Virus record (IMG/VR): IMGVR_UViG_3300035042_000037
Location: 1 to 58,598 of that record
Length of the DNA: 58,598 nt
Direction: 5' to 3' (one strand)
From: a virus
Lineage: Duplodnaviria > Caudoviricetes
This document shows positions 1 to 58,598 of the stretch, piece by piece. The first letter of the stretch is position 1. The number at the start of each line of letters is the position of its first letter. Made by a program: the position numbers and the translations under genes. The notes under the pieces are model-generated. The model did no database searches and had not been told where the DNA came from. It was given only the letters and a program-made list of their open reading frames with translations.

Positions 1-1
1 C

Positions 2-1261
2 TCCTCCCCTTCACCCTATATACCTTCGGACATATCCTTCACCTCTCGTGCTTCTACAGCACTATATTATGATAGCAACGGGTATATACAAATAGCTGGT
101 ATAGACGAGCCGAGGTATAACTACAACCCCGCTGATTTAACTGCTCCGCCTAAACTGTTGCTTGAGGATAGTTCGACTAATTTGCTTACTTATAGTGAGA
201 ATTTTGATAGTGCTGTTTGGAGCTTAATAAGGGCTAGTGTTTCTGCTAATGCTATTATTGCGCCAGACGGCACAACTACTGCTGATAAATTGGTTGAAGA
301 TACTACTGCCAGTAATACACATCGTATTCAAATAGTTAGCTCTATTTCTTTTACCTCTGGGGTTTCATACACGCATACAGTGTTTGCTAAAGGGGCAGAA
401 AGAAATTGGCTGTTTGTTGATCTTCATTTTCAAAGTACAGGTAGTGCTTTTGGTACTCAACCGTTTGCTTATTTTAATTTGTCTACAGGCTCTATGGGGA
501 CTTCATCAAACTGCACCCCGTATATACAAGATGTAGGTAACGGTTGGTATAAGTGTTCAGTTACGGCTACTGCAACCTCTACTACGTCTAACAGCCCCGG
601 CTATAGAATAGCGGATGCTGATAATTCATCTGTCTACACAGGTGACGGCACATCAGGCATTTACATCTGGGGAGCACAACTAGAACAAGGCTCTTACCCA
701 ACATCCTACATCCCAACAACCTCAGCACCAGTAACGCGTGCAGCAGATATCAGCACCTCAACGGCTACGACTCGTGCAGCGGATGTGGCTTATATTGGTG
801 GCACTGACTTCAGTGATTTTTACAATCAGAATGAGGGTAGTTACTTTATAGATTTTGTATATTCTGATAGGGCTGGCTATCGAACTCCTATTTCATTTAA
901 CGATGGTAGTGTTTATAATGTAATCCGTTCAATACAGTGGGTAAATAGCCCCTTTCGTGAGCTTTGGATAATTAGTAATAATGTTACAGAAACCGATTTA
1001 CGAAGCTATGTACTTGAGTCCAATATCGGGTCTTATCACAGATTGGCGGCCTCTTTTGATCTCACATCAGCAGCGGTATCAGTTGATGGGAACAATGTCA
1101 AAAGTGGGGATATTTCAGGGTTGCCAACTGTATCGTATTTGTCAATTGGAGCATCTACTCCGAGTGGGTCTTTTCCACTCAACGGCCACATCCGTCACTT
1201 AGCCTACTACCCAAAAGCACTTACTGATAACAACCTTATCGCCCTAACCACGGAGGAATAA
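2..1261 (+). CDS. Virion fibre/spike protein with carbohydrate-binding and LamG/ConA-like domains (5' truncated)
   Basis: Frame is open from base 2 (SSPSPYIPSDISFTSRASTALYYDSNG...PRYNY...LLLE). Has the motifs TNLLTYSENF, WGAQLEQGSYPTSYIPT and TRAAD, and ends LNGHIRHLAYYP, as in phage fibre lectin domains. Confidence 0.7.
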   Translation, partial: SSPSPYIPSDISFTSRASTALYYDSNGYIQIAGIDEPRYNYNPADLTAPPKLLLEDSSTNLLTYSENFDSAVWSLIRASVSANAIIAPDGTTTADKLVEDTTASNTHRIQIVSSISFTSGVSYTHTVFAKGAERNWLFVDLHFQSTGSAFGTQPFAYFNLSTGSMGTSSNCTPYIQDVGNGWYKCSVTATATSTTSNSPGYRIADADNSSVYTGDGTSGIYIWGAQLEQGSYPTSYIPTTSAPVTRAADISTSTATTRAADVAYIGGTDFSDFYNQNEGSYFIDFVYSDRAGYRTPISFNDGSVYNVIRSIQWVNSPFRELWIISNNVTETDLRSYVLESNIGSYHRLAASFDLTSAAVSVDGNNVKSGDISGLPTVSYLSIGASTPSGSFPLNGHIRHLAYYPKALTDNNLIALTTEE

Positions 1262-1264
1262 ATA

Positions 1265-1684
1265 ATGATTGACGCAATTATATACATACAGGACTTCCCA
1301 ACTTTCGCAGGATACTTAGCTACAAATTACCCTAACCTATTAAAAAAGAACGAGGACGGCACTATTGCCCAGCCTCCCGTAGTTACTGGAATTGCCCGCA
1401 CACCAGCAGCAATAAACGGTAACTCCATGTTGGCTTATCTAAGGCTTAATGACGAAGAAGCAACCCAATGGCGTGGCATGGAAGGTGTAGAGGTATTAGC
1501 GGAAGCACCGTTCACAGGCAAGGGTACAGCAGATACTCTTTACTCCACTATCTTCAACGACACCGCTCTAAACGACAAGTACGAATCCGTCTACTCAACC
1601 GCTCCCTACATGATAGATGACGGAGAAGGCAACCAAATACAAGTAACTCCCCCGCAACGCTTCGGCGTAATAGGAGGTGCGTAA
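1265..1684 (+). CDS. Hypothetical protein in fibre cassette
   Basis: 139 aa ORF, GGAGG RBS, tightly coupled to neighbours. Confidence 0.6.
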   Translation: MIDAIIYIQDFPTFAGYLATNYPNLLKKNEDGTIAQPPVVTGIARTPAAINGNSMLAYLRLNDEEATQWRGMEGVEVLAEAPFTGKGTADTLYSTIFNDTALNDKYESVYSTAPYMIDDGEGNQIQVTPPQRFGVIGGA

Positions 1685-1909
1685 ATGAGCAGCGTAGTTA
1701 AGGTAGGCCGCAAGCCTGAGCATGTACCGACTAATGGTATGCTGGGTACGATGGCTACGGAGGATAAGAAGAATTATGGACGCCTTGTAGATGTACCTGC
1801 ATCTGCTACAGCATCAGGGCGCAAGGGTGATTATGCTGTTGAATCTGGCTATGTTTACTTCTGCGTTGCTGCTAATACATGGGAACGTATGGCTGTAGCG
1901 TCATGGTAA
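1685..1909 (+). CDS. Small fibre-associated protein
   Basis: PASATASGRKGD...YVYFCVAANTWER resembles a short repeat module of phage fibre proteins; GGAGG RBS. Confidence 0.55.
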   Translation: MSSVVKVGRKPEHVPTNGMLGTMATEDKKNYGRLVDVPASATASGRKGDYAVESGYVYFCVAANTWERMAVASW

Positions 1910-1964
1910 TCTCAGCGGGCGCTTATGTTACAAGAAAGCGAGTGCATAATTAAGGAGATAAACA

Positions 1965-2433
1965 ATGAATAAAGGCTACAGCACACAGCAACCAAGCCAC
2001 TACGTTAAACACAATGGCGGATGGCAATACAGATTTAATGCTGCACAAATTACGCGCACAGATGATGAAGGCGTGGAGTACATTGGGTGGGAGTACGATT
2101 ACATCAACTCTAACACACCACCTGGCACACGTGATTATCTCAAGATGGTGCGAGATATTAAAATTGCAGCGCCTATCAACAACGTACAAGTAGGACGATA
2201 TCAAGATCGCGAAAACATCAAAGATGCTATCCGCAAATGGGGGAACACTCGGTAATCCAACAACAATAACTTGGATCATGTACGACAACACTACGGCGCA
2301 ACTAAGTAAGCAGGACTTAATAGATATTGAAGATACTTATGCTATTAGACAGCTACAAGTATTCGCTGAGTATCAAAGCCTGTGTGAGCAACTTGCTATT
2401 AGTAACGATCCTGAATCCATTATTTGGCCATAA
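1965..2433 (+). pseudogene. DUF4376-like tail fibre assembly protein split by a frameshift in a G5 run
   Basis: Removing one G from GGGGG (2239-2243) joins ORFs 1965-2255 and 2224-2433 (RKWGTLGNPTTITWIMYDN...ESIIWP). Confidence 0.6.
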
Positions 2434-2452
2434 AATAAAAAGGAATAAATAA

Positions 2453-2956
2453 ATGTCATTAATAACATTAAACGGAAGAACAAAAAGAGCGTTAGATTTT
2501 ACTCAAAAAGTTCTTTATATGGGAGTGGGTAGAACTACTGCTTGGACTGACGAGCAAAATCCTCCAGTAGTTACAGAAGATATGACTGCTGTAGAAGAAC
2601 TTAATTTTATATCTAAAATAAATACAATTAAATTTGTTAAACCAGATGTATCAGGTGAAATAGAATATAGAGATTCAAGATGGGCAGAAGTTTTAGCAGC
2701 AGATATATATACAGAAGATGTAGTAAATATCTATTTAGAAGTACTTTTAGATTATGATAATTATCCATTAATCACATATAGACAAATTGGTTTATTAGAA
2801 GATCCAACGGATGGAACAGATACAATTTGTACAAATGATAAATACTTACAATCGGAGTTAACACAAGAAGGTTTACTTCATTATATAGATAATAGGACTC
2901 CAACAGTAAGAGATATAAATCAAAAAGAAAAACTTTCTATAATTTTAGAATTTTAA
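2453..2956 (+). CDS. Baseplate wedge protein (gp8-like)
   Basis: LYMGVGRTTAW.DE..PP, YRQIGLLEDP and YIDNRTP..R...QKEK.SIILEF motifs. Confidence 0.75.
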   Translation: MSLITLNGRTKRALDFTQKVLYMGVGRTTAWTDEQNPPVVTEDMTAVEELNFISKINTIKFVKPDVSGEIEYRDSRWAEVLAADIYTEDVVNIYLEVLLDYDNYPLITYRQIGLLEDPTDGTDTICTNDKYLQSELTQEGLLHYIDNRTPTVRDINQKEKLSIILEF

Positions 2957-2974
2957 GAAGTTTAGGAGACATGC

Positions 2975-5900
2975 ATGAATTTAGAACAGCATCCATATTA
3001 TGATGATCATGATTCGCAATATGAAAAAGATTACAAACAACTTTTGTTTAATCCTGGTAGAGCTGTGCAGGCAAGAGAGTTAACACAATCTCAAAGTTTG
3101 ATTTATGATCAATTAGATTCTAATTTTAGGACTATTTATAAAAATGGTACAATCGTAAATGGATGTGAATTATCTATCTATACTATAGATTCTATTACAT
3201 ATGCTACAGTTAAAGAGGGTAATTTTTACGCTAACGGAAAGGTATATCCAGTACACGAACAAACTATAACTATAAGAGGTGCTGGTGAAGAATTTATTGG
3301 GTTAAAAATACAAGAATCAATAGTAACTTACCAAGAAGACCCTTCTTTAACTGATCCAGCTCAAGGATATTATAACTATAACAATAGTGGCGCTGATAGA
3401 TTAAAACAAGTTATAGTTTTAGATGCTAATAAACCTGGAATTTTTCCTTTATGGGAAATTAACGATAAAGTAATTATCAAGAACCCTAATAGACCAGATT
3501 ATTCTGATTTATTAACAGTTTTAGCAAGAAGAACTTATGATGAATCAGGTAATTATCTCGTTCAAGGGATGAAATTAAACGTAAGAAATGATCCTAATGA
3601 TAGTAATAAACTTATAATTACTGTTAGTTCTGGTAAAGCATATGTAAAAGGTTATGAAATTAAATTTCCTTCTCTTAAAACTGTAAAAGTTTCAAAAGCA
3701 CTAGATACTAATGCTAGAAGAAATGAACCAAAAGTATTTAGTACTGGAACTTATGATTATTCTTTAAACGAAAAATATGTTAAAGATATTTCAGAAGTTA
3801 ATGGTGAAGTTGAAACTACTGTATATTTAACTAAAGGTGTTGCTGATAGTTCAGATGCTATTATAGAAAATTCCAATTCTAATAACAGATTCCCAGGAAG
3901 AGAATATACTTCTATAATTAGTATTACTTCTATTACTTCAGTAGACGGTGGAACAACTTATGTAGAAGATACAGATTTTACTTTAAATGCCGACGAAATT
4001 GATTGGTATTTAGCAGGTGCTGAACCAGATCCTGGTTCTACTTATAAAGTAACATTTAAATATAACAAAACATTTGACAGTACTGAATATTCTTTAACAT
4101 CAGGTACAGACAATTATTATAATTTAACTTTTGATTCTGATTTAAATGATGTTTCATATCCCGATAACGATGAATATCCAAAAGATGGTTCAACAGTTGA
4201 TGTAGATTATAATTATTACCTTGCTAGGGTTGATTTAATTTCTGTTAATAGTTTAGGTGAAATTGTTGTAAAAACAGGACCTTATACTGATTGGGAAGAT
4301 TCTGTTGTGCCTTTTGAATCACAAGAAGTTTTAAGATTAGGTTATATTAAATTTATGCCTAATTCAGGTGCGGGAGAAACATCTATAGTAAATTATGGTT
4401 TCAAAAGAACAACAATGCTTCAACTTTATTATATGTTAGAAAGATTAAGTCAGGTTGAAGAAAATCAAGCTCAAATTTCACTAGAAGATGAAGCCATTAG
4501 CGGAGAATTACCTACTGAATTAAAAGGTATATTAGTAGATTCGTTTAATTCATTTTTCAAATCTGATATAAACACTGATTTTTCAGCTGCTATAAATAAA
4601 ATTTTACAAACATTAGAAATGAATACTACTCATAATGTTTATAAATTCTCTTATGCTAATAACATATTAGATAACATTAAAGAATATGGTCCTAATGGCA
4701 AATATAATACTATTAAAGTAATTTCAGAAATTTCAGCTGCAAGAAATGTTTATAGAAGTGGTTCAGAAAGTTTAAATCCACATGGCTTTTTAGACGATTT
4801 AACTGGAAAAATAGAGTGTGAACCATCTTCTGATACTTGGATAGATGACGAATATATAGAAAAAGAAATTGTAAATAATGTAGCTGAATCTAAAACTGTT
4901 AACACACATAACACTTCTTTGAGAAATACTACAGCTACTGAAACAGAAGATAAAATTACAGAAGAAATTGTGACTTTTAAAGAAGAAAAAAGTATAGAAT
5001 ATGCTAGACAAATACCTATTGAAATAACAGGTCAAGAATGGTTATCTACTTGTAGACTGATAGCAAAAATAGATGATGAATTTGTGAGTATTAATTCACC
5101 TTCAGATCAAACTTGGGATTCTGGAAATGAAGGTACAGTTTGGGAAACTGTGAATAATACAGATTTTCCTAATCATTTACCAAACGATGGGACGAATTAT
5201 ACTTCTGCTATAGTACAATCTGACGGTACTTTTAAAGGGATCATAACTATTCCTGAAGGTATTTCTACAGGCGATATAGAAATAAAAATTATCAATTTAG
5301 ATACAGAAAATGGATTATATAGTTCATTTGTTTTTGAATCTACTGGTTTAAAGAAATTTTATGAAAAAGAAATTTATATTGATAGAGTAGAAACTACAGT
5401 AATATATAATTATACGCCTAGATATACACCATCATATTCTAGTTATAGCTCTCCTTCACCTAGTTATGATGTTATAGCTTATGATGGTTCTCCAACAACA
5501 GCAGAAGTTGTATCAGGAACAGTTGGCGGTATAAAAACTGATGCTGGTGGAGATAGTAACTCAGCTTTAACTAATGTACTTGCAAGTGATTATGGTACTT
5601 CAACATCTTCAGATGTTGTTGCTGCAATTTCTAATTTATATACAAATATAACACAAAGAGCACCTGATACTGGTGGATTAAATTATTGGGTCCAAGAGGC
5701 AGAATCTGGTAAAAGTATGGATGAAATAACTCAAGCTTTTACTGCTGCAGCAAAAGAAAATAATGAACCCGCTGTTACAGATGGTTCTACTAATTTTGCT
5801 CCACCTTCTGAAGACAATTCAAGATATGTTTCATCAAGTAGTACTTCTTCTGATAGATCTTCAAGTACAGGTAGTGATAGTTGTACTAATGATCCAGTTG

Positions 5901-7162
5901 CTCAAAGTTTTTTCTTTGATGAAGATAAAATATTTACTTCTATTAATGTTTATTTTAATTCAGTAGATACAGAAGAAGATGCTTTTATGCAAATAGGATA
6001 TGTTATTAATGGATATCCAGAAATGAAATCAATTTTTCATACTCAATATTTTTCTGCTGCTGATATATATTATGATTTAACAGGTGAAATGCCTACTAAT
6101 ATTAAATTTGATAAACCCATATATATTCCAGCTAATACATACTTCTTCGTTTCTTTTGGTTCCAAATCAAGAGATTGGAGAATTTACATAGCAGAAATGG
6201 GAAAATATGATTTAATAACTAATAATTATATAACTAAAAATCCTTATTTAGATGGTGTATTTTTCACGTCTAGTAACAATATTACTTGGTCAGCATTGCA
6301 AGAAACTGATTTAGCTTTTAATTTATTCGAAGGTAATTTTGGGGAATCTGGAACAATTCAAACAGAAACTATAAATGTTCCAGAAGGTTTTTCAATGTTT
6401 AAATATACTCCTAAAACACAAGTAATGGAAAAATCAACTATAGATTATTTTTATTCTTTAGATGAAGGAGAAAATTGGAAAACATTCAATCCAGATAATG
6501 TTATAGAATTAACATCAGTTTATAATACATTAAATATTAAAATGAAATTATTTGGTAATGGAAAATATTCCCCTATTGTAGATGTATCACAAAACAGTAT
6601 CGTATTTAGTATATATGATAATACTTCTGATTCAGTTTATATAACAAAAACTGTAAACAATACACCAGAATATAACGAAATAAAAGTAATTCTGGATGAA
6701 AATATGCCTCCAACTGGATCAAAAACATTGAAAGCCTCTGTTGATGATATATTATATTTCAAATTAGATGATACAGAAGAAGAATCTATTCCAGTTGGTT
6801 CAGGCTTTTATAGAAAAACTTATAGTACTAATTTAGATTCTTATTATAAATTTTCTGATATTACTATTACAGATACAATTTCTGAAGATGATACATTTAC
6901 AGGAAGTGGTACTGGAACGCCATCTGGAACAGTAGAAGCAGTTGGAGATAATGAAATAATTTTAAAATTAGATTCTGGAACATTTGAAGATACTGAAACA
7001 ATTACAACTTCTACAGGAGGTTCGTTCGTTGTTGATATTACTAACATGATTAATTTAACTAATAATACTACATTTAAAGGTAGAATTGATTTTAATTCTT
7101 CGAATCAAGCATTATCACCATTATTTAAGAAATTAAAATACATTATGAAGAAAGTTATTTAG
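2975..7162 (+). CDS. Large baseplate/virion structural protein (DUF4815/VrlC-like)
   Basis: PYYDD..LLFNPGRAVQARELTQ.Q, GADRLK, LARRTYDESGNY, GKAYVKGYEI and DPVAQSF motifs. Confidence 0.85.
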   Translation: MNLEQHPYYDDHDSQYEKDYKQLLFNPGRAVQARELTQSQSLIYDQLDSNFRTIYKNGTIVNGCELSIYTIDSITYATVKEGNFYANGKVYPVHEQTITIRGAGEEFIGLKIQESIVTYQEDPSLTDPAQGYYNYNNSGADRLKQVIVLDANKPGIFPLWEINDKVIIKNPNRPDYSDLLTVLARRTYDESGNYLVQGMKLNVRNDPNDSNKLIITVSSGKAYVKGYEIKFPSLKTVKVSKALDTNARRNEPKVFSTGTYDYSLNEKYVKDISEVNGEVETTVYLTKGVADSSDAIIENSNSNNRFPGREYTSIISITSITSVDGGTTYVEDTDFTLNADEIDWYLAGAEPDPGSTYKVTFKYNKTFDSTEYSLTSGTDNYYNLTFDSDLNDVSYPDNDEYPKDGSTVDVDYNYYLARVDLISVNSLGEIVVKTGPYTDWEDSVVPFESQEVLRLGYIKFMPNSGAGETSIVNYGFKRTTMLQLYYMLERLSQVEENQAQISLEDEAISGELPTELKGILVDSFNSFFKSDINTDFSAAINKILQTLEMNTTHNVYKFSYANNILDNIKEYGPNGKYNTIKVISEISAARNVYRSGSESLNPHGFLDDLTGKIECEPSSDTWIDDEYIEKEIVNNVAESKTVNTHNTSLRNTTATETEDKITEEIVTFKEEKSIEYARQIPIEITGQEWLSTCRLIAKIDDEFVSINSPSDQTWDSGNEGTVWETVNNTDFPNHLPNDGTNYTSAIVQSDGTFKGIITIPEGISTGDIEIKIINLDTENGLYSSFVFESTGLKKFYEKEIYIDRVETTVIYNYTPRYTPSYSSYSSPSPSYDVIAYDGSPTTAEVVSGTVGGIKTDAGGDSNSALTNVLASDYGTSTSSDVVAAISNLYTNITQRAPDTGGLNYWVQEAESGKSMDEITQAFTAAAKENNEPAVTDGSTNFAPPSEDNSRYVSSSSTSSDRSSSTGSDSCTNDPVAQSFFFDEDKIFTSINVYFNSVDTEEDAFMQIGYVINGYPEMKSIFHTQYFSAADIYYDLTGEMPTNIKFDKPIYIPANTYFFVSFGSKSRDWRIYIAEMGKYDLITNNYITKNPYLDGVFFTSSNNITWSALQETDLAFNLFEGNFGESGTIQTETINVPEGFSMFKYTPKTQVMEKSTIDYFYSLDEGENWKTFNPDNVIELTSVYNTLNIKMKLFGNGKYSPIVDVSQNSIVFSIYDNTSDSVYITKTVNNTPEYNEIKVILDENMPPTGSKTLKASVDDILYFKLDDTEEESIPVGSGFYRKTYSTNLDSYYKFSDITITDTISEDDTFTGSGTGTPSGTVEAVGDNEIILKLDSGTFEDTETITTSTGGSFVVDITNMINLTNNTTFKGRIDFNSSNQALSPLFKKLKYIMKKVI

Positions 7163-7192
7163 AGATTATTTAAGAATTATTTAGAGGTTTTT

Positions 7193-7348
7193 ATGAAAAA
7201 ACAAAAAGATGAAAAAACAGGGGCAATATTTTTTGCCCCTGAAGGTGAAGATTTAGAAATGATAAATATGAAGACTGATATAAAAAAGATGAAAAAAGAA
7301 ATTCTTGAATTAAAAAATATCATAACCGAAATAAAACATTCATTATGA
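7193..7348 (+). CDS. Small coiled-coil virion protein (missed by ORF track)
   Basis: GAGG RBS, then MKKQKDEKTGAIFF...KKEILELKNIITEIKHSL (51 aa). Confidence 0.55.
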   Translation: MKKQKDEKTGAIFFAPEGEDLEMINMKTDIKKMKKEILELKNIITEIKHSL

Positions 7349-7366
7349 AGCTAAAAGGATAATTAA

Positions 7367-7939
7367 ATGGCTATTACTCAGATTTCAAATATATTAGATA
7401 CTGATTCATTTAAAACTTGGATTCAAAAAAATAATACATTAATTAATGTTTTTAACGAATCAGGTAATGGTTTGTTGACAGATTTATCTCCATCATATAA
7501 TGGTGAAGATATGATTCTTAGTATCACGAACGGTTATATAAAACAATATGACAATGATATTGTAGAAATATCTGGTGGTAATTATAATTTAAGTTCTTAT
7601 ATTCCGACATCATCAGATAAAATCATTGTTTGTGGATATGATATTAATGGAAACTTTACTGTAATAGAAGGAGTAGAAGGAAGTACTACTATTCCTCCTG
7701 CTAACGGAATATTCCCTGTATTTTTAACAACATTGAGTGTTAATCAAACAGTTATTAATTCTGGAATAAATTTAAATCAAATTAAACAGTTTGTTGATAA
7801 TTCTGATTTCTATACTAAATCAGAACTCTATACCAAAACTGAATTAGATACTGGTCAACTAGATAATAGATATTATACCAAATCAGAAATAGATACTAAT
7901 ATAGGAACATTAGCAGAATTTGAAGGAGCATTAGCATGA
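7367..7939 (+). CDS. Fibre/whisker-like structural protein
   Basis: N-terminal TDSFKTWIQKNN anchor motif and C-terminal YTKSE/YTKTE repeats. Confidence 0.55.
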   Translation: MAITQISNILDTDSFKTWIQKNNTLINVFNESGNGLLTDLSPSYNGEDMILSITNGYIKQYDNDIVEISGGNYNLSSYIPTSSDKIIVCGYDINGNFTVIEGVEGSTTIPPANGIFPVFLTTLSVNQTVINSGINLNQIKQFVDNSDFYTKSELYTKTELDTGQLDNRYYTKSEIDTNIGTLAEFEGALA

Positions 7940-8451
7940 GTTTAGCAACTAGAATAGCACAAGAATTTAATGCAGTTAGAGGTGAGTTTATTCCTGATAC
8001 TGATTCTCCCACGGGTGATATCGTTGGTACTACAGACAATCAAACAATTTCTAATAAGATTTTTCAGGATTCAACCTTTGATGGTGGTGTTATTTCCGCA
8101 ACAGAGTACATTGAGACATATAACACCGTAACTTCAAATACAAATGCTACAAATATAGATTGTTCAACTGGTAATGTTTTTAGTCACACTCTTAGCGAAA
8201 ATACTACGTTTACATTCAGTAACCCACCTGCTTCCGGTGATTCTTATGGCATGACATTAACTATTGTCCAAGACTCTGGCGGTACAGGATACACAGTCAC
8301 ATGGCCCACATCAGTACGTTGGCCGGGAGCGTCAGCACCTAGCTTAACGAGTGATGCGGATGCTGTGGACGTGTTTGTTTTTTACACATCAGACGGCGGT
8401 ACAACCTGGGATGGATTTATCGGCGGTCAAGCGATGGGGGTTCCGGCATGA
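7936..8451 (+). CDS. Tail fibre-like protein
   Basis: Motifs IDCSTGNVFSHTL, TFTFSNPPASG, VTWPTSVRWPG..APSL, DVFVFYTSDGGTTW. Confidence 0.65.
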   Translation: MSLATRIAQEFNAVRGEFIPDTDSPTGDIVGTTDNQTISNKIFQDSTFDGGVISATEYIETYNTVTSNTNATNIDCSTGNVFSHTLSENTTFTFSNPPASGDSYGMTLTIVQDSGGTGYTVTWPTSVRWPGASAPSLTSDADAVDVFVFYTSDGGTTWDGFIGGQAMGVPA

Positions 8452-9479
8452 GTTTAATTAGCAAAAAAGTGAGTTTAGCTACGAGCGGGGCATTGTATGA
8501 TTATACTTTTGCCTGTGTAATATCCTATTCAACCGGACTGATTTATACTGTAGATATAACTGATCCAGCAAACATGGCATTGTTGGATTCAGTGGGTTCA
8601 ACAAACACAACGACAATCAGATCATTAGGCGTAGATAAAACTAACAAATATGCAGTTGTGGGCAGCATCGATAAAGACGCAATATCAACAATAAACATCT
8701 CCGACCCATCAAACTTGAACATTTTGGATACGTTGGCAAACACAACACTGTTCGGCGGCGTATATGGTTTTGGAATAGATGAGGAAAATCGATACATATA
8801 CCCCATAGACCAAAGCGCGAGCTATTTTACATCGGTAAATGCCAGCAATGCTTCATCATTATCAATCGACGATTTTTTGACAGTTGGCAGCATCCCGCAG
8901 GACTGTGTAGTAGATGAAGAAAATAATGTTGCATATGTCGCAACATCTAACGGAAACTCTATTGATGTTGTTGATTTAAGCAACAATTCCGTGTTATCAG
9001 TGTTAGATTCTTTTTCGTCTGCGTCGATGGATGTACCGTATGGCGTCGATTTAGATGTAGATAATAATATCTTATATGTTGCATGTTTTAACAATGATGC
9101 TATTTGCTCTGTAGATGTTAGTAATCCGTCTGCATTATCTTTGATAGGTGTGTATACAAACTCGAGCTTAAATGAGGCAAGGAAGGTAAAGATTGACACA
9201 GATAAAGACGTTGCATATGTGGTTTCAGACGCGGGATCATCATTGACAGCAATAGACATAAGCAGCCCAGCTTCTTTGTCTAAACTAAGCAGCTTGTCAA
9301 CTGGATTAAGCAGGCCATGGTTTGTAGATATTGACATTAAAAACGAGATTGTTTATGTCCTTGATTTTGGGTCTTCAAGCCTCATTTCCGTGGATGTATC
9401 GAATCCTTCCTCAATGTCTATATTAGACACCTTTGTAGGTTCTGGATGGGCAAGCATGTATGGTCTTGGATTAGCATAG
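8448..9479 (+). CDS. LVIVD-repeat beta-propeller protein, putative receptor-binding
   Basis: About 7 repeats of YV....L..VDxSNPS.LS.L; sits in a GC-richer cassette. Confidence 0.7.
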   Translation: MSLISKKVSLATSGALYDYTFACVISYSTGLIYTVDITDPANMALLDSVGSTNTTTIRSLGVDKTNKYAVVGSIDKDAISTINISDPSNLNILDTLANTTLFGGVYGFGIDEENRYIYPIDQSASYFTSVNASNASSLSIDDFLTVGSIPQDCVVDEENNVAYVATSNGNSIDVVDLSNNSVLSVLDSFSSASMDVPYGVDLDVDNNILYVACFNNDAICSVDVSNPSALSLIGVYTNSSLNEARKVKIDTDKDVAYVVSDAGSSLTAIDISSPASLSKLSSLSTGLSRPWFVDIDIKNEIVYVLDFGSSSLISVDVSNPSSMSILDTFVGSGWASMYGLGLA

Positions 9480-9502
9480 ATTGATAAAATAAAGGAGCGC
9501 AA

Positions 9503-10051
9503 ATGTACATAAAAACAACGGCAAATAACATGATTGATAAATACCCGTACTCGATACCTCAGTTACGCAAAGACAATCCCAGCACCAGCTTCCCCAAGCG
9601 CCCATCAGAAGCATTGCTTGCATCATACGAGGTTTATCCGGTAACGGTACAGCAAGTAACACCGGGAGCATATCAGACAGTGGAAAGCGCGGCAGAGCCT
9701 ACCTTGATTGATGGTGTGTGGACGCTTGAAAAATGGGCGGTTGATCTTCCGCCAGATGAGAAAAACGCACTATTACAAAAAGACTGCGAAAGGGCGGTGG
9801 AGGAGTATATACAAGCAGAGGTTGACGCATATAACAGTGCAAATAATACTCTTTTCCGCGATGTCCACTCGTGTGTTAATTATGCCTCAGTTGATGGCTA
9901 CACACACCAAACATTCTGCGCTAATGTGTGGGCATGGAGCGTGAATGTGTGGGAGGCAGCACGACAGATGCTTGCAGATGCACAGGCGGGAACCATAACC
10001 ATCACCAGCCCGCAGGATGTGATTGACGGGTTGCCAGTATTCAGCTCTTAA
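9503..10051 (+). CDS. Tail fibre assembly/chaperone-like protein
   Basis: YPYSI.QLRKDNP.TSFP N-terminus and ...VW....VID.LP.F C-terminus. Confidence 0.6.
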   Translation: MYIKTTANNMIDKYPYSIPQLRKDNPSTSFPKRPSEALLASYEVYPVTVQQVTPGAYQTVESAAEPTLIDGVWTLEKWAVDLPPDEKNALLQKDCERAVEEYIQAEVDAYNSANNTLFRDVHSCVNYASVDGYTHQTFCANVWAWSVNVWEAARQMLADAQAGTITITSPQDVIDGLPVFSS

Positions 10052-10056
10052 TTTTA

Positions 10057-10161
10057 ATAATTAATAACATTAAATTACAAAATTTTCAAAAATAACAAAC
10101 TTTAAAAAATGAGGTAGAGTTAGCAAATACTGTTGAAGAAGTTCAAAATATAAATTTCTAA
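10057..10161 (+). pseudogene. 3' remnant of a DUF4376-like fibre assembly gene
   Basis: Reads NNIKLQNFQK*QTLKNEVELANTVEEVQNINF*, with no start codon, directly after the GC-richer cassette. Confidence 0.45.
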
Positions 10162-10173
10162 ATAGGTTATCAT

Positions 10174-10569
10174 ATGTCGTTAACTAAAAAACAAATAGAT
10201 GATCTTTTCTATGACGATTCAAATATTAAATGGAATCATATTTTACAAATGGAAACTATTCCAGGTAAAACAGATTATAGAAAAGCGATAAATCAAATAC
10301 CAGTGGGTAAAACAAATTCTCCTGATAATTTTATATGGAATGGTGCATCAGTAGGGCCATTAAGATCATTATTTCCTAAATGGAAACATCCAATTGCTAC
10401 ATTAAGACATGATTTAAGATGTGAATATGCTAGAAATAAAGAAGAAAGAAAATTTGCTGATGCACAATTTAAAAAAGATGTGGGTAGAACTGGTAATTGG
10501 TATGAAAGAAATATCGGTTATATAGGTGTAAGATTAGGAGCAATTTTTGGAATTGGATCAAATTATTAA
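10174..10569 (+). CDS. DUF1353-like protein
   Basis: F.WNGASV, A...HD..C, RKFAD..F and YIGVRLG motifs. Confidence 0.65.
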   Translation: MSLTKKQIDDLFYDDSNIKWNHILQMETIPGKTDYRKAINQIPVGKTNSPDNFIWNGASVGPLRSLFPKWKHPIATLRHDLRCEYARNKEERKFADAQFKKDVGRTGNWYERNIGYIGVRLGAIFGIGSNY

Positions 10570-10605
10570 AATTATTAAAATTATTAAAATTGAAAGGAAT
10601 TAAAC

Positions 10606-11001
10606 ATGAGATATTTGTCACATTTTTTACCATCTTTCTGTACGTCATTTTTGCTTGTATTTTTACTAATAGGTTGTTCTACTAATCAATTACAATTTTC
10701 GGCTAAATCATTGAAATATACTCAAGAATCAGCTGTGATTGCTGCAAGTACTATAGACGAGATGTGTACTCAAGGAATTTTAACTCAAGAACAATGTAAT
10801 GAAGCTTCAGATATTTATGAAAAAGCAAAAGAAACTTATACTTTAGCTCTAGAAACTCAGTTATCGTTTATTGAAGCAAAACAACTTGGTAATGAAGAAG
10901 AAGCAAAAGAAATTAATAACAAATATGATATTATAATGCAAAAGTTTAAACTAATTACAAGAAAATTAGTAAAAATCGTGAGAAATGCTAAGGAGAATTA
11001 A
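10606..11001 (+). CDS. Lipoprotein (possible spanin-type lysis protein)
   Basis: Hydrophobic signal ending in lipobox LLIGC, followed by a helical body. Confidence 0.55.
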   Translation: MRYLSHFLPSFCTSFLLVFLLIGCSTNQLQFSAKSLKYTQESAVIAASTIDEMCTQGILTQEQCNEASDIYEKAKETYTLALETQLSFIEAKQLGNEEEAKEINNKYDIIMQKFKLITRKLVKIVRNAKEN

Positions 11002-11190
11002 ATGGATAAAAATACAGTTGATTTAGTAATATCTTTAATTCCAGTAATTCAACAATTAGGTAAATCAATAAGTAATTCATTTGATACAGATGTAGAACAA
11101 ATGACATTATCAGAAATAAAAGAAATGTTAGAACAAACAAGAGTCGAAAATTGGCCTGAATTTGATTTTAACTCTACTAGGGAGAATTAA
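11002..11190 (+). CDS. Hypothetical protein
   Basis: 62 aa, AGGAG RBS, abutting both neighbours. Confidence 0.55.
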   Translation: MDKNTVDLVISLIPVIQQLGKSISNSFDTDVEQMTLSEIKEMLEQTRVENWPEFDFNSTREN

Positions 11191-11406
11191 ATGAAGAAAG
11201 GTATTATTCCTGCTATATTAGCAATAATTAGTACTTTAGGATTTTTAATTATATTTGGAACTTTAATTTTTGTAGATGTATCTGAAAGAAATGCAGATTA
11301 TTTCAATATGGGTTTAATTGCTTTAATTGGATTTGTAGGAACTGCTTTTGGTTTTTATATGGGTTCATCTGAAAAAGAAGATAAAGAAAACAAAAAAGAC
11401 GAATAA
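11191..11406 (+). CDS. Holin-like membrane protein
   Basis: Two TM helices, FYMGSS motif and a highly charged C-terminal tail. Confidence 0.6.
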   Translation: MKKGIIPAILAIISTLGFLIIFGTLIFVDVSERNADYFNMGLIALIGFVGTAFGFYMGSSEKEDKENKKDE

Positions 11407-11487
11407 ATACCTTAGATAAATAACAAAGGTAATTTAAAAGGTGGTAATTTTTAATCTTAAATTACTGCCTTTTTTCTTATATAGTTA

Positions 11488-12000
11488 ATGAGGAATCATA
11501 TGGAAAAAATAAACGATTTTATACAAAATTTTGGGACACAAGGGTTTAGTAGATCAAACTTATTTAACGTTCAAATAACTGCTGACTTCATAAATACTGA
11601 GCAATCAAAAATGTTAACATATGGGTGTTTAAGTTGTCAAGTTCCAGGGATTACATTTAACGAAAGTAGTTATGGGAACGAAGGATATACACAAAAATTT
11701 GTATCTAGCGCAGATTTCGATCCCGTCACATTAACATTCTATTTAGATGAAAACAATATAATAAAAGATTTATTTGATGAATGGAAAAATAAAATATTTG
11801 ATGATCAAGGTTATGGTTATAAAGATGAATATATATCTGAGATAGTGATAAATAGAATGAAAAGAGATGGAACAGAATATGATACTACAAAAATTATAGA
11901 AGCATATCCTACTAATATAGAACCTATTGATTTATCATGGGATTCTAGAGATGAGGTTTCAAGATTAGCTGTATCATTTAATTATCTCAAGATTAAATAA
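11488..12000 (+). CDS. Baseplate tail-tube initiator (gp54-like, gp19 fold)
   Basis: RSNLF.V, QVPG, FDEW and EAYPTNI.PIDLSW motifs; paralogous to 22038-22535. Confidence 0.8.
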   Translation: MRNHMEKINDFIQNFGTQGFSRSNLFNVQITADFINTEQSKMLTYGCLSCQVPGITFNESSYGNEGYTQKFVSSADFDPVTLTFYLDENNIIKDLFDEWKNKIFDDQGYGYKDEYISEIVINRMKRDGTEYDTTKIIEAYPTNIEPIDLSWDSRDEVSRLAVSFNYLKIK

Positions 12001-12029
12001 ACTTTAAAAATGAAAAGTGAGGAAATAAT

Positions 12030-12725
12030 ATGAGTACATTACCAGTTTTAGATTTACCTGAACACAAGATTAAATTACCAATCTCTGAAGAAACAGTTCA
12101 AATTAGACCATTTGTTATTAAACAAGAAAAATCATTGTTATCATCTTTAGACGATGATTTAAAAAATAATATTGAGATTTTTAAGAAATTAGTGAAAGGT
12201 TGTGTAATAGGAGAAATTGATCCTAATGAATTAAATTTAGTGGATTTCTTTTATTTAGTAATTACTATCAGAGCTAAATCTAATGGAGAAATTGTTCAAG
12301 CAAAAGTTCCTTGTGATTATTGTGAAAAGAAAAGTGAATTTGAATTCGATATCGAAAAAGCTATTAAATTAAAAAATAAAGACAATAAAACCATTAACTG
12401 TAAAATTACAGATGATTTATCTTTAAAATTAGTATTACCTAAAATTCAAGATATTAATTTTAATGATTTCGAAAATACAGAAAATGTATTAGACTTTATT
12501 GCTTCACATATAGACACTGTAATTTATCAAGAACAAATTTATAATAAATTCACTAAAGAAGAACTAATAGAAAATATTATTGGTAATTTAGCACAAAAAG
12601 ATATTAAAAAGATTTCTGAAAATATAGATAAATTAGCAAAACTTTATTTAGAAGTAGAATTTACATGTAATTCTTGTCAAAAGATAAATAAATTTGAGAC
12701 AGAAGATATTATGGATTTTTTATAA
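12030..12725 (+). CDS. Baseplate hub subunit (gp26-like)
   Basis: LP.L..P, RPF.IKQEK.LL, IRAKS.GE, two CxxC pairs; ends DFL. Confidence 0.85.
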   Translation: MSTLPVLDLPEHKIKLPISEETVQIRPFVIKQEKSLLSSLDDDLKNNIEIFKKLVKGCVIGEIDPNELNLVDFFYLVITIRAKSNGEIVQAKVPCDYCEKKSEFEFDIEKAIKLKNKDNKTINCKITDDLSLKLVLPKIQDINFNDFENTENVLDFIASHIDTVIYQEQIYNKFTKEELIENIIGNLAQKDIKKISENIDKLAKLYLEVEFTCNSCQKINKFETEDIMDFL

Positions 12726-12727
12726 GC

Positions 12728-12886
12728 GTGTATCGAAGTAAAAGTGTTGCTGATATTTATAATTTAATAGGAACAACAGTAAGGTACTCAGATTACACGC
12801 TTACAGAAATAGAAAATTTAGTACCTTACGAATTAGATATTTACACCGCTATTTTAATTCAACAAATACAGAAAGAAGAGAGTTAA
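12728..12886 (+). CDS. Baseplate hub assembly protein (gp51-like; missed by ORF track)
   Basis: GTG-started 52 aa ORF containing YTLTEIENLVPYELDIY..ILIQ; lies in the -1 frame of gp26. Confidence 0.75.
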   Translation: MYRSKSVADIYNLIGTTVRYSDYTLTEIENLVPYELDIYTAILIQQIQKEES

Positions 12887-12890
12887 TCTA

Positions 12891-14840
12891 ATGGCTAAAA
12901 TTGATAAAAAATCTATTCAAGAAATTCAATCTCATATTAAAGAAACTAATACTGGGTTGAAATCTATAAAGGAAATTTTAGCAGAACAAAAAGAACAAGA
13001 TACTTCTATGTCTAATGTAGAAGTATCAGATAAATCTTCTAAGAAAGTTGAATTAGCTCCTTCTTCTATTAAACAAATTAAACCTAAAGAAAATATTTGG
13101 CAAGAACAAAAAGAAAATGAAAAAATCCAAAAAGAAGAGAAACAAGTTAGTTTATTAGAAGATATTAAAGGTGGAACTTTAAAAATGGTAGATAGCCTTA
13201 AAGATATGGCTGATAAAATGAAAAATACTCTTCTTGGTGGATTAGGAATAGCAGCTGGATTAATTCTTGCTCCTATTGTTGGTTTAGCTGGATTTCTTGA
13301 AGGTCTAAAGGATGGAGTAAAACTACTAAATAAAATTACTGGAAAAGGATTAGAAAAAATAGTTAAACCATTCATTTCCTTTTTCAGAAATATTAAAATG
13401 TTTTTCTCCAAATTTAGAGAAATTAAAATAATTAAGACTATAGTACCATATATCGATGAAGCAGTAAAATTAGTAAAGAGTATTATTAAACCTGTAATTA
13501 ATACTTTTAAAGCTATAATCAATTTTGGTAAAACAATTCTTTCTCCTATTACTAATGCTTTCAAAGCTATTTCAGGAATGTTAAGAACTTCTGAAGCATT
13601 CATGGGACCATTAAGATCAATATTATCATTTGCTAAAGGTTTTGGTCGAGTTTTAGGTAAAATATTTTTACCGATAACAATAGCTATATCAGCATTCGAT
13701 TTTATTACAGGATTCGTAAAAGGATTTAAAGAAGATGGATTAGTAGCTGGTTTAAAGAGTGGTTTTACTAAAATGATTGATGGTTTATTCTTTGCACCAT
13801 TAAGAGCTATAGATGGTTTAATTAATTGGGTTGGAAGTGTTTTTGGCATAGACAAAATAACTAAACCAATTAAAGATGCTTTTGGTTTCTTATGGAGTAC
13901 TATTAAAACTATTTTTAGTAACTTATTTAATTTTGAATTTCCTGATATTGTAGGGTTTGTTAAAAGTTCTATTTCTAATTTATGGATTAAGATCAAATCA
14001 TTATTTAGTTTTGATTTCGAATTACCTAAATTTAATATATTAGGATTCATAAAAGAAAAAGGAACACTTTTACTAAACAAGATTAAATCATTATTTAGTT
14101 TTGATTTTGAAATGCCAACGTTAAATTTATATCAATTAGCATATGATGTAGGTTCTGGTATATTTAATAAAATATTAAAAATATTTGATTTTAATTTTGA
14201 ATTACCTAAAATAGATTTAATGAGTTGGCTAAAAGATTTAGCTACTGGAGCATTTGATAAATTAAAATCATTGTTTGGTTTTGATGGAGATAAAAAAGAT
14301 ATAGAAGGTAAATTAAACAGAGATAGTTTATCTGATAAAGGTTATTTAGATAAAAATTTATTAACTAAAGATAAAGTAGAAGTTAAAAAATTAAAGCAAG
14401 ATTATAAATCAGGTAAAATTTCTAAAGTTGAATATAAAGAAATAGTCACTGCTTTAGATGAACAAGGATTTCTAAATCAAAAACAAAGAAAAGAATTAGC
14501 TAATACTAAAAGAGTAGAAACTAATAGTTCATTAGTAACCAAAAGTTCTGACAGAATATATAACACTGATAGTTATTTTAACGCTCAAACTACTCAAACT
14601 GATTTTATAACTAGACAACCAAAACAAAAACCTGAAATTGTACAAGATAAAAAAATGTCTAGAACAAGTAATAATATTCAAGCAAATACATTAAGAAATA
14701 AAAGACAAGAAAAACAAAGAGAACAACAAGTAAATAACAACACAGCAATTAATACTGCAAACAATTATTTACAATCTCCAGATATGAGAACTAATACTGA
14801 CGATTCTTCCTTAAATCAAAAAGTACAAGTGGGAATATAA
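12891..14840 (+). CDS. Tape measure protein
   Basis: Long amphipathic helical protein with TM-like segments and 30-aa repeats, following the hub genes. Confidence 0.7.
   Translation: MAKIDKKSIQEIQSHIKETNTGLKSIKEILAEQKEQDTSMSNVEVSDKSSKKVELAPSSIKQIKPKENIWQEQKENEKIQKEEKQVSLLEDIKGGTLKMVDSLKDMADKMKNTLLGGLGIAAGLILAPIVGLAGFLEGLKDGVKLLNKITGKGLEKIVKPFISFFRNIKMFFSKFREIKIIKTIVPYIDEAVKLVKSIIKPVINTFKAIINFGKTILSPITNAFKAISGMLRTSEAFMGPLRSILSFAKGFGRVLGKIFLPITIAISAFDFITGFVKGFKEDGLVAGLKSGFTKMIDGLFFAPLRAIDGLINWVGSVFGIDKITKPIKDAFGFLWSTIKTIFSNLFNFEFPDIVGFVKSSISNLWIKIKSLFSFDFELPKFNILGFIKEKGTLLLNKIKSLFSFDFEMPTLNLYQLAYDVGSGIFNKILKIFDFNFELPKIDLMSWLKDLATGAFDKLKSLFGFDGDKKDIEGKLNRDSLSDKGYLDKNLLTKDKVEVKKLKQDYKSGKISKVEYKEIVTALDEQGFLNQKQRKELANTKRVETNSSLVTKSSDRIYNTDSYFNAQTTQTDFITRQPKQKPEIVQDKKMSRTSNNIQANTLRNKRQEKQREQQVNNNTAINTANNYLQSPDMRTNTDDSSLNQKVQVGI
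13989..14285 (+). repeat. 90-bp (30 aa) tandem repeats in the tape measure gene
   Basis: KIKSLFSFDFELPK / KIKSLFSFDFEMPT / KILKIFDFNFELPK / KLKSLFGFD at 30-aa spacing. Confidence 0.8.
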
Positions 14841-14844
14841 AAAA

Positions 14845-15543
14845 ATGACTATAGAAGAATTAAGAACAAGAATAAAACAAAGATTAGGTGAACCTGTAAT
14901 TAATGTAGAATTAGCCACTGAACAAATGGATATCTATATTGAAGATACAGTAGATAAATTTATTGAAGTTCATTATGACGGACTTGATACAGGTTATATA
15001 TTTTTAGAAACTATTAAAGATCAACAAGAATATATATTAGACGATAAAGTACATTCAGTATTAAATGTATATGGAAGTAATAGTTCTAAATTAAATGATG
15101 AAGCTTTATTAATAAATCCATATACTGTAGGTGATGTTAATACATTTAGTACTGATATATTAGATTTAACTTTATTTAGACAATCTATTTCTATGTACGA
15201 AGATTTTATGTCTGACGAAAAAATGTTCGAATATAATTCTAGTACTAATAAGTTATTTATATTAGAAACTCCAGAAAAGATAGAGAAATTAGCTTTAAAA
15301 ATCCATAGATCACCAGAATCAATTGAAAAGGTATATGAAAATTCTTGGGTACAAAAATATATAGCTGCTTTATGCAAAATAGCATGGGGTCAAAATATAG
15401 GTAAATTCGCTGGTGGTACTTTACCTGGTGGAGTTGCTTTAGATTATAATAGAATTATTCAAGAAGGTAAAGAAGAAAAACAAGAATTAGAAGAAGAATT
15501 ATATTCTCGCTACTCTGAACCTTACGATTTTTTTACAGCATAA
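14845..15543 (+). CDS. Neck protein gp13
   Basis: RLGEPVINVEL..EQ, HYDG, W...Y..AL.K..WGQN..KF...LPGGV motifs. Confidence 0.9.
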   Translation: MTIEELRTRIKQRLGEPVINVELATEQMDIYIEDTVDKFIEVHYDGLDTGYIFLETIKDQQEYILDDKVHSVLNVYGSNSSKLNDEALLINPYTVGDVNTFSTDILDLTLFRQSISMYEDFMSDEKMFEYNSSTNKLFILETPEKIEKLALKIHRSPESIEKVYENSWVQKYIAALCKIAWGQNIGKFAGGTLPGGVALDYNRIIQEGKEEKQELEEELYSRYSEPYDFFTA

Positions 15544-15575
15544 TTTGTTTAATAGGATATTTAATAGGATATTTT

Positions 15576-16178
15576 ATGAGTTATTTTAATTTCTTTCAAC
15601 CAGAATCATCAAATGAGTGGAATGTTACTAATGATGCAACACACGAATTTGTAGAAATGTATGGCGTTCCTCTTATATATTTACCTAGAACTTCAGTTAA
15701 AGAAGATTCATTATTAGGTGAAGATACTTTATCGTCTTATGATGAATCTTTTGAAATAAAAATGATTCCTGAAAACTATGAAGTATTTAGTGGTCAAGGC
15801 GATTTATTCAGTAAATTAGGATTAGAAATTGATGATACTATTAAATTATCAGTTCAACAAGATTATATTGAAAATTTATTAGGCGAAAAACCTGAAGAAG
15901 GAGATCTAATTCAATTTACATTTAATAAAGATTTATTTGAAGTTACTTTTATAGAAGATGAACAACCATTCTATCTACATGGAAAGCAAACAGTATATCA
16001 GATATCTGTAAAGAGATTTGATTATTCTGGTGAACAATTTAGTGATGTAGTAACAACAGAATTTCCTGAAATAGGTACATTAGAAGGTGAAACTGAAAGT
16101 TCAGTGGATGATTCATTACAAGATTTTCAGGAAACTCTAGAGTTCGATGAGAGCAATCCTTTTGGAGATAGTTGGTAA
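15576..16178 (+). CDS. Neck/head-closure protein gp14
   Basis: MYG....YLPR, LGED..S, FSKLGLEI.D, P.EGDLI, PFY.HGK and FDESNPFG motifs. Confidence 0.9.
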   Translation: MSYFNFFQPESSNEWNVTNDATHEFVEMYGVPLIYLPRTSVKEDSLLGEDTLSSYDESFEIKMIPENYEVFSGQGDLFSKLGLEIDDTIKLSVQQDYIENLLGEKPEEGDLIQFTFNKDLFEVTFIEDEQPFYLHGKQTVYQISVKRFDYSGEQFSDVVTTEFPEIGTLEGETESSVDDSLQDFQETLEFDESNPFGDSW

Positions 16179-16180
16179 TT

Positions 16181-17728
16181 ATGTCAGAACAAAAAATTTA
16201 TCAAGGCAATCCTAATCTATTAAAAAGCGGAAGCGAATATGAATACGAGCCTTGGCAAATACAAGAAATAATTAAATGTCGTGAAGACCCAATTTATTTC
16301 ATTAAAAATTATATCTATATAATTAATCTTGATGACGGCAAAGTTAAATTTAATTTATATCCGTTTCAAGAAAGATTAATAGATACTATACATAATAATA
16401 AAAGAATACTAGGAAAAATAGGTCGACAATCTGGTAAAACTGCAACAGTTAGTGCTTGGTTATGTCATTTTACTATATTTAATGCAAACAAAACTTCAGC
16501 AATATTAGCTAATAAAGAAGCAACAGCAAGAGAAATTCTATCCAGAATAAAAATGATGATAGAAAATTTGCCAGATTTTCTAAAAATTGGGATTGAAGAA
16601 TGGAATAAAAGTTCTATAGTTTGTGAAAATGGTTCCAGAATATTAGCTTCATCTACAAGTTCAAGTGCAATAAGGGGTTATTCGATAGCTAATCTTTTCT
16701 TAGATGAATTTGCGTTTATTTCTCCTGGAATATTTGAAGATTTCTTTCAATCTGTTTATCCTACAGTTTCTTCATCTAATACTGCTAGGATAATAATGAT
16801 ATCAACTCCTTATGGGATGAATCATTTTTACAAATTTTGGGTAGATGCAGAAAAAGGTAGAAGTAGTTTTATTCCATTTGAAGCTTCTTACGATGAAGTT
16901 CCTGGTAGAGATGAAGAATGGTTACAACAACAAATTGACGATATTGGTATACAACGAGTAAGTCAAGAATATTTATGTGATTTTCTGGGGTCTTCTAATA
17001 CATTAATAGATGGTAAAAAATTAAAAAATTTAGTATATCAAGATCCTGTTCAAACTCAAATGAAAGAAAGTTTTAGGATATATGAAAAACCAGATAAAGA
17101 AAAACAATATGTTCTAATATGCGATGTTGCTGAAGGTGTTGGTGGAAATGGTGATTATAGCACAATTCAAATTATAGATGTTTCAGAAATACCCTATAAT
17201 CAAGTAGCAACTTATGAAGATAATACTATTAAACCAAATGTATTTTCTACTGTAATTAATACAATAGGATTAACTTATAATAATGCTTTAGTAATAGTAG
17301 AAAATAATACTATAGGCATGGAAGTTTTAAATAATCTTAACTATAACGAAGAATATCCAGAAATATTATTTCATAATAAGAAATTCGGTTTAAGAATGAC
17401 TAAAGGTAGTAAAAATATTGGTTGTTCTCATTTAAAGAATTTTATTGAATCGGATAAATTAATAATTAACGACTTTAATACTATACAGCAATTTACATAT
17501 TTTGAAAGAAAGAAAAATGGAACTTATTCTGCTGAAGATAGAAAACATGATGATTTAATTACACCTTTAATTCATTTTTGTTTTTTCATGACTCAAGAAA
17601 ATTTAGTAGATATGTGGTTAGATCAAGAAAATGTAATGAATAAATTATATAGCAAAACTTACGAAGAAATAGAAGAAGATCTTTTACCTATTGGTTTTCT
17701 TCCAGATAACTATTATGATGATTTTTAA
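16181..17728 (+). CDS. Terminase large subunit gp17
   Basis: YQGNPNL, Walker A GRQSGKT, Walker B LFLDEFAF, STPYGMNHFY, DVAEG.G..DYS and HDDL. Confidence 0.97.
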   Translation: MSEQKIYQGNPNLLKSGSEYEYEPWQIQEIIKCREDPIYFIKNYIYIINLDDGKVKFNLYPFQERLIDTIHNNKRILGKIGRQSGKTATVSAWLCHFTIFNANKTSAILANKEATAREILSRIKMMIENLPDFLKIGIEEWNKSSIVCENGSRILASSTSSSAIRGYSIANLFLDEFAFISPGIFEDFFQSVYPTVSSSNTARIIMISTPYGMNHFYKFWVDAEKGRSSFIPFEASYDEVPGRDEEWLQQQIDDIGIQRVSQEYLCDFLGSSNTLIDGKKLKNLVYQDPVQTQMKESFRIYEKPDKEKQYVLICDVAEGVGGNGDYSTIQIIDVSEIPYNQVATYEDNTIKPNVFSTVINTIGLTYNNALVIVENNTIGMEVLNNLNYNEEYPEILFHNKKFGLRMTKGSKNIGCSHLKNFIESDKLIINDFNTIQQFTYFERKKNGTYSAEDRKHDDLITPLIHFCFFMTQENLVDMWLDQENVMNKLYSKTYEEIEEDLLPIGFLPDNYYDDF

Positions 17729-17731
17729 AGA

Positions 17732-17760
17732 GATAAATACAAGTAGTGAAGAGATAAATA
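17732..17760 (+). promoter_or_regulatory. Two putative late promoters (GATAAATA)
   Basis: GATAAATA at 17732-39 and 17753-60 upstream of the sheath gene. The same 8-mer lies before gp54 (11415) and, on the - strand, before the capsid paralogue (35600-07). Resembles T4 TATAAATA. Confidence 0.5.
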
Positions 17761-17830
17761 TTAATTGAATATTATGAATAAAAATAATTTAACAGAATAA
17801 ACAAGTTAACACATTTAAGGAGAAATACAT

Positions 17831-19699
17831 ATGGCTTTCAGTCTATCACCTGCGGTCTCTATCCGCGAGATTGATCTTAGTACTATTGTTCCAGCTGTCG
17901 CTACATCAATTACAGCTGTAGCTGGTGCATATCAAAAAGGTCCATGTTTCGAAAAGAAACTAGTAACTAACGAAGATGAACTAAAACAAATTTTTGGACT
18001 TCCTACAGATAACACTGCTGATCACTGGTTTTCAGCATCTAACTTTCTAGCATATAGTAATACACTTTATGTTTGCCGTGCTGTAGATTCAGAAACAGCT
18101 ATCAACTCTGGAGTATTAGTAGAAGACTCTACAGGTACTAACGGTACTCTAGGTTTAGGAACTTATATCCCTAATGATGATGCAGTTGATACTTACACTG
18201 CTTCTTTTAGTGATTATGTAGAACTTACTCTAGGTACAGATGAAGCAGGAACTTTTAAAATTGGAGAAACTGTAACTGGTGGTACTTCTAGCGCAACCGG
18301 TGATGTAGTTAGTATTGATACTACAGCAGAAGTTATTACAGTTCAAGTAGATTCAGGAACTTTTGGATCTGAAACTATTACTGGTGATGTTGCCGGTTCT
18401 GGTACTGCTACAGCAGTTAATCTTTCAGAAACTGCTCAACTTCAAGTTTATGCAAAATATCCAGGATCTTATGGTGATAATCTACAAATCGCTATTGCTA
18501 ATGCAACAGATTTCGATACTGCTGAAATTACAGCTGGTGTAAATTTTGTAGATTATTTTGAATATGCTCCTGCTGAATTAGGAACTGATTATTTTGCAGT
18601 AGTTGTTCTTGATGAAGACGAACAAATTCTAGAAACATTTCTAGTTTCTTCTGATCCAACAGCAAAGAAATTTGACGGAACTTCAGAATATGTAGAAACA
18701 CTAATTAATCGTACTAGTAATTATATTACTGTTTTCTTTGATAGTTCTAATACTAATGAAATTTCTAGTATTACTGCTACTTCACTAGTAAATGGTAATG
18801 ATGGTTTGCCTACTACTGGAGATATTCAACTAGCTTATGACGAATTCGATAACGCAGAAGAATTTGATGTTAATCTAATTATTGATGGTGGTAACGTAGA
18901 TGCTACAATTCAAAAATACATTATTGCTATGTGTGAATCTCGTATGGATTGTATGGCAATTTTAGGTGTTCCACGTTCTGAAGTTGTTGGTATTCCAGCC
19001 GGTACTGCTACTACAAATTGTGCTACATATAAGAAAGATACTCTAGATAGTGCTAGTTCTTATGGTGCAATTTATGGTAACTTCAAATATCAATATGATA
19101 AATTTAATGATGTTTATCGTTGGGTTCCAATTTCTGGCGATGTTGCTGGTATCTATGCTAGAACAGATGATCAAAGAGATCCATGGTTTGCCCCAGCCGG
19201 TCTAAATAGAGGTCAAATTAAAAATGTTGTTAAACTAGCATTTAATCCTAACAGAGCACAACGTGATACTCTTTATAAATCACAAGTTAATCCTATCGTT
19301 AGTTTAGCAAGTGATGGACCTGTAGTATTTGGTCAGAAAACACTACAAGCTAAACCTTCAGCATTTGATAGAGTTAACGTTCGTAGATTGTTTATTATTA
19401 TTGAAAAAGCTATTGCTACTAGTTCAAAATACTTCTTATTTGAGCAGAACAATGCTTATACTCGTAGACAATTAGTTGGTATGATTGAACCTTATCTAAG
19501 AAATGTTCAAGGTAGACAAGGGATTACAGACTTCTTCGTTCAATGTGATGAAACGAATAATACGCCACAAGTTATTGATAGTAATCAACTTGTTTGCAGC
19601 ATTTTTGTGGCTCCGACTAGAGCAACAGAATATCTTCAATTAAATTTTATCGCATCTAGAACTGGAGTAGAATTCTCAGAAATTGTGGGTTCAGTGTAA
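17831..19699 (+). CDS. Tail sheath protein gp18
   Basis: SPAVSIREIDLS, PWFAPAGLNRG, FGQKTLQ.KPSAFDRVNVRRLF and CDETNNTP motifs. Confidence 0.97.
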   Translation: MAFSLSPAVSIREIDLSTIVPAVATSITAVAGAYQKGPCFEKKLVTNEDELKQIFGLPTDNTADHWFSASNFLAYSNTLYVCRAVDSETAINSGVLVEDSTGTNGTLGLGTYIPNDDAVDTYTASFSDYVELTLGTDEAGTFKIGETVTGGTSSATGDVVSIDTTAEVITVQVDSGTFGSETITGDVAGSGTATAVNLSETAQLQVYAKYPGSYGDNLQIAIANATDFDTAEITAGVNFVDYFEYAPAELGTDYFAVVVLDEDEQILETFLVSSDPTAKKFDGTSEYVETLINRTSNYITVFFDSSNTNEISSITATSLVNGNDGLPTTGDIQLAYDEFDNAEEFDVNLIIDGGNVDATIQKYIIAMCESRMDCMAILGVPRSEVVGIPAGTATTNCATYKKDTLDSASSYGAIYGNFKYQYDKFNDVYRWVPISGDVAGIYARTDDQRDPWFAPAGLNRGQIKNVVKLAFNPNRAQRDTLYKSQVNPIVSLASDGPVVFGQKTLQAKPSAFDRVNVRRLFIIIEKAIATSSKYFLFEQNNAYTRRQLVGMIEPYLRNVQGRQGITDFFVQCDETNNTPQVIDSNQLVCSIFVAPTRATEYLQLNFIASRTGVEFSEIVGSV

Positions 19700-19729
19700 T
19701 TTTATAATTAATTAAAATGGTAATACGAT

Positions 19730-19815
19730 AATTAATAGTGGGACAGCTACTGATCATAGTTGATATTGCCTCCACAATATCTAACCACTATTAATTTTAA
19801 ATAAACGTATGGAGG
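19730..19815 (+). promoter_or_regulatory. Three-way-junction RNA leader with an anti-Shine-Dalgarno loop
   Basis: 12-bp P1 (19730-41/19785-96), P2 CAGCTA/TAGTTG, P3 ATATTG/CAATAT. The P3 loop CCTCCA is complementary to TGGAGG at 19810-15. Confidence 0.6.
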
Positions 19816-19822
19816 TACTAAA

Positions 19823-20090
19823 GTAACCTACCACTGGGCAAGCCCCGTGGCTTTTGAGAGAAAGCCGCAGGTTACCAGCTCAACAACGGAGTAAAAATGT
19901 TGTTAAACCTTACCAAAGAAATTAGTTACGTTGGGGTGTCGCCTCAGCTCCAACCTCTAAGGCAATATATTAAACAGTTCTGTGTGGTCGGAACAGTGTG
20001 TATTGCGTCAAACCTTTGGATAAGCGAGCGAGAGGAAGCCGGATTTTCCAAGTACTCCGAGCTTGGAAATACGCATAATCCTAATACACA
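19823..20090 (+). ncRNA. omegaRNA (HEARO-type) scaffold of IscB
   Basis: About 270 nt of hairpin-rich non-coding sequence directly upstream of iscB, starting GTAACCTACC. Contains GTTGGGG...CTCCAAC, GTTCTG...CGGAAC and TTTCCAAG...CTTGGAAA stems. 3' boundary approximate. Confidence 0.75.
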
Positions 20091-20105
20091 AGGAGGTCTA
20101 AAGCC

Positions 20106-21356
20106 ATGTGTGTGTATGTAATTAATAAAAATGGGAATCCGTTAATGCCTTGCAAGCCTGCTAAAGCAAAACATTTGCTTAAAGCAGGTAAAGCAAAGGT
20201 AATTAAACGGACCCCATTCACAATCAAACTATTATGGGATTGTGAAGAAAACACACAAGAAGTCGTTGCTGGTATGGATACAGGCAGCAAAACGATTGGT
20301 TGTGCTGCTACTGCAAACGGAAAAGTAGTTTATCAATCAGAAGTTCAAATCCGTCAGGATGTTTCAAAGAAGATGGAACAAAGAAGAATGTATCGTAGAA
20401 TCAGACGAGGCAGAAAAACAAGATACAGAAAAGCTCGTTGGCAGAACAGAGCTTCTATGCGAAAAGAAGGAAGACTTGCACCAAGCATTACATCTAAAGT
20501 TGATTCGCATTTAAGGGAAAAGAAGTTTGTTGAATCTATATTACCTGTGTCCTGCTGGAAAGTTGAGATAGCAAGTTTTGATATCCATAAGATATCCAAT
20601 CCTGATGTTAAAAGATGGGATTACCAGAAAGGCAATCAAAAAGGATTCTATAATGTAAAAGCTTATGTTTTGCATCGTGATGGATATCAATGCCAGAAAT
20701 GCAAAACCAGGAAAGGTAAGTTGCACGTTCATCATGTTGTTTTTAGAAGTAACGGAGGAACGGACACGCCAAGTAATTTAATTACTTTATGTGAAGGTTG
20801 CCATGATAAGTTGCACAACGGAGAGTTTCAAATTAAAGGAAGTAGAAGTAAAACAAAACACGCCACTGAAGTTGGTGCTGTAACATCCCAACTGAAGAAA
20901 CGGTTTGGTGATTTTGAAGAAACATTTGGATATGAGACTAAGTTCAAGAGAGAACAAATCTTACAATTACCCAAGTCTCACCATTTTGACGCTATAGCAA
21001 TATGTTGTGAAGAAGGTGAGATTGTTGAGTTATCTGATAACATCTATTTCAAAAAACACGTATCTAACGGTGATTATCAACAAACGAAAGGCAGTCGTTC
21101 CGAGAAAAGAATACCAACAGGCAAACTGTTTGGGTTGAGAAAGTTTGATTATATCCAAACACCGAAAGTTACTGGCTTTATCAAGGGCAAAAGAAGTACA
21201 GGATTTTTTGCCATATCTGATTTAGAAGGTAAGGTAATCAACCCGTCAGTAAATGTAAAGAAAAACTGTACGAGGTTAACTGCAAGAACAACAACTTTAA
21301 TTGAAAGGAGGGACACATTCCTCCACGGGGCTTGCCCCGTGGTTTCCTGTGCCTAA
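20106..21356 (+). CDS. iscB: RNA-guided endonuclease IscB
   Basis: PLMP motif, RuvC-I GMDTGSK, Arg-rich bridge helix, HNH (HVHH...GG....NLITLC..CH..LH), RuvC-III KSHHFDAIAI. Confidence 0.95.
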   Translation: MCVYVINKNGNPLMPCKPAKAKHLLKAGKAKVIKRTPFTIKLLWDCEENTQEVVAGMDTGSKTIGCAATANGKVVYQSEVQIRQDVSKKMEQRRMYRRIRRGRKTRYRKARWQNRASMRKEGRLAPSITSKVDSHLREKKFVESILPVSCWKVEIASFDIHKISNPDVKRWDYQKGNQKGFYNVKAYVLHRDGYQCQKCKTRKGKLHVHHVVFRSNGGTDTPSNLITLCEGCHDKLHNGEFQIKGSRSKTKHATEVGAVTSQLKKRFGDFEETFGYETKFKREQILQLPKSHHFDAIAICCEEGEIVELSDNIYFKKHVSNGDYQQTKGSRSEKRIPTGKLFGLRKFDYIQTPKVTGFIKGKRSTGFFAISDLEGKVINPSVNVKKNCTRLTARTTTLIERRDTFLHGACPVVSCA

Positions 21357-21361
21357 TTTTT

Positions 21362-22015
21362 ATGACTAAAGAAATTAAATCAATTAAAACATATAAACAA
21401 ATACTTGAATCACCTATTATTAGAGGTAAATTTACTAGTGGTTTTGAATCTCATGAAGATGACTGGAAACAATTAAAAGATACTAAATATATAAAATTAG
21501 TTAGAGATAAATTAGGTGCTAGAGCTAAATATAAAGTATATAAGACTGATAATCAATATTTTCTAGTATCTAATAACGAAGAATATTTAGGTTATATCGA
21601 ATATGAAAAAATAGATAATAAAAAGATACAAATAATCTCTAGTAGTTCTGAAATTAAAGGTGGTTTTTATAATATTATGTTTATGGTAATTTTATCAGAT
21701 AATATTGAACAAATTATTTCAGATAACAAAATAAGTAAAAACGCTCTTAATTCATATAAAAATCTAAACAATTTCTCTATTAAATTATTATGGAGAGATG
21801 AATATTTTAACATAGACAATGAAGAAATTTTAAATAAAAAAGATAGTAGAATTTCTATTAAAGAAGATTTTGGAGCAGAAAATTTATTTATAGAATATTA
21901 TTCAAGATTAGATAAATGGATAGAACAAGGAGAATTTAGATCATCTTGGAACAGGCAATATTTTAACAATGATACTAATTTAGATTTATTAGTATTTGGA
22001 CAAATAATAGAATAA
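21362..22015 (+). CDS. Hypothetical protein, possible head-internal protein
   Basis: True start is probably the ATG at 21362 (217 aa); N-terminal KTYKQILE resembles the T4 capsid-targeting sequence. Confidence 0.6.
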   Translation: MTKEIKSIKTYKQILESPIIRGKFTSGFESHEDDWKQLKDTKYIKLVRDKLGARAKYKVYKTDNQYFLVSNNEEYLGYIEYEKIDNKKIQIISSSSEIKGGFYNIMFMVILSDNIEQIISDNKISKNALNSYKNLNNFSIKLLWRDEYFNIDNEEILNKKDSRISIKEDFGAENLFIEYYSRLDKWIEQGEFRSSWNRQYFNNDTNLDLLVFGQIIE

Positions 22016-22037
22016 TGATAATATAAGGAGTAACAAT

Positions 22038-22535
22038 ATGTCAACAGTAAATGATTTTATTAGTAACTTTACTTCAGGAGCTAGATCAAACCTGTATAAA
22101 GTAATTATTGATGGTATAGACCAGAAATTAGAATTTGTTTGTAAAGCAGCTCAAATTCCTGGGAAAACTATCAATCCAATCGAAATGAATTATCTAAATA
22201 ACCAAATTAAAATTGCAGGTGATACTACATTTGAAGATTGGTCTATTACAGTAGTTAATGATGAAGATTTTGGTATCAGACAACAGTTAGATGAATGGCA
22301 AGAAAATATCAAAAATAATGCTGCTGCTGTAGGACAAGGTAATCTTTCTGATTATTTTAGAACTGCAACTGTAATTCAACTAAACAGAGATGGTTCAGAA
22401 AATGCTAACGGTAAATATAAATTTCAAGCATTATGGCCCACGAGTGTAGAGCCCATAGATCTAGGGTTCGATAACAGGGACAATGTTGAAGAGTATGGAG
22501 TCACATTTTCCTATGCTTATTGGGAAAAAGAATAG
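22038..22535 (+). CDS. Tail tube protein gp19
   Basis: GARSNL, CKAAQIPG, IKIAGD.TFEDW.ITV.NDEDF.IR and VEEY.VTF.Y.YW motifs. Confidence 0.95.
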   Translation: MSTVNDFISNFTSGARSNLYKVIIDGIDQKLEFVCKAAQIPGKTINPIEMNYLNNQIKIAGDTTFEDWSITVVNDEDFGIRQQLDEWQENIKNNAAAVGQGNLSDYFRTATVIQLNRDGSENANGKYKFQALWPTSVEPIDLGFDNRDNVEEYGVTFSYAYWEKE

Positions 22536-22542
22536 ATTATCT

Positions 22543-22568
22543 GAGGGAGATTAATTTCTCCCTCTTTT
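22543..22568 (+). terminator. Intrinsic terminator after gp19
   Basis: GAGGGAGA / TCTCCCTC hairpin followed by TTTT. Confidence 0.75.
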
Positions 22569-22591
22569 AAAATAAATTTATAGGATCATAT

Positions 22592-23308
22592 ATGTATTGG
22601 TATAACGAAACAACAAAAAATTATATTATTGCTATTTCAAAATTATTTTCTGATATTCATGTTAAACGAGTTAACGATTCTGATGTAGAAATTAAAGATA
22701 TTAAAGTACCTTTAGTATATGCTTCTAAAAGGAAAATTAACTATAAACTAAACAGAAATCCAAATACAGAAAGTGCTTCTTTAGTATTACCTGTAATAGG
22801 TTTTAATTTAGAAAATATTAATTATAACAGTAACAGAAAACTAAACAGTATAAACAAAATACCAACTTCAAGTTCTCAATATGTATTTGAAGGAGTTCCT
22901 TATGATTATACATTTGATATAACTATTAAAACTAAATATCAAGATGATATGTTTCAAATAGTAGAACAATTACTTTATCAATTTAAACCTGAAGTAAATT
23001 TAAATATAAAAGAAATACCTTCTTTAAATATTTCTAGAGATTGCAAAATTAAATTAAACGACGTAAACTTAAACTTTGAAACGGAATTAACTCAAGCAGA
23101 AGACTCTATTAGAGAATTAGAAGCAAGTTTAAATATAACTTTAGAGGGGTTTGTTTATCCGATGATTAAAGATAGTGTATTTATATATGAAGTGATTAAT
23201 GATATTAAAGAATATGAATACTTAGGTCAAGAAGAACAAGAAATATTAACTAGAATAACACATACATGGCAAGATCCTGATATTATAACAGTGATCAATA
23301 ATCCATAA
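22592..23308 (+). CDS. Tail sheath stabiliser/terminator gp15
   Basis: Y.Y.ET...YI....LF.DI.V.R, IKVPL.YA.K and QIVEQ.L..F.P motifs. Confidence 0.88.
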   Translation: MYWYNETTKNYIIAISKLFSDIHVKRVNDSDVEIKDIKVPLVYASKRKINYKLNRNPNTESASLVLPVIGFNLENINYNSNRKLNSINKIPTSSSQYVFEGVPYDYTFDITIKTKYQDDMFQIVEQLLYQFKPEVNLNIKEIPSLNISRDCKIKLNDVNLNFETELTQAEDSIRELEASLNITLEGFVYPMIKDSVFIYEVINDIKEYEYLGQEEQEILTRITHTWQDPDIITVINNP

Positions 23309-23323
23309 ACTCCGGAGGTCGAT

Positions 23324-23755
23324 ATGAAAGATATTAATCAAGTTTTCGGAGAAGGTGAAGAAGTAACAGAGGTAACAGAAGTAGAATTAGATAAAGTAGA
23401 AGTAAATTCAAAAGGTACAAAAGATGACGTACAAGATGATTATAGAACAGCAAGAGAAAAAATAATGCAATCAATCATAAGATCATCTGAAGTATTAGAT
23501 ACCGCAACTACAGAAGCTAAAACTGCTCCTAGTCCAAGATCAATAGAAGTTTGTGCTGGTATGGCAAAAGCTCTAAATGAAAGTACTAAATCTTTAATGG
23601 ATTTACATAAAGAAATAAGAGGTTTAGAACAAGAAAAAGAAGAAGATAAACAAACTTCTGACAAAACAAATGGTAACATTAAAACTTCACTTACTTCGTT
23701 ATTAGAAGAAATAGAAAATTCTAAATCAACAGAAAAAGAAAGAACATTACAATAA
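23324..23755 (+). CDS. Terminase small subunit gp16
   Basis: DY..AR, SPRSIEV...M.K.L....K.LMDLHKE motifs. Confidence 0.85.
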   Translation: MKDINQVFGEGEEVTEVTEVELDKVEVNSKGTKDDVQDDYRTAREKIMQSIIRSSEVLDTATTEAKTAPSPRSIEVCAGMAKALNESTKSLMDLHKEIRGLEQEKEEDKQTSDKTNGNIKTSLTSLLEEIENSKSTEKERTLQ

Positions 23756-23759
23756 AATT

Positions 23760-23794
23760 GAAAGAGGGTATGATTAAATTTCATACCCTCTTTC
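23760..23794. terminator. Bidirectional terminator at the convergence of the late and early blocks
   Basis: GAAAGAGGGTATGA / TCATACCCTCTTTC 14-bp inverted repeat between convergent genes. Confidence 0.8.
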
Positions 23795-23797
23795 ATC

Positions 23798-23992
23798 CTA
23801 CCAAAGTTTGATCATATACCAACCTTGATCTGTTTCGATATAAGCATTATTAGTATCCTTTTTAGTAACTACAAGATAATCCAGAACTTGAGTGATTCTC
23901 CATTCTCCTTTAGTAATTTTAGGGAGTTTAGAATCTGTAACTTTTTTACCTTTAAAAATCATGTTTTCGATTGCATTCAGTTTAATTTTCAT
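23798..23992 (-). CDS. Small early hypothetical protein
   Basis: AAGGAGATTTAAG-ATG leader places the start at 23992 (64 aa). Confidence 0.65.
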   Translation of the reverse strand: MKIKLNAIENMIFKGKKVTDSKLPKITKGEWRITQVLDYLVVTKKDTNNAYIETDQGWYMIKLW

Positions 23993-24066
23993 CTTAAATC
24001 TCCTTTTGAAAATAATTTCGATCAACTTGAGTACATAATAACATGTTTAAAGTCAGAAGTAAACAA
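23990..24066 (-). repeat. Promoter-RBS cassette, copy 1
   Basis: Identical to 24726-24801 except for one T. Contains TTTACT-17-TATTAT, AGGAG and ATG. Confidence 0.9.
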
Positions 24067-24355
24067 TAAAAGACTTATAGAACTTTTTATATTCTTCTTC
24101 TGAATAAGTATCACATCCAAAACTGATAAATCCGTCTTCGTTTATTGGGTTAATTCCCAAAAATATTTTTCCATCTCTCTTTTCTTTAGTAACTTCAACC
24201 AATCCCTTTTTAGTAAGACTGCCTATAACCCCTTTAATAGAGTTAATTTTAATTCCAGTTGATTCATGAATATCAATTAAATCTGCCTCACATTCATGGT
24301 AACAAGTATCAAGAATTGCATTATAAACCACTTTTTCTAATTCTGTAATTTTCAT
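24053..24355 (-). CDS. Small winged-helix-like early protein
   Basis: ITELEK.VY..I...L.DI.E.TGI.INSIKGVIGSL.KKGLV pattern; same leader as neighbours. Confidence 0.6.
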   Translation of the reverse strand: MKITELEKVVYNAILDTCYHECEADLIDIHESTGIKINSIKGVIGSLTKKGLVEVTKEKRDGKIFLGINPINEDGFISFGCDTYSEEEYKKFYKSFIVYF

Positions 24356-24428
24356 CTTAAATCTCCTTTTGAAAGTTGTTCTCTCAATGTAATTATATAG
24401 TATCAAATTATATTTCAGAAGTAAACAA
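24353..24428 (-). promoter_or_regulatory. Promoter-RBS cassette, diverged copy 2
   Basis: TTGTTTACTTCTGA, TTTACT-17-TACTAT and the same TTTCAAAAGGAGATTTAAGATG leader. Confidence 0.8.
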
Positions 24429-24441
24429 TAAAATGAAGAAT

Positions 24442-24728
24442 TTAAAACATTTTTGAAAAATGTATTTGATTGGAGCTTAATCCTAATTTAGTTCCCATAA
24501 GATGAGCTAAAACTTTACAATGTTTTGTATCTGAGCAAGTTCTGAATAAACTTAAAAAAGTAACTTTACCTCGTTTCCCTAGAGTTACATGTGCGCTTTC
24601 ATTCAAAAAGATATGATCTTTGCCATTATCAAATTTTACAAACGCAATATTTAAATCAGTTTCATTCACTTCTACATTGTAGAAATTCTCTTTTATTTTT
24701 GTATTATTTTTTCTTGTGATTTAGTCAT
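24442..24728 (-). pseudogene. Small early ORF with an apparent 1-nt deletion in an A run
   Basis: ATG at 24728 gives MTKSQEKIIQK*. One extra A at 24696-24700 joins it to the 24442-24669 frame. Confidence 0.5.
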
Positions 24729-24801
24729 CTTAAATCTCCTTTGAAAATAATTTCGATCAACTTGAGTACATAATAACATGTTTAAAGTCAGAAGTAAACA
24801 A
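24726..24801 (-). repeat. Promoter-RBS cassette, copy 3
   Basis: Near-identical to 23990-24066. Confidence 0.9.
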
Positions 24802-25015
24802 AAAACAACAGGACTTTATCATTTTTACCTCAAAATTTTCAATTTATCCCTAAGTTATTGATATCATTAAACAAAATGAAATTATAAAATATTTTTCGTA
24901 GATTTATAAGTTATTGATATTATTACACTATTTTCATTTTTAAAATAAAATGCATTTTAAATTGCAAAAATAATATAATCATACATCTAAGATAAATAAA
25001 AATGCATTTAAATTA

Positions 25016-25048
25016 AAAAAGGGAATCCCGTAATAAGGATTCCCTTTT
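25016..25048 (-). terminator. Terminator after gp32
   Basis: AAAAGGGAATCC / GGATTCCCTTTT hairpin with A/T tails. Confidence 0.8.
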
Positions 25049-25078
25049 GATATTAATAACTTAGAGTTATTTTAGAAT

Positions 25079-25951
25079 TTAATCTTCATCGTCTGAAAGT
25101 AAAGAATCAAAATCAATTTCATCTCCTTCTTCGTTATCTTCTAGGACATCATCCTCATGAAATTCAAATTTCTTAGGTGTTTCCTTATCTGCATTTTCTG
25201 AAGATTTACCTTCATCAGAAGCAGATTGTTTTTGAACAGGTGCTGTATAATTTACAACATTCGAAAACTTTTTAAGAATTTCATCATAAGATTTAAATTT
25301 CTCAGGATCAACAAATTCATCTAAATCAACTAATGAATCAAAAATTTCTTCTTGATTTTCTAGAGCTGAAGTTTTAGAAAGAAATTTAGATTTATCGTAA
25401 TTATTAAATCCTGCTTTTTGAACAATTTTTAATTTGAAATTAGCTCCTTCGTCAAAATCAAAAACATTAATTGGTTCTTCATCCTCATCTTCAGGTTGTA
25501 CTACTTCCATAATTTTATCATATACAATTTTACCAAACTGAAATAGAAATGTTTTTCCATTATTTTCAGGATTTCCTTCATCATCAATTACTAGAATATT
25601 AGCGATGTATTGTTTATTTCTCCAATATTTACGAGCTGTTTCTTCATCGGTAGCCCATAGAGTAGATGATTGTTCACAAACAGGACATTTTTCTCCAATA
25701 GTTACAGGACATTCTTCAATAAACCAACGACCTTCTTCTTGAAACCCATGTTTATAAGTTAGAAGTACTGGAGATTTTGATGGATCTTGTTGTGGGAGAA
25801 AACGAATTGTTGCATTAGCATTTCCGCTAGCATCTTTTGTAAACCTCCAAAAACGCTCATCTTGATAAGATTTGTTTGGCTTTTTAGCCATATTTTTTAC
25901 TGCATCTGATAATTCTGCTTGTTTCTTTTTAAATTCTGCGAATGAACTCAT
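25079..25951 (-). CDS. Single-stranded DNA-binding protein gp32
   Basis: DERFW, A.IRFLP, W.IE.C..TIG..CPVC, FDFDEGANFKLKI, NYDKSKF and an acidic tail. Start probably MSSFAEFKK. Confidence 0.95.
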   Translation of the reverse strand: MSSFAEFKKKQAELSDAVKNMAKKPNKSYQDERFWRFTKDASGNANATIRFLPQQDPSKSPVLLTYKHGFQEEGRWFIEECPVTIGEKCPVCEQSSTLWATDEETARKYWRNKQYIANILVIDDEGNPENNGKTFLFQFGKIVYDKIMEVVQPEDEDEEPINVFDFDEGANFKLKIVQKAGFNNYDKSKFLSKTSALENQEEIFDSLVDLDEFVDPEKFKSYDEILKKFSNVVNYTAPVQKQSASDEGKSSENADKETPKKFEFHEDDVLEDNEEGDEIDFDSLLSDDED

Positions 25952-26026
25952 AATAATTACCCTTCGTTTAGTTAAATTCGGATTTCGTGGTTTCAATTAA
26001 TTCGATTTTTAAGATTAACTATAAAC

Positions 26027-26650
26027 TTAATGATAAATTGAAATTTCATGTTTTATAATATCTTTCCAATCATAATCTTTAATAAATTCTTCTATCAATA
26101 TCTCATACATTTTCAAGTCATTCAACAATCCATAATAATACTCCTTCTCTAATGGGTTAATAATATTTCCTTTATTTAATAATTCTATATTAAACAATTT
26201 ATTCATAATTGTAAGAAAATTTATCGAAACTTTTCCATTTTTAAAATCTTTAAATAAAGGAGGAATTGTTCCCTCCTTAACTAATAAATCTCTTAATGAA
26301 TTATCTGTAATATAATATTTCAAATCATTTGCAAAGTTAGTCTTAACGTTTTTCAAATACCTAATATTATCTAAAAACAAATTATAATTATCTTTTAATA
26401 TATCATTAACGTGAAAATAATTATTATGAACTTGATAAGTCCCATATAATAACTTCAATATTTTTTGGTTATTATATCTAGTTTGTATTTTTTGAAATAA
26501 TATCCCATCTTTTTCTTTTCTTTTATTATTCCAACCGTTTAAATATCTTCTATTAGATTTAACATTAAGTATATTGTATCCTTTAAAATGCTGATATTTA
26601 ATCGCTAAATATATCCAATAAGCTTTATAACCAGATACTTGATTCATCAT
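26027..26650 (-). CDS. Helicase loader gp59-like
   Basis: AY.IYLAIK..HF..Y N-terminal motif; adjacent to gp32 as in T4. Confidence 0.7.
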   Translation of the reverse strand: MMNQVSGYKAYWIYLAIKYQHFKGYNILNVKSNRRYLNGWNNKRKEKDGILFQKIQTRYNNQKILKLLYGTYQVHNNYFHVNDILKDNYNLFLDNIRYLKNVKTNFANDLKYYITDNSLRDLLVKEGTIPPLFKDFKNGKVSINFLTIMNKLFNIELLNKGNIINPLEKEYYYGLLNDLKMYEILIEEFIKDYDWKDIIKHEISIYH

Positions 26651-26658
26651 TAATACTC

Positions 26659-26931
26659 CTAAAATAAAGAATCAATATCATTGCTATCTTCTGGTTTTTT
26701 TACTAATCCCATTTCTTGACAATGAGCCATTAAATCTTGCTTTAATGTTTTCTCTTGTTTGAATATTTCTATAAAATCTTCATCATCAATATTATAATGA
26801 TCTTTAATAGCTAACACTGCTTCATATATATCAAATTCATCGTATATCATTGCTCTATATACTAATTCTATAAATTTTTTATTTGACATTTTTTTGGTTT
26901 TAACTTTTTCATCTTCCATTTTATTTCTCAC
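26659..26931 (-). CDS. Late transcription coactivator gp33-like
   Basis: Size, YEAVL....YNID and LK....E.GLVK pattern, and 33-59-32 synteny. Confidence 0.6.
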   Translation of the reverse strand: MRNKMEDEKVKTKKMSNKKFIELVYRAMIYDEFDIYEAVLAIKDHYNIDDEDFIEIFKQEKTLKQDLMAHCQEMGLVKKPEDSNDIDSLF

Positions 26932-26964
26932 TTTCTCATAATTATTTATGAATTTAGCTTAATT

Positions 26965-27843
26965 TTAATTATAAAATTCTTTCATAAAATTGTAAAATAA
27001 TTCAACAAATTCCATAAATTCTTCATCATTATTTACTTTAGCCCCACCTGCGTTTTTATGGCCGCCTCCAGCAAAACCTTTATCTTTCATTAATTTATAA
27101 AATTCACTCATATCATTTTTAGATCTTATACTAAGTTTATAATCCTTCTGTAATATCACAAAATTATCAAAGTCTTTATAATATAACGATATATCTGAAA
27201 TATATGAATCCGCTATTACTACCTTTAAAATACCTTCTATATCATATGTCTCAAATTTTGATATAGTATCTTCCTTTTGTTCTTGAATTTCTTCAGCTCT
27301 TTTTCTTTTTTCATTATTATGATCTTCAAAATCTCCTATACCATTTTTAAATTCATCATAAAACTCCATCAATGGTCCGTCATATAAAATATTATTTAAT
27401 AATAATGATTCTTTGTATTTATGTTCCCACAAATCATAATCATTAATATATTTTACAAGAGTTTTCATTCCTTTATTAAAATGAATTCCTTTTTTATTAA
27501 GATAATATAGAGTTAATAAAGTACCTGATGCTTTATTATTAATAATAGACTTAAAAGGTGCTGTTACATCATATGAGGTTAAATGGTGATCTATCCATAT
27601 TACTTTATCAAATAATTTATCAGCTAAATCAATTTCATTTTGTGTTAAACTAAGATCAGTTATAATTAATTCATTACATCCTTTACTTCTAAGTTTATTT
27701 AGATTTTTAATTATTTCATGATTCTTAGAAAAAATAAAATCATGAATCTTTAAACATCTCTTCAATAGAATATAACAACCCATTCCATCTAAATCATTAT
27801 GAGTTAATATTCCTAATCTTTTTTCATCTTTCATAATAAACAC
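26965..27843 (-). CDS. DHH/DHHA1 phosphoesterase
   Basis: THNDLDG, ITDLS, IDHH, DYDLW and GGGHKNAGG motifs. Confidence 0.9.
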   Translation of the reverse strand: MFIMKDEKRLGILTHNDLDGMGCYILLKRCLKIHDFIFSKNHEIIKNLNKLRSKGCNELIITDLSLTQNEIDLADKLFDKVIWIDHHLTSYDVTAPFKSIINNKASGTLLTLYYLNKKGIHFNKGMKTLVKYINDYDLWEHKYKESLLLNNILYDGPLMEFYDEFKNGIGDFEDHNNEKRKRAEEIQEQKEDTISKFETYDIEGILKVVIADSYISDISLYYKDFDNFVILQKDYKLSIRSKNDMSEFYKLMKDKGFAGGGHKNAGGAKVNNDEEFMEFVELFYNFMKEFYN

Positions 27844-27860
27844 CTATTACTTATTTTAAT

Positions 27861-28268
27861 TTATTTTTTAAATCCAATTGAATATTTGTGCTTAATTTCC
27901 CAATCAGACTTTTGTTTATAAGGTAATACAAATACAAAAGTATCTTCTACTTCATCGTATCTTTCAGGATCTATAATAGTAATTAAACCCCAATCTTCTA
28001 GTAATCGAGCAATACTAACTGCTCTTTTAAAATCTTCTTCTGAAAAATTTGTTTTCTTTCCATCAAGAGCTAATAGTTGTTTAAAATGTGAAATAGTATA
28101 AGCACCACGTTTATGTAGTAAATAACAACTAGGATTTAGAATTTTCTTTTCTTTATTCGCAATCCCAATACGATCTAAAGTTTCTCTAATAACAGAGAAA
28201 TGTTCTACAAGCTCAACTTCAATACCATATTCTTTCATTAAATTTTCAAGTTCATCATTCTCATACAT
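27861..28268 (-). CDS. regA: Translational repressor RegA
   Basis: F..IRETL.RIGIA, SC.LLHKRG.Y.I.HFK.LL.LDGK and LL.DWGL motifs. Confidence 0.93.
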   Translation of the reverse strand: MYENDELENLMKEYGIEVELVEHFSVIRETLDRIGIANKEKKILNPSCYLLHKRGAYTISHFKQLLALDGKKTNFSEEDFKRAVSIARLLEDWGLITIIDPERYDEVEDTFVFVLPYKQKSDWEIKHKYSIGFKK

Positions 28269-28273
28269 TGTAA

Positions 28274-28684
28274 TTATCCTTTTATCTTCTTTTCCTCATA
28301 TAAGGAATTGATTTCTTTAATTTGATTATTAGTTAAAATTTCTAGATATTCCAAACCTACTTCTTCTCTAACATTATAATATTTACATATATTACCTAGT
28401 GATTTTTCTTTCTTTCCACCCTTTATATATTTGAAATATCTTTTCTTTTTATTTATTCCTTCATAAAGAAACTCATATTGTAACTGATTAGGTAAAGATG
28501 ACATTTTAGATACTTCATGTGCAAAAAATATTGTATCGTCTCCCATAGATAAAAATCTAGCAATCATAAAAGGATTATAATTCTCTAAATCATCTTTACT
28601 ATAATGTTTTTGTTTGTTAGATATAGAATTTAATATATCAAATAATTCAGGTTTATCAGAATTTTTATTCATTGAAATCACCAT
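28274..28684 (-). CDS. Clamp loader small subunit gp62
   Basis: LFDILNSI, YNPFMI.R.LS, QYEFL...I.KKKRY and YY....A.EYL.IL motifs. Confidence 0.88.
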   Translation of the reverse strand: MVISMNKNSDKPELFDILNSISNKQKHYSKDDLENYNPFMIARFLSMGDDTIFFAHEVSKMSSLPNQLQYEFLYEGINKKKRYFKYIKGGKKEKSLGNICKYYNVREEVGLEYLEILTNNQIKEINSLYEEKKIKG

Positions 28685-29654
28685 TCATCATAACTTCAGT
28701 GCTAAATGCCATTAGATTAATTCTTGGATCAGCTACCATTGTAGACTCTACACAGTATTTATTAAGTAAAATAATAAACTCAGGCAAATATTCTGGATCA
28801 ATATGTTTTACACAAGAATCAAATAATTGAGCATAAAAATTCTGTGGATCAGAATTCATTCCCATAATATATTTACGCATGTTTGTGAAATTTTTATTTT
28901 TTAAAATTTCAAAATATTCTGTATCATTAGCAGATAGATCTTTTACAATATTAATATCTGTTAAAGAATCTTGTGAAGCATATTTTTGTAATTCATTTAA
29001 ACATTTCCTCATATCTGGAAATATTCTTTGTACAATGTTAGCTATTACTTTTTTATTGTATTCAACCTTTTCTGTTTTAAGAATATTGTTTACGCTAATA
29101 AAGAATTCCTTTTTCATTTTATCTAATTCTTTATTAGTGAAATTAAAATCAATAGCTTGAAGTCTTGATTGTAAAGGCGGAATAATTTTATTCTTATAAT
29201 TACTGATAAAAATAAAAGAACAACCTTTAGCAAACTCTTCCAGGAAAACCTTACATGCATCCATGGCCTGAGGCGAAAGTCGGTCTCCCTCATCTAATAT
29301 AACGATTTTCTTAGTGTTATCCCAATTAGTACCAGTAACAAATTGTCGAATTTTAGTTCTAAGAACATCTATTCCATTTTGTTCTGAACCATTAATGTAT
29401 AGATATTCAAAATCTAACATTTCAGACAATACCACACCAGTACTTGTTTTTCCACATCCAGCAGGACCAGAAAATAGTAAATTTGGAATATCTTTAGAAT
29501 TCACAATTTGTTGTATTTGTTTTTTAATACGTTCTGGTAATATAAGTGATTCAACATCATTTGGACGGTATTTTAGTCCCCAAATATAAGAATCCCCGAG
29601 CCTTTTATGTAAACTACCTTGATTCATCTTAAATTTCTCCTTATAGAATTGCAC
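28665..29654 (-). CDS. Clamp loader large subunit gp44
   Basis: KYRP, GPAGCGKT, INGS, ILDEGD, LQSR and PDMRK.LNELQ motifs. Confidence 0.95.
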   Translation of the reverse strand: MQFYKEKFKMNQGSLHKRLGDSYIWGLKYRPNDVESLILPERIKKQIQQIVNSKDIPNLLFSGPAGCGKTSTGVVLSEMLDFEYLYINGSEQNGIDVLRTKIRQFVTGTNWDNTKKIVILDEGDRLSPQAMDACKVFLEEFAKGCSFIFISNYKNKIIPPLQSRLQAIDFNFTNKELDKMKKEFFISVNNILKTEKVEYNKKVIANIVQRIFPDMRKCLNELQKYASQDSLTDINIVKDLSANDTEYFEILKNKNFTNMRKYIMGMNSDPQNFYAQLFDSCVKHIDPEYLPEFIILLNKYCVESTMVADPRINLMAFSTEVMMNGDFNE

Positions 29655-30303
29655 AAGCTACAAAATAAAATAGTTCAAAATCTTTTTCTTTAATAAATTT
29701 AATAACTTTATTAGAAGCAACCATTATATTATAATCTGTATTAATCATTTTAAGATTTTCAACATATACTTTGCCTTCACCTGTACCAGAACCTTTAATT
29801 TGAATCTCAAAAGAATTAGACATGGGCATTTCTGAATTAATAAGATTAATAGTACCTTTACCATCTTCTAAATTGATTTCCATAACATTAGCACCTAGAA
29901 CACGAGATGCTTTTTTAATACTAGATAGTTGCTCTTCAGATAGATTAAAAGAACAATCAAATGAATCAAATGCTTCATAATCTTGTACAGCTTTACATTG
30001 ATTGAGAATATGGGAAGGATCAGATAAACGATATTTGATTTTAGCTTTACCATCTTTGATTTTAATATAATCTTTAGTAAAATCATATTCTACGTTATCT
30101 GACATTAGGCTGATAGAACCCAAAAATTCGTCTAACGAATAGATAGCGATTTCTGGTAAAGTTTCAGAAATTTTGGCGATACCTATAACGTTAGACGAAT
30201 TCGGGGTTTTTGTTTTGATATATTCAGGTTCATCTAGATAAATTGAGTTGTTAATTTCGCTGAAGTTTTTAAAAATTTCGAGTGTTTGTTTACTGATTTC
30301 CAT
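29641..30303 (-). CDS. Sliding clamp gp45
   Basis: ISKQTL.I.KNFS.IN.SI, AIY.L.EFL and VENLKMI..DY motifs. Confidence 0.92.
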   Translation of the reverse strand: MEISKQTLEIFKNFSEINNSIYLDEPEYIKTKTPNSSNVIGIAKISETLPEIAIYSLDEFLGSISLMSDNVEYDFTKDYIKIKDGKAKIKYRLSDPSHILNQCKAVQDYEAFDSFDCSFNLSEEQLSSIKKASRVLGANVMEINLEDGKGTINLINSEMPMSNSFEIQIKGSGTGEGKVYVENLKMINTDYNIMVASNKVIKFIKEKDFELFYFVACAIL

Positions 30304-30371
30304 GGTAAATTTCTCCTTAGTTTCATGTTTAAATTCAAGTTATATACAGTATCTGTTTGTAAAAATTATAA

Positions 30372-30623
30372 TTATTCAGTTTTCCAGGCTTTACCGTTTT
30401 CAGATTTTACATAATTAATAAAGGCATCAGCTTTTTCGTTATCTTTAAATGATACAGAAGTATCTTTCTTATTAATACTATAATCAGAAGTAGTTAAACC
30501 TTCTTCATCTTCAAACTCATCTAGAATTGATTTAATATTTTTAAAAGTATCTTTATCTACTTGAACACACTGTTTTTCATTTAAAACAGTAGATTCATTT
30601 AGAATTTCTTTAAATGTTTTCAT
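30372..30623 (-). CDS. Putative head-internal protein
   Basis: Starts MKTFKEILNE...LNE. Confidence 0.55.
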   Translation of the reverse strand: MKTFKEILNESTVLNEKQCVQVDKDTFKNIKSILDEFEDEEGLTTSDYSINKKDTSVSFKDNEKADAFINYVKSENGKAWKTE

Positions 30624-30635
30624 ATTATTTCCCCT

Positions 30636-31040
30636 TTAAATATAAGTTGATTGACGTTTTCCAGTGCTTGTTTTCCCTTGGGCATTCATTCTTTTTTCTT
30701 TTTTCTTATATTTTTTATAAGAAGTAGTTTTACGATATTTTTTCTGTTTTCTCTTAATTTTTTCTTTATTCTTACGATATGCTCTTTTACGTCTATTCTT
30801 TTCTGCTTTTGAAATTCTCTTTTTTAATCTTGCTTCGTCTAATTCTTCATCTTCTTCATCTTCCAAATCTAATTCATCAAGAATTTCATAATACATATCC
30901 ATTTGATCTTCAGTTAAAACTTGTTCTAATTGTTCTTCATCTGTTTCAATAAAAAAATCAACCATTAGCAGAAATAATTCATCATCTATTTCTTCATCAG
31001 AATCAATTTCTTCGAATAGTGTTTCTCTAAAAGATTTCAT
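30636..31040 (-). CDS. Prohead core protein (gp68-like)
   Basis: Acidic N-terminal half, LDEA cleavage-like site, very basic C-terminal half. Confidence 0.55.
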   Translation of the reverse strand: MKSFRETLFEEIDSDEEIDDELFLLMVDFFIETDEEQLEQVLTEDQMDMYYEILDELDLEDEEDEELDEARLKKRISKAEKNRRKRAYRKNKEKIKRKQKKYRKTTSYKKYKKKEKRMNAQGKTSTGKRQSTYI

Positions 31041-31043
31041 ATA

Positions 31044-31235
31044 TTAATCCTTCTCTTTTTCAGATTTCCAAGCTTTATCTACTTTATCAAAAAATTCTTT
31101 CTTTTGTTCTTTAGATAAATCTTCTACATCTTCAACTCCAAATGATTTTAAAATACTCATAAATAATTTATCATAAGCGTCTTTTTCATTTTTTTCTTCG
31201 AATAGTTCTTTAAATGTTTTCATTTTATTCTCCAT
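31044..31235 (-). CDS. Small prohead core-like protein
   Basis: MKTFKELFEE...Y..LF...LK.FGV....DLS.EQKKEFF..VD..W pattern. Confidence 0.5.
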   Translation of the reverse strand: MENKMKTFKELFEEKNEKDAYDKLFMSILKSFGVEDVEDLSKEQKKEFFDKVDKAWKSEKEKD

Positions 31236-31759
31236 TATTTAACGTTATTCTCTAAAAATAATTTACCTTTTGCTGTAATTGTGTATGTATTATTTATCTT
31301 TTCAATTAAATCATTTTGTGTAAACGCTCTAATTAGTCTAGTAACATTACGTTTTTGGTTTTTAGAGATATTCAGTTTTTCACTTAAAAAAGATAATTTC
31401 ATAATCATTTCAGATTTAGACATATTATCGTTTGAAAGCATAGATAGAAGAAAATAAGGAGTTTTTCTTCGTTTTAGAAATGAAATATTTCCAGCTTTAT
31501 GATAAAAATCATTATTCTTTACAGATATTTTTTGAGTTCTGAAACCTACAATTCTCTCAGAAATAAATTTATCTTTAATGAAAGATTTAAACATATTATC
31601 TTCAAGATCATATATAACTTTTACGTGATTAGCTGAATGTTTTTTACCTAAAGGTTTCTTATCAGGATAAGCTTTATAGAAGTTTTTCCAATCGTCAGTT
31701 CCTTTGATTGTACGAATAGTTCCATCTTTTTTCTCAAAAGTAAACTCTTTAATAATCAT
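31235..31759 (-). CDS. WYL_2/DUF2693 SH3-like domain fused to a winged helix
   Basis: FTFEKKDGTIR...GT...YDLE...FKSF, followed by a C-terminal LIEK...TYTITAKG..FL. Confidence 0.6.
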   Translation of the reverse strand: MIIKEFTFEKKDGTIRTIKGTDDWKNFYKAYPDKKPLGKKHSANHVKVIYDLEDNMFKSFIKDKFISERIVGFRTQKISVKNNDFYHKAGNISFLKRRKTPYFLLSMLSNDNMSKSEMIMKLSFLSEKLNISKNQKRNVTRLIRAFTQNDLIEKINNTYTITAKGKLFLENNVK

Positions 31760-31892
31760 CTTAAATCTCCTTTGAATGAGTTATCTATCTCACTTACAAA
31801 TACAGTATACTTGTTTTTGAGTTGTGTGTCAATAAAAAAGAACAAAATGATTATAAATCAAATTACTCTTTCAATTTTTGTATTATCTTGTT

Positions 31893-32747
31893 TTACCAGC
31901 CCTCAATATCTGGAGTGTATTTTTTGATTTTACTGTACACTTCAAAAGGCAATTCTTCAGAACTAATTTGTGGCTTTCCTTGTTCTTTTACCTTAATATA
32001 ATTTGCATCTTTAATGTAACTGCCTTTTGAATCGGCTCTTGTAGGCAATGCAGTTCCAGTTTTAGAAGTTTCACTATCAACTTTAGTAGTATCAACTTTA
32101 ATTTTATTGAATGAAATGTAAATTACTCCATCCATATATTTAGTAATTTTATTACCCATATCAAGGATTTCTTTCATCGTCATTGAAGCTCCTTTATGAG
32201 TAACTAAAAGAATTTCATCTGAAACTACACGGCTTCTTTTTTTGTTTTGTTCTCTGGCAACATCTAAATCATTTACTATCCAAACAATATGAATATTTTT
32301 CTTATCATATCCTAATTCTCGAACATTTCGAGAAATACTTTCTAGTTTAGTAATATCTTTTAGTGTTACATCAAAAATTAGATTAGGTTTATTTTCACTT
32401 GTCAGAATAGAACCAAACATAGCTTCTTGTGATTTATTAGGTACACGATATACAGAAGCTAAAATATCATGTAATTTTGAAACTTCTTCAGGATTCATCA
32501 TGTTAAATTGAGTGATATCATGACCAGTTTCATCTTTTATTTTTTGTGTGAATTTTGGCAAACGAACTGTTAATTCTTTTAGTTTATCCACATCAAAGGT
32601 TTTACCTTCAATTCCTAGTAAATTAGATGTTTGAAACCCCTTTCCTGAACCCGCCCCTCCAGCAAGAATAACTACATTCCCAAATTGCGGGTATGCTCTC
32701 TTCCCAAAAATCATCAATTTTTCTTGAAGTTCTTTGAATGTTAACAT
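31893..32747 (-). CDS. P-loop (zeta-toxin-like) kinase
   Basis: ILAGGAGSGKGF Walker A, LIFDVT and A.EQN.KR.R.V lid motif. Confidence 0.75.
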   Translation of the reverse strand: MLTFKELQEKLMIFGKRAYPQFGNVVILAGGAGSGKGFQTSNLLGIEGKTFDVDKLKELTVRLPKFTQKIKDETGHDITQFNMMNPEEVSKLHDILASVYRVPNKSQEAMFGSILTSENKPNLIFDVTLKDITKLESISRNVRELGYDKKNIHIVWIVNDLDVAREQNKKRSRVVSDEILLVTHKGASMTMKEILDMGNKITKYMDGVIYISFNKIKVDTTKVDSETSKTGTALPTRADSKGSYIKDANYIKVKEQGKPQISSEELPFEVYSKIKKYTPDIEGW

Positions 32748-32822
32748 TTTCTCTCCTATATTCGTGTTTGTCTCAACATCATTACATGTATATAATATAC
32801 TATATTTTGTGTTGTATGTAAA

Positions 32823-34067
32823 CTATAAAACATTTACTAAAATGAATTTCTCTTCTTTTCCTTTTGAACTACTTTTTGCATTATATGCTTCTAATGTTTC
32901 ATCGATATCATATCCTTCATAATCATCGTATTCTTGCAAATCAACCTTCATAGTATTAATGCCATCTTTAGAAACAAAATGTATATTCTGTGAAGCCCTA
33001 GATGTTAACTGTAAACTATAATCTGAATAAGCATTAGCTCCGCATAAAGATGACGATCTAGCATAAAAATCAGCAATTAAACATTCATGAATATGGCCAA
33101 AAATAATATAATCTATTTTAATATTTTTATCAGAATATTTACCTTTAATCTGTTGTGATTGTTTAGAAATATTACTATTCATTTGTTGTCCATGTAACAT
33201 TAAAATATGTTTATCACAAACTTTAATAACCTTTTCACCAACAGATCCATCAATAAAATCAATAGGTTTATCTTTAAACATCATTCTTAACATTTCAAAA
33301 ATAGTAGTATCATAATTATCAGATACCATAATTTCTGTAGAACCAAAATATTCACCTACTCTTGATTCGTTTCCAGTAACATAAGTTAATGTAATACTAA
33401 AATCTTGAGCTAAATCTACAATAACCTGTTCTAATAACATAGCACTAAGAGCGGAGGCTTTAGCCCTATTAGTACTCATATTTAATAATTCGTCTAGTCT
33501 TCTATCGGAGTTTAGTAAATCTCCAGTCATGGCTATAATTACTTTTTCAATTCCATGATTTTTAAATTGTCTTTTAGCCATACAAACATATTTTTGTAAT
33601 CGTTTTGAAGCAATTTTAAAATCATACTTATTACCATTAATATCAATAATTTCGTTGAAGTGGGTATCTGAAATTTGAAATACTCCTACAACTTCTTCAT
33701 TTACAATTTTATGTTTTGGTATTGTATAATTTACTTCTCTATCTTTAAAAATATTGATTAATTCTTTTGTATAATCTTCAAGAGCATTTTCTACACGAAT
33801 TCTATTTCTTACTTTTCTTTCAATTCTTTGTTGATCTCTTAGACGTTGTTTTTGTTTTTCTAATAAAGAAGAATAATCTAATAAATCTTCATAAGCATCA
33901 TCTACAGAAGTATACTCATCTTTTTCTAGAATTTGTTTACATTCTTTCACAATTTTTCTAGCTTGACCTTCTCCAATATTGTACTTATTCATAATAGTTC
34001 TACGACCAATAGAACCATCCTTCATAATATCTTCTAAAATTTGTTTTTCAAGTTCATCTAAATTCAT
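32823..34067 (-). CDS. Calcineurin-like metallophosphoesterase with N-terminal HTH and coiled coil
   Basis: SDTH, GDLL, GNE.R, LHG and FGHIH motifs. Confidence 0.85.
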   Translation of the reverse strand: MNLDELEKQILEDIMKDGSIGRRTIMNKYNIGEGQARKIVKECKQILEKDEYTSVDDAYEDLLDYSSLLEKQKQRLRDQQRIERKVRNRIRVENALEDYTKELINIFKDREVNYTIPKHKIVNEEVVGVFQISDTHFNEIIDINGNKYDFKIASKRLQKYVCMAKRQFKNHGIEKVIIAMTGDLLNSDRRLDELLNMSTNRAKASALSAMLLEQVIVDLAQDFSITLTYVTGNESRVGEYFGSTEIMVSDNYDTTIFEMLRMMFKDKPIDFIDGSVGEKVIKVCDKHILMLHGQQMNSNISKQSQQIKGKYSDKNIKIDYIIFGHIHECLIADFYARSSSLCGANAYSDYSLQLTSRASQNIHFVSKDGINTMKVDLQEYDDYEGYDIDETLEAYNAKSSSKGKEEKFILVNVL

Positions 34068-34100
34068 GTTTATACCTTTTAATTAATCAATTAAGTTCAA

Positions 34101-34625
34101 TTATTCTTCTGTATCTTCTGGATAAATTTTTAATAAATCAAAACATTCATCTGCTGTATCCATAAATGGGGTCATCGCTCCACATTTAGTACATTGTACA
34201 GTATATATACGCTCAGTTTCAAAGTATATAGGATCAAATTCCTCACCATCACACCAAGGACAAAGGTATTCACCATCTCTTTCTAGTTCAACTTGAATTT
34301 CATTTTCTTTATCTTTAAATTCTATTAATTCTTCAACTTTATCGTGATCCAAAATATAGTTATCAAAATTAGAAATCCACGGAGTACAATACATCAACAT
34401 TCTACTCTCCAGAATATCTGTAAAATAACTATTATCTACCTTCATATTTTGAAGATACTCATCTACTAATACTAAAGTACTATTAATAAATCTGTTAACT
34501 TTAAAAATATGTTTAACCCAATAAAAAGTTAACCAAATAATGAATGTCACTGTTAAAGCGTTAGATACAACATCAAAATTTAGATCTTGTAATTTTAAAA
34601 ATTCAACGATTTCTGTATATTCCAT
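34101..34625 (-). CDS. Membrane-anchored Zn-ribbon protein
   Basis: N-terminal TM helix; C-terminal CPWCDG...VQCTKCGA (Lar-like pattern). Confidence 0.55.
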   Translation of the reverse strand: MEYTEIVEFLKLQDLNFDVVSNALTVTFIIWLTFYWVKHIFKVNRFINSTLVLVDEYLQNMKVDNSYFTDILESRMLMYCTPWISNFDNYILDHDKVEELIEFKDKENEIQVELERDGEYLCPWCDGEEFDPIYFETERIYTVQCTKCGAMTPFMDTADECFDLLKIYPEDTEE

Positions 34626-34646
34626 ATATAAACTTTCTTTAATAAA

Positions 34647-34689
34647 TAAAGACCTATCTACAAAAATAGTTAAGTAAATAGGTCTTTTA
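34647..34689 (-). terminator. Terminator after the capsid paralogue
   Basis: AAAGACCTAT / ATAGGTCTTT inverted repeat. Confidence 0.6.
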
Positions 34690-34694
34690 TATGA

Positions 34695-35558
34695 TTATAG
34701 ATTAGTAATAGTAACTCCTAAAGAGCGAACAAAATCAGAAGCATTAGCTCCACTAGTATCTAATGGATTTTGCGAATAAGCATAACGTTGGAACATATAA
34801 AGATGTGGTTCACCTGATTCAGCATCTGGTTTAATTTGAATATTAACATCATTGATAGGTGCTAGAATAACTGAGGCATCACCGGGCACCATTGTTTTAT
34901 GTAGAAAAAGAATATAATCAGATGTTGAAGCTAAATCATGATAAACTTGCATATCACCAATTTTACCTAAAAATTTAATATTATCAGGACCACCTGCAAC
35001 ATAATCTGAATCAGAACCAGAAATGATTTTATTAGTAATTAGTAAAGAAGCAACTCCGTCTGAAACAATAAGATTTTTAGGTAAACCTCTTTGAGTAACT
35101 TTAGACATTGCTACACGAGTTTTATTAATTTTAAGAATTAAATCATCGATATGATCTTTAGGTGTTCCTGTACTAAAATCATATGAAACAGGCGTTTCTT
35201 CTGTAGCAATACCTTTCATATAAGTAATTAAAGTATTATCAATATCATCAATAATAGAATTAGCACCAATAATTTTTAGTTGTTCTTCTGCATCTTTTCC
35301 ATAAAGATTAAAAATATCCTCTACTAGTTCATCAGTAAATTCTTCAGAATTAGCTGAACTACCTAGAGAACAAATTTTCTTTTGAATAGTTAAACCAGTA
35401 GAACCAGAAGCTTTCTTTACTCCAAATACAGAAGGATTAGATGTAGTTGCATTTTGAATATCACATACATTAAATGCAATTGAACCTTTTTTGATTAATC
35501 TCGTTACGTCTCCAGCTATGCCTTCTCTGTCAGCAATAGCATTAATATCTGTAGCCAT
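34695..35558 (-). CDS. Capsid protein paralogue (gp23/gp24-like)
   Basis: FT.EL.ED....YG.DA, KIN.....K.TQRG....LIVS..VAS.L, ESGEP......RYA...NP motifs; short, lacks the N-terminal propeptide. Confidence 0.75.
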   Translation of the reverse strand: MATDINAIADREGIAGDVTRLIKKGSIAFNVCDIQNATTSNPSVFGVKKASGSTGLTIQKKICSLGSSANSEEFTDELVEDIFNLYGKDAEEQLKIIGANSIIDDIDNTLITYMKGIATEETPVSYDFSTGTPKDHIDDLILKINKTRVAMSKVTQRGLPKNLIVSDGVASLLITNKIISGSDSDYVAGGPDNIKFLGKIGDMQVYHDLASTSDYILFLHKTMVPGDASVILAPINDVNIQIKPDAESGEPHLYMFQRYAYSQNPLDTSGANASDFVRSLGVTITNL

Positions 35559-35606
35559 AATTTACTCCTTTTAAAGTTTTATAAATATACTTGATATGTT
35601 ATTTAT

Positions 35607-35909
35607 CTATTTTCGTTTTAAATATATTGAATAACCACCTTGTTGATCTAGTTTATAGTCTATCATATCATGAATTTCTTCTTCTGTAATATTACTTACT
35701 TCAGCAATAGTATATAATATTTCAAATATATCAGCATAAGCATCTAAATCTCTGCCATCAGTTTCTTGTAATTCCATAAGAAGATTAAAACATTCTTTTA
35801 AACCAAATTGTAATATTTCAAATCTATTATCACATACTTCTACTAAATCGTCAGGATATTGTTTAATCAAATTATCTCTGATCAAACTATATTTTGGTTT
35901 TTCATTCAT
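35607..35909 (-). CDS. MazG/HisE-like NTP pyrophosphohydrolase
   Basis: LIRDN, ADIFEIL..IAE and K..QQGG motifs; glutamate motifs partly degenerate. Confidence 0.6.
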   Translation of the reverse strand: MNEKPKYSLIRDNLIKQYPDDLVEVCDNRFEILQFGLKECFNLLMELQETDGRDLDAYADIFEILYTIAEVSNITEEEIHDMIDYKLDQQGGYSIYLKRK

Positions 35910-35918
35910 ATTGTTTCC

Positions 35919-36989
35919 TTAAATAGCTTTTAATATATTTACTCGATCGCTCATTCTTCCTGTAGGTTTAGTTTTAGATTCTTTAAACTCAGGATTTTCT
36001 AAATATTTTTTCAATTTAGTTATAGAATCAGGAAGATTATCTAATACTTTTTTATCTTTAATTGTATACACTTTTGATTTTGTTTCAGATACATTTTGAA
36101 CTGTTGTACCTGTAACTGTTAAACCATCTCCATCAGCTGCAACTAAAAAATTCAATCTATTATATTTTTCGTTATATAGTAAAGTATAAGTTGAATTAAT
36201 AATTTTAGTAGGTGGTGTTTTTGTATTTTCAGAAATTTTTACATTTTTACATAACTGAACAGGTGATTTTTTCTTAGGTGTTCTAATTTTTTGCGTTTTC
36301 TTTTTAGCTTGTATGTATTTATCACATGTAATAATTAAAGATTCAAGATAACGAATAATTTTATTTTTCTTTCTTACTCGTAAGCCATGATCTTCTGGAT
36401 TATTTTTAAAATCATCGATATATGATTGAATATGATTATTAACATAATTTATTTGAGGTTTACCAAAACCTGAAATAACTTCATCAATTTTATGTTCATT
36501 ACCTCTTAAAATTTCATCAACAAACCAATCTACTTCAGCCATTGCTACTTTAGCTTGTTCGTACATTCTTTCTTGTACTGTAGGTTTATTTTTATTTACT
36601 TTTACATTATCAGGTTTAGAATGAGTATTTTTTTCTCGTTCAAGATATAAATCATAAGCCTTATTAACACTATCTTTTATATATTCTTTATTTTGTTCAG
36701 TAAGAATACTACCTCTATTTTCTAAACGACATAAAGTACTTAATGGATTATAAATATATTTTTCATCTATCTTACTGATCTTTTTTTCTAAATCTTTTTC
36801 AGAATTATTTTTAAGATATGTTTTAATCCATTTCTTTTGATCTGATTTAGATGTGATATTATATGCGTACCAATTTAATATCCAAATTAATTCAGTATTA
36901 GAACATTTATTTAGATCTTCAATAAATGGTTCTGTTTGCATTTTTTGTTGTTTAGATAAGTGCTTTTTAATAAACTTTTTCTTTGCCAT
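35919..36989 (-). CDS. Hypothetical protein
   Basis: 356 aa basic ORF behind a TTTACA-17-TATATT promoter. Confidence 0.65.
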   Translation of the reverse strand: MAKKKFIKKHLSKQQKMQTEPFIEDLNKCSNTELIWILNWYAYNITSKSDQKKWIKTYLKNNSEKDLEKKISKIDEKYIYNPLSTLCRLENRGSILTEQNKEYIKDSVNKAYDLYLEREKNTHSKPDNVKVNKNKPTVQERMYEQAKVAMAEVDWFVDEILRGNEHKIDEVISGFGKPQINYVNNHIQSYIDDFKNNPEDHGLRVRKKNKIIRYLESLIITCDKYIQAKKKTQKIRTPKKKSPVQLCKNVKISENTKTPPTKIINSTYTLLYNEKYNRLNFLVAADGDGLTVTGTTVQNVSETKSKVYTIKDKKVLDNLPDSITKLKKYLENPEFKESKTKPTGRMSDRVNILKAI

Positions 36990-37086
36990 AATAATTCCTT
37001 TATAAAGATTGAAAAGATATGACTAATATACAATATATTAAATCAATTGTAAACAATACTGTAATTACTGAGAGTACTTTGATTAC

Positions 37087-37290
37087 TTATTTCAGTTTTA
37101 CTCCAAGTACTTTATATATTTGCATTTTGAAGCCTTCCCAATCCTCATTTTGAATATATTTTTCTAAAGTTTCAATTTCTTTATCTGACGCTACTTGAAA
37201 ATATCTAGCCATCTCTTCAAACCCAATATTTCCAGGGTAAGCAGCTTCAGAAAATGCTCCATATGTAATCAATTCTTTATATGTTTTCAT
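37087..37290 (-). CDS. Putative head-internal protein
   Basis: Starts MKTYKELI...FSEA. Confidence 0.5.
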   Translation of the reverse strand: MKTYKELITYGAFSEAAYPGNIGFEEMARYFQVASDKEIETLEKYIQNEDWEGFKMQIYKVLGVKLK

Positions 37291-37302
37291 TTACTAATCC
37301 CT

Positions 37303-37545
37303 TTATAAACTCTTTACTATTTGATTTATTTCTTTAGAGGAAGAAACCCCTTTTAAACTAAATTCTGTCATTGAATCCTTTTCATCTATTACAAAAAATT
37401 TCTTTGAATCCAAAAATTGCTCAAAAGTATTAAATTTATATGATTCTAATTTATAATGAGTATATAACATTTCCCCAAATACTTTTTCACCAATATAAAT
37501 GCTATTAGCAGGATAAACAATATCAAACATTAATAACTTTTTCAT
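37303..37545 (-). CDS. Hypothetical protein
   Basis: 80 aa ORF in operon orientation. Confidence 0.5.
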   Translation of the reverse strand: MKKLLMFDIVYPANSIYIGEKVFGEMLYTHYKLESYKFNTFEQFLDSKKFFVIDEKDSMTEFSLKGVSSSKEINQIVKSL

Positions 37546-37566
37546 ACGAATTCCCTATATATTTTA

Positions 37567-39276
37567 TTATTTCTCATCAAAAAATTCATCATAAGATTTA
37601 ATCTCTATCCCTAGTAATTTTGCTTTCTTAGTCTTACTTGTACTAGAATTAGGATTATCTGTCAAGAGCAAATTAGTTTCTTTATTTACACTAGACTGAA
37701 TTTTCCAGCCTTGTTCTTCTAGATATTGGGTAAGTTCTTTGCGATTATACTTATCACACTTACCGGTAAACACTATATTACCCTTAGTTTGATTAGTCTT
37801 ATCTACCTTTTTAATTTTACAGTAACGAGATAGTGTCTCAAACATAGTCTTAAACCTATTTCTATTTGTGATTATATTAGCAATAGATTTTTCAGCAAAT
37901 CCTTCTAGTGGAGATAAACTAGTTTCTAAATTCTCACATGCTAGAAAATTTTCAATAGAACCAAAATAATCAATAAGTTTTTGACATTGCTTATTACCCA
38001 TCCCCTTAACCATTGCACATTCTAATACTTGTGCTTCAGTTAGTTCTATTGTGTTTAACATATAGAAAATATACTCAGCAGTTTTTTTACCAAAACCATC
38101 AATAGAACTAATGTCTTCTACTTCTGCTTCAAAGTAATCATGAATCAGTTTAAACCCATTTGCATATAGATTTTCAATAGTTGCATCACTAATGTAATCA
38201 ACATTAAACACCTTGAAAATATGTTTGAGTAAAGTTAAATCATTATGAGTACAATTTTTACACACTAAGTGAACACCATTTTCATCTACTTCAGGAATAG
38301 ATTGACAAACTGGACAAAACACAGGAGGCAAAATATCACTACGTCCTATGACCTCTTTGATTTGGGGTATAATGTCGCCCGATTTTATTACCTTAACTTG
38401 AGCACCAATTCCTAATCCAGCAGTCTTAACTATTCCATAGTTAGAAGCAGATACACGAGAAACGGTAGTACCATCAATGTCCACAGGCTCATCCAAAATA
38501 ACAACAGGATACAAGATTCCATGTTTACCTAAACTCCATTCGATATAACTAACTGTAGCTAATTCACCGTCTTTATTAAACTTCAATGCAATAATATTAT
38601 CTGGTAATAGTTCATTGTCATTACTGTAATCACCATCACATTCTACTACTAATCCATCAATTTCATATTCATAATTATTTTTGTAGTACCTAAAGTTACT
38701 TTCTAGTTCAAGATAATCAGGAATACTATAATAAATCACCTTAGCTAATGTTTCAAATGGTACTATGTGGATTTTAGCTAGTTCATTTGGTATAGCTTCT
38801 TTTCTATTAATCAAACCTGATGCTACATTGCGAATGTTTTTTTCATAATCAATTTGGTGTTTCTTAGGCATAATAGCTTCACATTTGACACTATTAATAT
38901 CTTTATCTAATTTTAAAGAACCTAAAGCACTAGTGTCACAATATTTAATATTATTAGTAACATCATTACCCTCATATCCATTACCCCTAGTTATACACTG
39001 AATAATATTACCGTTTTTATTTAGAATTACTTCAATACTATTACCATCTAACTTAGGAGTAACTTTAAATACAGTATTATCTTTAGCCCACTTATAGAAA
39101 TCATCTTCAGTTTTAATCTTTTTCAATGACCCCATAGGAGAATGATGATTCGCTTTATTTCTAAAATTACGAGTTTCTAACCCATGATCTGAAATTAGAT
39201 TAAATTCCTCATCAGTAAGAATAGGACTACCAGTATTATAGTATTGTTCGTTTGCTATTTCTTTTAAATCACTCAT
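37567..39276 (-). CDS. ligA: NAD-dependent DNA ligase
   Basis: YYN.G.P..TDEEF, HHSPMGSL.K, adenylation motif PKLDG, TRGNG..G.DVT, EIDGLV, KSGDIIP, Zn finger, HhH, BRCT (VFTG...SSVNK.T). Confidence 0.93.
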   Translation of the reverse strand: MSDLKEIANEQYYNTGSPILTDEEFNLISDHGLETRNFRNKANHHSPMGSLKKIKTEDDFYKWAKDNTVFKVTPKLDGNSIEVILNKNGNIIQCITRGNGYEGNDVTNNIKYCDTSALGSLKLDKDINSVKCEAIMPKKHQIDYEKNIRNVASGLINRKEAIPNELAKIHIVPFETLAKVIYYSIPDYLELESNFRYYKNNYEYEIDGLVVECDGDYSNDNELLPDNIIALKFNKDGELATVSYIEWSLGKHGILYPVVILDEPVDIDGTTVSRVSASNYGIVKTAGLGIGAQVKVIKSGDIIPQIKEVIGRSDILPPVFCPVCQSIPEVDENGVHLVCKNCTHNDLTLLKHIFKVFNVDYISDATIENLYANGFKLIHDYFEAEVEDISSIDGFGKKTAEYIFYMLNTIELTEAQVLECAMVKGMGNKQCQKLIDYFGSIENFLACENLETSLSPLEGFAEKSIANIITNRNRFKTMFETLSRYCKIKKVDKTNQTKGNIVFTGKCDKYNRKELTQYLEEQGWKIQSSVNKETNLLLTDNPNSSTSKTKKAKLLGIEIKSYDEFFDEK

Positions 39277-40206
39277 TTAATTCTCCAAATCTTTCATTAA
39301 TAAGTCACGAATAACACTACCTTGTTTGTAAATAACTTTCAAGTCTTTCTTTTCAAAATCTGATTCGTTAAAGGTTTCCTCTTCAGCTAAGAATGTTTCT
39401 TTTGCATCTTCTAACACTAGTTTAATATATTTCCCAATATCATCATAAGACTCAATCTTACCGTATTTAGAATATACACTCTGTAAACGTTCAGGGTGAA
39501 TGTACTGACTAAAAACATCAACCCAATACTTAACATCATCGCTTAATTCTACTTTAGGTTTACTTTTCTTTTGCTTCTCCTTAAACTTCTCATTTTTCTT
39601 TTTAATAATGAAGTGTTTCCCTTGGTTACTAGTAATGTTTCTAAAGTAAGGACGAATAACTACACCTTCACATAGATTTTCCTTATCATAACCTTTAGGT
39701 GTAAGTTTAGAATTAAATTCAATATCATAATCCATACATTCAGTTATTGATCCTGTTTTCAAAATAGGAACAACCGGAACATCAAAAAAATTAAAAAACG
39801 AAAAAGTAACTTCTGGTGATCTAAATTCTACTACATCATTTTCTACTACAGCTAAATCAAAAAATGCTAGATTTTTCTCATTACCGTAATATACACCAGA
39901 CTGAACATTACCACCATATAGTTCACCAAACAGAATTACATCTATATTGTGTTTTATTGCGTAACTTAGTATTTTAGTATGCTCGTTTTTAAAATATTCA
40001 AATATTGTTTCAGCATTATAGAAATTAGCTCCGGTAATTTTATTGTTTCTGCTATACCAATCTACACTTCCATCTGAATTAAATCTAATACTTACATTAC
40101 TCCCATGTATTTTCTCAGAAATAACAAAAGTTTCATCTTCATTTATATCAAATTTATCTAACTCTTTCTTCCTATAATGATTAATTAAACTCGGATATTT
40201 AATCAT
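39277..40206 (-). CDS. RNA ligase 2 (Rnl2 family)
   Basis: KYPSL.NHY, motif I EKIHGSN, FGELYG, FFD, EGVVIRP and IKKKNEKFKE. Confidence 0.92.
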   Translation of the reverse strand: MIKYPSLINHYRKKELDKFDINEDETFVISEKIHGSNVSIRFNSDGSVDWYSRNNKITGANFYNAETIFEYFKNEHTKILSYAIKHNIDVILFGELYGGNVQSGVYYGNEKNLAFFDLAVVENDVVEFRSPEVTFSFFNFFDVPVVPILKTGSITECMDYDIEFNSKLTPKGYDKENLCEGVVIRPYFRNITSNQGKHFIIKKKNEKFKEKQKKSKPKVELSDDVKYWVDVFSQYIHPERLQSVYSKYGKIESYDDIGKYIKLVLEDAKETFLAEEETFNESDFEKKDLKVIYKQGSVIRDLLMKDLEN

Positions 40207-41042
40207 AAAATACTCCTTTAAACTTCATACTGATTAATTATTTTTTGAATTTGTTTCAACTCTAATTCAAAATCAAACACTAATTCTGCTTCAGGAACTT
40301 TTACCCATTTCTTATTCATATTATAATCAAATGCTAATTGAACAGTGTTGTTCCCTTGTTGTTTAAGTATAGGTTTAAGAAAAAACATTTCTATCTCTTT
40401 CTTTTAATTCTTTTAATCTAAACATTTAGTTATTGAAACTACATGACAATTACTAAATTTATACTTATTTTCAATAAAATCTATAGCTCTTTGTTTGATA
40501 TTCTCATTACCTTTAATCTTTATAATTGTATTTTTCCATCTATCATATTCATCTAAATAGAAACACAAAACGTTATATTCATTCATTATTTCCCCTTTAA
40601 AATAAAAAGATTTGAGTTATTTGATATATTAAACTAACAAATACTGAACTTATACCTAAAAATATAATATCACATATACTTTGAAATTTCTTTTCTGACA
40701 TCATTAATTCCTTTTAATTTTTAGTTCAAATAAGAATGGGTGAGAAATAATCCCACCCATTATTTAATTTGCTTAACTTTTATTTTTATTCAGGAATTTC
40801 TTCTCGAACCATTTCTTATAATCTTGTTCATATGCTTTAACCATATCATTTACATTTTTAGCTCTAGTAACTCCAACAGGCTCTTTCATTTGTTATTCCT
40901 TTCTTAATAATAAAGATATTCCATCATTAGATAAACACTGATTCCCATAAAAATATAGAAACTACACTCAAACAACGAATTTAATACTTTTTTCATCTTT
41001 ATCTCCTTTGATTTAATATAATACAAATATATCACATATAAT

Positions 41043-41450
41043 CTAAGATGTAAACATGTATTTTTTATATTTTCGATAATGTTCAGTATTTCCAGTTTTA
41101 ATACAACAAGAGTAAAATTTAACCTTTTCAAGATCGGCCTTTCCTGCTTTATCTTGAAATCTTGAAAGATATTTTACTACACATCCTTTACAAAAATCTA
41201 GTTCAAATTCTAAAATAAAATCTATAGGTTCCCATTTGTATTTAGTGTAATGTTTAGGATTAGCTTCATTAGTAACTTTATCATTAATATCTTTTGCATT
41301 AAGTTTATCTATTTTATTATATAATGAATTTAAATCTGTCCATCCCATTAAGGAATCGATCATTATTTCCATTATATCATTACTTAATTCATTAATAATA
41401 CAATATTTTTTGATATCATGAATTTTTAGAATTTGGTTTGAATTAGTCAT
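41043..41450 (-). CDS. DUF3310 domain protein
   Basis: NP.HY....EPIDFI....LDFC.G.VVKY.SR...K.GK.DLEK..FY motif. Confidence 0.8.
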   Translation of the reverse strand: MTNSNQILKIHDIKKYCIINELSNDIMEIMIDSLMGWTDLNSLYNKIDKLNAKDINDKVTNEANPKHYTKYKWEPIDFILEFELDFCKGCVVKYLSRFQDKAGKADLEKVKFYSCCIKTGNTEHYRKYKKYMFTS

Positions 41451-41715
41451 CGTTTTCCTCTGGAATTGGTGTTGATTCGTCTCCGATTAAATATTCAAAA
41501 ATTTGATCTTTTTGAAATTCGAGATCAACTGTTTTACTTTTATCTTTAGAGATAGACTTATAAAGCTTAAACGAATCTTTAATAGCTTTAGGTTCAAATT
41601 TATCATTTTTTTCACAGAACAATTCAATAGCATCTTTAATCTCCTGACGAAGTTCTTTAATTTCATTTTCACGCGATTGCAGTTCATCAAATAATCCAAG
41701 AATTTCTTTTTTCAT
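41443..41715 (-). CDS. dsDNA-binding protein (T4 DsbA/GapR-like)
   Basis: Helical E.EIKELRQEIKD.....F.PKAI...KLY pattern, 90 aa. Confidence 0.55.
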   Translation of the reverse strand: MKKEILGLFDELQSRENEIKELRQEIKDAIELFCEKNDKFEPKAIKDSFKLYKSISKDKSKTVDLEFQKDQIFEYLIGDESTPIPEENDD

Positions 41716-42431
41716 ATGTCTAGCTCCTCAATCCTTAAAAGTTGGTCCACAGTATTAAAACCATAGACAAGTTGTGTCATAAAAGAATAATCCACTAATT
41801 TAACTTTGTTGTTTGCTAATTTTACAATATCCAAAAATCTCATTTCAGACTCAGGAAAGTCACCATAATAATTTTTATAATAATGTCTACTTCTAGATAA
41901 TTTTTCAAGCTCTTTAATAATAAGACTTCGTTTTCCATAGAATGTAGAAATATCCTGCAGACCTTCTTTATTAGTCTTATCCCCATATTTAGAGTATTTT
42001 ACATCATTTTCAAAAAGTTGTACATATGGATTTGTTCTCATTTGCACTGGAATAATAATTTTATCGGTTTGTTCTACTCTCATAGTACTAGCATAAACAA
42101 TTTTATCCAGCACAATACAATCTCCCCATTGAACAATAACATTATTTGTCTCAGGTATTTTGTTCAAAGCATCAAGAACAGCTTTACCACAACCATCTCC
42201 TGATTTGATAAAAATAACTTCACTAATACCATATTTTATTTTAAGGTCGCACTTACTAATAGTTATTGTTTCATTAAGTACTAAATAGATATTATTAACG
42301 TATGGTTTAGCTTTTTTAATATTCCACCCTAATACAGATGAATCCTTGAATGGGTGTAAAACTTTTAAATATGGACTGTCAAATCTTTTTTGACTTCCTG
42401 CAGCGATGATTACCAAATCATGTTTTTGCAT
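41712..42431 (-). CDS. Nucleotidyltransferase (GT-A, GlmU/MobA/CofC superfamily)
   Basis: VIIAAGSQKRF....KVL, G.G.AV..AL, WGD and GFNT motifs. Confidence 0.85.
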   Translation of the reverse strand: MQKHDLVIIAAGSQKRFDSPYLKVLHPFKDSSVLGWNIKKAKPYVNNIYLVLNETITISKCDLKIKYGISEVIFIKSGDGCGKAVLDALNKIPETNNVIVQWGDCIVLDKIVYASTMRVEQTDKIIIPVQMRTNPYVQLFENDVKYSKYGDKTNKEGLQDISTFYGKRSLIIKELEKLSRSRHYYKNYYGDFPESEMRFLDIVKLANNKVKLVDYSFMTQLVYGFNTVDQLLRIEELDI

Positions 42432-44085
42432 TATAAAGAATCTCCATTATTTCTTTGGTTTCGAGAATGTTATAAACGTTGAATCTGTATTTACCCATCA
42501 GAGAAATTTTTACATCATTTCCTTCAAAACAAGAATCTCCAATAAAGATAAAATCATCATTTACTAGACTTTTAGCAAAGACCTCTTTATCGGTTTGCTT
42601 TCTCATTATATCAATAGTCGTCAAACCTGCAGTGTGCGCTTTATAATCTAGCTTATTATTATCAAAATAATCATTAAGTTGTTTAACTAAAGTGTTTCTA
42701 TTTTTAATAACGGGCTTAATAGAGAAACAGGTTTTATTTCTTATCTCAATTTCAGCACTAGATGGAATAAAATGTTTGATTTTCTCAGATAGAAAGTTCT
42801 CAATTTTATATCTAAAGCCATCATTATCACCCATGATCTTATGAGTCAAATAATTATAAACACCTCCAGATGTCATAAAGTATTCTAAAAAGTTAATATT
42901 AAAACGTTTATCAATCTTTTTAAGAATACACTCAGGAGAATTGCCTGTTATGATTGATACTTTATATTTATTAGTTAGTTTATCTAAAAGCTCAATATTC
43001 TTTATACTGATTTCTGTTTCATTTGGATTTCTTGAAAACAAAGTATCATCGAAATCAAAAAGAATTCGTTTAGGCGGTACTTTCTTAATATACTCTTTTA
43101 GAATTTCTCTGCCAAGAAGCATTGCATTGTGCTTCCCTTTATTATTTCCAAAATTACCAACTACTCTATTATAACCTTTTAAAGTTTCAGGATCATTTAA
43201 AAATCGATCTCCATCTTTATTTAGAAAGTAATTTATTTTAAATATTGGTAGATAGTCTGATAGAATATTAATTAAATCCAGAGAGTTAACTCCTAACATA
43301 TCTTTATCTTGTTCATTATTGATAATCATAAACATTGGGATGTCAAGCTCTTCTAATTTATTACCAATTTCTTTATGCCAATAAGTAGGAATAAGTGAAG
43401 CCCACTGAGTTCCTGAACTAAATATTACTAGATCAGATTTTTCTAAAACATCTAAAACATCTTTATTCAATTTTGGAACATCTGTAAATTTAATCTTTTT
43501 AATCTTATCTTTAGACTTACTATAATTTACAATAGAAGCTTCATCATGTAAAACTTTTCCCAACTCTGTTTCAGCTTGTAAAATAACATTTGAATAAGAA
43601 GATAAGACAATATTATCAGGAATTTTCAACATATCCTTAAAGTAATTAATTGTATATTCATAACCAAACATAGAGAACATTGCGGCATATACAATGTTTG
43701 CTAAATTAAAATCTCTAAGATCATATTCTATTTCAGATTTTTCTAACTTATCAAAAAATAATCTGAAGTATGGTTTAAATTCCTGCATATTAATGTCATT
43801 TAAAATATCTTCAATTTGTCCATAATTTCTTATATCAATTCTATCTTCAAAAAACCTTACTAGGTTCATATCACAACTATCGTGTAAGTTTTTGTACTGA
43901 GTCCACTGATTTTTTCTGATATCAGAAGGGCCAAGAACATCAAATAATTTACGACAAACGCCCGTACTTTTACCATCATCATATGCATTAATAATATTGG
44001 TGATTCTTGCTTTTGGAAAAAAAGAAATAAGCCCCTGTTGTAGAGCTATAGATCCTGTTCCTCCAGAAAAAATAGAAATTCTCAT
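42418..44085 (-). CDS. CofD/YvcK (UPF0052) domain fused to a HAD-IIB phosphatase/phosphomutase
   Basis: N-terminal SGGTG, YDDGKSTG..R, GPSDIRKN, NLAN, GTQWASLIP. C-terminal FDFDDTL, IITG, AGLTTIDI...DK, FIGD...GND. Confidence 0.88.
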   Translation of the reverse strand: MRISIFSGGTGSIALQQGLISFFPKARITNIINAYDDGKSTGVCRKLFDVLGPSDIRKNQWTQYKNLHDSCDMNLVRFFEDRIDIRNYGQIEDILNDINMQEFKPYFRLFFDKLEKSEIEYDLRDFNLANIVYAAMFSMFGYEYTINYFKDMLKIPDNIVLSSYSNVILQAETELGKVLHDEASIVNYSKSKDKIKKIKFTDVPKLNKDVLDVLEKSDLVIFSSGTQWASLIPTYWHKEIGNKLEELDIPMFMIINNEQDKDMLGVNSLDLINILSDYLPIFKINYFLNKDGDRFLNDPETLKGYNRVVGNFGNNKGKHNAMLLGREILKEYIKKVPPKRILFDFDDTLFSRNPNETEISIKNIELLDKLTNKYKVSIITGNSPECILKKIDKRFNINFLEYFMTSGGVYNYLTHKIMGDNDGFRYKIENFLSEKIKHFIPSSAEIEIRNKTCFSIKPVIKNRNTLVKQLNDYFDNNKLDYKAHTAGLTTIDIMRKQTDKEVFAKSLVNDDFIFIGDSCFEGNDVKISLMGKYRFNVYNILETKEIMEILYNAKT

Positions 44086-45194
44086 AGTAAATCCTTAAAT
44101 CGGTTAGAATACTCGTTGAAAGATTCTATCATAACATCTTTTTTCTGCATTGTTAGAATTTTTTCTCTTAGACCTGATTTATTTTTGAGCAAATAAATTC
44201 TTTTTTCTAGATCTTTTCTATTAGAAATATAGTTAAATTTCTGTAAATTCTCATTAGAGAATACTTTGAAATTTTTATCATAAGATGAATCAATAAAGAC
44301 AATGTTGTTGCACATAATAGATTCATAAGCCCTTTGTGCCATGTTATCTAATTGCTTATAAATCTTATCGCCTATGATAACTGTTGCTAAACCTTTATTC
44401 ATCTTTTTATTAAAGTCTTGGTACTTGACAGAGGAACCAAATTTTGGCTCTGATAGTTTATTTGTATTCTTTTTAAATTGAGATGGTTTAATTTTACCAA
44501 ACATTTCAATACTAATATTATCATCAATACCGAAGAAAAATTTAATCATATCCTCTTCTCTCTTTCCACCTCTAAAGGTTCCGCCATATAAAATATCCCA
44601 TTCAGGATTTTCAGATTTAGGAATTTCTTCTAACGTATAAAGTGGAAATTTTTCGAAAGGGAAATGCACTATGTTTTCTTTTTTTATTGTAATTTTTGTT
44701 TTAGAGATGATTTTATTATAAACCATTTTTAGATCGCGTGCCTGGCAAATATATTTAATATCATCTCTAGTAATTTCAAGATCTTTTTTAGACCAGTTTG
44801 ATGACCATTCTTTTTTAGAAACTGATGGCCAGACTTGTTTAAGAGATAAATTAGGATCACACATTAAATAATAAATGCCGCCTTCAAAATTATTAATAAT
44901 CTTATAATTAAGAAGTTGTTCATGGTCTTCGACCCCACCAAAGAAATTTACATTACCATTAATAACAAATAATTTGTCAAATGAAGAATTTACTAGCTCA
45001 TATTCTTCTGCAATTTGATGTGGAACAGCACCATCGATTAGTTTATCTTTATCTAATATTTTAGTATAATAATGTACCTCAAAGACATTAGATAATATTG
45101 ATATGATTGATAATGCTTCTCCTGAACCACCTGATGTACCACCCGAAGCAATCCTTGCCCCTAATTTAATTACTGCTACATTTTCCATATTCAA
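44082..45194 (-). CDS. bgt: DNA beta-glucosyltransferase homologue (T4 Bgt family)
   Basis: Collinear with T4 Bgt motifs recalled from memory: NGNVNFFGG, IYYL.CD..L, W..V....W, FP.E, DILYGGTFR.G.RE..M..F.F, IIGDK.Y, R.YE, FID..YD. Confidence 0.88.
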   Translation of the reverse strand: MNMENVAVIKLGARIASGGTSGGSGEALSIISILSNVFEVHYYTKILDKDKLIDGAVPHQIAEEYELVNSSFDKLFVINGNVNFFGGVEDHEQLLNYKIINNFEGGIYYLMCDPNLSLKQVWPSVSKKEWSSNWSKKDLEITRDDIKYICQARDLKMVYNKIISKTKITIKKENIVHFPFEKFPLYTLEEIPKSENPEWDILYGGTFRGGKREEDMIKFFFGIDDNISIEMFGKIKPSQFKKNTNKLSEPKFGSSVKYQDFNKKMNKGLATVIIGDKIYKQLDNMAQRAYESIMCNNIVFIDSSYDKNFKVFSNENLQKFNYISNRKDLEKRIYLLKNKSGLREKILTMQKKDVMIESFNEYSNRFKDLL

Positions 45195-45204
45195 ACAATC
45201 TCCT

Positions 45205-45771
45205 TTAACTATAGCAAAATATATTTTTAGCCCAATCAGGTTTATTGTAGAACCATTCTACTTTTATCTTTCTTTCTCTCGATAACCAATCTCTATATTT
45301 AGATAATACATAACTTTTGTATGATTGTAAAATATTTTTACTATGAAATTCTTCTGGCATTGCTAAAGGAGGTTCTATAAATGTTTTATTATCAATATTA
45401 TTAGGAATTTGATCTAGAAAAGATATTAGTGACGAGGTTTTATGCTGTTTACCAGTACATTCTTCATAAATTAAACATAAATAAACAAATGTATTATATA
45501 ACCATATATAATGTTCAGAAGATTCTCTGACCCATACAGCAGAAAGATGATTTACATGAGTAGCTACATAGAGGATATTTTCCACGTCTCCGTTTAATTC
45601 ATAAATAGTTTTCTTTCTTTTATTTTGAATAATAACTTTTTTAGTTCCATCTAAAACTCTGTGCGCAGTAGATAACATTTGCGCGTACTCAATAATCATT
45701 TTATTTTGATGTACATTACAATGTTCTGTAGCACATATGAATGAGTCAGGATTAGTATAAAAAATATTCAT
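45205..45771 (-). CDS. Pyrimidine-dimer DNA glycosylase family protein
   Basis: MNIF......CA..H...H..KMIIEYAQMLSTAH, TH.NH..A.W.RES and P.AMP motifs. Confidence 0.8.
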   Translation of the reverse strand: MNIFYTNPDSFICATEHCNVHQNKMIIEYAQMLSTAHRVLDGTKKVIIQNKRKKTIYELNGDVENILYVATHVNHLSAVWVRESSEHYIWLYNTFVYLCLIYEECTGKQHKTSSLISFLDQIPNNIDNKTFIEPPLAMPEEFHSKNILQSYKSYVLSKYRDWLSRERKIKVEWFYNKPDWAKNIFCYS

Positions 45772-45825
45772 CTTAAAATTCCTCTATAGATTCACTAAAT
45801 AATATATCATAAATATACCACAAAT

Positions 45826-46236
45826 CTAAGTAAATTGTAAAAGATAAATTATTTTGTCTACAAGAGTTAAAATAGAAATATATACATCTTGAATTGAAGG
45901 GTTATCTTCTTGTTTAATATAATCAGTAAGATTATTTCTACAGTTATTTAAACACGCATTTAGTTTAGATTTGGAATATTCGTATGAAATATCTATAGAA
46001 TATTCTCCATTTAAATCATATTTATAACTTAGATATCGTTCAGCTAGAACATCTAATTTATTTTGAAGTTCTGTATAAAAATCTCCTAATACTTCATGAA
46101 TATTTTTTGAATCAGTTAACCAATGATAAATTTGTGTTTAAATCATTGTTTTGAAAAGATTATTTGTAAGTTCTTCTTTTGTATTTAGATTTTTGATAGA
46201 AATTTGATTTTCTTCTTTTGGAAAAATAGTATTCAT
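45826..46236 (-). pseudogene. Dps/ferritin-like protein with an in-frame TAA
   Basis: MNTIFPK...TMI*TQIYHWLT.S...HEVLGDFY..L...LDVLAE...DK.IYLL; the TAA is at 46138-40. Confidence 0.7.
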
Positions 46237-46248
46237 AATTTTTGTCCT

Positions 46249-46632
46249 TTAATTTAGTTTTTCTAGAACTTCGTTTAGGTCATCTTCGTATTTGAAGGTA
46301 GCTATAACATTTGTGCCACGCATCAGTAGATTTTGGTGATTATCAGTAATGATTCTACTATACTTTTTTGGTTCACTGTTGTGTTTATTTGCGTAGTAAC
46401 TTTTTTCAGACATTACCCAATTAAAAAACTGATCACATATAGATTGTGGTGGATTACGGACTCCTGCTACTAGTTCTCCATATTCAATGGCGTGTATTCT
46501 AGCTATAGCTACTCCTACTTTCTTAATAAACTTATCATCCTTATGGCATAGTGACCAACCAAATTTCTTACCATCAGTCCAAAATGTAGCATATGGATGA
46601 CCATTTTTATCCCGTAGATACTTTATCTGCAT
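46249..46632 (-). CDS. Hypothetical protein
   Basis: GWSLCH..D.F.KKVG..IA motif common in phage proteins. Confidence 0.6.
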   Translation of the reverse strand: MQIKYLRDKNGHPYATFWTDGKKFGWSLCHKDDKFIKKVGVAIARIHAIEYGELVAGVRNPPQSICDQFFNWVMSEKSYYANKHNSEPKKYSRIITDNHQNLLMRGTNVIATFKYEDDLNEVLEKLN

Positions 46633-46644
46633 TTTGTTTCTCCC

Positions 46645-46992
46645 TTAATCAATAACAAACATTTGGTTATACATGAACGTTTCGATTAGTGTTTTCAAAT
46701 CATTACCACCAACTTCTATTTCTGCTAACCATCTACCATACTTACCTGTTTTATACGTCTTAACAATTACCTTAGTTCCTTTAGGTAGTATTGCTTTAAC
46801 ATGGTCTGATACTATTTTTCCTTCTTCGCAAGCATGTTTACCATATACTTCAGGTGTATCTAAATCTAGTAGTCTTACTCTAATCCTATGTCTGATATTA
46901 AACCCTAAGTCTACGTTTATGTCATAGGTATCACCATCTACTACTCTAGCAATAGTTCCTTGATAAGCATAGTTTACATTTAGTCTAGGCAT
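46645..46992 (-). CDS. Thermonuclease (SNase-like)
   Basis: RVVDGDT.D..VDLGF, RVRL..LDTPE and GKYGRWLA motifs. Confidence 0.9.
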   Translation of the reverse strand: MPRLNVNYAYQGTIARVVDGDTYDINVDLGFNIRHRIRVRLLDLDTPEVYGKHACEEGKIVSDHVKAILPKGTKVIVKTYKTGKYGRWLAEIEVGGNDLKTLIETFMYNQMFVID

Positions 46993-47001
46993 TAGTTTCT
47001 C

Positions 47002-47187
47002 CTACATCAGCTCAAAAATGAAATCAGGTTCTAGTCCAAAGTGTTCAGCACAAATGTCTTCAGCATATTCGATATCACCATTTGCTAATGCTTCTGCTAA
47101 ATCCAATTTAGCTTCTGCTATTCTTGCGTTTGCTTCACTTTTAGTTAATCCGTCACGAGTCATTAATATTTCCTTGATTGATTCCAT
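47002..47187 (-). CDS. Small hypothetical protein
   Basis: MESIKEILMTRDG...FGLEPDF, with AGGAG RBS and an upstream promoter. Confidence 0.6.
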   Translation of the reverse strand: MESIKEILMTRDGLTKSEANARIAEAKLDLAEALANGDIEYAEDICAEHFGLEPDFIFELM

Positions 47188-47271
47188 TTTCAATACTCCT
47201 TTTTTGGTGTTATAATTCAAACGTCTTGAACATAACTTACCACAAATAAATTCAAAAGTAAAGATATTTTT

Positions 47272-47481
47272 TTATTCCATCATTTCTTCGAATATTTCAA
47301 TACGTTTATTTGTGTCAGTTAATTTGTTTTTTGTTTTATCCCATAAGCTATTATACAATTTAGCTCGAACGCGATCCATGTCAATAATGTTTTTTGATAC
47401 TAAGTAGTTGACACAATCTAAACACTTAGCAAACTCTAGTGCATCTTCTTGATTTTCGAAATACTCAATTGCGTTTTCCAT
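47272..47481 (-). CDS. Hypothetical protein
   Basis: 69 aa ORF with AGGAG RBS. Confidence 0.5.
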   Translation of the reverse strand: MENAIEYFENQEDALEFAKCLDCVNYLVSKNIIDMDRVRAKLYNSLWDKTKNKLTDTNKRIEIFEEMME

Positions 47482-47484
47482 TAA

Positions 47485-48493
47485 TTAGTTCTCCTGTTGG
47501 CTTAAAATTAAGTTACCACATGTTACTAAACTATCTTCCTCATCACTTGAGGGAATAAATACTAGTACATCAAAACCAACTTCTTTTAATTTTTCTTCTA
47601 CTTCTCTATAAGGTGTGTAAGTATTATAACCCGCATTAGTTTGAATGCCATTTTGTCTACAAGCATTATTATTATGAATAGGAGTAATCTTACACATAAA
47701 ATGTTCACTATTAAATAGTTTACTTAATAAATTAGCATCTATTTCATAATCATCAACTAAGGCAAAATTTAAACAATACTTCCTGCCTATTGGTTCTGGT
47801 AGTTTATTACAAATATCAGCAATATCTTCTAACTGATGAACACCACCATTAAACATTTCATCACGCTGTTTATTATTAGTAGAATTGATACTTAATTGTA
47901 ATCCGGCTTGTCCTTTATACAATTCATTTTTTATATTACACCATTCTTGCAATTTTGACAAGGTGTTTAATGAGTTTATTACTTTAGGTAAACAAGTGGT
48001 AAACACTGGATGAATAGTTTCTACTCGTAATCCCCAACTTTTCTGATAAGCTAGTTTGTTACACTGAAGATCTTCAGCTAGAAAAAACACATTGTCAGTG
48101 TTAAACATTGGCTCACCACATCTAGCAAAATGAATATTTAGCCTATCAGTATAGCACAAATCAGGATCAAGTGTAGTATTGAGATCAATAGCAGTTTTTA
48201 TTTATTGTTTCATATCTTCTACAGTAGCATTACCTCTAAACTTGATTTTAGGACAATCGCAAAACGTACAATTCATAACACAACCATACTGAGTACTGAT
48301 AGTGATCACCCATTTTTCACTAAGGGGTAAACATTCACCATTAGGTACTCCATTAATTTTGTTATAGAAACCAAGAAAATCTGCTTTAATATTTTTTGAT
48401 TTTCCATAATCACCGATAGAAAGAGTTTCTAGTAACCCCCTTAGAATAACTATCGGTGAACAAGAAACCAGTAGGGATTTTCTCTACTCTCAT
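47485..48493 (-). pseudogene. RlmN/Cfr-like radical SAM protein, interrupted
   Basis: ISTQYGCVMNCTFCDC upstream, then ARCGEP, LQLSINS and TCGNL. Extra G in the run at 48436-40 and an in-frame TAA at 48202-04. Confidence 0.8.
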
Positions 48494-48684
48494 ATCACTT
48501 CCTCCAAATCCAACAATTCAGCAATATCATTCATCAAACAAAATCCATCACATTCAGCTTCGTCATAATTAATTATTACTCCCATAGGGTTTACAACATA
48601 AACTGATTCATCACATTTAGTCAACAATTCATGTGCTTTTTTAAGTAGTAATTCCATTCGTTCAATTTCTTCTTGTGTTTTCAT
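48490..48684 (-). CDS. Hypothetical protein
   Basis: MKTQEEIERM..., behind a TTTACA-17-TATAGT promoter and AGGAG. Confidence 0.55.
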   Translation of the reverse strand: MKTQEEIERMELLLKKAHELLTKCDESVYVVNPMGVIINYDEAECDGFCLMNDIAELLDLEEVI

Positions 48685-48776
48685 CTCAAAACTCCTTTTT
48701 AAATAGTTAGTGTTTCCCTCACTTACAAATACACTATACACTGTTTAGAACAACTTGTAAACTATTCTTTTTGTTT

Positions 48777-50209
48777 TTATTGCCCTTTCATAGCTTTTTC
48801 TATTGCTTCACCAAAAGAACAACCACCATTATAATAACTAACTACAAAATCATATGTGCCATCTCCATTATCAGTAGCTTTAAAAATATCTTCAGTGTCA
48901 TGAAAACTAGTGATTAGTATTTCATATAGTTCATCGCCAATCATAACATATTTCTCGTAAAACTGATCCTGAAAATATTCCTCAATAGTTTCTGAGTATT
49001 CGTTTTTCATCTTAAGATAATCGTTCCATTGGTTCTTTTCTTTAATTACAGCTTCCATAAATGACTCAAGAGTACCAATTCCAGTGTCCACTTTCTTAAT
49101 TTTACCAGTATACATTACTTGTTCACTCATAACACTAACTCTCCTTATTGTTTGTAAGCTACACCTGCATGGGTGTAAAAGTTCCAGAATAAATCTTTAA
49201 TTAGTTGTTTACTATCGTCATCTAACTCTTCTGCTATAGATTGAATTTGATATTTGTAAGCATCAGTAGAACCGCAACTCGCATGTAGTTCTCGGTAAAT
49301 ATCACCTAACATTTTAGCTTGATTGGAATTATTATCATTAGCAAACTTCTCTACAACATCATCAGAAGTAATTTCTACTCTTATTGTTTTCTCAGTAATC
49401 ATTCTAACTCTCCTTACACACTAATCTTTAAACAAGGGTCGTTAAAGAATCCATCGGGAATTATACTATATAATTCACTTATTGTCATCAGTTTGTTGTC
49501 TACATATCGTTGAATTGTTTCAAAACTGTCATCCTCTGTAATCTCTAGACTAAATGTGAAATCTACAGAATTACCCCAGCGGTCAAATGTTTTCTTTACT
49601 CCAAACTGCACTTCAAAGTTATGTGTTTCTCCTACTACTCTGATTAGGAAATCATCAGTGTGAAAAATACAACTTATTTCTCCATCAATGAGTTCTGGTT
49701 TAGCACCATTTTCTAATAGTGCATAAATCAAATATGGATGCAATTCTCTAAACTCTAGGCAAGTTTTAATGTCGCAATTTTTTAATTTGTTTAGTAATTC
49801 ACTGAATGACAAAATATTGTATTCTTCTTCTTCATAGTATTTTTTATCAGAATAAATCAAATTTTCTTTAATAACAACACAAACATCAGTATAATAATTA
49901 AATACATTATTTTGTGTAGGTAATTGACCACCATGCCATTTCCATCCAACTTCTTCACACATTTTCATATATTCATCGTATTCTTCTTGTGTTTTAAGGT
50001 ATACTACGGTGTTTGGCATTTCGTATAGTTTCATTGTTGTTTTCCTTTCTATTTTTGCTTGTTATGTGTTCACGAATCCAAACTAAGTTGAACTCTTTAC
50101 CAAGAATCTCTTTAGGATCATAATTATAACGAATTATTTCATACCCCATATTCTTTAAATCTTTTATGACTGCATTTGAAACATTTCCTACTATGAGCAT
50201 TTTTTTCAT
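48777..50209 (-). other. Run of four hypothetical ORFs (48777-49130, 49145-49402, 49414-50034, 49994-50209)
   Basis: Co-oriented ORFs with GGAG-type RBSs behind a TTCACA-17-TATAGT promoter (50246-50274). Confidence 0.6.
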
Positions 50210-50285
50210 TTCGTTGCCTCTAACTAAAAGATATCATCTAGGTTTACTATATCACTATTTGTTGCTTTTGTGAACACTTGTTTTA

Positions 50286-51660
50286 TTGACGCTCCCCGGG
50301 GCAAGCCCACGGGGATTCGAGCGAAGTTTGATTACACATTTGCAACCCTTATTCGTTCAGGGTACGCCAGAATACCCTTTATCTGCTCAACGGTATTAAA
50401 CTGTATTGCAGTTACTTTTGATTTACGAGCTATGTTTATAGCTCCATTTACATCTGCATTAAGAAGAAAACCGTCTTTGCTTTGAAACAATCCTCTTTTA
50501 ATTCTTTTGCCAACATATTCATCGTGATGTTTTACTTCTTCATTATCAATTGCTGAGCATTTAGATGTATGAGATTCTTGAGTTTCAAGATAGTTTAATC
50601 CGTATTCTTGACACTTGGATTCAAGCATTGACATTAAATATCCAAAAGGAACTTGCACAAAGTTTTGATTGTTCCTTTTTCCAATATTTATTTTTTGTTT
50701 CCATCCTTTATTGCGCCCAACAATAATTGTTCCAATATCGTTTTCAATACAGTAATCAAGAATATGTTTTGCCGTTTTTCTCATTACATCCTTGATACGG
50801 TTTTCTCTTTTTCTCTTAAACAAGAATTGTCGTTTGGTATAGCCCTTGATGTTTTGTTTATCTTTAATGCCTTGCAATCTTGCATTCTGCTTGTTCCAGT
50901 AATAGTTAATTGATTTAAGTTTTTTCCCGTCCATTATGAACGCCCTATTATTTGAAACATCGTAGCAAGTAGCAAGGTTTGATAAACCAACATCAATGCT
51001 TAACACATTATCCTTACTAAGGTTTAATTCCTGTTCTTTGATTTCATAAACCACCTCCATTTTAAAGAATGTTGCTTTTTGTTGTGGGATTATTCTTATT
51101 TCAACAACATCTTCTTTATTAATTTGAGTAGGAAAATCTAAAACAATATTCTTTAATCCAGTCTCCTTTTTAAGTTGTCTTGATATACCAATATGTATTT
51201 TATTGCCTTTGATTTGAAAACCATTTTTAGGAATTATCAATTGAAAATATCCATCTTTAGGAAGATATTTAGGAATAGAAACTCTGCTTTGATATTTTCT
51301 TTGTCTTCTTGCTTTTAATAAACCAAAGAATGATTTAAAGCTCCTATCAACTATTTTAAGTGTTTGTTGACCTATCGCAGAGGGCAGTATTTGGTAGTTC
51401 TCATTTGTCTTACAGTGATGATAATTCTGTGGATATGATAGATATGTTTTAGTCTCAAAGAAATTTTGGCGAACACAATACAACCCAAAATTATATAGAC
51501 GGGCAGAATGCCAACATATCTTTCGTAAAAGATTGTATTGGTCTTTATTTAATCGTCTTATTTGATTCGATTGTGTTTTATACATTATTTATGCCTCTAT
51601 TTATTAATATCATATCTATAATATACTAACATATTCATAAACTGTCAAGTAGTTTTTTTT
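50286..51660 (-). mobile_element. Solo tnpB element (IS200/IS605 family); left end uncertain
   Basis: Right-end hairpin at 50293-50315 followed by GCGTCAA (end at 50286); own TTGACA-17-TATATT promoter (51620-48); no tnpA. Confidence 0.75.
50332..51585 (-). CDS. tnpB: RNA-guided endonuclease TnpB
   Basis: LYN..LY, PKYL.K, RuvC-I SIDVGLSNL, IIVG.NKGWKQ, ESHTSKCS and RuvC-III NADVNGAINI motifs. Confidence 0.93.
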   Translation of the reverse strand: MYKTQSNQIRRLNKDQYNLLRKICWHSARLYNFGLYCVRQNFFETKTYLSYPQNYHHCKTNENYQILPSAIGQQTLKIVDRSFKSFFGLLKARRQRKYQSRVSIPKYLPKDGYFQLIIPKNGFQIKGNKIHIGISRQLKKETGLKNIVLDFPTQINKEDVVEIRIIPQQKATFFKMEVVYEIKEQELNLSKDNVLSIDVGLSNLATCYDVSNNRAFIMDGKKLKSINYYWNKQNARLQGIKDKQNIKGYTKRQFLFKRKRENRIKDVMRKTAKHILDYCIENDIGTIIVGRNKGWKQKINIGKRNNQNFVQVPFGYLMSMLESKCQEYGLNYLETQESHTSKCSAIDNEEVKHHDEYVGKRIKRGLFQSKDGFLLNADVNGAINIARKSKVTAIQFNTVEQIKGILAYPERIRVANV

Positions 51661-54600
51661 TAGATTATTTTGCCAATTCATCCCCGATGCAAGCATAACG
51701 GGGTTTTCTTGGCAGTTCTTTATAACCATCCTTCAAAACACAACCATCATTAAATACCCAATTGTTAGACTTTGTCAATGTAAATTCGGTTACAAACACA
51801 TCCCAACTGTAATCTTTTTTCACTATACATTTAACTTTTATGTTGTATTTAGGTAATATCATTAATCCTCCAAACTACAATACACTACAGTTTTAACCAA
51901 TTCTTCTAGTGTCATAGGATCACCATTTAGATAATAGTATAACAGATAAGGAAACACTTTAGGATCAATAAAATTTAAATTGATATCATTTTGATTCTTA
52001 GTATCAGGGTTAATTGTAGGACTATTGATATTACACATGTGTCTTAGTGTACCCATAAAAAACTTCCACCAAGGCTTTTCCTGAGCTGCCTCAAAAATAG
52101 TACCAAATCCTTCCCAAGTGAAGTGATTAACATCTTTAATATGTAGTTGTTCATTGTAGTAGAGGTTGATTTTGTTTTGATCGGCCAGATTCATTGTTAT
52201 TCTTTCCTCCATTTTAACTTATTGATTAAGATTTGAATGTCTTCTAATAAGTGTCCTAAATCAGTATAGATTTCGTTATCGTCTTCATATTTACTTCTTA
52301 ACTGGATGATGTAATCTCTTATGTGATTAAGCATTATGGTTCTCCTAACTAACTGCAATTTAGGTCTTTTATCATTGACAAATTCATATCAGTACGTTGT
52401 TTTTCAAAATACTCTTCTGCATTATCGGCAATTTTATAAAAGTTTATCGGTCTTGAAAATCTTTTAGGACTAAGCATAAAATCTTCAAAAACTTTCATTG
52501 TTACTGTTGATCTTGATGTGTACATAGGTTCATTAGACCATACACCACCATCAAAACCTATTAGGTATGCGTCATTGTTCCCTGTCCATGAAAGAATATA
52601 ATCTTTATAATAATCTTCAGAAAACTCTAACCTAATAATATTACCGATTTTAAAATATTTGTCTTGGGGTTCTTCTTTTGGTTCGCTAACATTAGGTTCA
52701 CTACCCAATAGATTAGCTACTATTTCACTAAACTCATCACGGTCTTTTACAATATTGTTAGTAAACCTAATACCATTAGTAGCTAGTCTATTAATCAATT
52801 CAGCTACAGTCATGTTCTTAATCTCGTTATAATAGAAACTAGATTCATCACCACCAGCTTGTTTTACTGATTCTAATAGTGACTGATACATTTCTATGAA
52901 ACTTTCTTCTACGAATTGTCTTTGTTTATCATTCATCTCTAATCTCCCATGATTTAGTTGTTACTTGTTCGTATTTAATTACACCATTAATACAATCTAT
53001 TTGTCCTCGTTTGTATGCTGATCGTTAGCTGTTACTGGATTTAAATATAGTGCAAACATAGGTTACTCCTTTTCTTCCAACCAGTCTAAAATTTCCTGAT
53101 ACAAATCAACCACTTCTTCAGTCCTATTAGTAGTAGTAAATTCTACCCAATTAGGATTACCGTTACATCTAAATCTTACTAGATAGATATCACCAAATCG
53201 AGTATCAAACATAGTTTGAATATATTTGATATATCTGCCTTTAACCATGTTATGAGATTCGGACACTTTAGAATAGATAATATTCATTTGTTCTATAGTT
53301 AGTGTGTGTTTCATCTTTAATCCTCCCAACTAGTGCTATATTTTTCTACTAGTTCTACTCTTTCTTCATTGATTTCATCTCTGACTACACCCTGTATCCA
53401 CTCAGGTGCAACGCTAAACGAATCATAGACCTCAAACTTTTCCTCAGTGTCGTTAACGTCAGTGTAGTTATATTCTATCTTACCAGTAGTGATTTTGTCA
53501 ATCTCATAATCACCACCTACCCCAAACACTTTTTCATCTCTAGCACTATAAGAGTGTTCTAAATCTACTACTAAGTCATCAATATAGATAGTGTAATCAT
53601 TAGTCTCTACATCATAACCACCAATGTTCAATCTCATAATTTCCTCCATCGTGAAGTGTTATTATCATCAACTCACAAATACACTATACCCCATTTAAAA
53701 TCATTTGTAAACAAAAAAAGCACTAAGAAATAAAATAATCCCTAGTGCGTTTAAAATGAGTACTCCAGATCATATCTAACTTGTTTATTAGTAGAGGATC
53801 ACTGGAGTATAGCAACAATATTTATCGATAAGGGTATGTTTTTTCTGGTGGTTTTCCATGAAGAGCAATAAACATTTTTTCTAGTTCTTCATCAATCTTC
53901 TTATAGTTTATATGTCGTCCTTTTTGCATAAACTCATTTTTCTTTGTGTAATATTCTTCATACTCTTTATTAGGAATATCACAATTACACTCTTCACAAA
54001 ATGATTTACCACAATGTTCACAATAATAATGTGACATATAATACTCCTTAATCTTTCATGATTACTGTTTTTATAGTAGGCAATTTAAGATATTCTAGTC
54101 TATCTTTAGCACGATCTAAAGAATCATGTTCTCCAAGAAGAACAGTATACCAAAATGGTAACCACCACCTTTTAATTTGAATGTAGTATTCGACATTTTT
54201 ACCTTTTTTAATCTCTACAATTCTATATTTATTTTTCATATTGAATTCCTTTGGTTTTAATTGTTTCTCGTTCAATCCACAACTTCATATCAGAAAGCGA
54301 TGGTTTCCAATGCTCACATATATCTTGGTTGTAATATTTGTTATGCCACTTTCCTTTAGAACAATAATAATTACCAGTACAATCACTAAGCGTATGACAA
54401 TGTTTACAATTAACACATTTAGCAATAATTTCCATTTCTTTCATTTTGATCTCCTTCAAAATTCTGGTGTGATTTTATTCATCACAAAAAACTCTCTTGT
54501 TGTAATTCTATTGACTGTTTCTTATTTGAAACATCATCTTCAATTTCATCTAGTAGTTTAAGTTTATAAGCAGTTATCTTATTATCCAACCAAGGTTGTT

Positions 54601-55267
54601 GAGTGCGTTCGTACTTATAACAATCATCGCCATAAACATATCTAGCGCCATAAGAACCAAATCCACATTTAGGACAATCAATGCCATCTCTAAATATCCA
54701 TTCACAATGAGCACATACTCTTAGTTTAGCATGTTTAGACATTAGTATAACCCTCGCAATACTCCTGCGCTATCATAACCTAATTCATACAATAACGCTG
54801 ATATTTTGTCACGACAACTTACCCAATTATTTAATTCGTGCCTAAATGAGAAAGTTGTTCTAATTAAAGCTACCATTAAAACTGGATGTAATCTTTCCAA
54901 ATCAACAACATCTAGTAATTCATCACACAAATCAAATCCATATTGTTCAATATACTCACCAATACATCCAATAAATTCAGCAGTCATTATAGCGTCATTG
55001 ATTTGTTCTACATCATAAAATTTGTGTAACCAGTTAGTCATTACTTACCCCTTACTCGTGATATAGCTTCTTTTAGAGTATCGACCATTCCTTTTGGTGC
55101 ATCACGCCAATCATCTTTCCAATATCTAAATCCACTTGGAACACCATAATCCCACCACCTTCATCAAACCAAAAGATATTACATTGTTCACCAGTAGCCA
55201 ATGCTTTTATTTTTTGTAAATCTTTTTCTTTATTCATAAAATGTCATCCCTATCGAATCAGACTCAT

Positions 55268-55307
55268 AGTTTGGATTTTCTTTCCAGTTTGGATTTTCTT
55301 TCCAGTT
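55268..55307. repeat. 18-bp tandem duplication
   Basis: AGTTTGGATTTTCTTTCC twice plus AGTT, encoding NWKENP-NWKENP. Confidence 0.9.
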
Positions 55308-55469
55308 GACTGCAATAGCTTCACCTTTCCACACTTCTACACAATCTTTAACTTTCTGTTTAAATGTTCTACAAATAGTCCAATTTAAAGCTAGAGACGG
55401 AACCCAATAACCACTTAATTGTTCTTTGTCGTTACTACATATTAGATCTATAATATTAACACTCATATT

Positions 55470-55597
55470 TCATTCTCCATAATCTACAATTACAACTTCG
55501 CCATTGATTTTCCCAAAACTATCTTGCTATATGGGATTTTAATAGCCCATTTTCCACATAATATAGTGAGTCTTGTTGAACCTCTTAGTGTTTTCAT
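55470..55597 (-). pseudogene. Internally deleted kinase-like gene
   Basis: N-terminal GSTRLTILCGKWAIKIP joined out of frame to DSFGKINGEVVIVDYGE*. Confidence 0.45.
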
Positions 55598-55966
55598 AAC
55601 TCACTCCTATCACGATTAGGTGGCGGTGTCCATTCATCATTGTTATCTAATTTCGCTGTGATGTGAATCTGACTAATAGGTTCTTTAAGGCAACAAGTCA
55701 TTTCAACCTGCATTACTCCTTCATCGTCTACATATACTTTTTCGCATTTCGCTGTGGTAAGATCTAACTCATCCAGCCTAAATTCTTCGCCACATCTGGT
55801 ATTCAACAAATCATCTATGTCAAATTCTGTATCTAATTCCCTTAAACATATATCACATATGTTATTATATAAAACACTTTTAACTTTATCTAAATCAGAT
55901 AAAATTTTATCCCAACTAGGTTCAGTTAATTTACTTAACATATACATATTGTTTTTCCTTGTTTAA

Positions 55967-56527
55967 TTATAAAATTCTATTAAAGTGATCTATTTTAAGT
56001 TGCTTTTTAGATAACCCTTCAGTACTAGGAGCAATGATTTCAAAATCCTCAGTTAATATATTTTCACAATAATACTCATCTATTTCCTGTAACACATGTT
56101 CATTTATATATTTTCTCATGTTAGGATTTCGTTTGAGTATCTTAGTTAATTCGATTTTTTCATGTTTATATATTCTATCTGGTGTAGTATAACAGATGAT
56201 ATTACAATCATATAATACATGAGTACATGCGTACCACAATTTTTGTTTGTCGCAGGATAACGCATCATCCACATAAACAGTATCTATTTTTTGGCCACGT
56301 AAACCATCACTACTATTAGGAGTAAAAATTTTAGAAATGATAGAAGAATGTGTTATATGGTTTAATTGTTTTAGAATTTTTTCGGTTATGCTTTTCTTCA
56401 TGTCTATATTAGGAACCACAATAATAGAATTAGTATTCTGATTTTCCCAATCCGTTATGAATTTTTTTATTATTTTTGTTGTTTTACCCGAACGTCTTGA
56501 TTGAGTATAAATCTGTTTTGTTTTCAT
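55967..56527 (-). CDS. P-loop ATPase (terminase/helicase-like N-domain)
   Basis: RRSGKTT Walker A and LRG...D.VYVDD Walker B. Confidence 0.7.
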   Translation of the reverse strand: MKTKQIYTQSRRSGKTTKIIKKFITDWENQNTNSIIVVPNIDMKKSITEKILKQLNHITHSSIISKIFTPNSSDGLRGQKIDTVYVDDALSCDKQKLWYACTHVLYDCNIICYTTPDRIYKHEKIELTKILKRNPNMRKYINEHVLQEIDEYYCENILTEDFEIIAPSTEGLSKKQLKIDHFNRIL

Positions 56528-56540
56528 TATAATTCCTTAA

Positions 56541-57356
56541 TTATTTGATATCCTCAAACAACCTTTTTAACCCAACTATTTCTTCAGTAGTTAATGCTAT
56601 ATGTACTTTATCGTTTTTCCTATCTATTGTCAAATCAAATCCTTCACCACTCCACCATTCATTTAATTGAAAATGTGTACTATGGTCATGAAGAATATCC
56701 TTTACGGTCAATACTTGTACACTACTTGTACTCTTATCATGAAAAGTGATGATCTCTGATTCCATATCATCCTCTAAGAAGTCACTTAGTTGTGGTGTTT
56801 GAGTTTCATAACGCGATTTACTAATATTCACTCTTAGTCCGTTATCATAAACCAAAGTCAAATCTTTGTTTGCAGATTCATCCCAATATATATGATTTAT
56901 ATTTCTATTTGGTTCTAATTCTCTAAAATACACACTATTATTAATTCCAAAATCAAATACGATTAGATAATGTTTATCTCCTTTGGTACTAATAGCAAAT
57001 CGAAATGGGTCTTTGATATCTCCATGTATAGACTTTATGTTAATGGAATGATATTGTATATTTCCATCAATAATAGTTCCAATGTGTGTAGGAATAGATT
57101 CTATAATTTTTGATTCTAAATTGGTTGTATCATAAACACCAATATATTCTAAATTGTCGTTCTCGTTTTCAAAAGCAAATATAACATTATCATTAAAAAC
57201 ATTTAAAAACACAATATCCTTAGCATGACAACTATCAGTTTCTATCTTATCTTCTATTTGGTTTTCGTTGATTACAATGATCCCTTCATATAGTACTAAT
57301 ACTTCTGAACCATTACCTAGATTATATCTTTTCATTTTATTTGTCCTCCAAATCAA
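56541..57356 (-). CDS. Hypothetical protein
   Basis: Long ORF; C-terminal EWWSGEGFDL motif. Confidence 0.6.
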   Translation of the reverse strand: MIWRTNKMKRYNLGNGSEVLVLYEGIIVINENQIEDKIETDSCHAKDIVFLNVFNDNVIFAFENENDNLEYIGVYDTTNLESKIIESIPTHIGTIIDGNIQYHSINIKSIHGDIKDPFRFAISTKGDKHYLIVFDFGINNSVYFRELEPNRNINHIYWDESANKDLTLVYDNGLRVNISKSRYETQTPQLSDFLEDDMESEIITFHDKSTSSVQVLTVKDILHDHSTHFQLNEWWSGEGFDLTIDRKNDKVHIALTTEEIVGLKRLFEDIK

Positions 57357-57412
57357 GTTCTGTCACACGATCAGGTCTATCGTAATTATCGTGCATAGTT
57401 CATATTATCCTC

Positions 57413-57613
57413 TTATTCAGCAGAACTAAAAACGTTAGGTGCAAGTTGTTTTGCTAATTTACTGATAGCTCTTACTGACAATCCTTCTTTCAAGTTTTGT
57501 TCAGCCCATTTCTTAGCGTCTTCTTTACTTGTAGCTACGTAGTAAACGGGTTTAGGTTCTCTATCAGACCATACACTACTCTTCTTTGTTGATATTCTAA
57601 AAAGATGTTTCAT
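57413..57613 (-). CDS. Hypothetical protein
   Basis: 66 aa, TAATG-coupled to the upstream gene. Confidence 0.55.
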   Translation of the reverse strand: MKHLFRISTKKSSVWSDREPKPVYYVATSKEDAKKWAEQNLKEGLSVRAISKLAKQLAPNVFSSAE

Positions 57614-58377
57614 TATATCACTTTTGTTGGTTTATGGTTATAATGACATTGATACTTAATGCCATTATTCTCTGTTACAAAATAATCAACATGAAAATGT
57701 CCAAAATGCCATTCTTTAGGTTTCAACCCAAATTCATCAACTAATACTTGCATAGCCCTAGCCACCTGACATTCACATTTACTCTGATAATATTCTAATG
57801 TTCCTAAATTACCAACACCAATACGTTTCAGAATTTCATATCCAATACTATCAGGACAAGTGTGAGCGAATACATATTCTATATCAGGATTAGCTTGTAT
57901 TTGATCAATAATATATTCTGTTTCGGCATGATTCCAGTTTTCTTGTTTCCACCAACTCACATCAGGTATACGCCATTGTTTATCCTGACTTTCAGCACCA
58001 CCTAGTGACACACATTTATGACCATTAAAATTATATACTTCACCTCTTAGTAATTGATATAGTGGTTTATTATCAGTAGGGATAACTCTTACCTTCCCAC
58101 CAAACTTATGTTCAATTGGGAATTGTTCTAGTTCAGTATATCCTTCATGGTTTCCATCTACAAAACAAAATGTATATGATTTCTCACCTAACCAATTTCT
58201 CCAGTGATTATGTTGTTTATCTTTCTTGCAACCTATTTTATCCCAGATCAAACCAAAATCTCCTAATTGGATTAGGAAATCGTCGCTAGTTAGTTTCCTA
58301 CCTTCAGGCCAATTTTTACTACTAATTTTTTTGATATCCATACTACCATGGAAGTCACCTGTTACGTAAATAGACAT
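57613..58377 (-). CDS. Calcineurin-like metallophosphoesterase
   Basis: TGDFHG, LGDFG, DGNHE, GGAES.D, HTCP and HFGHFH motifs. Confidence 0.9.
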   Translation of the reverse strand: MSIYVTGDFHGSMDIKKISSKNWPEGRKLTSDDFLIQLGDFGLIWDKIGCKKDKQHNHWRNWLGEKSYTFCFVDGNHEGYTELEQFPIEHKFGGKVRVIPTDNKPLYQLLRGEVYNFNGHKCVSLGGAESQDKQWRIPDVSWWKQENWNHAETEYIIDQIQANPDIEYVFAHTCPDSIGYEILKRIGVGNLGTLEYYQSKCECQVARAMQVLVDEFGLKPKEWHFGHFHVDYFVTENNGIKYQCHYNHKPTKVI

Positions 58378-58380
58378 GAT

Positions 58381-58593
58381 TTATCCCTCTAATTCTTCTA
58401 ATTCCCTCTTTAATTCGTTTATTCTTTTATTTTTATTGAACTCTTTTAGTTTATCTGAAACACCATTATACCATTCAACTAGTCTATCTAGCAAGGGAAT
58501 AATTTGATCATCAGTAGCATAAAAAGTCGAATTAGCTTTATCTAAGAAAAACACATCAACATCATTGACTATATCATATAAACCAAAATTCAC
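58381..58593 (-). CDS. Hypothetical protein (start may lie beyond the window)
   Basis: ORF at the window edge with a C-terminal coiled coil. Confidence 0.45.
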   Translation of the reverse strand: MNFGLYDIVNDVDVFFLDKANSTFYATDDQIIPLLDRLVEWYNGVSDKLKEFNKNKRINELKRELEELEG

Positions 58594-58598
58594 ATGTT

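Follow-up and report, generated by a model that had tools for sequence, protein, structure and literature searches.

What does a T4-like phage gain from a β-glucosyltransferase (Bgt) gene that runs straight into a gene for a YvcK/CofD-HAD fusion protein and a third for a sugar nucleotidyltransferase? These three overlapping genes lie in a viral DNA stretch of 58,598 nt (the window), the record representing about 26% of a genome, in which a T4-like backbone can be recognized by genes for gp32, RegA, gp44/62 and gp45 and by a gp23-like gene. The reading favoured here, to which we assign a probability of about 0.6, is that the trio is a module of T4-like phages for the glycosylation of DNA containing 5-hydroxymethylcytosine (hmC), the two downstream genes supplying its sugar donor.

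The gene string and its domains

According to the ORF coordinates, the genes of the trio are all located on the minus strand and overlap by 4 nt (Bgt/fusion) and 14 nt (fusion/nucleotidyltransferase). Gene 1 (44082–45194, 370 aa) starts with TTG, an ATG two codons in being the likely alternative start. It encodes a DNA glycosyltransferase of the T4 β-glucosyltransferase family, matching PF09198 (T4-Gluco-transf; 3.3e-20, 72.9 bits with a cut-off of 27) and phrog_7922 (beta-glucosyltransferase; 5.6e-56). The profile of its family (A4) aligns with residues 1–334 of 351 of T4 BGT (1bgt) at E 2.2e-64. In this alignment E26, D113, R208, R212, R288 and E291 of the window protein correspond to E22, D100, R191, R195, R269 and E272 of T4 BGT, which we take to be its catalytic and UDP-binding residues; five of the six are invariant across 29 Bgt-family sequences, and the equivalent of E272 (window E291) is nearly so, being kept in at least 90% of them.

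Gene 2 (42418–44085, minus strand, 555 aa) encodes the fusion protein and matches PF01933 (CofD) at 1e-23. Its residues 1–335 (43081–44085) form a YvcK/GlmR-like domain of the CofD superfamily. In the PDB profile search this N-terminal half matches the YvcK/UPF0052 structure 2ppv at 6.6e-28 and CofD 3c3d at 3.4e-4, and Foldseek ranks the structures in the same order, with TM-scores by target of 0.80–0.82 for YvcK, 0.70 for CofD and 0.65 for FbiA (AlphaFold model of the fusion protein, pLDDT 90.9). The window motif YDDGKSTG aligns with the YvcK motif DDGGSSG, its D36-D37 coinciding with the catalytic Asp-Asp needed by GlmR, a reported uridyltransferase (PMC13046274). Residues 336–555 (42418–43080) form a HAD-IIB domain of the phosphomannomutase (PMM)/α-phosphoglucomutase type, in which D344, D346, T348, K500, G516 and G522 are invariant and D517 and D524 nearly so. 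Its PDB matches with a HAD-only profile (A5) are led by PMM 7myv (7.8e-17), the α-phosphoglucomutase 4bnd (3.9e-13) and PMM2 (6e-12), those to the Cof-type phosphatase 1rlm (6.7e-5) and to T6PP (8.9e-4) being weaker. Neither domain can be regarded as orthologous to a characterised enzyme: TIGR01826 (YvcK), with a cut-off of 196, gives 75.5 bits, and TIGR01484, with a cut-off of 41.8, gives 28.4 bits.

Gene 3 (41712–42431, minus strand, 239 aa) encodes a GlmU-type sugar-1-phosphate nucleotidyltransferase with a MobA-like fold. It matches PF12804 (NTP_transf_3) at 1e-6, the top PDB match of its family profile (A2) is the GlmU uridyltransferase domain 5vmk (9e-15), and its best NCBIfam matches are GlmU models, all far under cut-off; G12, R16, K23, D104 and N226 are invariant in the family. 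Pfam, PHROG, PDB profiles and Foldseek together establish the identities of the domains, as the earlier note on this DNA had read them.

The string continues on the minus strand with a 90-aa ORF (41443–41715) overlapping the nucleotidyltransferase gene by 4 nt, and a gene for a 135-aa DUF3310 protein (41043–41450) overlapping that ORF by 8 nt. The DUF3310 assignment made earlier is correct (PF11753 at 1.5e-11), and the protein also hits PHROG families that carry a nucleotide kinase annotation, the best at 1.6e-15; the gene was not found in any of 53 related viral loci. The 90-aa ORF, previously called DsbA-like, has one Cys and no CxxC in its translation and no match in Pfam or PHROG; that call is rejected, the ORF is left without an assigned function, and none of the 53 loci contains a homologue. 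Upstream, a 188-aa gene (45205–45771, minus strand; phrog_624, 'DNA binding protein', 1.5e-44) ends 10 nt from the Bgt start and is possibly the first gene of the transcription unit of the trio; it is not kept beside the trio in relatives. A promoter-like site upstream of it (45841–45812) comes from a scan that performed no better than chance, and a terminator-like hairpin with an 11-bp stem downstream of the string (40735–40761, minus strand) from a purely consensus-based scan giving 3 sites with 1.0 expected.

Conservation of the trio and its hydroxymethylase context

When the 53 loci were searched with profiles, 52 had the nucleotidyltransferase and 44 had Bgt. All Bgt-bearing loci show the order Bgt, fusion, nucleotidyltransferase except L027, with Bgt downstream, and L011, without the nucleotidyltransferase. 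The linkage is conserved, and the gene order, recurring across dozens of divergent viral contigs, is beyond chance. Within 10 kb of the trio, 30 of the 53 loci carry a gene for a T4 gp42-type dCMP hydroxymethylase, whose profile matches the T4 enzyme (1b49) at E 1.6e-96. These counts uphold the proposal that the three genes belong together as a conserved DNA-hypermodification unit, accompanied in relatives by a dCMP hydroxymethylase. An Asp occupies the positions of T4 D179 and E. coli D169 in 21/21 hydroxymethylase sequences, which by the residue criterion for thymidylate synthase (TS) homologues given in section 28 of PMC13326640 points to hmC and not 5-hydroxycytosine as the base.

Of 40 records chosen from the 53 loci and searched, 32 bear Bgt, and 28 of these also have a TS-family gene; the eight that lack Bgt have none. 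A gene for a dNMP-kinase-like protein lies near the trio in 24 of 41 dereplicated loci, MazG, dUTPase and replication genes also being neighbours; L030 has two fusions, one of the kinase with the hydroxymethylase and one of the HAD domain with the nucleotidyltransferase. In G001 and G003, whose Bgts are the closest to that of the window, dUTPase, kinase and hydroxymethylase genes form a cluster some 50 kb away from the trio, and Ralstonia phage RsoM2USA is one cultured phage with the full set. In the window, a fragment of about 26% of a genome, profile searches including custom profiles revealed no TS-family (including hydroxymethylase), dUTPase, thymidylate-kinase or MazG gene, and the hmC premise for this phage therefore rests on its relatives and on the partial nature of the record.

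The pair formed by the fusion and nucleotidyltransferase genes is also found without Bgt. It flanks TAGT (PF20691) in all eight family members from Bgt-less loci, and has a GT2 neighbour in 17 of 38 bacterial loci as well as in L056, L057 and L062; the bacterial GT2 partners are exopolysaccharide glycosyltransferases of the EpsU/PgaC type, flippase or epimerase neighbours occur in smaller numbers of loci, and Bgt and hydroxymethylase are absent from all 38. Of ten long proteins examined, five join a CofD-like domain to GT2 and three join one to NTP_transf_3. Located beside TAGT in Bgt-less phages and beside GT2 in bacteria, the pair looks like a portable sugar-donor cassette. It is not specific to hmC, since it is present in three near-complete phage genomes without a TS-family gene (G010, G016 and G038).

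A putative sugar-donor pathway and its alternatives

In the favoured reading, cytosine in the phage DNA would be replaced by hmC, to which the Bgt-family enzyme would move a sugar from a UDP-sugar. The fusion protein and the nucleotidyltransferase would constitute a portable sugar-activation cassette making the donor inside the infected cell: the HAD domain, as a mutase or a bisphosphate phosphatase, would convert hexose-phosphate to hexose-1-phosphate, from which the GlmU-type enzyme would form an NDP-sugar with an NTP. The YvcK/GlmR-like domain would also act on this phospho-sugar or UDP-sugar pool, perhaps as a second uridylyltransferase, in which case the separate GlmU-like enzyme looks redundant, or perhaps in the place taken by the kinase in the heptose and arabinose pathways. 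Every catalytic step and the acceptor we infer; candidates for the sugar are glucose, GlcNAc and other hexoses. The homologies of the HAD domain and the nucleotidyltransferase fit model A of the earlier note, in which the two make a private NDP-sugar, but its non-glucose sugar does not follow, as private UDP-glucose fits equally.

Nested within this reading is a possible, if doubtful, variant in which the product is plain β-glucosyl-hmC and the cassette an auxiliary metabolic unit that, in a host short of UDP-glucose, secures it from Glc-6-P via Glc-1-P. The α-phosphoglucomutase 4bnd, which is among the top two HAD relatives, is specific for glucose, the UDP-binding residues of T4 Bgt are kept, and the EpsU/PgaC-type partners in bacteria require only a simple UDP-sugar. 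YvcK, moreover, is reported to bind UDP-Glc as well as UDP-GlcNAc (PMC5482804). However, the cassette-linked Bgts are about 29% identical to T4 Bgt, and when 53 Bgt sequences were placed on a quick tree, all but one of the 34 cassette-linked rows (33) fell into a single group far from it, which is compatible with a changed sugar donor; the SAM methyltransferase gene inserted between Bgt and the fusion gene in four loci hints at further sugar tailoring, and the nearest relative of the nucleotidyltransferase is GlmU, whose substrate is HexNAc-1-phosphate.

Model B of the earlier note, a CofC/CofD-style phospho-transfer leaving a phosphodiester-linked decoration on the DNA, is unlikely. The nucleotidyltransferase would make NDP-X, most simply from the sugar-1-phosphate of the HAD mutase, and the CofD-like domain would transfer phospho-X to a hydroxyl of glucosyl-hmC or hmC, releasing NMP, every domain thereby gaining a non-redundant role. 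The CofD fold is indeed present (Foldseek E 2e-9 to 6e-8 with CofD 3c3d and FbiA), most columns that are invariant in the fusion protein lie in its CofD-like half, and the fusions of CofD-like domains with NTP_transf_3 and GT2 in other proteins echo the CofC-CofD pairing. The model is nevertheless weakened by a nucleotidyltransferase that is GlmU-like, with CofC not among the 60 best PDB matches of its profile, and by an N-terminal domain far nearer to YvcK/GlmR than to CofD in both profile score and TM-score (0.80 vs. 0.70), in which the Asp-Asp of the GlmR uridyltransferase is kept. We also know of no phosphodiester-linked DNA sugar of this kind in T4-like phages.

A module aimed at proteins of the virion or at polymers of the host envelope, the probable targets of the bacterial cassettes with their GT2, flippase and epimerase neighbours and no Bgt or hydroxymethylase, is highly improbable, since its phage partners, T4 BGT and TAGT, represent families known or predicted to modify DNA bases, hydroxymethylase, dNMP-kinase-like, dNTP pyrophosphatase and replication genes surround it, and Bgt tracks the TS-family gene.

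Relation to known systems

The Bgt family, the gp42-type hydroxymethylase of the relatives and the T4-like backbone link the locus to the T4 system, in which, however, gp42 adjoins b-gt without donor genes, whereas in the window gp42 is missing and the two donor-cassette genes come after a Bgt about 29% identical to that of T4. According to the available part of bioRxiv 10.1101/2023.12.21.572611, the formation of heptosyl-5hmC requires three enzymes together: a HAD/APH fusion, a cytidylyltransferase and a T4-bGT-like glycosyltransferase. The metavirome 'contig 53' cluster described there shares with the trio a HAD-fusion, a nucleotidyltransferase and a T4-bGT-like glycosyltransferase, but the HAD partner is an APH kinase in place of the YvcK/CofD-like domain, and the 5hmC is derived from 5mC by TET and not by a gp42-type hydroxymethylase as in the relatives of the window; the words 'CofD' and 'YvcK' do not occur in that part of the text. 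Similarly, RB69, DLP3 and HY126 make arabinosyl-5-hydroxycytosine through a UDP-arabinose (Afh-type) pathway, in which a phage-encoded HAD phosphatase and a nucleotidyltransferase-kinase convert a sugar phosphate to UDP-arabinose for DNA glycosyltransferases, a TS homologue making the modified dCMP (available part of PMC13326640). That pathway differs in its base, 5hoC made via D169N TS homologues where the relatives of the window keep the Asp, and in using an isomerase and a kinase without a Bgt homologue, and the same part of the paper does not mention a CofD/YvcK domain.

As these arabinose and heptose pathways are described, the general idea of phage donor-making enzymes is not new. The YvcK/CofD-like domain would be new to DNA-modification pathways; a literature search found no publication tying CofD/YvcK to phage DNA modification, in agreement with the earlier note.

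Of the characterised proteins, GlmR/YvcK, the UDP-sugar-binding accessory uridyltransferase of Firmicutes, is the best match of the N-terminal domain in sequence and fold, including the aligned Asp-Asp, but the window domain stays below the TIGR01826 cut-off, is fused to HAD and lacks the yvcJ/whiA context, and the UDP-GlcNAc-binding Arg301 region falls outside the alignment. With CofC/CofD (FbiD/FbiA) of F420 biosynthesis the locus shares the superfamily fold and an adjoining nucleotidyltransferase gene, the match to CofD being weak and the nucleotidyltransferase not CofC-like. The neighbouring genes, under general and not F420-specific annotation, include no F420 genes. The HAD-IIB phosphohexomutases (PMM1/2 and Lactococcus α-PGM) differ from the C-terminal half of the fusion protein in standing apart from any such fusion and are about 17–20% identical to it, but they are its best PDB relatives, and all HAD motifs are intact in the window.

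The gene trio and its T4-like setting

The trio occupies 41712-45194 on the minus strand and consists of a Bgt-family gene (44082-45194, 370 aa), a gene for a fusion of a YvcK/CofD-like domain with a HAD-IIB domain (42418-44085, 555 aa), and a nucleotidyltransferase gene (41712-42431, 239 aa). On the same strand a 90-aa ORF (41443-41715) and a DUF3310 gene (41043-41450, 135 aa) complete a string of five genes in which neighbouring ORFs share 4 to 14 nt, with a terminator-like hairpin at 40735-40761 (minus strand) downstream. The overlaps within the trio, described in the earlier note, fall within this range, and the Pfam match of the DUF3310 gene was confirmed. The DsbA-like gene that the earlier note added to the string was not recovered: neither Pfam nor PHROG assigns the 90-aa ORF to a family, and with its single cysteine it cannot be called DsbA-like. 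In other respects the observation in that note is sound. Neither the 90-aa ORF nor the DUF3310 protein has homologues across the 53 related viral loci described below. The DUF3310 gene overlaps the preceding ORF in the same string as the trio and is not kept in relatives; its product also matches PHROG nucleotide-kinase families, whose profiles are longer and are matched only in their DUF3310 segment. A promoter scan of the window gave sites at chance level (60 versus 45.7 ± 8.4 expected).

The window, an entire IMG/VR virus record of 58,598 bp, is AT-rich, with a GC content mostly of 25-32%, and represents about 26% of the genome according to CheckV. Its T4-like backbone comprises gp32 (2.4e-45), RegA (6.5e-34), the clamp loader gp44/gp62, gp45, and a capsid protein of the gp23 family. 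A search of the window for tRNA genes gave none. A blastn comparison of the trio region with cultured phages returned one weak match. Two GC islands of 42-44%, against about 27% for the genome, are located at 1-2000 and 8001-10000, and the ORF at 8448-9479 shows weak matches to NHL/YVTN beta-propeller repeats. The window also carries a TnpB/IS605 OrfB-type gene (50332-51585, minus strand; PF01385, 1.6e-23) with an additional Cas12f-like TNB domain, and a few kb away a short ORF (55967-56527, minus strand) with a weak match to the N-terminal part of T4-type terminases.

Conservation of the trio in viruses and the modified base

A scan of viral contigs with the single fusion protein as the query found nothing. 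An alignment-based scan of IMG/VR, used after this failure, detected 53 loci encoding the fusion protein, with 27-36% identity. Single-sequence queries placed the Bgt gene in 44/53 and the nucleotidyltransferase gene in 49/53 of these loci, while profile queries raised the latter to 52/53, found the HAD domain in 53/53, and left Bgt at 44/53; in L041, one of the nine loci without Bgt, the contig is cut at the fusion gene. The order Bgt, fusion, nucleotidyltransferase is kept in all Bgt-bearing loci but two, L027, where Bgt is situated 6 kb downstream, and L011, which has no nucleotidyltransferase. Chance adjacency of the three genes is ruled out by these counts. The domains are rearranged in the viral locus L030, where the HAD domain is joined to the nucleotidyltransferase and the YvcK-like domain stands alone. 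Two fusions are encoded there, one of a P-loop kinase with a dCMP-hydroxymethylase-like domain (L030:1483-2799) and the other the HAD-nucleotidyltransferase protein (L030:4954-6288).

After 13 near-duplicate loci had been merged by hand, 41 groups remained, the window included. The commonest neighbour families among them are Bgt (33 groups), a P-loop kinase with weak similarity to thymidylate kinases (24/41), and the thymidylate synthase (TS) family (23), followed by guanylate-kinase-like proteins (14), helicases (13), MazG (9), and dUTPases (9); two other conserved families are c655 and c325. The TS-family neighbours match the T4 dCMP hydroxymethylase (1b49) over the full length with an E value of 1.6e-96, versus about 1e-27 or weaker for thymidylate synthases. 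In 21/21 of these sequences an Asp is present at the position of T4 D179, the determinant of cytosine specificity, and in 21/21 an Asp is likewise found at the position of E. coli D169. Since 5-hydroxy-dCMP synthases are reported to have Asn at D169 (PMC13326640), the retained Asp classifies the neighbours, by the criterion of that paper, as hydroxymethylases, and a 5-hydroxycytosine base in the relatives was rejected on the same grounds. As judged from these residues, the base modified in the relatives is 5-hydroxymethylcytosine (hmC).

The search for TS-family genes took 40 records of the 53 loci, with 13 duplicates or very short ones left out, and PF00303 was found in 28/40 of them. All 28 are among the 32 Bgt-bearing records and none among the eight Bgt-less ones, the four Bgt-bearing records without PF00303 being 10-24% complete. 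In G001 and G003, the closest Bgt relatives of the window, a dUTPase-kinase-hydroxymethylase cluster adjoins a LigA gene at a distance of about 50 kb from the trio. Genes of the TS family and genes for dUTPase, thymidylate kinase, and MazG are all absent from the window itself (58.6 kb or about 26% of the genome), and we therefore infer hmC in this phage from its relatives and from the incompleteness of the sequence. A search of the 40 records for Tet_JBP (PF12851) gave no match, but its controls likewise matched nowhere, so that this negative carries no weight.

In four loci a class I SAM methyltransferase gene separates Bgt from the fusion gene (L002:1498-2322, L012:9192-10004, L021:8970-9992, and L049:8781-9587; Methyltransf_31, 2.8e-10 for L012). 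The inserted enzyme may be a sugar O-methyltransferase, and its presence hints at further tailoring of the sugar in some lineages. In two other loci the same interval holds a gene for a uracil-DNA-glycosylase-superfamily protein (L024:8996-9535 and L046:9404-9883), the Pfam match (PF03167, 8.6e-6) being for L024 only.

Family assignment of the three proteins

The Bgt protein passes the PF09198 model of T4 beta-glucosyltransferase (GT63) with 72.9 bits (cut-off 27) and matches phrog_7922 (5.6e-56); it is about 29% identical to T4 Bgt and 42% identical to its counterpart in Ralstonia phage RsoM2USA. A profile of 29 members matches T4 BGT (1bgt) with an E value of 2.2e-64, spanning residues 1-334 of 351. 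E26, D113, R208, R212, R288, and E291 of the window protein align with T4 E22, D100, R191, R195, R269, and E272, of which D100 and E22 are catalytic and the other four bind UDP; five of the six are invariant among the 29 sequences, and E291 is conserved in at least 90%. By score and by the conservation of these sites, the protein belongs to the T4 BGT family, and sugar transfer to hmC is predicted for it. A search of the window for AGT (PF11440) gave no match, but the controls in that search also matched nowhere, which leaves the negative uninformative.

The nucleotidyltransferase matches NTP_transf_3 (1e-6) and carries the N-terminal signature G-x-G-x-R...K, with G12, R16, K23, D104, and N226 invariant. 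The best match of its 26-sequence profile is the uridyltransferase domain of GlmU (5vmk, 9e-15, positions 3-191 of 241), followed by IspD, TarI, CobY, and MobA, and there are no CofC entries in the best 60 of 79 PDB matches. GlmU models also lead in NCBIfam, every score being far under the cut-off. A bifunctional GlmU was rejected on account of these equivalog scores and because the 239-aa protein consists of the nucleotidyltransferase domain alone, without the C-terminal acetyltransferase.

The only Pfam match of the fusion protein is the CofD superfamily model (PF01933, 1e-23), and a 24-sequence profile divides the protein at about residue 335/336. The part up to about 335 is closest in the PDB to YvcK/UPF0052 proteins (2ppv, 6.6e-28; 2hzb, 3e-27), with CofD (3c3d) at 3.4e-4. 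In Foldseek, with an AlphaFold model of pLDDT 90.9 and pTM 0.83, the N-terminal half ranks YvcK (TM by target 0.80-0.82) before CofD (0.70) and FbiA (0.65). The motif YDDGKSTG of the window protein (D36-D37) aligns with DDGGSSG of the YvcK structures 2hzb and 2o2z; D36 is invariant, and D37 is replaced by N or S in some relatives. The uridyltransferase activity of Bacillus subtilis GlmR, first reported in PMC10128056, is described as requiring D38 and D39, the counterparts of D36-D37 (PMC13046274). The HMM alignments stop short of the B. subtilis region of R301, which binds UDP-GlcNAc.

From about residue 336 onwards, the best matches of the 24-sequence profile are alpha-phosphoglucomutase (4bnd, 5e-13) and PMM2 (3e-11), and APGM and PMMs also rank first in Foldseek with the C-terminal half of the model. 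A HAD-only profile places PMM (7.8e-17), APGM (3.9e-13), and PMM2 (6e-12) before the Cof-type phosphatase 1rlm (6.7e-5) and the trehalose-6-phosphate phosphatase T6PP (8.9e-4). HAD motifs I-IV (DxDxT, S/T, K, GDxxxxD) are present, with D344, D346, T348, K500, G516, and G522 invariant and D517 and D524 nearly so. By these comparisons the domain is nearer to PMM/alpha-PGM mutases than to phosphatases of the Cof or T6P type, and it is predicted to act as a phosphohexomutase or, as the two cannot be told apart by sequence, as a bisphosphate phosphatase. The YvcK/GlmR model TIGR01826 scores 75.5 bits (cut-off 196) and TIGR01484 on the HAD domain 28.4 bits (cut-off 41.8); as both are below the cut-off, the two domains are regarded as relatives, not orthologues, of characterised enzymes.

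The three identities first proposed, a T4 beta-glucosyltransferase homologue, a CofD/YvcK domain fused to a phosphomannomutase-like HAD-IIB domain, and a nucleotidyltransferase, are thus upheld, for the fusion protein by agreement among Pfam, PDB profiles, and AlphaFold/Foldseek. The suggestion of a CofC/CofD-like pair is weakened: the superfamily match to PF01933 stands, but YvcK is nearer than CofD, and the partner is GlmU-like, with no CofC among its best 60 PDB matches. On the same evidence (3.4e-4 versus 6.6e-28, TM 0.70 versus 0.80, and the GlmU-like partner) CofD proper, the LPPG:Fo 2-phospho-L-lactate transferase, was rejected.

A portable cassette and its possible chemistry

The fusion and nucleotidyltransferase genes, read as a sugar-donor cassette, are also found together outside the Bgt-bearing phages. 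Among 271 relatives detected by scanning GTDB genomes, the 79 best loci were retained. In all 38 loci with the full fusion (L054-L091) the nucleotidyltransferase gene adjoins the fusion gene, Bgt and hydroxymethylase genes are present in 0/38, and the neighbours are polysaccharide genes, among them GT2 (17/38 loci), GT8, a Wzx-type flippase, epimerases, and cytidylyltransferases. An EpsU/PgaC-like GT2 gene lies directly upstream of the pair in L056, L057, and L062, and in L062 the setting of the pair is chromosomal, with phosphoglycerate kinase as a neighbour; an NCBIfam scan of the GT2 partners returned EpsU/PgaC-like enzymes without pointing to a sugar. Ten longer CofD-like proteins from other phyla are fused to GT2 (five), NTP_transf_3 (three), or HAD (one), or have no other recognised domain (one).

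In five Bgt-less phage loci (L007, L008, L013, L017, and L053) and the MAG contig L071, genes of a TET-associated glycosyltransferase (TAGT) family flank the pair, and 8/8 members of this family match PF20691 (best E value 2e-37). This assignment was made by Pfam, the AlphaFold model of a TAGT-like neighbour being poor (pLDDT 62.7) and left out. No TS-family gene was detected in those TAGT-locus records that were searched. TAGT is present in two copies in L007 and L008, and just upstream in the TAGT loci lies the gene for a conserved protein of about 150 aa whose family is not matched by Pfam. A third arrangement is seen in L014 and L050 (near-complete records G010 and G038), where genes for a short-chain dehydrogenase and for two conserved proteins, each about 300 aa long and assigned to no family, precede the pair, and DNA polymerase III beta, RecU-like, and RecA-like genes come after it; these records have no Bgt, TAGT match, or TS-family gene. 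As T4 BGT, TAGT, and GT2 are all found beside the pair, the cassette travels with three unrelated glycosyltransferase families, two of which (T4 BGT and TAGT) are known or predicted DNA-base glycosyltransferases.

Scanning with the Bgt profile added 70 loci, many sharing contigs with the first set. The cassette is within 6 kb in 44 of them, and in most of the 26 others, which lack it, Bgt directly follows the hydroxymethylase gene, as it does in T4. A quick Bgt tree was built from 53 of 56 sequences, with ORFs no longer than 300 aa, duplicates, and copies more than 95% identical filtered out. It unites 33/34 cassette-linked rows and one cassette-less row in one group (SH-aLRT 93), with the T4 and VPE25 proteins outside. 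The cassette label requires 3 changes on this tree against a shuffled mean of 15.7, and 0/500 shuffles were as good, near-copies being known to inflate such tests. In Enterococcus phage VPE25 (L208, LT615366) a gene at 4499-5461 annotated as 'Nucleotide sugar synthetase-like protein' is located two genes downstream of b-gt, after thymidylate-synthase and dUTPase genes, and is possibly another donor gene beside a Bgt homologue. A related fusion in giant viruses is a lead offered by an ESM Atlas cluster labelled Nucleocytoviricota, whose 60 members are about 773 aa long (CofD in 98% of members, NTP_transf_3 in 13%).

From this comparative context, the reading of the trio as a DNA-hypermodification module is well supported. 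A donor-supply model fits the facts found, with catalytic steps that are predicted: the HAD domain would convert a phosphohexose to a hexose-1-phosphate, the nucleotidyltransferase would convert the latter to a UDP-sugar, and Bgt would transfer the sugar to hmC-DNA. Precedents for donor supply by the phage are a metavirome cluster, for which heptosyl-5hmC is reported to need a HAD/APH fusion, a cytidylyltransferase, and a T4-bGT-like glycosyltransferase (bioRxiv 10.1101/2023.12.21.572611), and the UDP-arabinose route of RB69 and DLP3, described as using a HAD phosphatase and a nucleotidyltransferase-kinase (PMC13326640). By position, the YvcK-like domain would hold the place of the kinase in these systems; by homology, it is a relative of UDP-sugar-binding uridylyltransferases and may act as one. 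The analogy to GlmM, GlmU, and GlmR hints at a HexNAc as the sugar, and the similarity to APGM together with the reported binding of UDP-Glc by YvcK (PMC5482804) allows plain glucose.

CofD-style transfer of a phosphorylated group by the YvcK-like domain is possible, given the fold and the recurrent fusions to nucleotidyltransferases and glycosyltransferases. A specific form of it, in which the domain would be a new phospho-sugar transferase that places sugar-1-phosphate, from the NDP-sugar made by the HAD domain and the nucleotidyltransferase, onto the sugar set by Bgt on hmC, releasing NMP and leaving DNA with a phosphodiester-linked disaccharide, seems to us improbable. If true, the same chemistry would explain the widespread and uncharacterised modules of a glycosyltransferase, a CofD-like protein, and a nucleotidyltransferase in bacterial exopolysaccharide loci, TAGT-bearing phages, and possibly giant viruses.

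Under the donor-supply model the trio would add to the arabinose and heptose routes a third donor pathway encoded by phages, and it would give the first genomic handle on the function of the large YvcK/CofD-like family beyond F420 synthesis and GlmR. That phages glycosylate their DNA with donors from pathways of their own is already known, and the new part is the YvcK/CofD-like domain. Full-text searches of open-access papers and bioRxiv found no paper on CofD with phage and DNA modification or on CofD-like proteins with glycosyltransferases. Among the papers listed by a further search of the same sources, none ties CofD, YvcK, or UPF0052 to hmC, beta-glucosyltransferase, or bacteriophage, which agrees with the original remark that no described phage DNA-modification pathway with such a domain is known. 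The terms 'CofD' and 'YvcK' are absent from the main text of bioRxiv 10.1101/2023.12.21.572611 and of PMC13326640. Glycosylation governs which restriction, type IV, and CRISPR defences detect a phage genome, and the identity of the sugar matters; because the cassette serves T4 BGT, TAGT, and GT2, one solution of its chemistry would annotate many phage and bacterial loci.

The trio is spread over dozens of large T4-like and jumbo phage contigs and one cultured phage, with the genes besides Bgt annotated as hypothetical. Just two of 50,697 deposited phage records encode the fusion protein, an unannotated 462-kb metagenomic phage and Ralstonia phage RsoM2USA. In the paper describing the latter, ORF2 is given as a homologue of beta-glucosyltransferase and ORF10 as thymidylate synthase, and the passages searched offer no DNA-modification analysis (PMC8504454). 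RsoM2USA possesses the full set, each deposited as a hypothetical protein: Bgt-like ORF2, the fusion ORF1, the nucleotidyltransferase ORF486, the hydroxymethylase-like ORF10, the kinase ORF6, and MazG ORF477.
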